Shown piece after piece: positions 1-64,000 of a stretch of 64,000 nucleotides of DNA. The stretch is taken from assembly GCF_000315625.1 (NCBI RefSeq), contig NW_005434654.1, positions 556,632 to 620,631 of the forward strand. The letters are read 5' to 3'. Numbering within the stretch: position 1 is the first letter of the stretch; each line of letters starts with the position of its first letter. The translations under genes were made by a program, and so were the position numbers. A model generated the notes under the pieces. That model did not search any database and was not told the DNA's origin. It saw only the letters and a list, made by a program, of their open reading frames with translations. The DNA comes from Guillardia theta CCMP2712. Its lineage: Eukaryota; Protista; Cryptophyta.

Positions 1-199
1 CTCCCCTCTCATGCCCTCTCCTCCTGCTCCATCCTCCTCCTCTTCGCTCTCCACTCCCCTCACCTCACCATTTCGTCGGCTGCCGGTCGCCCGGATATAG
101 ATTGAGCAGTGAGCACTCAAAAATTCCGAAGCCTTCATTATTGTGTCCCGTAGAGGGAACATTCTTGTGTTCTTCTGATAGAACAAATCCGGGTGCTGC

Positions 200-1471
200 A
201 TGTCCGTGATGGAGCGCTTGCGGCAGGCATGGCAGGGGCTCGTGGGGAAGAAGTTTTCAGACAAGGCTCTGCAGAAGGAGATGGATCTACTCGAGAACCT
301 GATCTACCTCACCCACAGGAAGATGCCCGTCGGATCTCCTCCCGACGATGCCATCGCCCATGCAGAGCAGATCAGTCCAGAGGAAAGGCAGTTGAAAGTA
401 ACGGAGCTGGTGCACGAGCAGGTCAAGAGCATCATGATTGCACTACACATGGAAAACGATCCACAATATGTGGGCAGCGCATCAAGAGTAGATCATAGCT
501 TCGATGTGCGGGAGTCCAGCATGGCGGGTGCTGGGATGGGCGTGTTCCTCCGAGGGAATGTGCGAGCAGGATCCGTAAGAGCATTGCGAGCTCGATCAGA
601 GAAACTGACACGTTTTCATTCACAAACAAGGTCATCATGTTCTATCCTGGACATGTGTACCTGCCTCATGTGATCTCTCGAAGATCCGACTTCCCCCAGG
701 TGCCATGCAGCTTGCTCTTTGTCGCAGAGGAATGAGAGTTTGTCAATGAAGCTCAACGATCCCGAGTTTCGTTTGGCCATTACAGGAGACTCTCTCATCG
801 ACCCATACAACATCGTGCATGAGTGCCATGCTGCTGCATCTTCTGCAAGTTGGCGAGTTTTGTAACTGTGGAGAATCTGTTCCACAAATGACTTTGTTGG
901 TTTCAGCCAAGAGCTCCAACAAGTAGATGCCGCGTTGATCGTGAAGAACAGGCTTGCTCTTGGTCATATGGTCAATCATGCGGGAGGATCGGGAAAGTCT
1001 CCCAATGTTGTCTCATGTGCCTATCAATTCCCATCGCAAGTACCGGCCGAATTGAGATACTTGATCCCCAATTCTCTTGTTCTACCGATCAACGAAAGGA
1101 AAGAAGGTGTCCTGACCAAAATGCTCTTTACTCTGTCGAACGAAGCATATCAATCGTATCAGCACTCAAAACTCATGCAAGAAAGTGAAATAATTCCTAC
1201 CCAAGTGTGTTCTGCATTATTGTGACCCGCCAATGATTGTTGCACAGGTTTTGATATCGAAATCTGATATTCCCGATGGGTCGGAGATCTTATTGGATTA
1301 TCGTTTGAATCCTAAGAAGAAGAAATATTGGCCAAGGTGATTGTTTGCATGCACTTTGTTTGCATGCAATTTTCTTCTCCTTCTGTTCCTGCCACACTGA
1401 TATGACTTGCAATCAGTTGGTACACTCCGGTGGATGTAGATGCAGCAAAGAGGCGCTGGGCTTATTTCTAG
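200..1471 (+). CDS. SETD9: SET domain-containing protein 9-like (multi-exon)
   Basis: Exons encode ESSMAGAGMGVFLRG, FYPGHVY, NRLALGHMVNH...PNV...YQFP...LRYLIPN, GSEILLDYRLNP and WYTPVDVDAAKRRW-stop; this is the SETD9-type SET fold pattern. Confidence 0.75.
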
Positions 1472-1543
1472 GGATGTATGAATACTCTTGTTGACGTAGT
1501 ACGCATTACGAACACGCTTCAAGCAACAAACTTGTCACGGCCT

Positions 1544-4158
1544 TCAATCGTCATCGATGCTTTCGGATTCTTTCGGTCGCTTCGTTCTCGACTTCAAGTC
1601 TTCGATCTCCTTGGGCGTGAGGTCTCGCATGCGCCCCCCACCCCTCTCAAGCTCCTCCTCTGTTGGTGGCTGGTTCCAAGGATATTGAGGATTAATCTCA
1701 GGGTCGAAGTCTTCATCCTTGTACATCGTCCACATTTGTGTCGAGTTTTGTACATCCTCGATGTAGACAGGTTCGGCATAACCGTACTTGCACCCTCTCC
1801 TCCTGCAATACTCGTTGGCAGCTTTTGTCCGCAATTCTTTGTATTCCTTTTCTCGTTCCTTGCAGATTGCGATGTGAGCGAGAAGCATCGAGCAATTCTC
1901 AATTTACCTCTCTCCATTTCTTGAACTCCCAGAAGTCAACGTCCGACCAGTTGTTCCAGTCACGACTTCTTTCATAGAAATCCTCCATGTCTTGAAAGCT
2001 CCAATCCTGGAGCTCGTAGAACGGCTCCTGCCACGCCACAGCACATGAGCAATGATACGTTCCTTTACAACGTTCACCTTGAGCCACTCTGCTTCGGCAC
2101 GTGTCGGCATCAGATATTTGGGCCACGTTCCATTCGGAGCAAAGTGTCGCTCAGCAAGCACGCCGAATGCATAAGCAACATGCTCTTCGAAAACAGACCG
2201 GACCTCAACACTTTCAGCCCCAAACTTCTTGCAAAGCTTCAGGTACTTCCTTGCGAAGGTTTGATTGTCATACTGCAAAGTTATCATGCAGTGTACACAA
2301 CAAGTCGACTCCACCTGATCCATGGTGAAATTGGGATCTAACTTTAGAGAAGAAGGAAAATTTTCGTAGTCATGATCAAGACCTTGGTCCAAGCAGTCCC
2401 CTAAGCGAAGACAGTCATCATTCTCATCGCAAGATGGAATTTCTCCATTTGTCCATGGATACTGCTCCTTCAAGGCCAAATGTTGACCCCTCCCGAAAAC
2501 CTACGCAAAAAATGATCAGGCTTTCTCTTCTACGAATAGTAGCCAAAGGCTCAACCTCAGCCATCTCCCAAGGCACGGTCAAGTTGAACCCATCAAGGGA
2601 CGAGTCTGATGGCAAGGGCAACTCTGTTGGTAGGAACTCTCCCATCTGACCCAGCGAGAGAGTCGTCTCAGGCCCAATGCGGGACTTCGCATCGAAAGAA
2701 GTATGGATGAATGGCAGATTATCCTTGAAAATCGTTCGACGAACATCCAGGTTGTGGAGCAAGTCGCAGGCATCTTCATCGTAGACCTCCTCCTCCTCCT
2801 CCTCCCCATCCTCCTCCTGTTCTGTGATGTTGGTGTACATGATGGTGCTAAAGGCCCCACCCGCATTCGGACACTGATTCCCAAAGAAGGAGCAGTTGTA
2901 CACCCAGGTTACCTCGGTGCTCTGAAGGAACATCGCTCCTCCTCCTCGCAACAGACCCCATGCCGTGTTGTTCAAGAAAGTGCATCCTGTGATGTTGCAC
3001 CTTGAGCTATTGAACATGGCGAAGGCGCCCCCCGAGTCCCTCGCCACGTTCCCCTGGAACAGGCAGTCCAGGAAGGTAAGCTGCGCTGGAGTGGGGTTGG
3101 AGTGAGTGGTATTCACTGACACTGCCCCTCCGCACAGGCAGCTCTCCCCCCCATTCTTCTTGAAGGTGCAGTTGCTGACTCTACATCGAGATCTTTTGGC
3201 CAGGTGAAGGCAAGAGCCCACCATGTAGTCGTGGAGCTCGCTCAGCGGCTCTGAGTCTCGGGTGAGGTTGAGTTGCTTGTGACGCATCAGGTTCTTGGAG
3301 AAGATGCACCTCTCGAGGAGGATGCGGGAGGAGTCGGTGACTTTCAACGTGCTCCCAAAACAAGATCTGAAGATGCAACATGCCGCCTTGACTGTCGCGT
3401 GCCTGTTCAACAGCATGGCCGATCTGGCGTTCTTGAAGAGCAGGCCGGAGACCCGGAGTTCACTCCCTGGCGCCCCTGTTACATTCCAGATGAAGGAAGC
3501 ATTCTCTCCATCAAGAAGCACATGCTCTTTGCTTTTCTCAAGGAAGTTGGACGATATGATGGAAAGCTTTTGATTTCTCCCCAACACCATGTTGAGCTTC
3601 TTGTTTCGCTTCGTTGCATAGATTCCTGGCTTGACGATCACTGTCGAATCCTGCAGGAATCACCCCATCAGGTGAATTCAACGCCAAAGATCCCTCCTCT
3701 CCTTACCCTCCTCTTCACAACCTGCTGCAGGGCACGGAAAATGGACTGAAAGGGATGCTGCTCGTCTCCTGTGCCCTGCCATGCGTCATGGTCAAACAAG
3801 CATCTGGCGAGAATCATGTTACCGAGACATCATTCCCAGACTCTGCGTCCACGTGGACTCGAAATGAAGATAGAATATCGGTGGAAGGGTGATATGGTTG
3901 ATGCAGGTCTCCCTGCTCCTCGGAGTTCTCCTCCATGTACTCCGGTAGGTAACCACCCCGCAGTGAAAGTCTGCTGGGTCTGCCGGAGGGTTCGGACCTT
4001 CGCAAGAGCAATGCGATCTTCGCTCGTGTGTCTGCATGGACAAACTTCAGCTTCTTGCTCATCAGCTCGTCCATGTCCATCGGCTGCTCCTGCATGCATG
4101 GCGACACCAGCAGCAGCGCCAGCAGCATGGGACCATGCCACGATCCCATCACATCCAC
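1544..4158 (-). CDS. Signal-peptide protein with right-handed beta-helix / polymorphic-membrane-protein-like repeats (multi-exon)
   Basis: Hydrophobic N-terminus MLLALLLVSPC; repeated F..N...GGA motifs (TFKKNGG..GGAV, FQGNVARDSGGAF, FLNNTA..GGGAM, FFGNQCPNAGGAF); ORFs 3641-2424, 2479-1904 and 1888-1544 join via short GT-AG introns. Confidence 0.65.
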
Positions 4159-4768
4159 CAGACGTAAACCTCATCCCCACACTGACCAATGAAGAAACCC
4201 TCATACAGCCCGCCCAACAACAAAGTTGACAAAAACTTTGATCCCTCCTTCCCCTGCCGGACCACCGGCAACCCGGGCACCCCCGCCATGGCGTTGCGTG
4301 CACGCGGAAGCAGGGGAGGCGGGGAAGATGGGAAGGAGGAGGCACCTGTGGACAGTCTCCACCCCCTCTTCCGTCTGGAAGGTACTCCTCTCCTCTGCTA
4401 CTTCTTCCTACCTCCTACCCCCTACCTCCTACCTCCTACCTCTTCCATTTTTGCTTCTCAGCTTTGTTGGGAGCCTGCCTGCGGAGAGCCGGCAGATCGG
4501 CTGCTCAAACACCTTTCAGGGGGCGGCGTTCTCGTTCCCAATGCACTACAAAAGCAGGACGAGGACGACAGGTAGTTGCATGCATCGCTCGGCAACCTGT
4601 ATGCGCGCATGACCAGTGGAACGAAGGTTGGAGTTCGAGGAAGCCTCGTGCAATCCGGGGTACAACGGAGACTCATCCTACCTCGACACCTATTCCGTCA
4701 GGTTCTTGTTGTTGCTCCATGATGATTTCTAGATGATTGCATTGCACAGGAGCAATCGCGATGTGATG

Positions 4769-7700
4769 TATGCAAAGTCGCTGGGGAAAAAGTACAGTTC
4801 GTTGCCTGAATCGCCGTCGAGCGTGATCTTAGATATCTCCCTTATCTTCGTCCTCTTCTTTTTATTTCTGGCGCTCGTGTATCACTTGATCTACGACATC
4901 TTCGGCACAAACCTTCATTCTTTGTTAACGGGGGGCATCTCGAGGACCTTCTTTGTCAGTGTCTGTTTGGGGATCATCTTACGTACGGTATACACAAGTT
5001 GTTTCCCTCCCTCCATGCTCTGACGGCCTTCTGATCAGCTCAAGAACTTGTACTTGCTCATCCGGACAGTGGAGAGTTCGTCTGACGCATCGGTCATACA
5101 ATGGTACAGACATCTCTTGACTCTTACGTTGTTCGGAGCATACTTCCTGGCCTTCTTCAACGGGAAGGATATTTCCAAGCACGTGATGCAGCTCTGGTCT
5201 AGTTTCGATGTAGCTTCTTTTCACAGCCATTTCAACAACAACAACAACAACAACGCAATCAAGATCACATACAACCAGCACGATTGGGAGAGAGAGCGTG
5301 AAGCGCTGATGCAGGTCGCTGAACCTGCAGCGGCTCTTCTTTCTGACACCGTTGCTCCTAAGGTTGCCGAAGATTGTGCAATCCGAGAGAAAGCGCTGAT
5401 GCAGCAGGCGAGCGAAAGGAAAAGAATGCCTCATCGGCTCATGCAGGAATCGACCCGAGGGCATGAGACTGCGCAGTGGAGTAGTGTCGGCTCAACTCCC
5501 GGCAGGGAGCAAGGAGGACCTTCGAGTGCTGCAAAAGAATTGGCAGCGAAAATTGCAAACGAGCAGGTTGACTGCGACAAGACATGAAGACGTCTTGAGC
5601 GCAGGACGCTGACATGCATCGCCAGGCGTTAGCAAGCATGGTGAATGAGCCGCTAGACATCTTTGACGACGACGATAGCACCAGGATCAAGCGACTGGCG
5701 ATCAAGAATGCATTTCTGCATGCGTGGGAGGCCTATGAGATGTAACTTGTTTCAGGAACTCTAATCAGTAATGCCATGGCAGGCACGCTTTTGGAAAGGA
5801 TGAAGTGCATCCGCTTTCTCAGCAAGGGCATGACATCATGGTGAAACGAGAGAGAGGCGGCAGTTGTAGCTGAGGTCGAGCAGGGACTTGGCGTGACAAT
5901 CATCGACGCGCTTGATACAATGCTGGTCATGGGGTTGGCAAGCTCGCCGGTTTACAAGAGGGCGAGAAGTTGGGTACAGAGTGGTTTTGATCCGAAACCG
6001 AACAAAGATATCTCCGTCTTTGAGGTCAGCGGTTTCTGCCTAGAGAACCATCCTGACGTCTTTTCAGGCAACCATCCGCGTTCTGGGAGGGCTGCTTTCT
6101 GCTTTCGGGCTGACAGGAGATCGCATGTACGCTGAGAAGGTACCGCGTGCTCTGCGTTGACGAAGATCACGAGCTGCCAGGCGACTGAGCTGGGCGACGT
6201 TCTGCTCACGGCGATGCAAACTCCGACGGGACTTCCTGCTTCTGTTATCAATCCCAAGCTCGGCTCCTCCAAGCAAAGCTTCATCAACCCCTATAACGGC
6301 AATCAGTGCAAGTTCGGCGATCCCACCACTCTGGCCGAGGCGGGCAGTGTGCAGATGGTTCCCTTTCACTTGCTGTAGATTGGCACATGATACGAGCTCC
6401 CCAGGAGTTGCAGTACCTGTCGCATATCACAGGAGACCCCAAGTACGCGGCAGCTGCTGATCGTTCGATCGCGAAGCTTCTCAGCCTCGCAGTGAAGAGC
6501 AAGGACAAGGTTACCAGCTCGACTACCTCGGCTTTCGTGTTGACCTGTGCTGCTGGCAGCCGGAGAATCCGCTCTTTCCTGTCGACGTGCACCCGAGGGA
6601 AGGGAGGTTTGTAACCGACAGAATCTCCATGGGCTCAGGAGGAGACAGGTGAGAGGAAGAGAGTGGAACTGTTCCATTCGTTTTTAGTCGTTTTGCAGTT
6701 TCTATGAATGTATCTTGAAGCAAGCAATTCTCCGTCCGCTCTCGGCCGGGCATCTTCGTTCAATCTTTCAGAATGTCACCGTAAGTGCAATCGAGAAGGT
6801 TGGAGCAGAGGTGGATGGTCTCTCGGTGATTTTTCTTCATTGCAACTGATGTGCGAAATCCTCACGGACCTTCAGTTTCTCGGACAATGCTCCGTTACAT
6901 CCCCCGAAACGATGAAGCGGATGGAGGTGAACGAGACATCAGCATCATTGTTTTGCCGTGACGTGATTATGAAGCACCTTGCTTGTTTTGCTCCTGCGAT
7001 GCTGGTGCTCGCGTACAACGAAGACAGGTGATCTTTGCGCATCATGACAACCTCTCCCCAACTCCCTCGCTTCTCAACGTCTTGTTTCAGATCGCAAACT
7101 GCATACCTGGTCGAGGCCGAGAATCTTATGCGCGTTAGTCTCTTCTCATCTGCTGCGCCACAGTGCCTCACTTCTTGGCAGACTTGCATGAGCATGTACC
7201 AAGTGACGCAGACAGGTCTGGCAGCCGAGCAGTACGACATCAAGGTAGGATTCAATGAGAAGATTGCACAATTGAAGATGTGTGGGAGGGGGCGGGACAA
7301 GAAAGAAAGGATGGGATAGGGAGCCGCAGTGATACCTTACTTCAGGTGAAGCCAACCAAGCTGACACCCACTGTTCGCCAAAAGTATTCCTTGCTCCGAC
7401 CTGAAGCTGTTGAAAGCGCCTTCTTCCTATGGAGGGTAACGAGGAAGGTCCGTATCCTCCCTCGCTCCCCTTCCCTCCATCCCCTCACGGATCGTGAGCA
7501 TCTCTGACTGTCTGCTCACTCGCAGAGGATCTACCGCGACTTCGGCTGGCAGTTCTTCATGTCTCTAGAGAAGTATTGTAGGAGGAGCTTCCAAGGAGGA
7601 GGCTACACGGCGATCCTCGATGTAGACCATGCAGCCTCAGCTGGCAGCGCGAGCGATGCCAACCGGATGGATCGACTTGACTCCTTCTTCTTCTCCGAAA

Positions 7701-7860
7701 CCCTCAAATACTTGTAAGTGCTTCCCCTCTCCACGTGCCAGCGCTCAGTTGAGCTCGCAGGTATCTCCTCTTTACGCCGCATTCCGTCCTTCCCTTAAGT
7801 CAGTTCGTGTTCAACACCGAGGCCCATCCGTTTCCTATCATCGAAAGGCCGCCGTTTTGA
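4769..7860 (+). CDS. Class I alpha-1,2-mannosidase, glycosyl hydrolase family 47 (multi-exon)
   Basis: FLHAWEAYE, TIIDALDTM, SVFE-TIRVLGGLLSA, TPTGLP, LAEAGSVQMELQYLSH, SMGSGGD-SFYE, HLACF, LRPEAVES, SFFFSETLKYLYLLF, FNTEAHP; start codon approximate. Confidence 0.92.
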
Positions 7861-7991
7861 CCGTCACTCTTTTCCCCATCTCAATGCATTGCATTTTTTT
7901 CGAATGTTCATGTATCAAAAGTTTTGCAACAAAGGAGCTCCATTCAAATGATTCTTCTCTCACTTCAAGTTGATATCTCTACACACGATGC

Positions 7992-9298
7992 CTAAGAGCT
8001 TGCGCCAAGCATCATTGTTACATACTCATATACTACAAACGTGATGGCTGCGGTGGGAACGACTCTGGAGAAATTTACGAAGTCAGGCGGCATGCATCAG
8101 CGAGCAAGATAAGACCTGAGAAGGTTCGAGCCAAGTCCCTTGTAGAAACCCTGTAGACCCTCTCCATGAAAGATCTTGCTCACTGTGTCTACAGGGCCCC
8201 TGTAGTACCGGCGGTTTCTCTCCAGCTGAAAGTTGACCGCTACCTCCTCGGTGTTCTGCTGGGCGAGTCAAGGAGGAAGACATTCCATGCACCTTCACCT
8301 GATTCATCTGCTTCAGCCGCTCCGCCACCACTGTGGGGTCAAGCTGCTGCATCCTCGATCGGATGACTTGGAACGGATAAGTCAACACCGATGAAAACAT
8401 CTTGGCAGTGGAGCCTGACAACATGTCAACTACAAACCTGCTGAGGGACATTGAAATCATCTTGTACCGACTAGGAACGTTTGCCATGCGTAGAGCCTGT
8501 CCTCCGTCGGCCCGTAGGGCAGCACGAGCTTCTTGATCTCTTCGTAAACGGCGAAGTGGATGGAAACGTGAGACACGAGGAGCAGGGAAGGCAGGAGCCC
8601 CCTCCAGAGGGCAAACAGCTGCAGCAACCGAGTCATTACTTGGATCTTGAGGAGGATGGCCTTATTACCCCTTCATGCTGGACGACGCTGGTCATTACAT
8701 GATGCATGCCATTGTACTGGAACCCTGAGCCGTGCTGCAGCTGCAACCTGACTTTTGCCAGCCATATCGGTTGAGTGATGGCGGCAGTAACAACCCCTGC
8801 TGCTGTGGCACATGCCAGGTTCACCCCGGGGCCCAAGTGACTCATCCCTGTGACAAGGTCAGAAGCCAAGCTCGTCGTCGCTCTGCGGACTCGCGAAGAC
8901 TCACCCACAGCATCTTTCGGCCTAGGGAGGTGGCTGCTCGCAAACTCTCGCAGGCGCTTGTAGCCGTAGAAGTAGCAGCCCCAGGAGACTGTGGATCCCA
9001 CCAGGTTCGGTCCCAGCCCAGCATACAAGCTTGCAGGCCCCTCAGTCTTGACGATGGTCACGATTGCATGAGCAGTTGACCGATAAACAGGGATGTGCGA
9101 GAGTTTACCGTCCTGGACCTGAAACCGGGTGTTGACTACGTCCAAAGGGTGCATCACAACAGCACTGACGAAGCCTCCCGACAGCCCAGCTACTGCATTC
9201 TTCCAGTAGCTCTGCTCTTGTGCAGGATTTCCAACCTGCTGGTGATCTGACTTGTTAGCTATCCCTGGATCAGTCCCTTGTCTCATTTGAGCCACCAT
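7992..9298 (-). CDS. Mitochondrial carrier family protein, folate/FAD carrier (SLC25A32-like)
   Basis: Three carrier signatures HPLDVVNTRFQVQDG, QPIWLAKVRLQLQ, YPFQVIRSRMQ; SWGCYFYGY; C-terminal RVVPTAAITFVVYE. Confidence 0.88.
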
Positions 9299-10180
9299 GC
9301 TGATTCTGTCTTCCTTAGAATGTAGATACCAAGGAAATCAGCAGAATCTTGTCAGTTCCTAGAGCTATCGCATGGTACTGCATCGTTTCTCAACCTTGAC
9401 ATTGGGATTCGACCGTTCAGCGAGCATTTCTCTCAACTTATCCTGTCCACCTTCGAAAGTCAGAGAATTCAACAGGAGGCTTGCTTCTGGATATTGTCAC
9501 ACAGCTCATTATCCTGTCACCAGCATTATCTCCTCGTCATCGTCTCATCTCCTTCTCGTCTGCCCATCGTCATCGTCCCTCGTCTGACATGGTCATCGCT
9601 CGAGCAAGCATGATAATCAGCATCCGACCCCCCGCGGCCGCAAATTCCACCCTACCTCGTGAACCTTTTTGACCACCCTACCCACTTCAACACCCTACTC
9701 TCTTGTTGAACTACCCACCCATGTATGTCCCCTGGATCTCAAAGGAATATAGAGACCCCACCCAATGTAGCCTTGTACTACCCACCCCTACTTTCATCAC
9801 CCTTCTCCTGCATCCTTTCCCCCACCCCTTCCTATTCCTTCTACCCCACCCCATCAAAGTCTGATCCTTTGACCGAATGGATGACCTCTTCCCCGCGCTT
9901 ACCCTGACTTGGAAGCCGTTGGTGGCTACCAGGGGTGGCTACCGCCAGGCAATGCAGCTCAGGCTGGCAATGCGGGGCGGGGGAGAGGGAGGAGGGGAGA
10001 GGAGAGGAGCTCGACAAGAACGAGGAGGAAGAAGGGAAGAAAAAAACAGGGCAGGGAAGGCAGGAGACCGTTCCTTGTAAGGCGAGCACAATCAAATACT
10101 ATCATAGCCTTGGCTCCAATCGCCCTGCCTAGTTTACCAGTCGCCGAGGCTGGTAGACGAAACTTTGCGAGCACAAGCAA

Positions 10181-10310
10181 CATTGTGCACGATCTAAGGA
10201 CAAAGGAACATTGTGCACGATCTAAGGACAAAGGAACATTGTGCACGATCTAAGGACAAAGGAACATTGTGCACGATCTAAGGACAAAGGATGATTGTGT
10301 ACGATCCGAG
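10181..10310 (+). repeat. 28-bp tandem repeat (CATTGTGCACGATCTAAGGACAAAGGAA) x4 plus a diverged partial copy
   Basis: Units start at 10181, 10209, 10237 and 10265 with no spacers. Confidence 0.95.
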
Positions 10311-12545
10311 CGAGATATTCTCAACATTATGGTGGATGGAGGGGTCAGTGATACCAGGCATCCTCTTCCTTGCGGCGATCAGTGGAATGAACGGCATCGT
10401 TGCAGTAAGAACTATCCTGTGGTCGATTCCGTCTGGAAGTTTAAATGTGAGAGCAGGTGTATTTCAAAGAAAACTACAACTATTACATAACTAGCACAAC
10501 ACATTCACTGATGGCGTCGACACTCGGGTTCTTCTTGATCTTGAAGAACTGTCTCGGTGAGGGCGCCTTTGCTGTCTGTAACCTCAAAGTTTGACATGTG
10601 CTTCTCCGAAGCCTTCTTCCACTTCCATAGCGCAAAGAGGTAGGAGCAATGATCACATCGCATCTTTACCGACTGGAACAACTCGCTGACCTCTAATTAC
10701 ACTTGTGCTTGCATAGAACGGTGCATGACTTGCTGGATGCGATGCGGACTCTTGCGATCCATGTGCAAGCCTATGGAGTGGCGAGAAGCGAAGATGAGGT
10801 TCTCTTATGAGCTGACTGTTGCTTGCTCTGAGTCTCGTCGAAGGCTCGGGATATTGTCAACACATATACAAATCTATCCAAACATCTCGTTGTCATGTGA
10901 GCAAAAGAGTCTGAGGAGACAATGACTGAACTAGCGTCAGGTTTTACAGCCTGACCTTGCATCTCCGGAAACAGAACGTTCTCCCTCCCAAGTCAAGATT
11001 ACCACTGTGAAGCGGTTGGCGAAGTCTGAGAAGCGTCTGACTCTGGTCAGGTACTTGTACCCATGGGAACTCTCGAAGTGGAATGAAGCGACGGTCCGAC
11101 CGCTCGCATGCCTTGTGATGATCAACAACGACATCTCCAAACTGCGCAACAAAGGGATTTACTCCGATCAAGTGATGAATCTGCCTGACGTTGGCTCGAC
11201 GTTGATCGCAAGATGCAGGTGGCGTGCATGATGTCCAAGGAGGTCAAGAGGATGACACAGATCTTCGGCGAGATGGAAAAGTTGAAAGACAGTCCGACCA
11301 TTCCCTTTGCATACTATCAGTTCTGCAAGTAATCTTGTAGGCGTCATTTCAGCTCGCCTGATTTCTATTTGCAGCTGGACAACTCTGGCATACTCCTTGA
11401 CCGTCCCAGCGGCGATTGGAACCTACGACACGTACTACACAGCCACGTCCTTGTTGTCTTTCTTCGTGGCAGCCCTCTTCATAGGGCTCAACTTCATCGG
11501 GTGATAGCTTGCTTGACATGTCCTCTCCCATTCACCCCAGCAATTCAGAAATCTCCTGCAAAATCCGTTCGGGCTCGGGCCCAACGACATCCCTCTGGAG
11601 CAGTGGGGGCAGTCACTTGAGAACGAGCTCTACCAGCACTTCCCCATCTTCAAGTTCAGGTTTCTTCCTCTCTTCGCATCACCTTCGCTGGGTTCACGCG
11701 TGCTCGACTTGGCTGCAGGTTCGGAGCTTTCCCTCTCTTTGTGGAAGATTTCACAGCGTACCCTCCGGAGGATCGACGTGCCCTCTACAAGGACGACTCG
11801 TCCATCACCATGTTTCACAAGCCGTCTGCCTGGATTGTGACGAGGAACAAGATACGAGCTGCTATGAGGTTGGGGAATAGGAAGCTGAAGAAGTTCCGAG
11901 AGGCCAAACCCACAAGAGAGGCGATAGTTGCAGAGATCATGCGAGATCGGAGGAAGCAAGCCTTTGATGACATGTCGCTGCTTGTGCAGCAGTTCGGTGA
12001 GATCCTCTCTTGTTCTGTTCTCACATTCAATCCCTTGAGAAGGTGCGGCGCCAAAGGACAGGGAGGGATCAAACAAAAACGCAACGCAGAAGTACTCGAA
12101 GGTTGCAGCAGAAGAATCAGCTTCACACCCAGCCGAAACTTCTGAGATGGACAACAAAGAGGAAAGAGAATCAGAAACGATGCAAGACAAAGCTGACGAA
12201 ATTCTCAACACGCAGCTAAGAAGTGGATGCTGACTTGTGAGATTACATCCCCATGACTTGCTTGTAGGTCGAGGCAGAAGATCTCGAGCTCCGGCCGAGC
12301 TAACACCCAAACCAGCAATAGTGAAACAAGCTTCACTGCTCATCAAGAGGTTCCCTGAGAGCGAAGAGATGTGAGTAGCTCTACTGCCTTGACCGCCACC
12401 TGTAACCCTTCTACCCCACAGGCAGCAGATGTACCAACAGATCATCAACCCCAACATCCCCGACGTAGACAAGACAGCGATGCTTGCCCTGATGAATGCA
12501 GAGGCAAACGCACTGTCCGATGAGATCGACTTAGACTTGCATTGA
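10291..12545 (+). CDS. Bestrophin / RFP-TM family anion channel (multi-exon)
   Basis: N-terminal MIVYDPSEIFSTLWWMEGSVIP, TM segments, SPTIPFAYYQ, and LQNPFGLGPNDIPLE (bestrophin NPFG..ND.PL motif). Confidence 0.8.
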
Positions 12546-12598
12546 ATTGAGACATGTAACAATATAGAGACAATGACAAGAAAGCGAAGAATCGCCCT

Positions 12599-15500
12599 TC
12601 ATGGTGTCAACCTCACGAATCGTGCTCCTAACAGACCCTCCCCTCCCCATCTCCTCGGCACAATCTTCAACGGAAGCTCTCGCAACTCCCTGCAAAGAGC
12701 TCACATCACGAGCGGGTAGACATCAAGAGGCCAAGGAGGGGGGGAGGTTAAGAAGAGCGAGAAACAGACCTCCCCGTGACTCTGTTGACGCGACTGATGA
12801 GGAGAGTTAGCTCCTGTCCCTCCATCCGCTCCACAGCATCTCCCACAAGGGATACCCCGAACCTCTTCACTGACGGCAAGGTATCAGAACTTCCACTCGC
12901 AGCACGCACAAGGAACCTGAGGAGGCGTCGGCGCTCCCTATGGCGATGATGCGATCACCCACCATCATGCCTCCTTCCTCAGCAGGAGACGAGGGCATGA
13001 CCTGAGCCAACGGCGTGACTGACCCAACGGCAGCAAGCGACGGCCTCACCTCTTCGACGACAGCAAAGGGCTGGATATCCTCGTCTTCTAGTCTCAACCT
13101 TTCCAGAATCTTATTGATGGTCTGGAGATTATTCTGCGCGGTGGCAATCGAGGATTGTCGAAGAGATCGATCGGCCTGCTCTTGCTTCTCCTCCTTGTCG
13201 TTTTCTGAAGCCGGGTGCAAGCAGACTTCATTCACGCTCTCCATGCTGAAATCAGAGATCGTCATCACCAGAATCTGCGTTCCTCTTCAAGGTATACCTG
13301 ACTGTGTCATCAAGAGGTAGATTGCTGTGATGAAACAAGTGTTCAGCACGACAACTGTGTAGATCATCTGTCAGAGGCTCACTTATATCCGTTGCGAATC
13401 ATGTCTTTTTGAAGTTGATCATTTTCCTGGGCAATTTGAGAATGTGTTCTCCCCTTTGGCGTGGGCCCTGGCGTGATCTCGGAGGCTACATGGAACTCAA
13501 GGAAATTCTGCGCGCACGATGAGAAGAGAGCTACGAATCACCGGGAGATCACCAATGAATCCATCTTATGGGGCTTCAAAGAGGAATTTGTCTCTGAATG
13601 AATCTTCTCTCTGTCTTCCTGAAATCACCGATCAGATTATCCTTCACAGCAGACAGTGAGGCAACTTTTGTGCTTTCGACATCGTCCTCCTGCGAATGCC
13701 CGCTGGATCGAGCGTGAACACCTAGTCTGTACAGGCGATGAGCCTGGCTCCTTAGCTCGCCAACAGATCGCTTGCACAAGTTGTCCACCAAGAGGTTGAC
13801 CGGCAGATTTGCTAGCGATCTGTCTGCCGGGGCAAACGAGTCTTCCACGCCGAGCTCGAGACGAGAGTCAGCAAGAGAGTCGGAGCGTCTCGCTCGAGTT
13901 TGTTCAACAAGAAGTGAATCCTCTGACTTCCCTCCTGCGTCCTCATCCATGGCCTCGGCAAGACTTTTCTCCTTCGCCTGCGTGCCCTCTTGAGGGACTT
14001 TAGCAGATTCAGCAAACGACTCGTGCGCTGCAACTTGGAGGATTTCTTGATGCGATTGCTGATCTTCCTCGAGCATCTCGCCTTCCTCCATGTCGGTGTG
14101 CACATCTTCATTTTCTTGCTTTTCCATGCCTTCTGTGTCTGTTGCATGTGCGCTAGCCTCCTCCTCAGCGATGGCTCGTACTTGTGCTTGTTCCTGTTCT
14201 TGTGCTTCAGCTTCAACCTCTCGCTCAACTCGTGCTGCTTCTTCTGGTCGTGCTTCGGCCTGAGCTGCTATCTGCGCTGCTTCAGCTTGTCCCTCCATGG
14301 TTACTTCTTCTCGTTCATCTGCTCCAGCCTCAGCACTTCCTGCCACACACTCTTGCGCTTGCGCTTGCGACTCCATAGCTACTGGTGCTGGTGCATCTCC
14401 TTCTGCTGCCTCCTCGAGTGGCTTGTCAGCTTCAATGGCTACTTGCACGGGCACTGCTTGCTCCTCCCTTGATGCTCGTCTTTCTTCTTCTGCCTTTTCT
14501 CTTTCTGCCTTCACCATCGATTGTGATCCGGATTCTTTCTCCTCACATCCAGACAATAAACTTTGCTCCTTGCTTCCTGTTGCCTCTTTACCTATCTCTG
14601 CAGCATCCCCTTTGCTTGCCTGTCTCTGTCTGTCATCACCACAAGTATCTGTCTCGCTCTTGGTAATCATAGGAGTCGGAGTTATGTGTCCATCAGCTCC
14701 AAGTCTTTCACTGTTTTCTTGCTGTGTGTCTTCAAGAGGTCTCAACCCACTTTCATGTAAGACGGCAGATTCTTGAATGTCATGTACAACTTCATCTACT
14801 CCACGATCGAGGACGGGGCTCGCAACCCCACAACTTTCGTCATGTAGTTCGAGATCGTTGTTCACAGTCGCCGAGGCATCATTGCATGCTTTTGGCTTCT
14901 CCTCTTGGTTTGTTGGTTTCCCCTTTTGCTCAACTTTTTCACCCTCAGCGACATGTTCCCTGTCTTTGTCGACTGGAGAATGTGAACCTCCGCTCGAACG
15001 TGTAGTGTCATTCACCATGGAGGCATTTCTGGCCTAAGGAGATAGAGTGAGTGCATGAAACTCAAAATGCGGAAAAGACCTTCTCTTCCATCAACTTCTC
15101 CCTTTCAACCGCAACTTCTCGGAAGAAGAAAGGCATCTCGAACTTGTCGAACACCCCAGTGCGCAAGCCCACCTGCACCATGGGTGTTACTTTATATCGT
15201 TGCAGATGTTCGAATGCGCTGGACCTCATTGATTCTTGTTTCCCGATCATCACCTTGATTGGCGTCAGCTACAGGATTCCACACAAGATGAATCTTACCT
15301 GGCTCCCAGAACATTTCTTCTTCTGCGTCTTCTCCCCCTCGACGAGCAACGAAGTACTTGTAACTGATGGACTGAGCTGCCGGTAGCTCGAGACACGTGC
15401 TCCAAACCTGAGAAGACAGCGTCATAAGAGTGATAGCCAGTGAGCTGTCCGACACCTCGGTATGTCCGATCTTTATCTTTTGCAAACGAGTGCTCTTGGC

Positions 15501-18060
15501 AGGGTCCCATCCTCCCAGCGCCTATCAATGAGAAGGTGACGTCACTCTACTCTTCATCGCAGAAACGCAACCCCATTTGCTCCTCACCTCATCCTCTCCA
15601 CTAAGGCAGACAACATCCTTTTCATGCAGGCCTCGAGCTTCAACATTGAAGCAGCACAAGCTCTGCAGAGGTGGTTCAGATTCTTGCAAGTGTTCTCATC
15701 ATCCTGCATTGGAACCTTCTGGGGAACTTCCGGATGGGAAGGAACCAGGAACGAAGAATCCTGTGAGCAAAATGACATAAGATACATTTCTGACTGCATT
15801 TGATGATCACCATGTCCTGTACAGGCTCATGGTGGACGTAGTGACAGTTGAGATGGTCTAGAATCTACCAGAAATCAGATTTGTTTGCAGCGCTCAGATG
15901 CAATCTACATGTCTATCTATCATCATGTTGTCCCGCCTGCCTTCAACCCAATTGACTTCTGAGATACATATCCGTCACTATTGCATATCACACAAGCAAA
16001 GCACAGGGCACCGGCAGACTGCGTCAAGATTTTCCTATTTTCTAAGATCCCCTCCCATCTCGGCTGTTTCAGGTGGACGTACTTGTAGCGCAACTAAAAA
16101 TAGAATGAAAACAACGAAAGAGGGAGGAGCATGATACAAAATCGTTGCCATCAAGACAAAAAGCTCCAGTCCACGTGTTCCGATCAGTCTTGGACACGTT
16201 GAGCTCGAGCGCCTTGGCAGTATCCCACCTGAAGCAGTGATCATGTGCTGGTCCTGAAGACTATGCGCTCTCACTTCCCCAAAATATCGGTGGAGCCAAC
16301 CACTCCAATCGGTGACTGCACGTCAGCGAAACTCTTAACCTGTTCATCTATAGATCACATGATGTGGAATTTTCACCTTGATACAATTTCACCTCGAACA
16401 TGATCTTTCGCTCCTTGGACGATTTCGCGTCCACTGGTTTATGGAGTTGGACAGTTGGAGGCTTTCTATTCCACGATAGTGTTGTGCTAATCATAGTCAT
16501 CAGGGACATTAGGATATGTCTACGAATTTACCGGTTGAAGACATCTTTCACTGCAGTAATGGAATTGCGCTGGATGCAACCTTTGCGATGAATCTGCTCA
16601 TCTTCTATTCTTGGTGAATGATGTATAAGATATTTGTACGCCATCTACACTTGCATGTGAGCGCACAAGGTCAATCAAGTCACTTTTCGTACTTCTTGCC
16701 CCACTGGCAAAGGGATAGTTGCTGCCCATCTGTTCATCTTGGTTCTGTGGAGGGGAACAGCCCTGTTTTCCTATTTAAGAAGAACTTCACCAACAAGCAT
16801 CGAAGGTCAAGTAAACTGCAACAATACCTGCCAATTCCCTAGCCAATCGTTGCTGCCAGTGATTGATACAGTGTCATCTTCGCATAATCCAAGGGCTCCA
16901 GCGTCCAATTCAAAAGTGCAGATGGCCGTCTATGTCATGTCATCATTCATAAGATTTGTCTTCAGGTAAGAAAAACCTGTGTCGAATTGTTGCCAAACTC
17001 GACTTCTTCACAAACCTGGACGCGAAATGTTCACAACACCATTATACCTTGACGTTCATACCATGTGGGAAGAGTTCCCAAACAAATCTTTCACCAACAG
17101 TTTGCCCCCGTCCTATAAAACGATCACAATGCGTTGCTAATCTTCTTAGGTACAGACCTCAGGAGTTTTGAAACACCTCTCTTCTGTCTCAAGCCTGTTG
17201 GAGACATCAGACCAAGTTCTGAGGGAAAGTAATATTTTTCAACACAGCAGTCCTTACTTGGGCTTCTTTTCGATCATGTAATAGTAGGTGAAATTCTGTT
17301 CTTCCAATTTTGATTCGAGGAACCAAAGTGACTCCTGTTCATTTTGGTTCTTCTTTTCCATTGCGAAGGTCTACGGAGAGCATGTGTCAGGAACACATTC
17401 TCACCCTCCAACCAATGTATAGAATGAGGAAAGATACTACAACGCGTAACTTACCTGTCTAGCATTCGACTTCCCTATCTTGGCGCTCGAGATCGCTATC
17501 TTGAGGTACTCATCATCTTGCAACCCGAAAGCGACAGTGTTGAACTGACAAAAGCCAGGAGACGGCAAAGTCTCGTTCTCTCCATCACCACAGAGAGATA
17601 CTGTTCTAGGGGCCATGTGATTGATAGTCTCTTTGATAACACAATCTGTTGCAATGTCTTCGATGCATCTTTCTTCCACGTCCTCTAGCTCGGGGGCCTT
17701 CTTAATCAAGTACTTATACTCTACGGTGAAGCCTTGCGGCAGTTCCAGTTCACAAAACCATACATTCGGAGCATCTTTCTTTCTCTTCAAGTACTTGGCA
17801 TTTTTGACATTCCAATCGCCAAGTTGGTCGACATTGCCGGTTAAAGCAAGCATCTCGTCAGGGGCTAGTCCCTCAGCTTCGATTTCGAGCCTCCATTTTC
17901 GCTTCTCCGTTTCTTTTGAGCTAGTCCTCAATTGAAGATTTTGGATGGGCTGGATGTTTCCGTTCTTCTTGACTTTCAATGCTGGCATGTCACTGGCTAT
18001 AGGCAGGTATCCATGGCAAAACAAGAATGCAACGGAGATCCAAATGAACCTGAACGTCAT
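12599..18060 (-). CDS. Signal peptide + five CBM20 starch-binding modules + acidic linker + PSMD9/Nas2-like PDZ domain (multi-exon, probably one gene)
   Basis: CBM20 motifs such as LALTGNVDQLGDW...EYKYL, ITGSNDWLGNW...AYKYL, GVVGSTDILGKWD...RYKYV..WEGILENR, CLSGEDE-ALGGWD...SYKYF..WEPG; ORF 15018-13576 is the Glu/Ala-rich linker; C-terminus FAVVEE-VMPSSPAEEGGMMVGDRII...VPRRWGGEGLLG. Confidence 0.75.
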
Positions 18061-19144
18061 GTTGCAAGTGTGAACTTCCACAACCTCTATGTTCTCTGGA
18101 GCACGCCTGCTCCGATTCAAACGACGGCAGCGACAAGAGGGATAGCCCGGGTGTATGAACGAGCTTCCACAAGTGTAAGAGGATACCTCACTGCCTCAAT
18201 TCGACCTCCGTAGCCCAGATAGCCGACATTAGGCCCTTTCACGGTACGAGAGGTCCTCTGAGCATGTCAGATGCTACCGCCCTTTCCTGGAGCAAGAAGG
18301 CGACAAAGGCATGCTTTCCTTCTTCTTTCATTGTCGATCTTCCTCGGCATCTTTCTTCTTCTACCACTCACTTTGTCTTCCGATCGATCTCGCAGAACAC
18401 AAACGCTGCGCCCCCCCCGCTTCACCCATATCACACACCCTACCCCTCTTTCGTCATCCTACCCCCACCCCATCGAAGCATTCGAAAGTACCCCTACCTT
18501 GTAACATCTTGTACCCCTACCCCTCGAGAATCGCATCCTTGCAACAAATATGAGGGTATCGAGTAAACCCCTACCCCCTATTCCACAGATAAAACCAGGG
18601 GTGACCTGGAGATAGGCCGTAACCACCCACCCCCGTGACCCCCGTGTCTCCCCAATAGGACGCTGAGAACTACAAATTTGTAACCGAGCGTATCGTAAAT
18701 TATCGTTTTGGTCGTACGTTGAATGGAAAATCATTCGAGAGCATATGAATTAGAATACTTATCGTATCTAATTTGACTGTAAATTATTTGGCAAAACAAG
18801 TCGCTACCATGTCGTACCCCCTACCCCCTACCCATTACTTCTACTCTTTACCACCCCCTTGCCACCCAGCATTGGTAACCAATCGTGTCCGCAAAGTTGT
18901 ATGAAGAGGCTCTGAGGCGCACCCGTAGGGAATAGTTGCTGCCACTTCAGTGATCGCCGGCGTTCCCGATGTCGGCCGGCCCGGCAGCGGCCCGGTCGAT
19001 AACTTGAGGGGTTGGCCCGCATTCAACGGCTGGAATGGCGAAGCAGCGCTGATGCAGCGAAGGATCAAGTAGTGCGACGTTGCTCGGGTGAGACAGGAAG
19101 AAGGGGAGAGGGGAGAGAGAAGAGAAGGACTTGCCTCCTTAGTG

Positions 19145-22100
19145 ATGCTAGACGAGCTGAGAGCCAGGGCTCTGATAGAGCAATCGCGCTCGGAGGGCTC
19201 TCCAGCGTTGTTGAACGAGGCCTACCAGATCGTTAAGGATCTCAGCACTCCGTCAGCACTCAAGAACCCAAAGTTCTCCTTGGAAGTCGTTTCTCCCGAG
19301 CTCCACGTAATTATTGCAGAAACCTCGCTCGATCTCTCATCGCCTTCTCGCACAGAGGACCAGCTTGTGAGCAACCGGATTCAGCTGCAGGAGCTTGCAT
19401 ACAACTGCCTCCAGTCCTTCTTGAGTTCTAAACCTTCGTCGGATCAGTTTCTAGCAAGGGCATACTTGGCTTACGCGACTCTCGCCTGTCGCTGGGCAGA
19501 TGGAAGGAAAGGTGACGGGCTTGTAGATGCTGTCCTCAAGGCACTGGATTTCGTGATGAGGGCTTTGAACCTGGCCCTTGAAAGTTTGCCGAGGTATCAA
19601 TTTCTGGTCTACAATGCATCGGTAGTGTACTGGAGATGTAGCAGACCGCTTCAGCGCAAGGGATACTTCCATCACATCCTCAACTCCATGCCGCAGGTGT
19701 GCGATGCTCTCATGAAGCTAGACGGGGACGATGTAGAGTGGAAGGCAAAGTACATCATCGCCCTTGCCCGCGCCTATGAGTTCTCAGACAGAAGCGATGA
19801 TGCTGGAAAGTACTTGCAGAATGCTGTTGGGATGATGTCGAGCTTGTCCGAAGAAACTCAGGTTGAGATCGTGCGGGTGTTGGTGCATGTGGACAGGACA
19901 AGGGGAGGAGGAGCCGGCGATAAGGTTGCGACTACCCCAAAACTTGGGCTCTATGCCAGGCTACAGAAAGTGAAGTCAGGAGTCATTTCCGATGAGAAAA
20001 TACCCGACGAACTCGAGGATCTGATCAAGAGCTCGTCCGAGGCTGGTGAGCTCAAAGTTCTTGCAGAAGCTGGAAGGCTCTGTCTTCTGAAGGGTCAGCC
20101 AACTTGTGCTCAGAATGCGATCGAAGCCATTGGTGGGGGAAACGATGCCGGCATGGCTGTTGCAGTCCTTACTGAATGCACGAAAGCTCAACTGTCTGTG
20201 ATGTCGCTTGGAGAGGAAGCAGAAATGTACACGCGCAAGATGGTAGACACCAGGCTTGATGCACTCTCCCGGTTGGAGAAAGCGTTGCCTTCAGCCGTAC
20301 GATCCAAAGATGCTGACGTCATCCACGAGATTTGCTCTCTAGCCTGGAGCCTGTGCTTGCCGATACTGCAGCCAAACCTGCGCAAGCAAGCGAAACGAGT
20401 GCTGCAGGCTTGCTGTAAGGCTCTGGAGGACATCGACTCTCCTCTTAATGAGCTTCGTGCCCAGCTGCACCTGGAAGTCGCCAGATGTGACGTAGCAGAC
20501 GATCTGTATGCGGCAGCAGCCGTCCAGGTAAAGAGGGAGGTAATCACTTTCATATCCCTAAAGGCTACTCTTGCAGGTACAGAAAGGCCTCGCCCTGGAT
20601 TACGTCGTGCCTGAAGACAGCATCATTGAGTACAAGAGGCCGTTTGACAAGCACCTGAACCTGATGAAGAAGAAGCTGTCCATGAAGATGTCGCTCTATT
20701 CGGCTCCCGACCGCCCGGAGGACAAGGCCATGCTCCTGGTAGAGCAGGCAAGAGAGTCCAAGGAAGCAGCTCTGAGGGCTTCGCTCCTGGACCGAGCCGT
20801 CGGGATCCTCTCGGCGGTATGAGGTGGGAAGCACGATCCTTGACTTGACTTGCCATGTCAGGTGGACGAAGCAACAGATGTCGCTGCATCAGCCTGTCCT
20901 GTGCCAGAGCTCAACGAACCTCAGGACCCGATCTACTCGGCTCGCGGGATCCAAAAGGAGCGGACGATGCTGTGGGGCGACATCGCATTGATCGCGTGGC
21001 AGAGCCACCTGATCAAGCAGACACTCGAGGCAGCAGAGTTTGCATGCGAGTACGAGGGGGACGTGGTCAAGGACAAGGACCTCATCATCCAGCAGGCTCA
21101 GGTTCAGTTTGCGCGGGCGGAGGCGCTCTTCATGCAGTTGCGAAGTGAAGGATGCGAACCTGGGAAGCCTCTGCCGCAGGAGGAAGCAAACCAGAAGAAT
21201 GTCTCTGCTAAAGTCGCGTGGGTTGAAGGGCTGAGAGAGAGGATTGTACAAGGTCTGTGAGAATTGCTTCCCTCCATCCTCCCTCTCCTCCATCCTCCCT
21301 GTCCGACCAAACCCGCCTGCTCCTTGTCTGACGCTCCAACAAGGTTTCTTGAAGGGCATGCGGCTGGGTTTGAAGGTGAAGGAGGACTGGATCGTATTCA
21401 ACGCTGCCGTCTACCTCTGGAACTATCACCTTCCCCTCTTCTCCAGCGCCAAGCTAGAGTCTATCTATGAAGCGCTTGAGGAGGTTGTCGGCACTCTACA
21501 CGTCGCCGGCTGCAAGGACAGTCAGCTGCTCTGCTCGGTCTCTTACGGTCTCGCGGTGGCACTTGAGGCGAGGGAGGCGAAGGTCTGAGAGAAGATCGTG
21601 AGCTGCTGCTGACGGAGATTGCAGGGAGAGGACGTGCTGTATCCCCCTGAAAGCCTGGGCGAGGAGGCTCCCAGCCTTGGGAACGGGACCTGCCTCGGGC
21701 ACGCAGTCGCTGTCTGCGAGGCTGCGGTAGAGATCTCCTCCCCGATGACGGCCAGACGTGTGCTGGGCGTCCTCGCGAGGCTGCGCCTTGCCCTCAACAA
21801 GTCGTCGAGTGCTGTCGACGTCAGCGGCGCTCCAGAAGCCTCCCTGATTATGCTGCTCGAGCTCATGAAAGTGGACGCTGATTCCAAGCCTGCTCTCGTC
21901 GAGAAGGTCCGCCTACTCCTTCCCCTCCTCTTCCTCCTTCCCCTCCCTCTCCTCACCCCTCATCATACTTCGTGCTCTGGTCCCAGCTCCTTCCTCCATC
22001 TGTAAGCTTCTGATGCGCTGCATCTCCTCCAGCCTTACATGCTTCTCCTTCCATCCTCCCCCTGTGCTCTCATGACTTCGTGAGTCTGACGCTCCAATAG

Positions 22101-24505
22101 GCGATGGGCTTTGTTCCCGACTGCCCTGTCAACCCGCAGATCTTCGCGTCCATCGCCATGGAGGCGCTTTCCTGTGGCGACTTCATCTCATGCATGACTT
22201 TAAGCAAGCAAGCGACGTCCATCGCTGACCAGGCAACGCAAGCCAAGCCTCAGCTTCTGCGCTGGTTCGCCCTGGCGGAGCTCGTTCACGGCCAGGCGTT
22301 AGTGCGTCAGATCAACCCGGACAAGCATGACATGTCAGCACAAGACCACCTGAAGAAGGAGGCGATCAAGCACTTTGTCTTGGCTGCCAAGTTCTCTTCG
22401 GAGGCGCAGAACGACAACATCCTCATGCTCGCTGCTACGGAGATGTGGAACGCGTCAGTGAGCTTCATGTCCTCTTCGGCCACGCGCAAGTCGCTGCTCG
22501 AGCCCACCAAGGCCATGATCAAGTATCTCGCTCGTGTGCGGTTGGCTGAAGATTCTCCGGAGGAGGAAAAGACCTTCCGCACCAAATTGTACGTCCTCCT
22601 CTTCGAGTGTCTTGCAGACTCCAAACTTTGGCAAGAGGGCTGCGACCACACGGCCAAGGCGCTGAAAGCTCTTCCTCCTTCCATGCACAAGGACCTGTGG
22701 GAGTTCCGGATCACCTTCATGGGGAAGCTGGGCAAGGACACGGCGGCGGAGATGCTCAAGGTGAAGGAGAGCGGAGAGGAGATGGTGGCACAGGTTTGGT
22801 CGACCCTCGCACAGTCCTCGTCGGACAAGAAGCAGAAGCTTGTCTCCTACAAGAAAGCGGTCGAGGCCCTCGAGCAGAAGCCGCTAGCGCAGGTGGAGTA
22901 CCTCATCCTCTTCGGCGAGTTCCTCTACACCGAAGGCTTCGAGGTCCAGGACGCGCAAGACCAGCTGATCGCCGCTGCTGACATCCTGCTGGAGCTGGAC
23001 ACAGCGCTGGCGGACGAGGAGGAGAACTTGTCCAAGGCGGATGATGCGTCCCAGAGCGACGCCAAGTCTGTCTCCTCCTCCTCCAGCTTCCACCGCTCCG
23101 TCGCAAGCCCCCGGGCCAAGACGCCCCGGCAGGTCAGCTCGCAGTCTGCCTCCTCGTCCAAGGCCAAGTCCGTCGCTCCCTCCAAGGAGGGGAGCGTGAC
23201 CTCCTTCAGCACGTCGCTGGGGGCCGGGAAGAGGCCGCAAAGCCTCAACGTGTGTCACCTGCTGGAGCTAGGAAGGATCTATATCATGCTGGCGAAGATG
23301 AGCAACAACCGGCTCCAGGTGGCCCAGCAGCTGGTCGTCGCTCACCACTACCTCCTCAGAATCTTGGAGATGTCTGTCACAGCGGTCATAGCAGAGATCT
23401 CCTCCTCATCGGAGGAGGAGCCCGCAGATGCTAAGATCTTCGAGCTCCCCACGGAGGCGCAGGAGTGGATAGGGTTCGAGCTGAAGGAGCAGCTCTGCGA
23501 AGCCTTCATGGCGTACAAGGGGAAGGACAAGAAGGTGCTGAACAAGAGGACGTTCAGAAAGCCTTATCTCCTCCTCTACTACCTCGACGAGTTTGTCGGC
23601 CTCCTTCTGGAGCACGACCTGCAGCTGCAAGCGATTCCTGTGCTGGAGATGCTCAAGTTCGTCTCACGCAGGATCCTGCAGAACTCTGACCTTCATGCCC
23701 TCTTCCTCCTCCGCCAAGCCATGCTCTACCAGCAGCTGGGCAGCAGCCAGCACAGCTCGCGTGTCCGCAAGCTTGCAGACGAGCTGCTTGTGATCAGCCC
23801 CGAGAGGTCGCGTAAGCTGGACGAGCTGGTGAAGCAGCGCGAGATGCACAAGCTGGTCGGTCGGTCGCAGTCCATGGCAGAAGCGATGGAGGCAGCGAAG
23901 AAGGAGAAGTACGTGAAGCAGCTCAAGCCGCTTCAGCTCCACGAGGTCTGGGTCAAGCTGGCAGAGGTCAAGATCGAGGAGGGAGACCTCGTACGTGCTC
24001 GGGAGATTCTCCATCGGACGCTCAAGCACGCCAAGGCGTTCGAAGACTCAGAGAGCGAGGGTCTGACCCTCCACCTCCTCGCCATCGTCTCCTTCCTCGA
24101 GGGTCAGAACGTGCAGGCCGTACAGCTGGAGACGGAGGCGCAGGCTTTCTCAAACGAGTTGTCCTTCTGGAGCAAGAGCTGCGCGGCTCTCGCCACCTTC
24201 ATGGTTGACGTCGCAAGGACTGTGTTTGGCCTGCACAGCGTGGAGGAAGCGATCAAGGTGCTGGAACGAGGAGCCGACTTGTTCCGCCTGCTCATCCTGG
24301 AGCACCCGAACCTCATCATGCGGATCAACACGCTTCGAGGAAACCTCCTGCTCGAGGCAGCTCAGATCGCGTTGGAGGAGGTCAGGAGGCAGGATCAGGC
24401 GGGTCAGATGATGTGGCAGAAAGTCCACAAGAAGGCAGTCAAGCTCGTCGACATCGTGATTGAAGCATTGTCCGCAGCAGCTGGTGGTGGAGGAGCAGGA
24501 GCAGA

Positions 24506-24563
<58 letters not shown>

Positions 24564-27267
24564 AGAGCAGGAGGTGGTGGTGGAGCACTTTTCGTTGACG
24601 CCCTCCTCCTCAAGTCGAGGCTGCAGAGCGAGCCGTTGAGTTCAGACTCTGCGAAGCGCCAGGCGCAGCTCAACGAGTCTTTGCGTACGGTTGTCGCGGC
24701 AGGCAAGGAAGCTGAGCACATCTGCGTGCTCGCTCGACCCGCCACGAAGCGCAAGGACGTGCACCTTTCGTGCGACCTGAGGTACGCGCGGGCGAAGTTG
24801 CAGGAGGCAAGGCTCCTTGCCCTGCTGGCCGTGGAGGAGAGGCTACATCCCTGGGCCCTCAAGGCCCGTCCTCAGATCCCTTCCTTCCCACTCGTGGAAG
24901 GCAGAGACTCTGACGTGGTCCAGCAGTTCCTTGACCCCCTCAACGACCCCAACAGGGAGGAGGAGAAGCTTGAGACCTCCCGCGAGGAGAGGGCCGTCCT
25001 CTCCGCCACTGCCGCCATGCAGGCCACACCCGACAAGCTGCTCTCCTCCTCCGCTCGATCTGTGATCGGACACGCCCTCAAGCTCATCGTGGAGGGCGAG
25101 GGATCAATCGTCATGCTGTGGAAGCGGGAGGAGGAGGACAGTCTTCCAGCAGCGGGAGAGCAGGCTACCGAGGAGACATCGGCAGGAAAGGAGGAGGAGG
25201 CGGGTGAAGAGGACGACGTCAGCAAGGAGCTCAAACCTGTCCTTCCTGACGCTCCTTTCCTGACTGCGCGAGAGGCTCTGCAGGCAGCAATCACGGAGGG
25301 TCTGGAGCAAGGGAACCTGGATGTAGTGGAAGCAGCTTCCTTCGACCTGGCGGTGTGTACGGGAGGAGCGAACTATCAGCGGACAGCAGAGCTGCTCTGC
25401 CTGCATCAGGCATGCAAGGCTAGGAAGGCGATGATGGCGACCCTGCGATCGATCCTGCCCAACGAGAGCATGGAGAAGGTTTGCATCAGGAAAATCGATT
25501 TCCTGGGTGAGAGGGGAGGAGACAAGAGCAAGAGCGAGCAAGCAGCTCTGTCCGCCTCCTTCCTCCTGAAAATTTCTCCTGCCGCAAGAGTCCTCGAGAT
25601 TGTCCCAGAGCTCGCAACCTTGCGATCCCCCTTCTCCTCGAAGACTGTCTTTCTGAGCGCTGTCCTTGGAATGGGACATGAAAGGAATCACTTGTACGTC
25701 TCTTTCTTCACAGGCAGAGCAGGTGACGCGACCACTCCTCCTCCTCCTCCTCCTCCTCCTCCTCCTCCTCCTCCTCCTCCTCCTCCTCTTCCTCTTCCTC
25801 CTCCTCCTCCTCCTCCTCCCTCAGCCACTTTTCATCCCGCCTTCTCTCCCTCCTCTTCTCCATTCTCTCTCTAGCTCCCCTGCTCCCGTTGATTTCCCCA
25901 TCGCGCAGACGCGGATTCCAAAGACCCCATCCTGGTCTCACAGGTTGATTTCGACTTGGACTTGTTCCAGTCCATAAGGTCCGTCCGGCTTCCTCCTTTC
26001 CTCCTGCTGACCCCCATCGAACTCAGGAAGAAGCACATGGACCTTGAGGAGCAGCAGAAGCTCAAACACCTCGACGTCTCCTACCCACATGACGCGATGC
26101 ACTCCCACGCCCTCCTCCTCGACCTCCTCGACCTGGTCTCCACTCTTATGCAGGATGTCCTCCAGGTCTTGCTCTCCTACCCCCCTCCTTCATGCTTCCT
26201 CTTGGCTCACTTGTCTCTTTCTCAGCTCTTCAACCAGTACACCCGGCAGCTGGAATTTGACGAGGTAGTACTCCTGCTGGACAAGGAGCTGGACTTCCTC
26301 CCGATAGAGGTCTGCTGGCCTCTTGCCCGGCCACAGCTGAAGCTTCTCTCCACCAGGCATGCTCTCCCCTCAACCAGCGCAAGTGCTCGAGGGACTTCTC
26401 TCTCTCCATCCATCACAATCGCACCAAGACTTGCCCCGACGGAGGGAGAGGCTCCGTCCAGAAGTCGAGCCTGTGCTACCTCTGTGATCCCAGGAACGAG
26501 GACAACAACGTGAGACAACACCAGCTACTGCCCTGCTACTGCCCCCGCTCACCTTCCTCAACTATCCTTTTTCCCTCCTCTCGCTCATCCGCGTGTGGGT
26601 CATTCTCCTCACGCGCTCTTATCTCAGACTGCCAACGGGATTGTCGAGCGACCGGAGGATTTCTCAACGATCTGTGAAGCTTTCGAGTCAGACATCAGAC
26701 CTCTTGGTATGTCCTGCCCTCCTCCTTTCCTGCCCTCCTCCCTCCTCCCTCCTCTTCCATACCTCAACCCCAACAAACACATGCACGGCTTCCTTCCTCC
26801 TTCGTTATCCTTCCCCTTGTTGTCTCCTCGCCTCTACACTGTCTCTCTGTCGTTCTCCTGCCCTTCCTCCTAACCCTCTCCTCTAGGATCGTGGACGGGA
26901 GTTTCTGGCACCGAGCGCATCCCCTCCAAAGGAGAGTGTCAGAGGATCTTGACGCAAGCATCTCTCTTCCTCTTCCACAACGTCTCCCCGTTCTTCGGCT
27001 TCCTCGACGCAGGTCCTCCACTTGTGCTCCCTCCTCCCTCCTCTCTTGAGCGTGCACAGGATCTGTCGCCGTCCTCAACCTCGAGCCCTGTCACCTTGCT
27101 CTGCTCTTTGATCGAGCAGGTGCTTCTTGTGACTTCCTCGCTAAAGACACTCACCCTCCTCGCAGAAAACGAAACTTCCGACCGACTGCAAAAGCGCAGG
27201 GATACCGAGCTCTTGCCGCACAGCATAGCTATTAGGGAGACCTGGCAGACAGCAGGTCAACCTACTT

Positions 27268-27331
<64 letters not shown>

Positions 27332-27880
27332 CTTCTCGGATCTCCCCTCCTCCTCCTCTCTCGCTCTACCGTCGGCTGATGTATCTTCTGTTCAGCTCTG
27401 ATGACGATGCGAGGCGTGAGTCACGTCGTCCTCAACACGTGGAGCATGGATCCAGCAGCGAGCCATCGCATCCTGACGCAACTGGTTGACTCTGTTCTCA
27501 AGGGAACCGATGTGAGCAGCGCAGTGCACGAGAACAGCGTCGCTGTCTACACACAGTTCCGCCAGCTCGTCAAGGATATCGAGGAAGCGAAGCGGCGCGT
27601 GGAGGAGATGACAGCTAAGTTGCAGCTGCAGTCTTCACAGGAGGGAGCGGCGAATGAGGAGGGAGAGGGAGGAGGGGAGGAGGGAGCGGCGAAGGAAGGA
27701 GAAGCAGGAGAGCAGCAGGGAGAATCAGAAGAGGAACCAGTCACTGAGGAACACGTTGAACAAGCCCAGCAGGAACTGGAGGGGAAAAAAGCAGAGCTGG
27801 AAGAATTCATGCAGGCAAACAAGGGAATGGAGATCGCGCTAAACGTCAGAGGGTACGGGCTGACCGGCGTCTCCTCTTAG
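19145..27880 (+). CDS. CFAP46: Cilia- and flagella-associated protein 46-like (TTC40), large TPR-like protein (multi-exon)
   Basis: Very long helical protein; DQFLARAYL, FLVYNASVVYW..RPL, AWSLCLPILQPNLRK, LHLEVARC, NAAVYLWNYH motifs as recalled for CFAP46; C-terminal LLLDKELDFLPIE and RGVSHVVLNTW. Confidence 0.78.
24492..24572 (+). repeat. (GGAGCA)n repeat read as a Gly-Ala tract within the CFAP46-like ORF
   Basis: About 13 near-perfect hexamers, in frame. Confidence 0.85.
25736..25820 (+). repeat. (CCT)n microsatellite, probably intronic
   Basis: Trinucleotide run following a CAG|GTGACG donor-like site near 25723. Confidence 0.85.
27269..27332 (+). repeat. (CTCCTG)n microsatellite, probably intronic
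   Basis: About 10 perfect hexamers. Confidence 0.85.
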
Positions 27881-28638
27881 TGTCGACAACTTGAAGCTTC
27901 CTCTCAGTGTGTAAATATGAGCGACTCTGAAATAGTGATCCTCAAGGCTGAGTTCGAGTCCCTAAGGCTCCTCTAGTGCAGCAGAGGTCAACTGATGTCT
28001 GCGTTACTTTGGCATACTACAAGTCTAACAAAGGTCACGGCGAGTGACTCAGTCACGGGCATAGTAGTCGTAGGCTACGACTCGGAACTCGGAACTGAGA
28101 GAGTACCGAGCACTCAAGTGATCGGACCGCCCGGGGCCCGGGACCGGACCCCGGGCCCCGGGCCCCCGGCCTCTAAAAAAAATTGGGGTTGTAGAGGGTG
28201 GGGTGGTGACCTGACTCTCTCACAACCCCTAGCACTTACCTCATTCACGTGCGTATGACTCATGGGGTGGGGGTAGGTTGAAGTGTTGTATGATACCGGT
28301 GGTTGTATCAGGGAAAAGAGGGGTGGTGCATGCCCGCTGCTGCTGTGCTGAGCACTTTTCGCTGCTCCGTTCTTGTTCTCTAGCGCACTACCATCTCATC
28401 CCTTCTTGCCCCCTCACATGCTGCTGCCTCTGAGTCTCTTCCTGCACTTTCTTGGCCCCCCTCCTCCAAGACACCTGCCTTGCCCTCGGCTCATGGAGCC
28501 TGAACCCTGCCGGCCTCGGCCTCGTTTGCCCATGTCTGCTTTGAGCGGAACGATGATCTGCTTTCTTTGTCTGAGCTCGTTTCTGATTGCTGTTTCTGAT
28601 AATCTCTTCCAGGGCTCAGTTACTCACGGAGGAAAAGA

Positions 28639-29319
28639 ATGGGAAGATATTCCAACGATGGATTCTTAACTGCGTTAGACAAACAATTTAATCGTGTGAG
28701 GACGCAAGGATCTTTGTTCATAACTCTCAAGAGATGTGAGATAACGTTCTGGTATCTTTTCGGCCTCATTCTTAAAACAGACGTGCCGAAAGCTTTCAAA
28801 TCAGGGAGAGAAAATCCCGAGGGCTCTGAACCGTGAGTCTTCAGAAACGACTTGTTCCATTCACTAACGAGAGACGTGCAGACTTTGCCTCATCCGAGCA
28901 AAGTTAGGGAACAACTCCATCTCCACGGTCGTTCCACAGAAGGTGTGTTGGATGTCTTGTTTGATTGGTCATACGCCTTTTCCCTCTTGCAAAAACGCAC
29001 ACGTCCTTTCCCCATCTGGCCATTTCCGTGCCATCTTGGGTAGAAGTTGTCGCGAAGAGAATACAGGAGGAGGCATGCATCGTTCCCAGTCCGGAGTGGG
29101 ACTCAGCCTCTGACTGTGATATTCCTAGATCTCTGTGTTTCTGTATGGTTATGTTGGTGTTCCCTTGTGTTGGAGATGGAGATGTACGGGACTCACTTGT
29201 TTCGGTCCTGACAGGATGTAGCGAAATTTCAATCAGCATTCAGCACTATCTTGAAGGGGAATATGGATGGTCTCAAGAAACCAGAAAAGAAGAAAGTCAA
29301 GGAAGTGAAGAACAAGTAG
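28639..29319 (+). CDS. SRP14: Signal recognition particle 14 kDa subunit (4 exons)
   Basis: MGRYSNDGFLTALDKQFNRVRTQGSLFITLKR...CLIRAKLGNNSISTVV...DVAKFQSAFSTILKGNMDGLKK matches SRP14 throughout. Confidence 0.9.
28980..29125 (+). ncRNA. Candidate intronic H/ACA-like snoRNA
   Basis: Two hairpins separated by an ANANNA hinge inside the ~270-nt SRP14 intron; terminal box is non-canonical. Confidence 0.3.
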
Positions 29320-29418
29320 ATGTGGATGGAGTTGGGTGGATGGATCAGAGCAGAGTTTGGGGGGGCAGGAAGTTTTCGAAATTTGTTTCAGTAAATCAAG
29401 CTAGTTGTTATTCTTTCG

Positions 29419-31967
29419 TCATATCTGAGATTCTAACGGATGCAAGTCACACAGCCCGAATGGTCCACAATGAAACCGCCGCTCGACCTTGTGCTCGTGC
29501 ACAGTGTAAGGGACGATGCCTTCGACTGGCTCAGCTACGACATTCGATTTGCTTCCCAAGACATACCTGCGTAACCCGCGGCTATGTAGCCGAAGGTGCT
29601 CTGCCGAGTAAGAATCAACTTGTGACATCTGCAGTCATCTGAGGGTCACGTGCAGACGCTTGCTCTTCTCTGTTTACCTCGTCAGTGCCCACCAGTCTGC
29701 TGTCATCTGCATCTGAGCTTGAGCGCCAGTTTCTCTGTGCCATCGCGTCAATGCTGAACAACGTCTTTCCGGTCCAACCTTGCGCTGTGGATCATACTGG
29801 TCTTGTAACTCAGCACCTTGTCTCCGATCTCTGCGTTGGACCTCTAGAGGAGTGAGGATCGCGCATCCTCGCTGCAGCGTTCGGCACACCTGAAAGCGTC
29901 GAGCACTCCTGCACTGTCAGTAGCCACGAAGAGCCTGGAGGCATTGGGGGAGCTCTTGAGGGCTGATATGGCGGTCAGTAGAAGCATGGCCTGTGGAAAT
30001 GAGATCAGCACAGGAGCAGCAATACACGAGGACGGTCATACCTGACCTCGCCGCCTCAGCGGGATGGCGCTAGAGGGACCGATCTGCGAGTCCCCGCCCG
30101 CACTCTGAGACTTGGTCATAGTGACCCGGACATGCACTCCGACCTGCCAGCTGGGTCAGGAGCCAACGGAAGGGCCAGGCCCGAGCACCCTGTGTCCTTG
30201 GCCCTGGATCCTCGAATCCACGAGCTCCTCAACTAACTTGTTCGGGCGAATGACCTGCAGTAGAAACGTTTGAACGTGCGCTTTCGCTTCCTGGATCTGC
30301 TGCACCTGCTTCAGACAGTCTCCTAGAGCGATAGCCAATTCAGGATGAAGCAGATTGAAAGCCTTGGAGTCGAGAAGGCTGCTGTCGTCGTAGATCATGC
30401 GGATTACCGGGCCCACGTGGTACTCGACCATCATCTGGCGTGCGGGAGTCAGCATGACGCCGATCCCTCGTGAGTTATCTCACTTTTCCATGCAAGACTT
30501 CAGAGAGAGGGCTGGACGTGCTCAGAGTGTCAAGGTCAAGTAATACATAACTGTGTCCATATTTAAGAATGGTTTGCTTCACTGACGCCACAACAGAGTT
30601 CGAATCTCACCTGCTGCTCTTTGCCGCTTGCAAATGTTCCTTAACAAGGGTCGACGACGGCCAGACCTGAAGATCAGAATCCACGATATCCCAGAGGGGA
30701 ACTGGTTCTGTCCAATTGACGATCAACACCCGATGCGTCAGAATCTACAGGAGGCAGTCAGAGAACCGCCCGCCTCCTGCTGAATCAACACCGAGATCAT
30801 ATATGCGGATGCCAAATCAATCAGTCGGTTGCCCCAACCACAATCACGGGGCGTGTAGACGTAGAGAGGAACAGATCCTGGCTTCGAGCACAGGGCGGCT
30901 CCATGAAATTCTTTGTAAGCTTCAACAAGATCTTCCCACACATACACCCCTTCCAGGTTCATGGATATGGCCTCGCTCCTCACATTCGGGCAGTATGATG
31001 ATGTGGAGTTGCTGGGCAAGGTCGTGAAAGTCCTGCTGAGATATCTCCCCTCGTACAGCGCTTCTGAATCTGTCTCCACCCCCTCCCACACCTGTCTGTC
31101 TACCTTGAAAGGAGCATAGCAGTCCGCAGCGTCGGAATCTTGCTCGTAATGCTTCTTTGCCGGTGAGCGACCTCGGACAAGATTCCCTTGGGCATCGAAG
31201 AGGCTGATACTGAGGACGTAGGTACCCACTGACAGCCCTCCCACCGACATCTTGATCCTGCTCTGAACAGCTGTCAGCACTGGGATGTGTTCCGTGTCAG
31301 TCACCTGCGTGCCGCGGTGAAACTCTATTTCGTTGAGGCTCAGAACGACGAATCCGTGCTCAGCTCCCATGGGAAAGTTCAAGATCTGAACCAAGATCTC
31401 TACAACGGCTCCTTGTTCCTGGCTGTCGTAGCGATATACTTGATTGACGGAGGGTTTGACGATCCGCACGAGAGGATTCCCCATCGGTCGAGGTGCTTGA
31501 GATGTGTGACTCGAGCTCGTGTCCGGACAAGTGACGTTGAAGACGGTTTTTGCATGCTCGTTCATTCTCGACAGTTGAAGATCTGACACAGTCTCTTCCT
31601 GGTCGGGATACCCTACCAGGCGAACAGAAGTCTCGTGGCTCCCGCAAGGCAGCTCTTCCAGAACCAAGTTCACGATGGACTCATCAAAGGCCTGCCCTGA
31701 TTGGAGGACGACACCATCGAGCTCCACAACATAGCCGAACAAGCCCGAGTCGCCTCCTTCGAAGCCGAAACTCAGCATCACCGACTCTCCGACATGGTAG
31801 CTCTCCCCGTCGCTAGGAGAGATGATCATGACCCCACGGTCCCGCTCAATGTGGACAGAAGGAGGTACATCAGACATCGGGGAGGATGAAGACGAGTACG
31901 AGGACGAGGAGCGAGCAAGCAGGAGCAGCAACAGCAGCATGCCGCTTGGGTTCGATAAACCTGCCAT
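29419..31967 (-). CDS. Secretory-pathway fucosyltransferase (GT37/GT23/NodZ-type motifs) with N-terminal Ig-like modules (multi-exon)
   Basis: Signal peptide; CGWGNRL, VGVHVR, LFVATDS and ADWWALT-RCHKLILTRQSTFGYIAAG (conserved motifs of alpha-2/alpha-6 fucosyltransferases). Confidence 0.8.
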
Positions 31968-32416
31968 TGCTGCCCGACCCAGTAAAGGTCCCAGACAACC
32001 CCACCCACTGGGTTTCTAGAGTATTCTCCTTGTGCACCCATCGTTTACGCTGTCTTATAGGGGTACTCGAATGACTATTGTACCCCACCCCTCAAATCGG
32101 ACATGTTTGTTGCCGGGGTCCGCCTATTGAGACATAGCGCCCTCATGTGTCAGATGCGGCTGCAGGGACAAGGAGCGGAGGAGCGGAGGAGAGGAGAGAC
32201 GAGGAGGCGAGAGTAGAGAAGGAGAAGGAGGAGGAGGAGGAGAAGAAGAAGAAGAAGAAGAAGATTGCAGAAGCGCAACCAGGAGCGTAGAGAAACAAGA
32301 GGCTGAACAGTGAATCAACAATACGAAAAAGAGCAGCAAAGGCCAATACTTACACTCGATTGGACACAAGCAAATGCAGTGGAGAGGGCTCGAGCAAGGT
32401 CATTGAATCGTCAATC

Positions 32417-35400
32417 ATGTCTCTGCTGGTCAAGTTTGGTCGGACAAGGGCCCTGACTCCGATGGGGAAGTTTGTAGACAAGGTAAACTTGGCGAGCAAC
32501 GCCTCAAGGAGACATGTCACGACTGTCAAAGATAATGCAAGGGCTGGCACACGCTGGCATGTCGAAAGCTTCATCACAAAGAAGCTGGAGAGTGGGCAGT
32601 ACAAACTTGCATTGTCCATGTTTGATAAGCATCCTGAGGTTCACAGAAGCCTCTCACGCAAGACCTACAACATGCTCGTTCGTGCCAGCAACCAACTTAG
32701 GCAAGGGGAGAGGTCAAAGATGATTTTGAATGCCATGCGAGGGGTCGCAAGACATGCACCTGATGAGTTTACATGTACCCAACACTTGAAAGCCCTGGCT
32801 CTCTTGAGACGACCGGATCAAGCATATTCATACTTGACTAGAATGAAATCGGATGGGATCATGCCCAACGTTTGGGCGTACACAACATGCATTGACGCAT
32901 ATTGCAAGGTGGGCGACATGGAAATGGCTGAAAACATCAAGTCGATGATGATTTCAAGTGGCATAGAGCCCACGTTGGCGACATTCACTACTTTGATGAA
33001 AGGATACGCCAAGTATGGGAACCACGAGGCTCTGGAACATTATCTTGAGATAATGCAGCAAGAGAACATTATGATTGACTCGTACATAGTCTCGATTCTG
33101 ATTGATTCTTTCGTGAACAAGGGAGACATGGAACGAGCTGAGGTGGTGCCGTGAGTTGCTCCCGACCTCTCTTCTGACATGCTCATGCAGGCAATCCTGC
33201 GAGAAAAGGAGGCCGAAGACCCTAGCCTCCTCAGCTCCCACCTGTATGCTTCGTTGATCAAGGGCTATGGTCGGAAGGGTATGATTGATAGATGCATGGC
33301 ACTGATGGAAGAGATGAAGAGCAAGCAGTTGAAGGTTTCAGCAGTTCCTTACAACACGCTGATATCTGCCTTGCTTGAAAGCAAACGAATGGATCAAGCT
33401 CAGAAGACCTTGGAGCAGATGGAGGAGGCTGGCATCCAACCGAGCGTCGTCACCTACACACTGCTCATCCACGAATTCTCATCTGCTGGAAATGTTGCGC
33501 AGGCACAGGCTGCTTTCGAGACTATGGAGAGGAGTGGGATCTTCCCAGACACGGGAGCTTACAATGCACTTCTTGACGGTTATGCTTCTTTGGGACAAAC
33601 TGCCAGAATGAAAGAGATTTTCTGGAAGCTGATGCAGAGTGCCAATAAGCCAAGCATTGAGACCTACAGTATCATGATCAAATGCTTACTGCATTCGGAC
33701 GCAAGTGATGACGCGAAGAAAAGCGAAAATCTGAGAGAGTGTATGTCCTTCCTTGACCAGATAAGAGAGGAGAACCTAAAGCCAAGCGCTTCTTTTTTCA
33801 ACTCTCTGATATCTGCTTGCACCCTTTTTGGGAAGCCCCAGGACACATTCCGAATGTACGAGATGATGCAGCTTGAAGATGTGGCACCGGACATGATCAC
33901 ATTCAACGCTCTTATGGACTGTTGTCTGAAGCATGAGCTTCTCTCACACGCCCGCAAGGTTCGGTTCGACTGACTCAGCATAATCTCTGATAGTGACCAC
34001 TAAACTTGCATGGCAGGTATGGGATGACGTGCGCAATGCAGATCTCCTTCCCAACGTAAAACTCGTTCGATCCTACACCAAACTTCTCGTGTCCTGCAGA
34101 CAGCTCACACAGGCGGTGGAGCTTCTCAGCAAATGTCGAGCGATGAGGCTGGAGGAGGATGAGGAGAACTACCTGACGGTGGTTGAGGGCCTGTCAGCGC
34201 AGCGCCGTCCTCTTGCAGCCCTCGAGATCCTTTTGTCCCTGAAGGATACAAGGTTAAAGAAACCTTCGCCCGCCATGCTCAAGGCAGTTGTCTACGGCTG
34301 TGTGGCAGCAAGCAGCTGCTATCCCGAGGGGGAGATGGAGTGGACGAACTTTGTGAATACAGCATGGGAGACGTACAAGCTGGGCATGGACAATGTGAGG
34401 GCAAGGGAGGAAAAGCTCGTTGTGCCGATGTTGCTGATGTTGGTGTCACAGGCTATTCAAATCCACGAGGATGCGATTTTCCCTCTCCTGCACCTGCTGA
34501 TGCGACAGCTGGAGTTGCTCTCGATCGGCTCTGCATCGCGAAAGAGTGAGGGAAGCAAAAACCTGCCGACCTGGTTGCTGATGTTGATGTAGACATTGTC
34601 AATGTTTACGGCCAAGTCATGGGTCGAGCTACGTTGCTGATCAGGGACATACAGAAGAGGTGAGCTCGTGATGTTTCAACATAACTCTGACTCGAAGAGC
34701 CAGGGGTGTCGGGCTCTCACCGCAGACTTACTTGTATGCCGCTCAGCTCTCAACCATGGTGAACAGCCCGTCGACATCGCTCCTCTCCCTTATGGCCCTC
34801 AGTCAAGGTGAGGGTCCAGCAAGTACGGCGATGATGGCAGACCCCAGAAAGCTGCAACAAGCGCGGAGGGAGGAGAAGATTAACCAGTTCGTGTCGATGC
34901 TCGCCGACTTCCGTGATCGGAGGGACGTGGAGGGCTCGGTGCAGGTGTTGAAGATGATGAGAGACGAGGGGATCAGGCCGAATGAAAGGATCTACGCGGC
35001 TTTGGTGAATCAAGGAGGGGAGGGAGGGAGGGAGGGAGGGAACCTGTCATAGCGGAACGCCGTTTCGAGTTCGGTAATTTCCGGAATCGGATCCGAATAT
35101 TTTTCCAGTGGGCTTTGACCTGACCCATGCGTAAGAAGAGCAGGAGTTTGATCCAGACGGCTCACCCAATCGTTAGAGTTAGATATAAAAAATGAATTCC
35201 AGTCAAATTTCTGTCTGAGAACCGCAATGGTGCCCCAGGGTGAGAGGATATCGTGGGATATGCTCCTCCTTTATCTTGTCCTTCACCTCTCCTTGACTAG
35301 GATACCTGTTCACAGTCTCTTCTNNNNNNNNNNNNNNNNNNNNNNNNNNNNNNNNNNNNNNNNNNNNNNNNNNNNNNNNNNNNNNNNNNNNNNNNNNNNN

Positions 35401-36382
35401 NNNNNNNNNNNNNNNNNNNNNNNAGGGAGGGAGGGAGGGAGGGGAGGGAGGGAGGGAGGGAGGGAGGGAGGGAGGGAGGGAGGAGACTTACGTTCGTGAT
35501 CAGATCGAAGTGTGCTCGGAGAAAGGAGATTTCGACAAAGCGCTCAAGTGCCTTATGGACATTCGATGCTTCGCCGACGTGCATGCGCTGCAGTCAGCGT
35601 ACGCTTCGACCATCCGCAAGTTCGGGAGAGGAGAGCGGCTCAGCAAAGTGCTGGACGTGGTGGAGCGGATGGAGGAGGCAGAAATGTTTCTCGACGAGGG
35701 GCTCTTTACCATCCTCTTCCGGGTCTCGGTAGCGGAGACAGACTTCCTTCTCGCTCGCCAGCTCGTCCTCTGCCTCCCCCATCCCGCCTTGGATGCCTAC
35801 CGCCTGTCTCGCTCCTCCTTCAAGGAGAAGTCTCGAGAATGGAGGTTCGATCTGGATTCTTTCGACGCTTCCCTCCTCCAGGTCATTCTCGCTGGGTTCG
35901 GTCGGGCGAGGCTGGCAGAAGGAAGGTAGCTCGCTGCCCCTTACGATCGCTTACTCTCTTGCAGATGCTCTCCTCGTATGGCGAAGTGTGCTCTCCTTCT
36001 ATGCACGGCAAGATCCCAGCTCAGGCTCGCGGAGCAGGACGAAGAAGCTGCAGCTGCACGACGTGTTTGACAGCTTTCTTGACGCGTGCATGGAAGGAGG
36101 CTTTCCTGCTGAGGCCACGACGGGATATGAGGAGGCGGAGCGGGCGGGGGTGAAGCTGAAGCTCAAGGCGAGCACCTACTTGAAGTTGATACGGTGCCAG
36201 ACTGCTGCAGCAAGGTCAGCATGAGCCGCTTGCTGAATTTGGGATTGTGAATAGATGTTTCGCCGTCTAGAGATTTTCTGGCTCTAGATGGTCTTCTCTT
36301 GCGTGTTGATCGTTCTGTTGTTTTCTACTCTTCTTCTTGGCCGCTTCTTTCCAAGAGTTTGTGTTCATACAACTTTAAATAA
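32417..36382 (+). CDS. Pentatricopeptide repeat (PPR) protein (multi-exon; spans the assembly gap in an intron)
   Basis: Many 35-aa repeats: PNVWAYTTCIDAYCKVGDMEMA, PTLATFTTLMKGY, PSVVTYTLLIHEF, PDTGAYNALLDGY, PDMITFNALMDCC; 3' end approximate. Confidence 0.9.
35324..35423. other. Assembly gap (100 N); (GGGA)n microsatellites at 35013-35040 and 35424-35480
   Basis: Seen directly in the sequence. Confidence 0.98.
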
Positions 36383-39300
36383 ATCATTCTCAACCTGCGG
36401 CTGGCTGTGCTTCGCCTGAAGCCCTTCCACCATCGTCTGCAGCCTGTCGAGGCGGACAAGGATGGAGGAGGCCGTGGAGCAAGAGCAAGAGCAGGGGCAG
36501 CAGGAAGGCAAGCAAGAACGTCTGCGGGGGCTGCTCTCAAGCGGGAGGTCTCGATGTTGGTTGAGAGAGTTATCTATCTTGGAGCGATTGCTCCTTGCTG
36601 ACATACTGGTGGGCGAGAGAGAAGGCGAATTGAAACCTGCTGATCGAGTGAGGAGAGTCGGGATGAGGGACGGAGATCAGATGAAGCAAAAAAGAGGAGG
36701 CGATGAAGTACAGCACTGACGAGACGAGAGGAGACTGACGAAGACAAGGCGATGAAGCCCAGAAGAGACACAAGGAGAGAAGGTGAGGGGAAATCAGGAT
36801 GTGCGACCTTTCTGGCTCCTTGACATCACGAAGAGTTTCCTAGTCTGAATTTCTTTGATCTTGTTGTAGATGTGATCGCATCTGTGCTGTGACTTCTCCC
36901 CTGCAGCCTCTCTTCACTTCCTGCTCTCATCTCGTGCTCTCTCGCTCACTTGCATATCGTTTGACGATCGCTGAATCCAGCCACCTCTGCTTCGTGATCG
37001 CCTGCCGCTCATGTGAGAACCCACAAGCTCACAGCCCTGGCACAACAAGTCGCTTGATCGCCTCATAGACATCCGGGAAGTGAGGTCGGATGTGGTTGTA
37101 GAAGTCGTCTCGCCTGGTCGCAGATATCGAGAACAGCAGCAGAGCTTGAATCTCTCACCTCAGGGACAAGACTTCACTGTCGATTTTCGCCTTGACAGTA
37201 GAAGTTCGACACGTTGAGATGTCAGGGAACAAAGAGATTTCGCCCAGATATTCTCCTTTCCCGAGCTGACAGGCACCATCACACAAGGCAAAGCAGTGAA
37301 TCGCAAGCAAACTTCACCTTGGCAAGGACTTTGTTGTCTTCCACATTCCAAGCTTCGAACTCTCCTTCTACGACGAAGTACATCTCCTTGTCATTTTATC
37401 ACAAACTATTCAATCATCCCGAGATGTGATTTACGAATCCAACGTCCAGGGCTCGGAAGAGAATCTCATCTTTCTGTACGAAGATCGGCGTCAGGTACTC
37501 TGCCATGAAACACCTTCAAGGACTGTCATTCCACGAGATTATGAGCCGTAACGCCTGCCTGCAATCGTAATCCATGTCGACAAAGAAAGGATGTTTGTCT
37601 AGAGTTCCCTTCATAATCTGTCGAACATTTCAGCTGATTCGTCTGATATCTCTCGATTCACGTATTCGATGATCATTTGTCTAGTTCGATCAGGAAGACT
37701 GTTCAAGCATCTGCTCGTAAACTTGTAAAGAAATTCCTCGTTTTCTTGGTGACATACGGATGAACAAGATGTTGTGCTGACTTGGCGGTGTGCATCAGAT
37801 GTTGCTTAGCTCGTATCTCAAGGTTTCTTGGAAGGTTCTTGAGGCTGCATGGACCATATCATCGTCAAGAAAGCTTCATCGACTTCAACCGGAAGAAGTC
37901 TTGTATCGTTCTCAGCTCACTCTCTATGTGAGTCTCGGTAAGGTTTCTCTGACTGACCTGCGACATGTCTCAATTACAAGTCTCTCGTTCCTGGCACCCA
38001 AAATCACCAGCGAGGAGATGCTTCCAATACAGAACGCGAACACAATGGCTCCGCAGAGGGTCAGGAAGATGGCGCAAGCTCGCTCCTATCACACGTGGCG
38101 TCCTGACAATGACTTGGAAGGACTTCAAGCAGACTTACCGCATCTCTGCGTGATGGCGCATGTCATACACAGTCGGCACAGGAACGACTCTCACCTTACG
38201 GGCACTACATCTCCATAACCCACCTGCACGTCCACGTTCAGACTGGCTCTCTAGTTTCACAGGCCCTCCTCCGCTCTCACCGTCGTCAGCGTCACAGTAG
38301 CGAAGTAGATAGAGACCAAATAGCGAGGGAAGAGTTCTGAATCCGTCGCGATCGACTCATACATGTGAAGATCATAGGCTGCTAGCCAGTTGTTTGGGTA
38401 ACATCCACCGGCATCGCAAATGCAGTCCTGCTGATTCTGAGCAATTTTTGAAGGAGGATGAACATCATCGAGTTCTGTACCTTAGAAGTTTGAGACGGAT
38501 TCACATTGCAAACGTCTATGATTGCCATGAGCATCCAGAGACATCCACAAAGATGCATCTTCAGTTGGAAAGTCACAAGACGCTAGTATCTCCCACGACT
38601 ACAATCACAAACCGAGAACAGCATCAGCATGCAGAACTTGAACAAGCGGATGATGGTCAAGAAAATTTTCGAGGTGATAGATAGCTCCCAATTACTCAAA
38701 ATTCGTTTCACCCTGGATTTGCCCATCACAAACAGCAACAGATTGCAGCTGGCAAATTCTAACAAGCAATTGCTACCTCACAAAACGAACAATCTTGATC
38801 AGACGGATAACCTTGACAACTCGAAGAAAGCCAGGATTTGATTCGCTGCCACCAGCCTAGACAAACATATCATCATGTACAGAAGCAAAGTCTTGTATTC
38901 TACGCAGAGAAAGCTGTCAATAGGCAAACTCGTCAAGAAATCCAGAAGAAACCATGATTTCAAGTAGTGCATGGCTATGTCCATTCGATTCTTCACCAAA
39001 AACTGTTCGAGCGAAATTGTCAGAAAACTCATTTGACTGATCATGATGTACGTACTGCTTCGCTGTCGAGATATGAAGTGTTGAAGTTCACTACAACATC
39101 CAGCATGAAGCAGATGTCCACGACCTATGACGTCTTCAACAATCGAAAACATTTCAACAACTCAAGTCAAAGTCGCAAGCTCACCAAATTTATTACCATG
39201 ATCCAGTCCCAGGTGCCTGCACCCTATTAGCCTACCCGCTGTCGAAAAAACAATAGCATCTATATCGCTTACACCATGATTGATCGCTATTCTGTCCATT

Positions 39301-39563
39301 TCTCACGAAAACCAGTGTGAAAGGTACCTCAAAGATAGTCCAAACAATCAATATGATGCTTACGACTTGCCAGGAAATCTGTGGAACAAGCGATAAGTGC
39401 TCGTATCTTTAGCGCATTCGAGTACCAGCAATGATGAATCAGGGTATAGGAGAAACCTCTGGCTTCGATGCTTCTGTGCAACTCTCTCACGAGCTCGCTT
39501 GGCAAGGACGCGTAGCCTGAAGGCAACATTTGGGCTGATGAAGACTACCTCCCCCGCGTCCAT
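36365..39563 (-). CDS. Cyclic-nucleotide-binding-domain cation channel (KCNH/HCN/CNG-like), many short exons
   Basis: HYLKSWFLLDFLTSLPID, YFATVTLTT-VGYGDVVP selectivity filter, C-linker and CNBD-like C-terminal region; 3' end approximate. Confidence 0.85.
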
Positions 39564-39818
39564 GCTTGACAGCTGGCTTGTCAGTTGGCAACGGGCTTGA
39601 GGCTAGCTGAGGGGATCAGGCCGAGGGGATCAGAGCTCGTGAACGAGGAGCTCGCATGTTGATCAGGCCCATCAAGGTAACAAGTGCCCCCAACAAGTGT
39701 TTTAAAAGTGGAGGAATATGGTAGTAAAGAGCCATGTCCAGACTTTTAAACTTTATCCCAAACTTTTGTAGGGTAAAGTTTCAAGGGCTGAAAGTTTGTG
39801 AAGTTGTGTTCCTGTGCC

Positions 39819-40863
39819 ATGCAGGAGGTTTTCGACGATGTTGACGGAGCAGGTTCACGAAGGCGGCATGGCGGGAGAAGGCAGGACGATAAGGAGATGA
39901 GATCCAACTTAGGGAGAAATCACAAGGAGCATGTTGAGACTCCCAGAAAGAATGCAGCAAACGCCGTGATTGCGCTGTTGGTACTTGTTGTGTCTGGTTT
40001 GGTCGTCGGGATTCAATTCTTTCGATTCGAAGACAAGGCGAACACATGGTTAGAAAAGCAAAAAGAAAACCAGGGGCAATTGCTCTTTACGAAAGAAATT
40101 CTCAGAGACTTTGATGGTTCTGTCGAGGGTCGTCCCATTGTCGTCTGTATTGTTGGAAGCTGCTACAATGTCTCTGCCGGAGCGCGATTCTATAGCAAAG
40201 GAATGCACTACGCTTGTTTTGCTGGCAATGATGGAAGCAGAGCATACGTGACAGGAAAATTCGACAAGGAGGGATGTATCGACGATCTTGAAGGATTGAA
40301 ACCTGGAGAGCTGATCACTGTTGATGGCTGGTTGAAATTTTATCAAAACCAAACGAAGTACAATTACATGGGGAAGCTCATTGGACGATATTATGACAGC
40401 ACCGGCGAAGAAACAGAAGAGGTATGGTCATGAAGATCTCCCCGTCTAGTTGAAGTGGTTGTCACTTGTCTGTTGCAGCTCAAGACTTTCCACAAGCTCG
40501 TGGCACAGGCTCGGCACGATGAGATCTTCATGAAGAAGCTTCCAGGTCGCTGACAACGCCCCGGCTCTCTCACTGATCCATGTTCAACGTAGCATGCAAT
40601 GTCCACCTGTTTCCTGGCGAGGGAACCAGGATATGGTGCAGCTCGGACAGCGGTGGACTAGAGCGGCACTGGATCGGATTGCCGCGAATGGAAAAAGATG
40701 TAGGATGTGCATTGTTTCTACAGGGACATCTGGCTGATTGAAATTTGATCAGGAGGATACTGGTGAAGACAGATGCGTCTGCGTGCCTCCCGAAAGGCTC
40801 AACGAGAATGGATTCAGAATCCTCCCCAACTGCACGGAAGAGAATCAATGTTATCAGAACTAG
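39819..40863 (+). CDS. Cytochrome b5-like heme/steroid-binding protein (neuferricin / CYB5D2-like)
   Basis: TM anchor then LFTKEILRDFDGS...CIVGSCYNVSAGARFY...YACFAGNDGSRAYVTGKF...WLKFY..KYNYMGKLIGRYYD; Cys-rich tail CN...GTRIWC...GLPR...RCVCV. Confidence 0.88.
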
Positions 40864-42255
40864 TGACCCTTGGACAGGAACAGGGGCTCGGACCCATGGG
40901 CTCTCCACTGTGACACAACTGAAGAAGCCCTGTATCGTAAAGAATATTGTTTGTTTTGTTGTTGCAGTGTGAATCACTTGGCTTGAGTTCTATGACCGGT
41001 GCTCGGAGGCTGTTACCGTACACTCTCAGGCTCCGATTCCGAGGCCAAGCCGGGCCGGGCCGCGGACGTGCAGCGGTGGCAAGTCACGCATTCAAGTTGG
41101 GCGGTTACCAATAACCACACTACTCTTTACTACTCAATCCATGGAATGCATTTACTCAAAGTTAAGTTAAAAAATCTGTACGAGGAATGGATATACTAGG
41201 CTACCCGGTACGTGACTTCCGACTCGAGTCCGGGGCCGCTCAGGAGGCGGGCCCGGAACCTCCGACGGCGAGCGAGGCCGCTGTGACGGGATTGCCCCGA
41301 AAATGAGATGATCGGATGACCGTTATTTTCTTGCCAGGAGTCGCGTGACGGTACGGTACCGTCCGACGGGTCACAAGTAGTAGTACGGCTGGCCGCCGCC
41401 GTACGGTACTACGGTACCGGGGGCCAGCCGCTGAGCCGCCAGCCGCGCCGTACGGCCCGGTACAGTGAGGCCCTGCACGTGACTACCAGACGGCCGCAAG
41501 ATCTTCCGAGGCTGAAGTTCGACTCTCACAGTGCCGACTGAAAACGACTGGTACAAATGATTGCCAAGGGTAGTACGGGGAAGCCTATTCAACCGTTGCT
41601 GTGTACCGTACTGGGAACTAAAAGTGATCTCTGACTCTTCCCCACTCCACTTTAGAGGTGACGGTACTGGTACACTGTGACCCCCAATTGAACGGGTCCC
41701 TTAAGAATGACCGTTGCCCCTCCGACCACCCGTTCGGTCAGCTTGAAAAGAGGGAAGCGATGCCCCCACGGGTACTACGGTCAAGTTGGCAGTCAACCGG
41801 ATACGGTGCTAAAGTGGGCCACCCCCACCCCACCCTTCATAGTGGCGCCCGACTCATTTCCCTGGGTCTTACAACGATCAGACTCGGTAAAATAAACCCA
41901 GGGAAGCCGGTTACCACCCCACCCCTGATGATATCAGGTTGACTTGGATATCGTACCCGGTTGCTGCTGGTTGAGGGTGGGGTGGTCAGGGTGGTATCAG
42001 TTGACAGTGAGCCCTGCGAAGCACTGATGAAGTTGACAGCACACTGGGGTGGGTGAGGGTGACCCTACCTACTGCAACTTGGGGAAAAACGGGGGTGGCT
42101 CTGCGGACATTATCGTAATTCGTGGATGCCCCGGTGCGGACCGGGTACTTGCACGGGGAAACGGTGGGGTACGATGAGGGTGGGGCACGGTGGGGAGTAT
42201 ATATAGCCCTCGCTCAACGTGGCGGACCTCGTGTCGTCTGCACGTTGCGTCAGGG

Positions 42256-44330
42256 ATGTCTCTCATCGCCGGCGAGCAGCTGGATGAAAACATCGACAAG
42301 ATCCTGGAGAAGGCGAAGCCTGGCGCCACCTTCCAGCTCTCCACACAGAAGCAGTCTGCCCAGTGCTTCTTGTCCAGCTCCATCACAATATGGATGCCCA
42401 ATGACACGGGCAAGAGAATCCTGGTGACTTGGGCGGACTTCTCTGGCAACTTTGTTCCATTGGCAGAGTTGCAGCCCCAGCAAATGGTTGAGATTCGAAC
42501 CTTTCCCGGTCAGCAATGGGTTTTCTTTGAGGTGTTCACCGGGGAAATTCAACTCATGGCGTCTGTGAGCTTCTCGACCAGCGGGTACCTGTCGTTGTCC
42601 AAGGTGATCTCCGAGTTCGATGCTTCCTTGCAAGGGTCTGCTGCCAACTCAGAGGAAGAGCTTGCCTACAAGCTGTACGGAGACAAGTTGAACCTGAGGG
42701 AGGAGTATTGCGATGCAAGAATGAAGGAGAAGATTGTCACGTTCAACATTCATGATTCCACTCGCATTGCGATACAGAAGAAGAAAACTATTCGCGAGCC
42801 CTACGCTGTCTCTCTTCTGAGATCCAAGCAAGAGTTTGCAAATAATGCGGCGATGGCAAAAATGTTCGAACAAGATTCTACCTCGAAAGGTCCGTATGGA
42901 GAGACCAAATTAGCCGTTGCTGGCGATCTTGTGACATCGCGAGCAGGCGAAACTCGAACAGGAGGCATCTATGAAAGCAGTGACATCGACAGGCCTGTTG
43001 CTTTCACAACCAACTACAAGATTGTGTCTTCCTTCAAGAACAAGATGTCGCAATCCATGTACTTCGGATTCAAGTGGTCTGTCGACATTTTCAACTTCAT
43101 CAATAATGAAACACTTGCCTGGTTTGGCCTCAAGAATGAAATGCTTTTCCTCGGAGTCTCATTTCATCTTCTCTTCTTGGGAATGATGTGGGCTGTTGCT
43201 GTGCTTCAAGCCAGAGCTATCAAGGATCGTGAAACACAAGGACTGGACATGAAGATCAACAACAAGTCAGTTAACGCTTTCTTGTTTGCCTTGACCTGAC
43301 TTGTTTGTTCCTGTAGTCTCCGCAAGGCTATCATCATCAACATCCTTGGTGCCATATTGGCAGGACCACTTGCCGTATGGAATTTGCGTCCCGTCAGGCC
43401 AGGAGGCGGCAGGTTGACTAAGCGTACCATGTGGAAGAGATGCTTGTTCACCGGAGAGGTCTCGCTCACATGGCAGAAGGTTGTCTTCTGGGTCACCTTC
43501 GTCGCTTGGATCATCTCTCTCGCTGGCTTGGGCTCACACTTGCATTGTGCCGTCAAGACTGGATTCCAGCCACCCGACCCATGCACCACAGGCGCAAGCG
43601 CAGACCCAAAGCCTCCTACATGTAACATCCTCGAAAAAGCGATGTGCTGTGATAATTCGTACAAAGCTAGCAAATTCGCAGCGGTAGTGGCAACATGACC
43701 CAACGTTTTCTGCTTGATCTGACGTTGATGGCAGAAAAAAGCCGAGTGCCCTGAACCGGAAACGTTCCCAGACGTGTGCGACATGAAGGTCAGAATATCT
43801 TGCATCGGCGGATGGCTCCTTCCGTCCATCTCTGCTGTGCTGTAAGTTCTTGGAGCATGCTGGCGGCAAGTGCTGACTAACTGTGATGCAGGGAATCGCT
43901 CGTCGCCTTGTTCCTCTTGATGTGGTGGCGTCCTGCGGGCTTCCTGTACGGCGCATCTGCCAGCGGAGAGTCCAAAAATGTCTTCACTCAGACTAGACGC
44001 ATCGCCAATCACATCGTTCAAGGCTTCTTCTCCGTGTGGGATGTGACCGTCTTCGGGGTCGGACCAGCCTTCCCTGTCTCGGTCGTCGTGTCCGAGGGTC
44101 AGGCGGAGAGCTTAGCAGAAAACTTCATGCGTCTCCGCGAGTCAGTCATCCTCGAACAGGCCAAGGAGCATTGCCGCGCCTGTGCGCACAAGTCGTCATG
44201 GCGGATGTTGGGTAACACGGGCCACACCTGCCAGGCTGAATCCGCAGACCAGAAGATGGCCCCGCGCGGACGAGGAGAGTGGAGGTACAGCGGGGTGTGG
44301 TGGAGGTGGCACGTTAACAGGGATTTGTGA
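42256..44330 (+). CDS. VHL beta-domain-containing multi-pass membrane protein (multi-exon; 3' end uncertain, 44330-44433)
   Basis: ITIWMPNDTGKRILVTWADFSGNFVPLAELQPQQMVEIRTFPGQQWVF resembles the pVHL beta domain; several hydrophobic helices and a Cys-rich loop follow. Confidence 0.6.
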
Positions 44331-44378
44331 TGGATTGAATATGCCTCGTACAAATAAAGAAATTCTTCTCTTTGATCT

Positions 44379-46153
44379 TTACATCGTACTCACAAGACCA
44401 TCACGGTGGTTCTTGTTCTTGTACCAAGATTGACCTTCCTTCACTTTCACCTCATCACGTTTTGTGAAAACTCGTATTCGGCCGTGCGAAAACCTCTCCT
44501 GTGGAATTCACGATGATGGCGCTCTTGGACAACCTCTCGATCTCTCGTTCCAGTATCTCCATCTGCCTCTCGCATTCCTCCTTCTTGTGCACCTGGAATC
44601 AAAGTCGTCAGTCACATCACCGAGTGACAGCAACTGCCTTTCCTTGACCCTCGTGTCGAGGTTGAACAGAGACAAGGTAAACCGCTGGTATTCTCTGTTG
44701 ATCGCCTCCCACTGCTTCTTCATGTTCTCAATAAGTTGACGCTTCACCACCTTGTCGCAGCATGTCAGCAACCATCTCGTCCTCTTTGTCCACCTCAGCG
44801 AGGCAAACGGCTCACATCTGGAAGGAAGGAGAGTTGTTCCCCTGGAGAGTTGTTCCCCTGGAGAGTTGTTCCCCTGGAGAGGTCTGCTGTTTTGCGGAGA
44901 TCCGTCCTTGCGAGGGATACAGACGTCTTGTCTATGTGAGAGGCCCCGAGTGAAGTCTTGGGTCGTGCAGGCATCGTTGCAGACAAGTTCGAAGCCATTC
45001 CCGGGTGCTCTCCCAGCTGGGACTTGCTGCGGATCGACCCTGTCATCCTCTGGATCTTCTTCAACCTCTTCACTCTCCGCCTGTCCTCCAGCTTGGCTCC
45101 ATTGAGGATCGCCTCGAAGTCTGACCTCCTCTCCTCCTGCAGTCTCTGCCAGTCGGGGTCAGCCTCCGACGGGCTGTCCTTGGGCCGCTTGCTCCTGGAC
45201 TTCTTGAGGGTACCGGAAAGGAACTTGATGTCTCCCATCAGGCAATCCACCTGGTTGCTCAGGACGAAGTTAGGCGGGGCCGTCCTCCTCGGCATCAGGA
45301 AGCCCTTGTCGCCCCGTCCTGGAGGCCTCGGCAGCCTCGAGTCTTCGTCAGGGTAGTGGAACCTCTGGGGTGCGGCGAGGTCGCCCGTTTTCTCTCGACT
45401 GCGGAGGAACTGCGTCGGAGAGTTCCTGTAGGACCCCAGAGACCTGCCGAGGAAGCCGAAGCTCCTCCTCTCTATCCCCATCGTCTTCCTCCCATCGATG
45501 TTCGAGACGATCATGGACGTGTTGTGCAGACCCATCGTCCCTCCCGTCGGGAGGAGACGGGGGTCGTGCTTCGACCTGTAGTGGCTTCCGCTCCGGTACA
45601 GGTCCCCCTTCTTCCTCGGGGTGGGCAGCTTCACGTTCAGCCCGGCCGCACTCCCTGGCCACGCCCTTGCCACTTGCTCGTCTCCCACCAGCACCTGCCA
45701 AGGGATCCTGTAGGGAGCAGCACGAGGAGGCTGGTAGTTGTGGGAGTTGACCAGAGGGCCGTTCATGTTGGCTCCTCCGCAGACCTGAAACATCCTCAGG
45801 GTCTCCCATCGCTGCATTGCGGCACATCTCAACCTGGCGGGAGAAAAGCGGGCCATTGATCCCTCTAGGCTCCTCTGTTGCGTCCACTCTAGTGTAGCAC
45901 TGCTGGCTGTGCTCAGCGTTGGAGCGGTCAGGAAGGGCTCTCCCTGCCGTCGCATTCTCCTTAGCCCTCTCTTGCGGCATGTCTTCCCGCCACTCCCTCG
46001 CGTCTTCAGCCTTGTTCTGAGCCCTTGACCGACTTCACGTGGCGTCCTGCTTCCTGCAGTTAGAAACCATCGCCTGCTGCTCTCTTCCACCAATGCCACC
46101 TCCTCTGCTGTTCGACTCTCTTCCCTGCTCCTCCTGTTACGCCTCCTCCTCAC
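44379..46153 (-). CDS. ENKUR: Enkurin-like flagellar protein (multi-exon; start uncertain, Met at ~45767 possible)
   Basis: YRSKHDP...GGTMG...SPTQFLRSREK...RPP N-terminal pattern and C-terminal LIENMKKQWEAINREYQRFTL..DTRVK-VHKKEECERQMEILEREIERLSK enkurin domain. Confidence 0.72.
44831..44878 (+). repeat. 16-bp tandem repeat (GAGTTGTTCCCCTGGA) x3
   Basis: Three perfect units, probably in an enkurin intron. Confidence 0.9.
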
Positions 46154-46317
46154 CTTGCGAGTCTTCTGCCATCGCTCGTTGCCTTCTCCTCGCGCTCAAA
46201 CCGCCGCCATGATCGGGCCGTTATTAGTCCCTTTTAGTCTTTCGGTCCGGCAACTTTTCCGGGTAGGTTTGCCAGGAGGGTCAAGCCTGGGCTGGATCAA
46301 GAATGCTGTAGGTAAGG

Positions 46318-46500
46318 AGCTGCTCCTGACCATGTCACATGTCAAGTAGCTGCTCCTGACCATGTCACATGTCAAGTAGCTGCTCCTGACCATGTCACAT
46401 GTCAAGTAGCTGCTCCTGACCATGTCACATGTCAAGTAGCTGCTCCTGACCATGTCACATGTCAAGTAGCTCCAGTAGCTGCTCCTGTCCCATGTTACAT
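46318..46500 (+). repeat. 30-bp tandem repeat (TGCTCCTGACCATGTCACATGTCAAGTAGC) x5 plus a degenerate copy
   Basis: Perfect units from 46321 to 46470, no spacers. Confidence 0.95.
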
Positions 46501-46505
46501 CTACT

Positions 46506-48524
46506 TCAGCCCTCTTGGATCCTCATGACAGCGGCTGTGACCTCATCGCTCAGAACTTCTCTTGTTCGTTCCGGGTATTGCTGGAAGAAAATCAGCAGTT
46601 GTTGCTAGTGACGAGTTAGAGGAGGAGGAGAGGAAGCAGGTTAAGACTTGATCCTTGAGCTGGGGGGCAACTTCTTTAGAGGCAAATTTGGTCGTTGCCG
46701 AGATGGTTGTAAGAATGAAATCATCAAATCTTCAACGACAAGATGAAATTGCTCGAAACAACATTCGCGGCTCACACTTGCAGCCAACCAGACCTTGTGT
46801 CATTGAACGGGTGATGTGCATTACTCCGCCCCGATTCGCGCACATCAGGTGTTTGTCTGTTCCTCCAGGTCGAGACATGTGAACAAATGAAGCGCTACAA
46901 TCATCAGAGGATCCTTGGCGAGCTTCGGCCTTCACTACTTGACGGAGAGCGACAGGACAGATCGCATCTGAATGCGAGGAAGGGAGAGACATACGATAGT
47001 TTGCCACAAGTACACAGAATCTTATTGGAAACATGTCAAAGATGACTATATGTACACCCCCTCAACGAGAGACACGAGCAATCGCCGCATGGTGCCATCG
47101 CAAGAGCGAGACCCCAGGGATCAAGTCCTCACTGGGTCGAAGCTCACGTCGTTGCCCTCACACGGTCAGCAGGCTGCTGATGCTGTGCTTGGTCGCGACA
47201 CAATTAGAAACTGCCAGGTCCTTCGGGAACGAGAGCTTGTGCATCTGAGTTCCAAACTTGGGCTCCGGGACCGATCTGTTGCTGTGCTCGTCCGAGCAGA
47301 GGAGCATTGACACCGAGTTGACTGAGATATCTCCACGGGGCTCAGTCCCATTTTCCAAGGAGCCATTGCTTGCAGCCCCTGCCTTGCAGCCTCTGTCCTC
47401 CACCTTGACATTGGGAGTAACGAAGTTGGCATGATGAACTTTCTTTCCTGTCTCCTCAAGAACACTGGAAACGACCGCCTGCAGCTCCAACCATCCCCTT
47501 GGATCCTGGCTTGACTGCTGCTCATCTGCTCCTTCCTCCTTCTTGCTTCGCTGAACGGCTACATCTCTTGGGCTCGAAGTTGCTCGAAGTTCTGCCTGCT
47601 TCGCCCGAAGCAACCTATACCTGCAAGAGCGTCAGACTTCTACCATCGTGTAATCACAGTCGTGATCACCTGTATGCCTTGCAGTGTCTGTGAAGTTTGG
47701 TGCAGCTGACTGAATTGCAACAACATTTGCACCTGCGGTTCGACGTCAGCCTGCAAGCACTTGGGCATCATCAAGCTTAACCTGCATCGGGGACACGACC
47801 AGCTCTCACTCCTCTCCCAAATTTCATTTAAGTGAACCCGCAAGCAGTACTCGCAGTATCGGCGATCGCATTGGCTGCAGGACAACATACTGCTCAAGGG
47901 TTAGAGAAAAGGTGGGAGCACATCTACACGAGTACCTGGTGCTCCTTTTGACCTTCACATGCTGACAGAAGTGGCAGTACTTGTTCGAGGATGCACTCTT
48001 CACAGAAGAAGTCAGGACCGCAGGAACATGATAGGATGCATTTCTCTCACCTCGACAGGAGACGGCATCGGGCTCACCAAAGGTGTGCTTGCTTGTGAGA
48101 TGGGAGAGGCCCTCCTGGAGGAGGTCTTCTGATCCATTGCGCTTGATTTCTTCAGATACGCGCAAGTGGAGTTGTCTGACTCGCAATCCGTGATGGAATT
48201 TTTCCGCTCGGTGATCCTTGCCGTTCCTTGCGCATCAGAACTTCTCTTGCGCTCCATTGCTGTAACCTCATCGACCTTGCCCCGCTTGACACGAGGATCT
48301 TTCATGTGGGACGGACACGCTTCATGATCGCTGTTGCTGAATCCATCCAACCTTGATGATGGCTTGCGTTTACGTCCCCCACGCCTGACACTGGGCTGCA
48401 ACATGGCCTCGTTCTGTGGCTTGCCACCCTTCCTCCCGGCTCTGGAGCCCTTCGTGGTCTTGAGCCCTTCTCCAGAGAATAATTGGATGAGCGCCTGCGC
48501 CGCGTTATCATCTTGGATGGTCAT
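46506..48524 (-). CDS. zf-4CXXC_R1 (CDCA7/JMJ-type) zinc-finger nuclear protein (multi-exon)
   Basis: KYCHFCQH...CSQCDRRYCEYCLRVHLNE...WSCPRC-RCKCCCN..C; basic NLS-like N-terminus RRGGRKRK. Confidence 0.72.
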
Positions 48525-49159
48525 TTCTGTACAATCAAGTCAATAATTTACTGGATCAAGGTCAAACTCTTGGCTCTTTGACTAACCTAGGAACTCATAT
48601 TTTGCGAAAACCACAAACTGTACTTATGGTCTCTAACAAACCCTATCTACCTCGACAAGACTCATTCGAGCTCTTAATCAGCATCAACATTCAAACCAAT
48701 ACGCAAATACACCTCAATGACGCAAATCTACATGAAACGAAATATGTACCCTGAGGTTTAGGTCGAAATGCCATGTGGCTACCCTACATGGATGAATCAT
48801 CGTAGTGAACGCAAAGGTTCGCACTGCCATTGCACTTGAACGAATCATCAGTCCCCAAATGTCCAGCCTCATCGCATGTGCCCTATCATCCTCCTTCATC
48901 TATTCTCCATGTACACACACTGATCATGGGTGAAGGATCATCGAAAATTCGTACCCTGCGAGCAAGCTCCTATTGATCCTTCCCCGGCAATGCCCCTCCT
49001 TTGCTTCGACTCTTCATCTCATTACATCGCTATCTCATTTGATCATTTTGCATGTCTCTACAACCTCTCTCCTCCACCACTCGCTTTCTTTCTGCCCTCG
49101 TACAACCATCTCATCATCGCAAGTGTACACAAGTGCTAGTGTCACAAAACCTTGAACTC

Positions 49160-50490
49160 CTTTCATGTACCCCCACCCCTCTCATAAGTTGTCCTCACCT
49201 TCTTCATATGGTAAGTACCCCGCCGAAAACCACCACTACCTCATAATGAGTACTACCCACCGGTGGTCATCCGACTCGTCCAGATCGAGACCCATGATGC
49301 TATCTTACCCTACCCCAAACAAGTTTGCGACTATCTATATCACCCCCATCCTCCCCATGGTTGCCCTCTGAAAATACCCCTACCGAGCATGTAAGAGTCA
49401 AATAACCCCCTGCTTGGAATTCCCCTACCCTTGTGAGGAGTTCTTCACACCCCCACCCCACCATTTAACTTTGCCCCATATAGCCAGTACCCCACCCTCA
49501 AATTTTCCTTGGAAGATGGGACATATCTCGTTGTCGTGTCTTCATACCCCCATTTATTTGTGTCTCAAACACCCCTTGTATCAATGCTCTCTACCACCCC
49601 CTCTGAGAACGTATACTACCGGTGGTATTCATGGCTTCATTTTTGTAACCTTTCCTATGGGTCGCAATGCTCTTTCTACCCCAGACTACTGCCTATGATC
49701 TCTGTACCCCATCTGAAAATACCCCCACCCTACCCGTTGAGTACTTTCACCCTTACTTTTGATACAGCACTGCATCGAAAGAATCCGTAGTACCCCCAAG
49801 CCTGAGCTTGGAATTGAGAAGTACCCACCCTTGCAGGTAACAATTGTCCTTCCCAATCGGACCAATCGCATTCGATAACTACCACCCCCAATAGTTGGAA
49901 CCTATCACCACCCCCAAAACATCTACCCCCTTGCCATTGTACCCCACTTCCGACAGTACAAATCTTGTATACCCCCCCCAATCTCTTTTTCAGACTGAAC
50001 CCCTGCGGCCTAATTTACGACTACCAGATATTCTGCATCCCACAGACTACCCCTGACCCCTCAGGATGATACACCCACCACTGCACATGCATCACCAAGG
50101 GGGTCATCGGCCCCCAATCCTTGCAGGGGCCAACACCCCGGTCACTACCCCCACCTTTCGAGAAGCATACCAAAGCAATGATAGAGGGGTGCTTGGTTCA
50201 GAACATATTGAAGCCACCCACGCATTTACCTCCAAAATCCGGCTGAAGACCCCGTACACAGCAGACAGTCATAGTACCACCTGTCTCTTCCAACCACCCA
50301 CCCCACTTCAATGATTTTTACTACAGCTGCGTCGTCTGCCCCCGGCCCCAAGTCGCAAACTCACAACCCTTGAAGGGACCCTACCCCTGGACAAGACCTC
50401 AGGACCACCACAGGACCCCAGTACCCCGCCACGTCCCTCCGACACCCGTTAGAGGTCACCGTACTACCTCCTACCCCACCCTCCCCTTAC
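49160..50490 (+). promoter_or_regulatory. Dense strand-biased TACCCC / CCCCACCC motif cluster between divergent genes
   Basis: About 17 TACCCC copies on the + strand in 1.3 kb; similar clusters at 9670-9860 and 18440-18870. Confidence 0.45.
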
Positions 50491-51378
50491 GAGCTTCTGG
50501 TCAGTCAAAAAGTGCTGATCGGAGGCTTCTGCCCCGGTGCTAGTAGGCTACGCCCTGTTCCCCACTTGATGGCGCCCCCCCGGTCTCTTCCCCACACTAG
50601 AGGGATGCCCCTCGCCCGGCCTGGTGCACCGTCCGACGTCCGGGCCCGATGTGCAACGGCGTACCATTTTTTACACGTGAAGTTAACTTTGAGTATTAAC
50701 TCAAGTTGAAATCGGAAACTTGGCAAGTTGAAGCCGGGGCCCGGCCGGCCGGGAGCGGGAGGCTCGCCGGGCTGACTCACTGCCAGTGAGCGGCCGGCGC
50801 AACGGCCCGGCGGCCCGGGCCCGGCCCGCGGCCCCGGGAGTGTGACGGCAGTGAGCCTGTCACGTGTGCGGGGGGCGGGCGCCGCCGTAGCCGCGTACTA
50901 CCGGGTAGCCTACTGACATGAGAGTCGGATCCCCCGGCCCCGTCATGAGCCTCGGAGACTCCCGTCGTCACGTAGTACGGCGGGGCGGTAACGATCGGAC
51001 GGCGTCGACGGTGCCGGGCCCGGCGGGGGGCCGGGCCAGGCCCGGCCGACTCGGACCCGGACCCGGACAAACTTCCAAACGGCGTGTACCGGGATACCAA
51101 CCGCCCCCCGGCGTACTTGCGCGGCCGGGCCCCGCCCCACCATCTTGCCCATCACCAACTAGCCTTCAGACCTGGCAACGGCAGCTGCGGAGCCAGGGCC
51201 AGGCTCAGCCAGGGCCTGACATCATCAGGCTGGCAGTGGGTGCCACGGTGGCCCTTGCTCAGTGGAGAGGGGCTTGCCTAACAACAATGGCAGCATATCG
51301 TCGGCAGAGTCGGCCAGGGACCCCGCGCCTACCGTACTCAGTGTTGCTATCAAATCTTTTCCGGACTGAGCTGAGTTC

Positions 51379-53185
51379 ATGAACTTTGAGATGGAAGCAG
51401 ACCCAAACGTGTCCGTGGTCGTTGTGTCTGGAGAAATTGATCCAGAAATTGGTGAATGGTTGTACGGAGATGACGGGGAGTCAAGTCCCCACAAGAGTAG
51501 CTCAGCCGTGGAAAAACCCACTCAGGCAGGAAAGAGGAGTAAGAGAGGCTTGTCGGTGGTTCGGCTGTACCATCCATCTCTGCAGAAGGCGATCGATGAA
51601 GAAGCAGCAGGCGAAAAAAGTTCAGAACGACACACGGATGCATACACACAACGCAGTGACATCGATGGTCAAGGGAAACTGTTCTCAGCTGACCATGAAC
51701 AGAGGAGGATTTGTTCATTTGTGGCATGCAGATATCTGCACGATCCAAGACACATGAAGCGATTCTGGCATCACTGTCCGAATGCTCAGACGTGCACATT
51801 GCTGAGAGACGAGAGGCATCTGAAGCATTTCCTTCACGAAGATGTCGGAATGGAAGCGAGCCCCATGATCGACGAAGTTCCCAATCAAGTTGAGAATGCA
51901 CGAGTTACACCATCGCTCTCAGCATCCATGTACCAGAACTTCCAGCCATCCATGTCCTGTTGTCCAAGAGGTGGGTACCGACCTCTCGGTGGAATTGCGC
52001 CTCAGTCCCTTGGAGAGCAGCGGGGGAGGAAGAAAGATTTTCTCCGGAAACAGGACTGGGTGAAGGTGCACGTTGAAAATTTAGATGTGGCATGGGATAG
52101 CGATGATTTTCTCAACAACCTTCGAAACATGACTCTGGCGTTGATTCACGATGCTAAAGTTGATACCATTCGAGGGAAGCCAACTGGAAATGGAATCATT
52201 CTGCTGTCCAACTACTCCGACGCTCAACATTTGGTCGAAGAACTTACAAGGAGAGGCATGAAGGCGAGCTACTCTGACAAACACAGCATACGAGTGAAAG
52301 TCGAGGAAGAGGACAACCTTTATGTTCGCAGGCAAAAGCTTAACAACGCAACAAACAGCAAGTTGCTTGAGATCAATCGCATCATACGATCCTGTGGTCC
52401 ATACTCGGATGATGCTGATGCGCTGATCAGACGGATGAAGTTTGAAGGGTTTCAGCCAAACAGCAATTCATATGAAACCCTGCTCAGATCCCTGCGAGAC
52501 GACGACCCTCCGAAAGCCTCCAAGGCGGAAAGAGTTCTGCGGTCGATCTGTCAAGAGCACATTGAAGTCACCCCTCATATGTGCAACATCGTTGTTGATG
52601 CCTGGATGAGAGTTGGAAACATCAAACGAGCTGAGCAGTTGGTGATGCAGATGGAAAATCGTGATATCATCGAGATTATCAGGACCAGGTGCTGCTCTCC
52701 CATGATTCGCCTCAGTCTGCTTCAATGTGTCTGACGCCTCTCCAGGTTTGAGGGCATTGATTCTGAGATACGGTACAAGTTTCCGAAGCCAAACCATGAG
52801 ACATACAACATCTTGTCCGACGGATGGGAAAGGGCAGGCTTGTTGGATGAGATCTCTGCCATTCAAACAGGTTACGATGCTGTCGACAAGGTTTGCTCCT
52901 TTTGATGCAACTCTGTCCTCTCCTTTCACACTCACTCGTTCCAGGGTGTCCTGGTCCCGGGGACCTCCGGGGCGTACTCCTCAGCTACGAGCTACATGGC
53001 AACGTGGGCAAGGCGGAGGAGTGGGTACTTTCCAAGGATTTTTGGCCTCAAGACCTCGGCAGTGGCCTACAGTGACAAGGATGGAGGTAACAGAGTGCGA
53101 GATGAGAGTGATCGTGTTTCGTGTCAGTCATGCTCGACTTGCAGGCAATTTCTACAGACTTTCTGAGTGGTATCCACGACATTAG
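51379..53185 (+). CDS. Protein with tandem CCHH (PBZ-like) zinc fingers, an RRM-like domain and PPR repeats (3' end uncertain)
   Basis: CSFVACRYLHDPRHMKRFWH and CPNAQTCTLLRDERHLKHFLH; VHVENLD...GKPTGNGIILL...DAQ; PNSNSYETLLRS, CNIVVDAWMRVGNIKRAEQL, PNHETYNIL. Confidence 0.7.
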
Positions 53186-53589
53186 AAGTGAGGTTGACAG
53201 TAAAGATATGAGGAGCGACCAAGTCCATCGCTCAACCAGAGCTTCCCAATCCAACACGGCACGTCATCGAGGTCTCCTGCTCGTCCCAGTCATCGTCGAG
53301 GCATCTCGGTCTCGCTGCTCCTCCCGACGTCCCTCGTAGCTCTTCCTTCCGAAGTTTCCCCCGAGCGTGTGGTCCCCGACAGGAAATGAGAAAACAGCCA
53401 ACGGCTGTTTCAACGGAAAAGGGGGAGCGAGGCAGGAGCGAGGGTGGAGATTGAAGAGCAACGTGGTTGGAGTCTGAGTGCACAGCAGAGAGGTCCAGCC
53501 ATTCCTGCTTCTTGCTTCTCGTTCCATCAGTCTCTTGTCTTCTTGCCTTCCCATCCTCGCCTCTTGTTATATACTTTCATTTTCTTCCG

Positions 53590-54138
53590 ATGACCCCACC
53601 AGTCATCAAGATTGAAGTGATCAAAGGAAACGGGCTGGGTCCTCATGGCAACGGGCCGTTGGCGAGATATCCGATCGGAAGGGGTCAGACTGACACCTTC
53701 TACAACAGCAAGCCCATCGGCAAGGGCACTGTGAGCATTGCGAAGCTCGGAGACAAGAATAATGTGCTGGATACGACTTTCCAGTGCAAGCAATTAACGT
53801 ACCATGTGGAGTTCCAGAAATATTTCCTTGTCAAGAACCTCAAAGTTCTGCTTGAGAAACAAGTACCTGAATACAAGCACGAGTTTCAGAGGCTTGTCCT
53901 GAAGGGCAAGGTCCTCGAGGACGACAGGGAGCTGTCTGAGTACGGGATCAACGCGTCTTCTGCAAGCTCTATCACGCTACAGATGTACCTGCTGCCAGAT
54001 CTAAGTGCCATCAACACAAGTGCGATCGAAGGTCCACGAAGGCAATCTGATGGGACACGAGTATGGCAGCCCATTGTAAATGCAACAGGACTAATTGGAC
54101 ACGATTTCTCATCTACGATTAGCTCCTTCGTTCCCTAG
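53590..54138 (+). CDS. Ubiquitin-like domain protein (single exon)
   Basis: VKNLKVLLEKQVP...FQRLVLKGKVLEDDRELSEYGI. Confidence 0.8.
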   Translation: MTPPVIKIEVIKGNGLGPHGNGPLARYPIGRGQTDTFYNSKPIGKGTVSIAKLGDKNNVLDTTFQCKQLTYHVEFQKYFLVKNLKVLLEKQVPEYKHEFQRLVLKGKVLEDDRELSEYGINASSASSITLQMYLLPDLSAINTSAIEGPRRQSDGTRVWQPIVNATGLIGHDFSSTISSFVP

Positions 54139-54242
54139 CTATTCAACTGTTCAGTTTGCATGATTTGTGAATTTTCGACAGTCTGTTTTTTTATTGTCTT
54201 AATGGAATCTGTAAATAAATGTGCTCGGAATGGTTGTTCTTT

Positions 54243-55396
54243 TTAGTTGTATGTGTCACACGAACCCATCAGGTCGCATATCATGATTTTGTTGTTCGGC
54301 ATTAAGATAGCGACTGTGTCGTTTTCTCTGAAGCCGTTGCCGTCAGCATGCAAGCATTCTCTCCAAGACATACTGGTATCATCAAAGCCCCAGATCACGA
54401 TGACAGCCCAATCAAGCTTGCGCGAGCGAATTGAGGAAGACAACTCCATGATTTCTCTGACAACCATTGGAGCTGGAATGAACCCCGCCATGTTTTGAAC
54501 GAAGACTTCACCCTTCACCGTAGGAAAAAGCTGGGGTGCCCTGGCAAATTCGACGAATTCGTCAACATCTCCTGAGTCTCTGGAGTTACTCTGCAAAGTG
54601 CAAAGCCCTACCCATTCCAGGAGGTCGTGTATACCCTCGGCCTCCAACCTCCCCTCGCAAGCTGGGGTAAAGACCGGAATGTGAATATCTTTCTTGTTCA
54701 TGCTAGAATATTCGATCGCCAAACATGTACAGCTATCGACATTTTGCTCATGTAATTCGACGGCTTCACAAGTCCCCTCGCGGCAGTGAGCAACAAGGAT
54801 CCTGATAGGCTGCATCCTGGAGAGGCACCAAGATACCCGATCATATAGCTGCTTGCCCGCACAGAACGAGTCTGCTAACAAGTCTACTGATATTCGGTAC
54901 GATTTTTCCCCTTGATGAAATTTCACTTCGGCCCCTACCAATCCCAACTTTTGTAGGTGGAGGTATCAACGTGAAGATACAGTTTTCCTTTCACAATACA
55001 CATCGAATTGCAAGACAGTGTCGCATTTCCAGATGTTAGACAGTACAAGTCACCGTCCTTGACGTACCTCGCTATGAAAGAAGGGTCTAGAAATATCGCC
55101 GGGCGAGCAGTGATGATGGAAAATCTGTCTTTGTTGATTCTGGCCGGCTCCTGAACCCTTGGAGTTACAATGCTGACACGGTTGGCAAAGTGATGTTGGG
55201 AAATAGATGAAGCTTCTTTCCAGAACCTGTCTGCCTCGTCCCGTCTCGCCTCTGCTCCCTCCTCGCTGACGGCGATCAGTCGGCATGAAATCCTTGCCAT
55301 CGATGCGGCTATGCCAACTCGGGACAAGACTGCATCTCGCTCATGCGAACTTTTGGAGGGCCTCAGTGGGAATGTGGGTGGAGCAACGACGAACAT
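54243..55396 (-). CDS. RPP40: Ribonuclease P/MRP subunit p40, with an apparent 1-nt frameshift at ~54950
   Basis: HHFANRVSIV, FIARYVKDGDLYCL, GKLYLHVDTSTY / LGLVG, LLEWVG, WAVIVIWGFDDTSMSW...ENDTVAIL; split over two overlapping ORFs. Confidence 0.82.
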
Positions 55397-55552
55397 AGGA
55401 TGAACAGGGGTATCGACAAAGGCATGATTTTATAAGTGAGGCTCTAATTAAAACAAGAGAACATCTTATCATGCGCTTCCTCCATGGGTCATCAGGACCC
55501 TGGGAATGATACGGTAGTCAACAGAGGAAAGTGGGGGTACCTTTGAGAGGCT

Positions 55553-56760
55553 ATGGCTCTGCGAGCAGCATGCGCTGCGGGGTCGATGGCCTTGCGGAAG
55601 GCAGGGAGGCCAGCGGGAGCTGCCGCGATGCAGGGATGTTTCATGCCCAGCTATGGTGCGGGATTTTCTCACCTGATGTGGGGAACATGCGCGACAACTC
55701 TGGACGGAAGAAGATTCGCATCACAGAGCACGAACAAGTTGCACGATCTAGATTCGGCCGTGCAAAAGGTTTTGAAGGGATCAGATCGCAAATTCGTTGA
55801 GAGGTGAAAGTCCATTGTTACGTTATGAATTTATTCCAAGTTGCTCACATTTTGCCTGTTGCCTCAGTGTGGAAGTGTGTATCGAGACAGCCTTGGACCC
55901 CCGCAAGGCAGACCATTTGATAAGGGGGCTTGTCAAATTGCCACACGGTAATTGATCAGCCTCATCCATTCCTTCCATTCAATTTCTGTGACTTTGTAAT
56001 TCGGATTGAAGGTAACGGGAAATCGATCAAGATTGCTGTTTTTGCCACTGGTGAAGCTGCTGATGCAGCCAAGAGGTGAAGATTTTTGTCAGAACTTTTT
56101 GGTTGCTAATGGGCTTTAACACAGGCTTGGGGTGGAAAACGTGGGACTTGAGGACTTGATTGAAAAGGTGAAGGAAGGAAAGCTGGATTTCGAAAGGTAC
56201 TGCTGTATGCCCGAGAGAAAATTCTGATCTCTGTGAAGATGTCTGGCTACTCCGCAAGCAATGCCTAAACTCAACAGCATAGGTCTCGCCCTTGATCGCT
56301 TGCTATCCTATGCTGAGGCTGATTACGATATGCAGCACGTATTCTTGGCCCACGTGGTCTGATGCCAAATCCAAAGACCCAGACAGTGACGGAGGACATC
56401 GAAAAAGGGATCAAGGACCTCAGATCGGGCTTGGTGTTCAAGGTCGACAAGGCAGGGTACATCCATGGATGTATCGGCAAGATCGATTACACGCCAGAAC
56501 AAATCAAGGAAAACCTCTCCGTTTTCGTGTCAACAATCACAGATCTGCGCCCAAAGTCGCTATCCGGTCAATTTCTCAAGAGTTGTTTGATTAAGTGTAC
56601 TATGGGCAAAGCCTTCAAAATCAAAATGTCAGAACTCACAGGAACGTCTTCCGAAACTGCTTCTCCTTCATCGACTTCTGAAAAGAAGGAAAGTGACTGG
56701 TGTTCCATTCCGCTTGATCTTATCCTTTGACTCAGGAGGTCCGCCGCAGAGGCATTGATC
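55553..56760 (+). CDS. MRPL1: Mitochondrial ribosomal protein uL1 (multi-exon)
   Basis: Mitochondrial-type presequence; KFVE-SVEV...[63 protein letters not shown]. Confidence 0.9.
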
Positions 56761-57867
56761 CTTCAACGTGGGGTACTGTCGACCTTTCCTTGGTATGATG
56801 AGCACTCGAATCTTGTTGTCGGAGATGGACTTTCTCACAATCATGCAGGTCAAGTCCATGAAGCTGAAGAAGTATTTGATTGCACGACGCAAGGAAGAAG
56901 GTCTGATGGACGAGAGCGAGGAGTCGAGCGATGTGGCCCGGCAATAAAAGCCCGGACAACCTTTCTTCTTATTCTGTGCTGATCAGCATTGTTGCAAATT
57001 GTCAGTCCATGCAATCTAGATGCTAAACTTGTGTGGCTATTCCTCTCGGTCCTACAATTCGTCACGCAGTGTTGGCTGTCAAACAGTGACTGCCCGGCGG
57101 TTCCGCCCGGCGATGACGGCGGCGACGGACCGGATGATGGAACGAAGCTGAAACCGTTGAACGGAGTCATACAAACTTGAAATCAGTAAAGCCGCTGCTA
57201 GTGCACCTGTTTCAACCGAGAACAGTTGTGACATCACTGAAAGTCATCGGAAGTGTCCGGCCCGCCATAGTTTCAACGTGAGAGGGCGCCTAGGGGCCCG
57301 CGGCGGCCTGGGCGCAGGAGCGGCCGGCCCGTCCCTGGCGGCATCATCATCGCCGAGTCGGGCGGCCTGAGACCGGCGCGGCCCGGGCCCAGTGCCGCTG
57401 TCACCCGGAAGCGGCCGCACTACTACCCCTTCTAGGCTTGAATCACCCCGCCGCCGGCCGCCCCGCGGGGCCCGGGGCCGCGCGCGGTGCGCCGAGTCGG
57501 CCCACTGAGGAGTCACAGTCACTGAGTCACCTATGCACAAGAGGGAGCAGACTGAGAAGTTCGGAGACGGTTCGGGAAGAACTTGAAAAGCCTCTCGGAG
57601 ATTCGGACTGAACTCGGAAGGCTCGTCAAGAAGCCGCAGGGTCGCGGGAGTGGTGAAAGTGCGGGGATGTGGTTGCATTTGGGGCGGATCCATTTCAATT
57701 TACAGCAGAGATTTGAAGTTCAAGGAACAAAAATCAGGATTCTTTTCAAATCTACAAAATTGTAAAAAGGGGGCACAATGCATCGCTGAAGGTTGGTCGG
57801 AGGTTGGTTGGGGTGAGGGACGAAGGGATCTCGATAGGGAAGCGAGAACAGAGGATGAGAAGGACGA

Positions 57868-58012
57868 GGAGAGGGAGAGGAAGAGGGAGAGGAAGAGGGA
57901 GAGGAAGAGGGAGAGGGAGAGGGAGAGGGAGAGGGAGAGGGAGAGGGAAACGGAGTGGGAGCGGAAGGGAAAGAGAACGAGAACGAGAACGAGAACGAGA
58001 ACGAGAACGAGA
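57868..58012 (+). repeat. Purine-rich microsatellites (GAGAGG)n and (GAGAAC)n upstream of the FAS1-GrpE gene
   Basis: Seen directly in the sequence. Confidence 0.9.
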
Positions 58013-58121
58013 AAGGGACAAGTACAAGCAAAGAAACAGGGGCAGCATGTAGGTCTTCCTAAGACCTTCTTGAACAGGTAATTCTGGGTTTCTGTGGGAG
58101 AAAGACATCAAAGAGAGGAGA

Positions 58122-60690
58122 ATGCGGAGTTTTTCATTCTTATCGTACGCGGCCTTCCTTTTCAGCTTGATCGCAACCTGTGAGTCAATATTCTAACATC
58201 TTAATTTCTGATTGCACCAAAGGCCATGGTTTCGTCAATACTCGGCTGCCTTCCACACTTCACGTGCTCACTGTGACGACGAGCTGGACGTCATCTGAGA
58301 TTTGTCACAGTCCGAATCCAAAATTCACCTTCGAACGAGACGAGGGCTGCCCTTGTGCCAGGCACAGCCTTCGCAGGTTGAGTCTGCAGGGCCAAAACTG
58401 GGCGAAAAGGCCAAGAATCTCATCAAGTCATCGTCATCGGCCGTGCAGAGCTTCTTCAATCGGGTGAATTTTTCCCTGACCAAACAAAAAACAGGCTCAC
58501 TTTTGCTTGCATGGTGCCAACAGTTTCGGAAGCCAAATGAAGAAGACATGTTTAAGGACAGAATGGACATGATGGCGTCTTTGTCAAAGATGAACAGGTT
58601 TCAAACTGTTTTGGTGACTTCCTTGCACTTATCAATATTCAGCTTGACAGCAGAATTCAGCATTTTAATTTCTGCTCTCAATGCGACAGGTTTGAAGTGT
58701 AATTATCATCTTTTGTAAGCATCAACTTTACCTAGGCTTAGCTGAGACGCTCAGCAACGGCAATGAAACGTGGACATTCTTTGCTCCGTCGAACAGCGCT
58801 TTCAGCAAGGTATACTGATCCCCGGACAATCGCAAAGTTAATAATAGTCCTTGTGAAGCTTCCTAAAGACTGCCTGTTGTGGGAATGCATCGAAAATTTG
58901 CAGGTCCCTCCTGAAGGCAGGAAGCAAGTCTTGATGGAAGAGTTGAAACAGTTTCTGTTGGGAAGGTCCGCAGATCTTCGCTTCTTCGTGTTTTGACTCC
59001 ATGTAGCCTTGTCAAGGGCCGCTGGTCCATCGACAAACTGAATGGGAGATATGAAACATTGTCCTCCGCACGAGGACGAAAGGTTGTTACAGATCTTCGC
59101 ACAGGTGAAGTGTTGGAAGGTCGATGAGGGTCCTGAATTTTCAATCAGCCACCACCCCCTCTGACTACACGGACTATGTGTTGGACGAAGAGATTAAGCA
59201 GAAGGAACGTGTTTGTTGCGCTGATACTTGTCGTGCCCAATGAGTGACAGGAAGGACAGGTCAAGAAATGCAACGCTGTCATCATCTACTCGGCAGATTT
59301 GCAGTGCAGCAACGGAGTCGTTCACATCGTTGACAGGTGCATGGTTGGATGAATCGATCGCCATATGTGATCCATGTTTCAGCTTGCTGGATGGGATATG
59401 CCCTTTGATCTACTCTCCTACACAGATCTCCTTGAAGTGATTCGCACACTTCTTATGCTCAGATTTGTTCACTCGTTGTCGCAGCATTTCGTCTTACCCT
59501 GAGTTGCGCGCTCGCGCAGACGAGTTAGAGTCTCGTGTCCTCGAAACTCGCGCGAGGTACCAGGAGTTGGAGACTGAGATTCGTCCCTTGAACGAGCTGG
59601 TGAGGAGGAGCGCAGGTGTGGCAGGGTGTGAGGTTGGCTCGCTCAGGTGGAGGACAAGAAGTTGACGAGGCCGTCCTGCAAGGAGCTGTCCGTTACGTAC
59701 GAGCGACTGGCCACGGACTTTGAAAACTTCAAGACCAGGTGAAGTCCCACTTGCCGAGTTTGCTGCTGAGGCACGGTCACAGGTCAGAGCAAGAGCTGGC
59801 TACAGCTAGAGAGTCTGCCGCTGCAGATGTGACGTCAAACCTGATGAAGGTACCCTAGTCTCCGATGCTTTTTCTCTTGTGTGAAGCTTTCCAACCCCCA
59901 AGGTGCTGGACTCGTTGGAACGAGCTGAAAGTTCCTTCAACTTACAAACAGACAGGGAAAAGGAGATAGTTTCATCCTACAAGGTCGGCCCCTGATGCCC
60001 TGCTGAGTGCCTGACCTCCTCTTGTTGGTATCCAGGAAGTTGATTCCCTCCTTCTTGCCATCCTTGAGCAACAGGTGATTCGATCCTCTCACCACAGCCC
60101 TCCTTACCCGCCTTCGACTCAAGGGAGTGGCTACCATCGAGTCTCTGGGGCAGAAGTTTGACCCTCTCAAGCACGAAGCTGTCTCGCAGCGACCTTCGTC
60201 GGAGCATCCCGATGGGTTCGTGGCCGAGCAGTTCCAGCGGGGATACATGGTGGGCAAGAGGTGAGGGCGAGCTGGAAATCTCTTGCGCTGGCAGGCTCCT
60301 TGACTCTTACCAGGGTGGTCCGACCAGCTCTTGTCGTCGTCTCGAGCGGCCCAGAGCAGCAAGAGCCTGCGGGTGTCCCTGAGAAGGGAGAGGAAGCAGA
60401 AGCAACGACGGAGGTCGGTGAAACAGCAGCATTGGCAGACAAAGATCAACAGGAAGGGTCGACGGTAATCATTGACAGAACCTTTCAAGATGTATATAAA
60501 TCCATTTCGACGAAAGGAAGGAAAACAAGTGCAAGACGGAGGAAGGTGAACCCTGGGAGCTCCGAGACCCGTGAGTGTGCTGCTGTTCCTGGCTCTTTCC
60601 GCTGACTGGCTCGCCTGGTGCTGCAGGATGGGATGGAAGATCTCGCGAGAACTTCAAGGGTCGAATGGTCAACCAGCGCAAGAAGTAATT
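58122..60690 (+). CDS. Plastid-targeted fasciclin (FAS1) - GrpE nucleotide-exchange-factor fusion (multi-exon; 3' end approximate)
   Basis: Bipartite leader MRSFSFLSYAAFLFSLIATCHG/FVNT...; FAS1 motifs FSILISAL, WTFFAPSNSAF, DLQCSNGVVHIVD; GrpE motifs RLATDFENFKTR, VLDSLERA, IESLGQKFDPLKHEAV, QRGYMVG-RVVRPALVVVS. Confidence 0.8.
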
Positions 60691-61052
60691 CGATGAATAA
60701 AAGGTGTAACAAAGTTTATGATGAACACCACACATGTCTCCATCGGTCTCCGTCCCTTCTCTTGTAATTTCTTCTACACGCCTATACGTCTCACCGCCTC
60801 GCTCCTCGTGCTTCCCGGCAACTCATCAGCCCTGCAAGAGTTCTGATCGTCGATAGCGATGGTGTGGCGTTGAAGCGATGGTGGTACTTGAGGTGGTGCT
60901 TGGTACCAGTAAGTTGCTACTTTAAATCATGAGCCTTGGTCATTGGCCGCCGCGCGGTGGCAGGCGTGTAGATTTGAAAAATCTGAGGCGGGTTCCATCA
61001 TTCGGTGGCGGGAATGGATGGAGTCGAAGGAATGGCAGGAGTGCGAGGAGGG

Positions 61053-61292
61053 GAACAGCTGAGGGAGGGAAAGAGCAGCTGAGGGAGGGAAAGAGCAGCT
61101 GAGGGAGGGAAAGAACAGCTGAGGGAGGGAAAGAACAGCTGAGGGAGGGAAAGAGCAGCTGAGGGAGGGAAAGAACAGCTGAGGGAGGGAAAGAACAGCT
61201 GAGGGAGGGAAAGAACAGCTGAGGGAGGGAAAGAACAGCTGAGGGAGGGAAAGGGCAGGTGAGGGAGGGAAAGAACAGCTGAGGGAGGAGGA
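61053..61292 (+). repeat. 20-bp tandem repeat (GA[A/G]CAGCTGAGGGAGGGAAA) x~12
   Basis: Near-perfect units ending a few nt before the ATG at 61300. Confidence 0.95.
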
Positions 61293-61299
61293 GAGCATT

Positions 61300-63610
61300 A
61301 TGCGTCCGTCAGAGCTGTGGGTCCTGCTTGCCATTATCTTCACCTGCCAGGAGGTAGGGAGAACAGAAACAACCAAGTTCGCAGCTGCGCCGGATAGATT
61401 ACAGCAGCAGGACCTTGACCGCAAAGTCCTCATGTCGCTAATGAACACTCTCCACGAGCAAGCAGAAGACGGGAACGCGACGGCGACTCGGCTCTTGGGA
61501 TGTTGTGTATCCTTGCAGTCTTCCAGAGCATCCGACCTCACCCTTGCCTTCCGCTGCTTCCTGACCGCGTCTCAGTTGGGAGATGTGGACTCCAAGTTCA
61601 ACCTAGCCGTTTGCTATGCTGCTGGTCGAGGCGTGCGCCAAGATCAGGTGAGTTCTCGGGCATCTCGCCATGTTGCTTCTGGTCAGACCATGTCTCTTCT
61701 TGCAGTACAAAGCGAGCAAGTTGTTCCTGGAGGTGGCGGATGCCGGCGATGCGGAGGTGGCAGGAAGGGCGCGAGTGTTGGAGGTCTTGATGCTTCCAAC
61801 AGGCTCAGTATGTCATGGGCAAACGATTTGCAGAGGGGAAGGGATGCGAGCAGGACATTGTGAGACTGAGCGAGGGAATCGCACTCTGACGGGGGAGCAG
61901 GAGCGATCGAACGAGCTGCTTCTGCTTGCAGCTCAGGCGGGGCATCGAGCCGCATCGTTCAACATCGCATGGAGGTTCATGAAAGGTATTTCCCACGCCT
62001 CCCTCCTCAAGCCACACCGTGATGCCATGGGCTGTCGCAGGGAAGGGAATGCGATTAAGGAAGGAGATTCAACCTTTCTATCTGGGAGGAGGAACAGCCA
62101 AACTGTTGACGAACGCGAGGTGAGGCGAGGAGGCTTCCTCCATGCTCTCATGAGCTTCATCAGCAAGAAACTAGCCAACACGCATGGACCGGATCCGGTT
62201 GAAGCAGAAAAATGGTTCGAGCAGTCGGCAACATCTGGGTACGCAAAGGTGATGTGCTCTAAGATTGTATCCACGATGACAAGTGATTGCAGTCTCTGTA
62301 CAATCTCTGCAACATCAGACGTAAGGCAGACAAGCAAGTCATTCAGGGAAGCACTTTGCGCTTGTTGATTCTGGCAGCAAAGAACGACTACCCTCGGGCC
62401 CAGGTCTCCTCCCCCTCTGCTACTTCCTGACTGATCCAACGCTCTTGTTCCTCGTGCAGTATGCTCTCTCGAGATTGATATGCCGATTTGTTTCGTCGAA
62501 TAAGCCGCTATCATCGGTCACATCAAGTCCAGACCTCCATCTGAATCGAAGACTTTTCAACACTAGCGTCATCCTCCTATGCAGGTCGGCTGCCCAGGTA
62601 GAAGAACAAGCTGCTGAGACAGGGGGCTCTGAATGTGTGCAGGGATATCCCAAGGCTCTCTACACTCTCGGGCTCCGCTATCAATGGATGCGAGGGGTGA
62701 GCAGAAGCGTCTTGAGCAGACGCTCTTGTTGACGTGGAGGGTTGGCCTGCTGCAGAACGACACTGCCAACCTCGTGAGAGCGATGAGATGTTTCAATGCA
62801 GCTCATCGTCATGGATATGCCAAGGTCTGACATGTCGCATGAGCCTCCATGACATGACGCGCAGGCCCTCCAGCGCTGGAAAGACTGCAACCAAACCTAC
62901 TTCCTCCTGACTGAACCTGAGCGGATGGAGCGCGAGAGGGTCAGCCCGCGCAAGTCTTCAGCGTGTTGACCTTGACGCATGAGTGGTAGAGAGAGCGAAG
63001 GCGTTTGAAGAGGCAGGAAGAGGAAGCGGAGCTGAACATTCGGTGAGCTGGTCCATCAGTCTTGAAGATGCTCACCGTCATGGTCCTGGTAGGAACGAGA
63101 TCGCCAAGATCGTGAAGCCCTTGCACGACGACGTCCAAGACCGAGCTCGCTGGTTGTGTTGGATTTGTGCGAGCTCAGCTTACGATCATGCAGCGTTCAA
63201 ATCCTGCAGGAGACCTGGGAGGTTGTCAAGCAGAGGCACCAACGAGCGGAGAATGATCAGATCTTCAAGAAGTTCACAGAGGAGATACAAGGAGACAGAC
63301 CCCGCAACTTCGACTTGGACGAGGTGCAGAACGCAAACCCGCTGCAAGAGGTCATGCAAGAGTTCGAGGAGCGGGAGGAGCGGGAGGAGCAGCATGCCTT
63401 TATCGTGTCCCCAAACAAAATCTTCGAAGAGGAGATGAAGAAGCTAGGTTCAAAGATACTGGCGGATGTGCAGGACAGGTAGAGCTTGTATGGACTTGTC
63501 TCGTTTGCTGATCTCTTTTCAGGCAGGAAGTGGACAAATCGACGCTGGCAGAGAGGGAAAAAGAGCGAGAGAAGCGTCTCGAGTATCAGGATGTGGATGC
63601 CTTGGACTAG
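61300..63610 (+). CDS. Secreted Sel1-like repeat protein (multi-exon)
   Basis: Signal peptide MRPSELWVLLAIIFTC; ASQLGDVDSKFNLAVCYAAGRGVRQD, AAQAGHRAASFNIA, AEKWFEQSATSGYAK, GYPKALYTLG. Confidence 0.82.
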
Positions 63611-63654
63611 ATGTACATTCATAACAAATAAACAAACATGCGCTACCATTCGCC

Positions 63655-64000
63655 TCAACACACCTTGGGGAGTATGCAGATGGCCTGTCCTTCCACGAGT
63701 CTGTCCGTGCTCGACAGCGACACGTTGACAGCAAGGTCGGGGTTCCAGAAGACCAAGTCGTCGATGGTGACCATGAACTTGGCGGACAGAGACTGGAGGG
63801 TGTCGCTTGCCAGAGCTTTGTAGACTTGCCCGAGCAGGAGCTCTGTTCCGACTCCGGGGAGTGCCGGGTGAACCAGCTGCTCGTTGCCGCTCCAGAGGTT
63901 CAGCCATGTCGTCCGCCACACGTGGGAGATGTCGTAGAGAGACTCGCCCTCCTGCACATCAAAGGTCAACACACCAGCAGCAGGTGCTCATGAGCCTTAC
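63655..64000 (-). CDS. LysM-domain protein, 3' part only (continues beyond the window)
   Basis: FDVQEGESLYDISH...LWSGN and YKALASDTLQSLSAKF.VTIDDLVFWNPDL...LVEGQAICI: two LysM repeats. Confidence 0.8.

Follow-up and report, generated by a model that had tools for sequence, protein, structure and literature searches.

A conserved cryptophyte gene joins five CBM20 modules to a Nas2/PSMD9-type PDZ domain and encodes a putative non-catalytic starch-granule adaptor

What would a protein do that carries both starch-binding modules and a PDZ domain like that of a proteasome assembly chaperone, and does one gene really encode it? These questions are raised by a minus-strand locus of Guillardia theta within the window, i.e., the whole 64,000-nt stretch of DNA analysed here. 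The preliminary description had joined its fragmented open reading frames through short GT-AG introns, from an ATG at 18060 to a TGA, into one gene for a cryptophyte signal-peptide protein. Assembled RNA-run contigs placed on the window and a rebuilt gene model agree with this reading. One contig of 5807 nt from run X1 runs along the minus strand between 18300 and 12422 and spans the entire gene, including the junctions at ~15030, ~13630, and 13490-13250 singled out earlier. Run X1 is treated as RNA on a guessed label, and of the locus words it contains the exonic share only. Further spliced contigs over the locus derive from RNA runs X5 and X8. All 15 contig joints listed read CT..AC on the plus strand, which corresponds to minus-strand GT..AG; coordinates of the X1 contig, together with the open frame, fixed the remaining 12 introns. 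The finished model matches all contig coordinates and defines a complete coding region (12599..18060, minus strand) that is split into 28 exons by 27 GT-AG introns, each 44-84 nt long. It forms a single frame from ATG 18060 to TGA 12599-12601, with 1349 codons plus the stop codon and no internal stops, and thus encodes 1349 aa.

Three choices within this model had alternatives. Four intron sets keep the frame open across 16930-17257; the set of 63, 45, 46, and 47 nt lies within the size range of the introns and reaches 55/53 in the comparison with orthologs, compared to 30 or less for the rival sets. For the last intron, the option 12686-12765 was discarded, as it clashes with a contig piece boundary at 12688. 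The intron 12870-12916 and its alternative 12863-12909 are of equal length, and alignment with the Rhodomonas ortholog favors the former.

The transcript evidence also bears on whether the locus comprises two adjacent genes, one for a CBM20 protein and one for a small PDZ protein, that are merely joined by read-through transcription or contig assembly. Contigs cannot by themselves prove a single transcript, those from runs X5 and X8 are interrupted within a low-complexity linker, and an internal start within the gene is still conceivable. Yet the contig from run X1 alone bridges the entire locus, and the 1368-nt linker exon and the seven further spliced exons leading up to the PDZ maintain an open frame with zero stops and require no new start. 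In a raw-read run resembling 3'-tag data, minus-strand reads accumulate solely at the 3' end of the locus (12520-13119), which also argues against two genes. The same fusion is moreover present in single open reading frames of two distant orthologs. We therefore give the two-gene explanation very little credence.

These orthologs indicate that the whole architecture is conserved. In Rhodomonas salina (P0079), Pfam searches detected five CBM20 modules and a PDZ domain, accompanied by a signal peptide, in a contig that scarcely exceeds its single open reading frame. In an uncultured marine eukaryote (P0003/P0091), six CBM20 modules and a PDZ were detected by Pfam, with a signal-peptide exon lying closely upstream (contig L001). 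An ortholog is also present in Hanusia phi, for which the N-terminus was compared; it assigns the window to a Guillardia-like cryptophyte. The modules pair with their positional counterparts across species, as exemplified by the third module of the window protein, which matches best to the third module of Rhodomonas (score 189); this positional matching suggests that the array is old and has been kept. Two metagenomic genes with multiple CBM20 modules (P0005 and P0008; loci L002-L004) were rejected as orthologs, given they lack a PDZ within their contigs. Atlas searches returned generic CBM20 or D-lactate dehydrogenase clusters only, and word-based protein searches that took C-terminal ortholog parts as queries yielded either nothing or the query's own cluster, a blank of the method rather than a sign of absence. 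The cryptophyte gene is real, expressed, and conserved.

The N-terminal half of the protein contains the CBM20 array. The Pfam CBM_20 model recognized exon 1 (1.2e-13; 51.1 bits, with the cut-off at 23.3) and the stretch containing module 5 (4e-6; 26.9 bits). We additionally ran a local CBM20 profile, made from other proteins only, on the spliced protein. Module 1 (aa 60-126; 17683..17883, minus strand, as for all features below) scored 65.4 bits with this profile. Module 2 (aa 180-246; 17176..17523), which extends across two introns with exon joins backed by ortholog homology, is degenerate and matched weakly at 12.7 bits. The remaining modules scored 59.7 bits (module 3; aa 297-360; three exons; 16591..16887), 43.1 bits (module 4; aa 405-491, core 421-477; four exons; 15957..16413), and 51.4 bits (module 5; aa 547-627; four exons, one of them within the stretch detected by Pfam; 15243..15644). 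On profile evidence, the protein has five CBM20 modules, exactly as first described: four are clear at 43-65 bits, and module 2 is degenerate. The earlier observation that no catalytic domain is visible also held, with Pfam scans detecting no catalytic family in any window piece or ortholog.

In searches of the PDB, module 1 matched the CBM20 domains of GPCPD1 and glucoamylase, and this alignment to solved structures allowed Trp and Lys positions to be mapped. Binding site 1 was read from three columns, namely the LGxW Trp, the YKY Lys, and the WE Trp, which we take to be equivalent in Aspergillus niger glucoamylase to W543, K578, and W590; W543 and K578 were mapped through the module 1 alignment, whereas W590 was placed by motif position. 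In the column alignment, all three residues are present in modules 4 and 5. Modules 1 and 3 retain the first Trp and the Lys, with the second Trp lost. Module 2 lacks both the first Trp and the Lys, with Ser in place of the LGxW Trp and YYY in place of YKY. In Rhodomonas, all five modules carry the three residues. The array is predicted to bind starch.

A PDZ domain of the Nas2/PSMD9-GRASP class forms the C-terminus (aa 1251-1349; four exons; 12602..13073; Pfam PDZ_6 at 1e-5), and ends with WGGEGLLGARFVRLTP. The spliced model reproduces the protein end initially read, ...IVPRRWGGEGLLGARFVRLTP, and the assignment to the PSMD9/Nas2 type is likewise upheld by sequence and fold. The window PDZ aligns to that of Rhodomonas at 43 bits, and a profile of the ortholog PDZs matched the PDZ of yeast Nas2 (4o06) over the full domain length at 2.8e-6; no GRASP protein is among the best 60 PDB matches of this profile. 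With the Rhodomonas PDZ modeled by AlphaFold (pLDDT 76), the top Foldseek match was again 4o06 (E 2e-6; TM 0.73/0.77; 29% identity), followed by GRASP65/55 with TM of about 0.70-0.72 and identity of about 22%. In turn, the C-terminal 29 aa of the window protein match PDZ1 of GRASP65 (9e-4) through the motif WGG.GLLGA. The closing W-x-G-x-G-L-L-G of Nas2-type PDZs is present in the window protein itself, and the orthologs and the alignment of the window PDZ to that of Rhodomonas support the same class. These comparisons, which were partly made with ortholog PDZs as the query and with a predicted structure, point to the yeast proteasome chaperone Nas2 as the nearest solved relative of the domain. 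The PDZ would hold the C-terminal tail of a partner protein.

Between the array and the PDZ lie two regions for which neither sequence nor length is conserved. The first is an acidic low-complexity linker of 456 aa, rich in Glu, Ala, and Ser (16% Glu; 14% Ala; net charge -59), encoded by a single exon in open frame (13666..15033) whose flanking joints are present in the RNA-run contigs; it is probably disordered. The second is a segment spanning five exons (aa 1121-1250; 13074..13618) that has no family match and is not conserved with the orthologs. We assume that both serve as a mere tether. The preliminary description had listed a short helical segment ahead of the PDZ, which is not detectable as a Nas2 N-domain. 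The by-eye likeness of the segment to that domain found no counterpart in Pfam at E ≤ 10, nor any in a phmmer search of the PDB, and its local alignment with the uncultured ortholog was at the level of the shuffled control (z = 0.2), which speaks against such a domain. More broadly, Pfam scans of both the orthologs and the window pieces returned no Nas2_N match at E ≤ 10, and the PDB search returned none. As far as sequence comparison reaches, the PSMD9-like portion of the protein is the PDZ alone.

Where the protein resides depends on its N-terminus. A predicted signal peptide (aa 1-23; 17992..18060) has the hydrophobic core FIWISVAFLFC and a hydropathy peak of 2.55 at aa 5-15; it was also compared with the N-termini of Hanusia phi and Rhodomonas. 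It is followed by a basic stretch rich in Lys, Ser, and Thr (aa 24-58; 17887..17991) that may form the second, transit-peptide-like half of a bipartite targeting signal, and the net charge of aa 1-58 is +7. Cleavage after Gly17 would place Tyr at position +1, whereas cleavage after Ser23 would place Asp there. The Tyr had originally been presented as a caveat predicting stromal targeting. This caveat stands in part: the site between CHG and Y is the most canonical one, and Tyr is a stromal signature. It is weakened by the orthologs, as Hanusia has Glu in place of Gly17, i.e., at position -1 of that site, and the Rhodomonas protein has Ser or Val at +1 ahead of a long Ser/Arg-rich transit-like region. 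The alternative site, (I/T)-A-S followed by D, is good and common to Guillardia and Hanusia. Given the Glu at -1 in Hanusia, cleavage after Ser23 is more likely, as judged from these N-termini.

Periplastidial proteins have a signal peptide and a transit-like part that starts with a residue other than an aromatic one or Leu (PMC3101018). Rhodomonas fits this rule with Ser or Val, and Guillardia fits it only if cleavage occurs after Ser23. The legend of Fig. 1 in PMC6559170 places Guillardia starch in the periplastidial compartment. In addition, Nas2/GRASP-type PDZs are cytosolic eukaryotic domains; combined with a signal peptide, such a domain fits best with a remnant cytosol, namely the periplastidial compartment. 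We infer that this compartment is the most likely location. The protein could instead act in the stroma or pyrenoid, as Tyr at +1 would imply, or in the secretory pathway or outside the cell, and there bind another alpha-glucan or have a lectin-like role. The -3/-1 rule does permit the cleavage that yields an aromatic first residue, and +1 may be Leu in the uncultured ortholog. However, the same rule disfavors the Gly17-equivalent site in Hanusia with its Glu at -1 while leaving the site common to both species, and the Rhodomonas protein has its long Ser/Arg-rich region starting with Ser or Val. A PDZ of cytosolic type would also be unexpected in the ER lumen or extracellularly, and passages of PMC6559170 indicate that the stroma is not the starch site of cryptophytes. 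Another compartment thus seems quite improbable.

We favor the reading, with some confidence, that the protein is a nucleus-encoded, non-catalytic periplastidial starch-granule adaptor whose PDZ would capture partners by their C-terminal tails. A scaffold, as initially proposed, is a reasonable reading, and it gains support from the finding that Rhodomonas salina and the uncultured eukaryote share the whole architecture. With its signal peptide and basic stretch, the protein would pass the outer plastid membranes, which are continuous with the ER, and reach the periplastidial compartment. The tandem CBM20 array, with four modules intact and the canonical binding site 1 complete in modules 4 and 5, would then attach to the granule surface with high avidity. 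The acidic, probably disordered 456-aa linker would allow the PDZ to extend off the granule, and the Nas2/PSMD9-type PDZ would grip the C-terminal tail of at least one partner protein. The likeliest partner would be a starch-metabolizing enzyme, or an envelope or granule-positioning protein.

The kinship with Nas2 raises the alternative that the PDZ keeps its ancestral job of binding the Rpt5 tail, and that the protein acts at starch granules as a tether or chaperone for the 26S proteasome of the periplastidial compartment or for precursors of its base, which would link protein turnover with the carbohydrate store. Nas2 is indeed the closest solved relative in both sequence and fold, and there is a precedent in laforin and malin, where a CBM20 protein brings the ubiquitin system to polyglucan. 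In yeast, however, the main contact with Rpt5 is said to be the Nas2 N-terminal helical domain, reportedly from work by Satoh and colleagues in 2014, and this domain was undetected in the window pieces and orthologs; Rhodomonas has no room for it, with only a Pro/Ser-rich linker ahead of its PDZ. The GRASP PDZs are nearly as near in fold, the C-terminal 29 aa match GRASP65 rather than Nas2 in the case of the window protein, and the ligand specificity of PDZ domains shifts easily. In favor of the alternative, a periplastidial 26S proteasome is reported for Guillardia theta in a passage of PMC6559170 that cites Stork 2012 and Maier 2015. On balance, we regard this alternative as unlikely. A further proposal, which we judge rather unlikely, is that the PDZ still reads the tail of the nucleomorph-encoded Rpt5 or of another AAA ATPase (e.g., symbiont Cdc48), such that granules would serve as a dock for the periplastidial proteasome or for import-linked ubiquitin machinery.

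Comparison with known systems helps to place the proposed adaptor. Nas2/PSMD9 (p27), the chaperone of proteasome base assembly, shares the PDZ class and the closing W-x-G-x-G-L-L-G; in contrast, it is a stand-alone cytosolic protein of ~200-230 aa, whereas the window protein has 1349 aa, a signal peptide, and five CBM20 modules, and lacks the Nas2 N-domain. The GRASP55/65 proteins, second in the fold search, differ in having two tandem N-terminal PDZs on a myristoylated Golgi protein. Several non-catalytic CBM20/CBM48 tethers exist, namely PTST1-3 in plants, SAGA1/SAGA2 and LCI9 in the pyrenoid starch sheath of Chlamydomonas, and STBD1/genethonin-1 in animals. They share a common logic of a glucan-binding module, a long flexible or coiled region, and an interaction element that recruits a partner or membrane. 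To our knowledge, none of them has a PDZ or a five-module CBM20 array, and none is from the periplastidial compartment. Plant LSF1 is a non-catalytic starch-granule protein and platform for the starch-degrading BAM1-LSF1-MDH complex (PMC12892837). In it, too, a domain of the PDZ type is joined to a carbohydrate-binding module. LSF1, though, bears a single CBM48 together with a dual-specificity phosphatase domain that is inactive, as opposed to five CBM20 modules and a C-terminal Nas2-type PDZ; no Pfam scan detected a dual-specificity phosphatase family, and the weak CBM_48 matches in orthologs underlie CBM_20 matches. Since compartment and lineage differ, the likeness to LSF1 would be convergent. 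In the literature searched, we found no description of a CBM20 and PDZ combination, in agreement with the earlier view that this architecture is undescribed.

Non-catalytic scaffolds are now central to the initiation, shaping, and degradation of plant starch granules. For the periplastidial starch of cryptophytes, which is derived from the cytosolic starch of red algae, we know of no comparable scaffold. The CBM20-PDZ gene provides a concrete, conserved, and expressed scaffold candidate for this starch. If its partner is a starch enzyme, a PDZ-plus-CBM scaffold would have been invented convergently with plant LSF1. A proteasomal ATPase as the partner would instead connect starch unexpectedly with the turnover of proteins in a remnant cytoplasm; docking of Rpt5 or another AAA ATPase would make this turnover, within a reduced eukaryotic compartment, depend on the status of the carbon store, and would represent a cryptophyte counterpart of laforin and malin.

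On the minus strand, 12599-18060 is broken up into many short open stretches, which the preliminary description had joined in frame from ATG 18060 to TGA 12599 through short GT-AG introns. Of the words sampled from the stretch, a fraction of 0.60 was present in eight sequencing runs tentatively classed as RNA and 0.75-0.90 in four unclassified runs from one 2011 study, a pattern as expected for spliced RNA versus genomic DNA. Four runs were placed on 12320-18300, and in one of these (run X1) a single 5807-nt contig extended on the minus strand from 18300 to 12422. The contig contains 28 joints; all 15 that were listed skip 44-66 nt bounded by CT..AC on the plus strand, i.e., GT..AG on the gene strand. 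For the unlisted joints, GT-AG introns were enumerated under the requirements that the exonic length follow the contig's own coordinates and that the frame stay open. Four intron solutions kept the frame in 16930-17257; introns of 63, 45, 46, and 47 nt were chosen because they fit the size range and were the only set with ortholog homology (scores of 55/53, versus 30 or less for the three rejected sets). The last intron (12690-12769) was selected by a contig piece boundary at 12688, while another is either 12870-12916 or 12863-12909, of equal length, the former aligning better to the Rhodomonas salina ortholog. In the final model, 28 exons separated by 27 introns (44-84 nt) give a 4050-nt coding sequence for 1349 amino acids, which runs from ATG 18060 to TGA 12599-12601; the model matches all 13 contig coordinates checked. 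The contig and the open-frame model thus agree with the proposed joining. The raw reads of run X20 resemble 3'-tag data, and those on the minus strand are confined to 12520-13119, consistent with one 3' end for the gene.

Contigs from two other runs break within the low-complexity linker exon. One contig of run X5 departs from the locus at 14368 and continues with 255 unrelated letters; contigs of run X8 likewise break in the linker, one of them at adapter sequence (13825). The breaks probably arose from chimeric assembly across repetitive sequence coding for Glu and Ala, and may otherwise reflect an alternative transcript. The CBM20-PDZ gene (stop at 12599-12601) overlaps at its 3' end with that of a convergent plus-strand transcript (12320-12600), which is polyadenylated at about 12583. 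An intron of 50 nt at 12372-12421 in this transcript is suggested by loose read ends at 12371 and 12422. In the tag-like run the transcript far exceeds the CBM20-PDZ gene in abundance (depth 62 versus 5); Pfam searches of its ORF pieces gave no match. Upstream, a divergent 508-aa open stretch at 19088-20614 on the plus strand matches the N-terminal TPR repeats of CFAP46 (3.8e-22), a ciliary central-apparatus protein unrelated to the present finding.

Pfam searches of single minus-strand stretches reported CBM_20 at 17440-18060 (1.2e-13) and 15195-15521 (4e-6). To score the rebuilt protein, a CBM20 profile was built locally on domains taken from other proteins; its seed was a Pfam-verified module of the uncultured marine eukaryote ortholog P0003, and the window gene and its Hanusia phi ortholog were left out. 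This profile found five modules, at aa 60-126 (65.4 bits), 180-246 (12.7 bits), 297-360 (59.7 bits), 421-477 (43.1 bits), and 547-627 (51.4 bits); the array of five proposed earlier was therefore recovered in full, module 2 weakly, rather than shrinking to one or two. Among CBM20s of known structure, those of GPCPD1 (1.8e-5) and Aspergillus glucoamylase (6e-4) align with module 1, and through them the Lys, the site-2 Trp, and the first of the two site-1 Trp residues could be mapped; the second site-1 Trp was placed through its WE motif rather than through that alignment. By column alignment, the LGxW Trp, YKY Lys, and WE Trp are all present in modules 4 and 5, modules 1 and 3 are without the WE Trp, and module 2 has Ser in place of the first Trp and YYY in place of YKY. 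All three residues are present in each of the five Rhodomonas modules. A short motif, W-x-E-x-RRDNM-x-(I/L)-x-R, follows module 4 (15909-15958) and also occurs in Hanusia and the uncultured ortholog (ELRRDNMRLVRR); its form in P0009 is RHDNTRLAKR. The linker (aa 665-1120) is a single exon with 16% Glu, 14% Ala, and a net charge of -59. In line with the preliminary description, no catalytic family was found in any Pfam-scanned piece of the window gene or its orthologs.

At the C-terminus, Pfam reported PDZ_6 at 12870-13286 on the minus strand (1e-5, single stretch). The best PDB match of the Rhodomonas C-terminus alone was yeast Nas2 (4o06, 36ax_R; 7e-4), and a two-sequence profile aligned to Nas2 across the whole domain (2.8e-6). 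DegQ/DegP were rejected as nearest PDB relatives, since their higher scores add up two PDZs and the matches extend over the first half only. For the Rhodomonas PDZ as modelled by AlphaFold (mean pLDDT 76), the top Foldseek match was the Nas2 PDZ 4o06 (E 2e-6, TM 0.73/0.77, 29% identity), followed by GRASP65/55 and then the RseP PDZs. The last 29 residues of the window protein match GRASP65 because of WGG.GLLGA. These profiles and models, drawn largely from the Rhodomonas and other ortholog PDZs, place the domain in the Nas2/GRASP class of permuted PDZs, with Nas2 nearest. The PSMD9/Nas2-like character put forward for this PDZ was thus upheld, but the short helical segment said to precede it showed no conservation between the window gene and its orthologs, and no Nas2 N-terminal domain was detectable in the window pieces or orthologs. 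The protein carries a PSMD9-type PDZ but is not a member of the PSMD9 family. The class of the PDZ favours a periplastidial Rpt ATPase, bound by its tail, as the partner; the missing Nas2 N-domain weakens this proteasome link, which we regard as unlikely.

Orthologs argue that the fusion is genuine. In an exhaustive HMMER search, the best match to exon 1 was P0001, a 555-aa Hanusia phi model that is mis-spliced, yet 64% identical overall; this points to a close relative of Hanusia, most probably Guillardia theta, as the source of the window. Because this public EukProt model keeps introns and is cut off at 555 aa, the family is under-reported in database searches. Two more distant matches share the architecture. 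The Rhodomonas salina protein (P0079; 866 aa) has a signal peptide, a Ser/Arg-rich region, five CBM_20 modules, and a PDZ, and its 2.9-kb contig hardly exceeds the ORF and is therefore probably a transcript. The uncultured ortholog (P0003/P0091), from ENA marine metagenome contigs with 59% GC and a compact gene order of eukaryotic type, carries six CBM_20 modules and a PDZ ending in RWAGDGLLG; on its contig L001, a short intron separates this frame from an in-frame exon immediately upstream that encodes a signal peptide (MGITLCLLLVSLLSPTACG). Comparison of P0091 with P0003 showed a 1394-aa variant with a second copy of the last CBM20 module and of the helical block behind it (copies about 70% identical), which is either a variant of the assembly or a real tandem duplication that some strains carry. 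Module-by-module scores peak on the diagonal (e.g., 189 for module 3 against Rhodomonas module 3), indicating that the array is old and its order kept. An artefactual fusion, through read-through or misassembly, is highly improbable given that the window PDZ matches those of Rhodomonas (43 bits) and the uncultured ortholog (33 bits). Three further metagenome contigs (L002-L004) carry other eukaryotic genes with four to five CBM20 modules over consecutive same-strand ORFs, probably exons; no PDZ was found within these contigs, and the genes seem to represent a second multi-CBM20 protein family.

Residues 5-15 at the N-terminus form a strong hydrophobic core, and the cleavage site proposed earlier, CHG|Y, does place Tyr at +1, the residue over which the preliminary description had cautioned that stromal targeting would normally be predicted. 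In Hanusia, however, Glu replaces Gly (CHE|Y), disfavouring this site by the -3/-1 rule, and six residues further on both species offer a good site, (I/T)-A-S|D. The predicted Rhodomonas signal peptide is followed by Ser or Val and then a long Ser/Arg-rich region. In periplastidial proteins, a signal peptide is combined with a transit-like part that begins with a residue other than Leu or an aromatic one (PMC3101018), and Guillardia starch is located in the periplastidial compartment, where a 26S proteasome has also been reported (PMC6559170). Taken with the N-termini, this rule and the location of starch make a periplastidial assignment plausible; residence in another compartment, to which the Tyr would point, seems improbable.

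No published account of a CBM20 and PDZ architecture was found in the literature on CBM20/PDZ, Guillardia CBM20, and starch-binding domains with PDZ or periplastid, in keeping with the view that it was undescribed. PTST, SAGA1, and STBD1-type tethers are among the nearest functional analogues of the protein. So is plant LSF1, which combines a PDZ with CBM48 and serves as a platform for BAM1 and MDH (PMC12892837). A CAZy census lists 17 CBM20 models in G. theta, eight with predicted secretion signals, that are not discussed there (PMC6260743). We group the CBM20-PDZ protein with the known non-catalytic polyglucan scaffolds. We think with some confidence that it serves in the periplastidial compartment as a multivalent adaptor on starch granules, itself without catalytic activity: the CBM20 array would provide multivalent attachment to the granule, and the PDZ, at the end of a long acidic tether, would capture and hold the C-terminal tail of a partner.

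What the first reader, a model, noticed from the sequence alone, without database searches (positions are those of the whole stretch)
58122..60690. Plastid-targeted fasciclin (FAS1) - GrpE co-chaperone fusion
Seen: exon 1 (58122-58179) and exon 2 (from 58223) give a signal peptide ending CHG followed by Phe, then a Ser/Thr/Arg-rich transit-like segment. A full FAS1 domain follows (H1 WTFFAPSNSAF ~58770; H2 DLQCSNGVVHIVD ~59300). It continues in frame through introns 59337-59382 and 59437-59484 (VHIVDS-LLDGICPLIYSPTQISLN-ISSYPELR) into the coiled coil and beta domain of GrpE, with no stop or separate leader between them. Known: +1 Phe marks stromal import in complex red plastids; GrpE is the nucleotide-exchange factor of DnaK/Hsp70; FAS1 domains are mostly extracellular or luminal, and algal AstaP uses one to bind carotenoids. 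Inference: an Hsp70 exchange factor carrying a ligand- or pigment-binding or localisation module. I know no described FAS1-GrpE fusion.
Basis: partly seen in the sequence, partly recalled or inferred. Interest (0 to 1): 0.82.

Follow-up and report, generated by a model that had tools for sequence, protein, structure and literature searches.

The report
FAS1–GrpE fusion co-chaperone gene
A cryptophyte nuclear gene really does make one spliced mRNA that joins a fasciclin (FAS1) domain to a plastid-type GrpE, the exchange factor of Hsp70. The same fusion is kept in a sister genus and I found no paper on it, but what the extra domain does is unknown.

Summary
In three RNA runs from three studies, a single intron-less contig of about 1.7 kb crosses the whole locus. 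Each removes both introns that link the halves (59337-59382 and 59437-59484) in frame.

- **Protein:** the spliced window protein equals a 517-aa MMETSP ORF (P0151) residue for residue. It has a signal peptide ending CHG|F, a basic Ser/Thr-rich transit-like region, a Fasciclin domain (aa 113-264, 56.8 bits) and a GrpE domain (aa 298-467, 126.5 bits).
- **Second isoform:** a 562-aa form (P0273) retains intron 60465-60516.
- **Conservation:** Hanusia phi has the same architecture. FAS1 is 84 % and GrpE 88 % identical, against 38 % for the signal peptide.
- **Origin of the GrpE half:** it groups with GrpE of cyanobacteria, a red alga and a green alga (95 % SH-aLRT).
- **Distribution:** no other FAS1+GrpE protein turned up among the 150 best GrpE hits or in the word searches. 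A related alga has a stand-alone GrpE with a similar leader.
- **FAS1 half:** it is a generic FAS1 fold (Z 16-18) and not especially AstaP-like.

Stromal location, nucleotide-exchange activity and any docking or ligand role are inferred, not shown. I found no paper on the fusion. I rate it a new variant of a known kind, of moderate interest.

The parts
57771..57791 (+). 3' end of an upstream 5'UTR exon; the transcription start lies further upstream and is not mapped
   Evidence: A 19-nt loose end of the X3 contig matches window 57771-57789
57792..58077 (+). 5'UTR intron (GT..AG, 286 nt) holding two hexamer microsatellites
58122..58230 (+). Signal peptide, aa 1-22 (MRSFSFLSYAAFLFSLIATCHG), interrupted by intron 58180-58222
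   Evidence: Hydrophobic core at aa 6-19, with Cys at -3 and Gly at -1; joint seen
58231..58233 (+). Phe23, the +1 residue of the transit-like peptide
   Evidence: Phe also follows the predicted cleavage site in Hanusia (GNC|F)
58231..58463 (+). Transit-peptide-like region, aa 23-84: net charge +7, Ser-rich, predicted disordered; includes intron 58264-58310
58653..59389 (+). FAS1 (Fasciclin, PF02469) domain, aa 113-264, spread over 8 exons
   Evidence: Pfam 56.8 bits; structure model and fold matches at Z 16-18
59205..59259 (+). Non-canonical GA..AG intron inside the FAS1 region
   Evidence: none of the equivalent cut positions gives GT or GC at the 5' end
59337..59382 (+). Intron between the last FAS1 exon and the linker exon
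   Evidence: Joint 59333/59380 (cut +3) in X1, X3 and X5
59383..59436 (+). 54-nt linker exon (SLLDGICPLIYSPTQISL) joining the two halves
   Evidence: the linker is 73 % identical in Hanusia
59437..59484 (+). Intron between the linker exon and the first GrpE exon
   Evidence: Joint 59436/59485, GT..AG, in X1, X3 and X5
59537..60344 (+). GrpE domain (PF01025), aa 298-467: long helix, helical bundle and beta domain
   Evidence: Pfam 126.5 bits; PDB 4ani E 2.6e-21; model pLDDT 83-96 apart from one 10-residue block at 65
60465..60516 (+). Alternatively spliced intron: removed gives 517 aa, retained gives 562 aa
60547..60549 (+). Stop codon (TGA) of the 517-aa isoform
60571..60626 (+). Last intron: in the 3'UTR of the short isoform, coding in the long one
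60688..60690 (+).
60696..60761 (+). AATAAA at 60696-60701, and the 3' end of the RNA contigs at about 60714-60761

Best explanation
This is one nuclear gene of a cryptophyte, most likely Guillardia theta. That name is inferred from the closeness to Hanusia phi and from the MMETSP source; the run names were coded.

**What it encodes.** A plastid-type GrpE nucleotide-exchange factor whose usual variable N-terminal tail is replaced by a single FAS1 domain plus a short conserved linker.

**Shown here.**
- One spliced mRNA and one open frame.
- Two C-terminal isoforms.
- Both domains intact and kept in a sister genus.
- The GrpE half descends from the cyanobacterial/plastid lineage.

**Inferred route.** The signal peptide takes the precursor into the ER. 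The transit-like peptide with Phe at +1 then takes it across the inner membranes into the stroma.

**Inferred function.**
- The GrpE half dimerises through its long helices.
- Its beta domain opens the nucleotide cleft of the plastid-encoded DnaK/Hsp70.
- This speeds ADP release.

**More speculative.** Two FAS1 domains would sit at the far end of the paired helices, the position from which the tail of bacterial GrpE reaches the Hsp70 substrate-binding domain. From there they could dock the exchange factor onto a particular plastid complex or client, or modulate substrate release. Other intracellular FAS1 modules hold large assemblies together in a comparable way.
For: **Single transcript.**
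- Single intron-less contigs of 1666-1720 nt in X1, X3 and X5 (three studies) cover 58076-60761 at their widest.
- DNA runs hold 0.83-0.99 of the unspliced words, against 0.42 for these runs.
- The model equals P0151 exactly, and P0273 is the intron-retaining isoform.
- There is no in-frame Met between the FAS1 N-terminus and aa 370, so no complete GrpE can start internally (protein sequence).

**Domains.**
- Pfam Fasciclin 56.8 bits and GrpE 126.5 bits.
- The GrpE half of the model has pLDDT 83-96, apart from one 10-residue block at 65.
- The best solved-structure match is GrpE 4ani, E 2.6e-21.
- The FAS1 fold matches at Z 16-18 with rmsd of about 2 A over about 130 residues.

**Conservation.** The Hanusia phi ortholog P0001 has the same architecture. 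Identities are FAS1 84 %, linker 73 %, GrpE 88 %, signal peptide 38 % and tail 48 %.

**Plastid type.**
- The best NCBIfam model is PRK14143, 145 bits against 99 for the next.
- The fusion sits in a 95 % SH-aLRT clade with Synechococcus elongatus, Phormidium, the red alga Hildenbrandia and a sequence whose cluster holds the green alga Polytomella.

**Leader.**
- Hydrophobic core, small residues at -3 and -1, Phe at +1 in both genera, and a basic Ser-rich segment with no second hydrophobic stretch.
- The role of +1 Phe in separating stromal from periplastid proteins is described in PMC12136025.
- dnaK is plastid-encoded in cryptophytes (PMC5534331).

**FAS1 inside organelles and cells.** Solved examples are red-algal phycobilisome linkers, cyanobacterial CupS and a Toxoplasma mitoribosome protein.
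Against: - No localisation, activity or partner data exist, and no dedicated predictor (SignalP, ASAFind) could be run.
- The raw-read RNA run X17 gave only 3 reads, so transcript ends, minor internal starts and isoform ratios are unmeasured.
- The NCBIfam score is below the equivalog cut-off (145 against 184).
- The fusion pair sits on a long stem branch (1.17), so the GrpE half has diverged.
- The YH motif of FAS1 is missing.
- The FAS1 half folded poorly in the whole-protein model.
- I could not search this genome for a second, stand-alone plastid GrpE.
- The docking role has no direct support.
Confidence: 0.7

Rival explanations
1. Precursor polyprotein: the fusion is made as one chain but is cut in the linker after import, releasing an ordinary stromal GrpE and a separate FAS1 protein.
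For: One leader serves two domains that work alone elsewhere. A related alga has a stand-alone GrpE with the same kind of leader (P0130). The linker is predicted to be poorly ordered up to about aa 278.
Against: The linker is better conserved (73 %) than the transit region (66 %) or the tail (48 %). It runs straight into the long GrpE helix from about aa 285. I saw no repeated processing motif. To my knowledge, polyprotein precursors are not known from cryptophytes.
Confidence: 0.1
2. Different destination: the protein stays in the ER or secretory path or the periplastid compartment, or goes to mitochondria. The FAS1 part would then act as a classical adhesion domain.
For: Most studied FAS1 proteins are extracellular. 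Targeting here is read from sequence features only.
Against: GrpE works only with DnaK-type Hsp70. In cryptophytes that means the plastid-encoded DnaK in the stroma, and the mitochondrial Hsp70 (the latter is established knowledge, not tested here). The GrpE half is of plastid/cyanobacterial type, not close to mitochondrial GrpEL1 (E 5e-10 against 2.6e-21 for bacterial 4ani). Phe at +1 is kept in both genera. The GrpE half is 88 % conserved, so it is in use.
Confidence: 0.1
3. Two adjacent genes are joined only by read-through or by an assembly artefact, and the real proteins are separate.
For: A Hanusia genome-based gene model (P0002, 330 aa) contains only the GrpE half. Contigs cannot prove single molecules.
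Against: Only about 150 nt lie between the domains. That stretch consists of two spliced introns and a 54-nt in-frame exon. It leaves no room for a stop, a 3'UTR, a promoter and a new leader. Three studies plus two MMETSP assemblies and the Hanusia transcript give the same join. P0002 contains translated intron sequence, so it is a mis-prediction. The GrpE half has no start codon and no leader of its own.
Confidence: 0.03
4. The FAS1 half is a ligand or pigment carrier (carotenoid as in AstaP, or a bilin), so that Hsp70 cycling is coupled to pigment delivery.
For: AstaP proteins are FAS1 proteins that bind carotenoids, and they do appear among the matches. The domain has lineage-specific inserts and a conserved set of cysteines.
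Against: The AstaP matches are weak (E 0.04-0.5 by sequence; Z 12.7-14.5). They rank below TGFBIp, periostin, phycobilisome linkers, CupS and the mitoribosomal FAS1 protein. Nothing here tests binding.
Confidence: 0.07

Closest known systems
Chloroplast GrpE homologues (Chlamydomonas CGE1, Arabidopsis CGE1/CGE2)
   Same: Both are nuclear-encoded, of cyanobacterial descent and plastid-directed, and carry a full GrpE domain. CGE proteins are the exchange factor of stromal Hsp70 and act as dimers (PMC6987454). The tree places the fusion in a clade that includes a green-algal sequence whose cluster holds the Polytomella GrpE homolog.
   Different: CGE proteins have only a transit peptide and a short variable N-terminus. 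Here about 150 residues of folded FAS1 domain plus a conserved linker precede the long helix. The leader is bipartite (signal peptide plus transit peptide). The lineage sits on a long branch.
Bacterial GrpE (Geobacillus 4ANI, Thermus 3A6M, E. coli 1DKG)
   Same: Alignable over the helices and the beta domain (E 2.6e-21 to 2.7e-8), with the FDPxxHEA and RPAxV blocks kept.
   Different: Bacterial GrpE starts with a short disordered tail. From my own knowledge, in E. coli that tail influences substrate release from DnaK. In the fusion a globular domain occupies that position.
Intracellular FAS1 modules: red-algal phycobilisome linkers LRC6/LR9, cyanobacterial CupS of NDH-1MS, Toxoplasma mitoribosomal FAS1 protein / Plasmodium HDP
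   Same: A single FAS1 fold working inside a plastid, a cyanobacterial cell or a mitochondrion as a structural contact within a large complex (PMC6811547; PMC13451264). Foldseek's best match is 5y6p_A1 at E 1.2e-8, and VIA-align gives Z 15.7-16.2 for these proteins.
   Different: None of them is joined to a chaperone cofactor. Sequence identity is only 18-26 %. No subfamily relation is resolved, because TGFBIp scores as high or higher (Z 18).
AstaP carotenoid-binding FAS1 proteins
   Same: FAS1 fold from a microalga (Z 12.7-14.5).
   Different: Weakest of the FAS1 matches by sequence (E 0.04-0.5). There is no evidence of a carotenoid tunnel or of binding.
Other GrpE fusions seen here
   Same: The GrpE domain tolerates N-terminal additions: P0033 joins a type II/IV secretion ATPase to GrpE, and P0003 is a tandem double GrpE.
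   Different: The partners are different and there is no FAS1. Their organisms are unknown.

Membership tests
GrpE (PF01025) | Profile match above the curated cut-off over nearly the whole model | tested here: met
   126.5 bits against a cut-off of 25.8; profile positions 6-164 of 165
GrpE (PF01025) | Fold made of a long N-terminal helix, a helical bundle and a C-terminal beta domain | tested here: met
   The model has helices at 285-325, 327-382 and 388-410 and strands at 413-467, with pLDDT 83-96 apart from one 10-residue block at 65. It aligns to solved GrpE 4ani, 3a6m and 1dkg
GrpE (PF01025) | Forms a homodimer and speeds nucleotide release from DnaK-type Hsp70 | not testable with these tools
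   Needs purified protein and DnaK
Plastid/cyanobacterial GrpE lineage (CGE type) | Groups with GrpE of cyanobacteria and primary plastids in a tree | tested here: met
   An 11-row clade with 95 % SH-aLRT holds Synechococcus elongatus, Phormidium, Hildenbrandia and a sequence whose cluster holds Polytomella. This was a quick tree of 70 sequences, most of them unnamed
Plastid/cyanobacterial GrpE lineage (CGE type) | Reaches the equivalog cut-off of the best NCBIfam model | tested here: not met
   PRK14143 scores 145 bits against a cut-off of 184. It is still clearly the best model, the next being 99 bits. I did not verify that PRK14143 is the cyanobacterial model
FAS1 / Fasciclin (PF02469) | Profile match above the curated cut-off | tested here: met
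   56.8 bits against a cut-off of 22; profile positions 2-121 of 123
FAS1 / Fasciclin (PF02469) | Conserved H1 and H2 blocks | tested here: met
   T-F-FAPSNSAF and NGVVHIVD are invariant against 11 bacterial FAS1 proteins
FAS1 / Fasciclin (PF02469) | YH motif between H1 and H2 | tested here: not met
   The relatives have YHVV where the fusion has FLLGSLV
FAS1 / Fasciclin (PF02469) | FAS1 fold | tested here: met
   Z 16-18 with rmsd of about 2 A over 126-136 residues against TGFBIp, periostin and phycobilisome linkers. The model is of moderate quality: pLDDT 67, pTM 0.70
AstaP-type carotenoid-binding FAS1 | Specific similarity to AstaP and carotenoid binding | tested here: inconclusive
   Similarity is no better than to other FAS1 proteins (E 0.04-0.5; Z 12.7-14.5). 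Binding is not testable here
Bipartite stromal targeting signal of complex red plastids | N-terminal signal peptide with small residues at -3 and -1 | tested here: met
   Hydropathy is 1.7-1.9 over aa 6-21, with C-H-G before the predicted cut; Hanusia has G-N-C. This is a heuristic reading, not SignalP
Bipartite stromal targeting signal of complex red plastids | Aromatic residue (Phe) at +1 of the transit peptide | tested here: met
   Phe23, and Phe at the same place in Hanusia. The criterion is taken from PMC12136025
Bipartite stromal targeting signal of complex red plastids | Experimental import into the stroma | not testable with these tools
   Needs GFP fusion or cell fractionation

The most novel reading that the evidence does not exclude
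The FAS1 domain is a built-in address. It would tether the stromal Hsp70 exchange factor to one particular plastid assembly, such as a thylakoid-associated complex, the import motor or the ribosome, so that Hsp70 cycling is sped up only at that site. Alternatively it replaces the substrate-release tail of GrpE with a folded regulatory module. Either would be a kind of co-chaperone specialisation not described for any GrpE.
Probability: 0.25. Interest if true: 0.7.

Novelty: new variant of a known kind. Interest (0 to 1): 0.55.

Why it matters
GrpE proteins are thought of as plain, untargeted exchange factors; in the Hsp70 system specificity usually comes from J-proteins. A conserved GrpE that carries a folded protein-contact domain at the end that faces the Hsp70 substrate-binding domain suggests that an exchange factor can also be localised or specialised.

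The fusion also adds a case to the growing list of FAS1 domains that work inside organelles rather than outside cells.

The case is easy to test, because both halves can be expressed with and without each other. The known range is narrow (two sister genera) and the function is unknown, so the general importance is uncertain.

Tried and rejected
- **Whole spliced protein as a query.** It could not be given by reference. I searched with one 45-aa exon instead, which returned ids for the Hanusia protein and then for the window's own protein.
- **Genome-contig scan with the GrpE half.** It gave only three unrelated bacterial loci, which was no use for origin.
- **ESM Atlas feature search.** No usable hit.
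- **Raw-read run X17.** Only 3 reads, so there is no strand, end or isoform information.
- **Origin of the FAS1 half.** Foldseek put red-algal phycobilisome linkers first. The second aligner put TGFBIp first, and the sequence search favours TGFBIp and CupS. I therefore dropped the idea that the domain descends from a phycobilisome linker.
- **Pfam on the transit region, the linker and the long-isoform tail.** Nothing found.
- **Earlier notes of this scan.** Nothing on GrpE or fasciclin in this genome.
- **Thylakoid-lumen targeting.** I considered it and rejected it. There is no hydrophobic stretch after the RR at aa 43-44.
Full report
**Observation**

The region was read directly. It has the look of an intron-rich eukaryotic gene. 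Run searching found ten runs that hold about 0.42 of the stretch's words and four DNA runs that hold 0.83-0.99. That is the pattern expected if the first group holds spliced RNA.

I laid three of the first group on 58030-60950: X1, X3 and X5, from three studies and two organism labels. Each gave one contig of 1666-1720 nt, and together they cover 58076-60761 with every intron removed. The joints include 59333/59380 and 59436/59485.

The raw-read RNA run X17 gave only three reads and adds nothing.

**Gene model**

From the joints I rebuilt the mRNA.
- Nineteen introns of 41-60 nt lie downstream of the ATG at 58122. Eighteen interrupt the coding sequence; the last is in the 3'UTR of the short isoform.
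- A 286-nt intron lies in the 5'UTR (57792-58077).
- All are GT..AG except 59205-59259, which can only be read as GA..AG.

A 54-nt exon that the table did not list was placed at 60517-70. I used the depth bins, the canonical splice sites and the Hanusia C-terminus to place it.

The resulting 517-aa protein is identical, residue for residue, to P0151, a complete ORF from an MMETSP transcriptome. A second MMETSP ORF, P0273 (562 aa), equals the same model with intron 60465-60516 retained.

The peptide coded by the retained intron (VI[IL]DRTFQDVYKSISTKGRK) also appears in a Hanusia gene model (P0002). The long tail therefore seems conserved too.

**What the protein is**

- **Domains.** Pfam finds Fasciclin at aa 113-264 (56.8 bits) and GrpE at aa 298-467 (126.5 bits). 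Single exons already hit both families.
- **N-terminus.** It has a hydrophobic core, then C-H-G, then Phe. A basic, Ser-rich, disordered stretch follows, with no second hydrophobic segment.
- **GrpE half.** It aligns to solved GrpE structures (4ani, E 2.6e-21). It is modelled with pLDDT 83-96, apart from one 10-residue block at 65, as long helices plus a beta domain.
- **FAS1 half.** Folded alone it gives a moderate model (pLDDT 67, pTM 0.70). That model matches FAS1 structures at Z 16-18. It keeps the H1 and H2 blocks but lacks the YH motif. It carries inserts with conserved cysteines.
- **No internal start.** There is no in-frame Met between the start of the FAS1 half and aa 370. The GrpE half also has no leader of its own. 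A separate, complete GrpE cannot be made from this mRNA.

**Relatives**

A search of 1.84 billion representatives with the 45-aa beta-domain exon found one full-length relative, P0001 (512 aa). A follow-up search named it as Hanusia phi, UniRef A0A7S0E9L6, 'GrpE protein homolog'.

P0001 has the same layout: a signal peptide ending GNC|F, then FAS1, then GrpE. Identity by part is signal peptide 38 %, transit region 66 %, FAS1 84 %, linker 73 %, GrpE 88 % and tail 48 %. Both domains and the linker are therefore under constraint as one unit.

I found no other FAS1+GrpE protein.
- None of the other 148 best GrpE hits matches the N-terminal 300 residues. Eight of the longer ones, scanned with Pfam, show no Fasciclin.
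- Word searches with the whole protein, with the GrpE half and with the FAS1 half found no further fusion and no closer ortholog.
- These searches have limits. The word index reaches only fairly close relatives, and the representative library collapses clusters at 50 % identity.
- P0130, an MMETSP protein of 263 aa, is a stand-alone GrpE with a leader ending CKA|F. Related algae therefore manage without the fusion.

**Origin of the halves**

The best NCBIfam model for the GrpE half is PRK14143 (145 bits, the next being 99), though this is below the equivalog cut-off.

In a 70-sequence tree the fusion pair sits in a 95 % SH-aLRT clade. Cluster look-ups name four of its members, directly or through cluster mates.
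- Synechococcus elongatus.
- Phormidium.
- The red alga Hildenbrandia rubra.
- The green alga Polytomella parva, a cluster mate of P0111.

This is the plastid/cyanobacterial lineage. The stem branch is long (1.17).

The origin of the FAS1 half is not resolved.
- The nearest sequences are small bacterial-type FAS1 proteins at about 30 % identity.
- Foldseek ranks red-algal phycobilisome FAS1 linkers first.
- A second aligner ranks TGFBIp first.

**How it most likely works**

*Shown:* one gene, one mRNA, one reading frame, two C-terminal isoforms, and conservation of the whole layout.

*Inferred from established knowledge:*
- The bipartite leader with Phe at +1 directs the protein to the stroma. 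Periplastid proteins lack that residue (PMC12136025).
- dnaK is plastid-encoded in cryptophytes (PMC5534331), so the only fitting partner is there.
- Chloroplast GrpE homologues act as dimeric exchange factors of stromal Hsp70 (PMC6987454).

*Speculative:* the FAS1 domains sit at the tip of the paired helices. They may dock the factor to a specific assembly or modulate substrate release. FAS1 modules that hold large intracellular complexes together are documented in red-algal phycobilisomes (PMC6811547), in cyanobacterial NDH-1MS (6tjv) and in apicomplexan mitoribosomes (PMC13451264). The AstaP-style pigment idea has no specific support.

**Rivals**

- Cleavage into two proteins after import: about 0.1.
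- Another destination: about 0.1.
- A pigment carrier: about 0.07.
- An artefactual join of two genes: about 0.03.

**Novelty and verdict**

Paper searches for fasciclin with GrpE, Guillardia with GrpE and Guillardia with fasciclin found nothing on the fusion. The sequence is public but is annotated only as a GrpE homolog.

It is a new variant of a known kind: a real, conserved and so far lineage-restricted domain architecture with untested function. Interest is moderate, 0.55.

**Limits**

- No signal-peptide or plastid-targeting predictor was available.
- The genome could not be searched for a second plastid GrpE.
- The organism name is inferred.
- The RNA status of the Logan runs is a guess by the tool, although intron-less contigs can hardly come from DNA.

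Noticed in passing
window 59205-59259: This intron of the gene is GA..AG. None of the equivalent cut positions gives GT or GC at the 5' end. The splice is confirmed by three RNA contigs, by P0151 and by the identical Hanusia peptide.
   Followed up: partly
window 60465-60516: This intron is alternatively retained. Retention switches the C-terminus from a 10-residue tail (517 aa) to a 55-residue strongly basic tail (562 aa). The retained-intron peptide is conserved in Hanusia, so both ends may be functional.
   Followed up: partly
window 57868-58013: Two hexamer microsatellites, (GGAGAG)x15.7 and (GAACGA)x7.5, lie inside the 286-nt 5'UTR intron.
   Followed up: no
window 61053-61288: A 20-nt unit (GAACAGCTGAGGGAGGGAAA) is repeated 11.8 times between this gene and the next plus-strand ORFs.
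   Followed up: no
window 58122-60549 (aa 154-267 of the protein): The FAS1 half and linker carry five cysteines conserved in Hanusia, including C154-x3-C158 inside an insert that bacterial FAS1 proteins lack. This could be a redox or metal site.
   Followed up: no
P0033 and P0003 (hits): Other unusual GrpE architectures turned up among the GrpE hits: a type II/IV secretion ATPase fused to GrpE (700 aa) and a tandem double GrpE (397 aa). Their organisms are unknown.
   Followed up: no
P0002 (Hanusia phi, EukProt gene model): This genome-based model of the Hanusia ortholog holds only the GrpE half and contains translated intron sequence. It shows how the fusion can be missed in annotations.
   Followed up: partly
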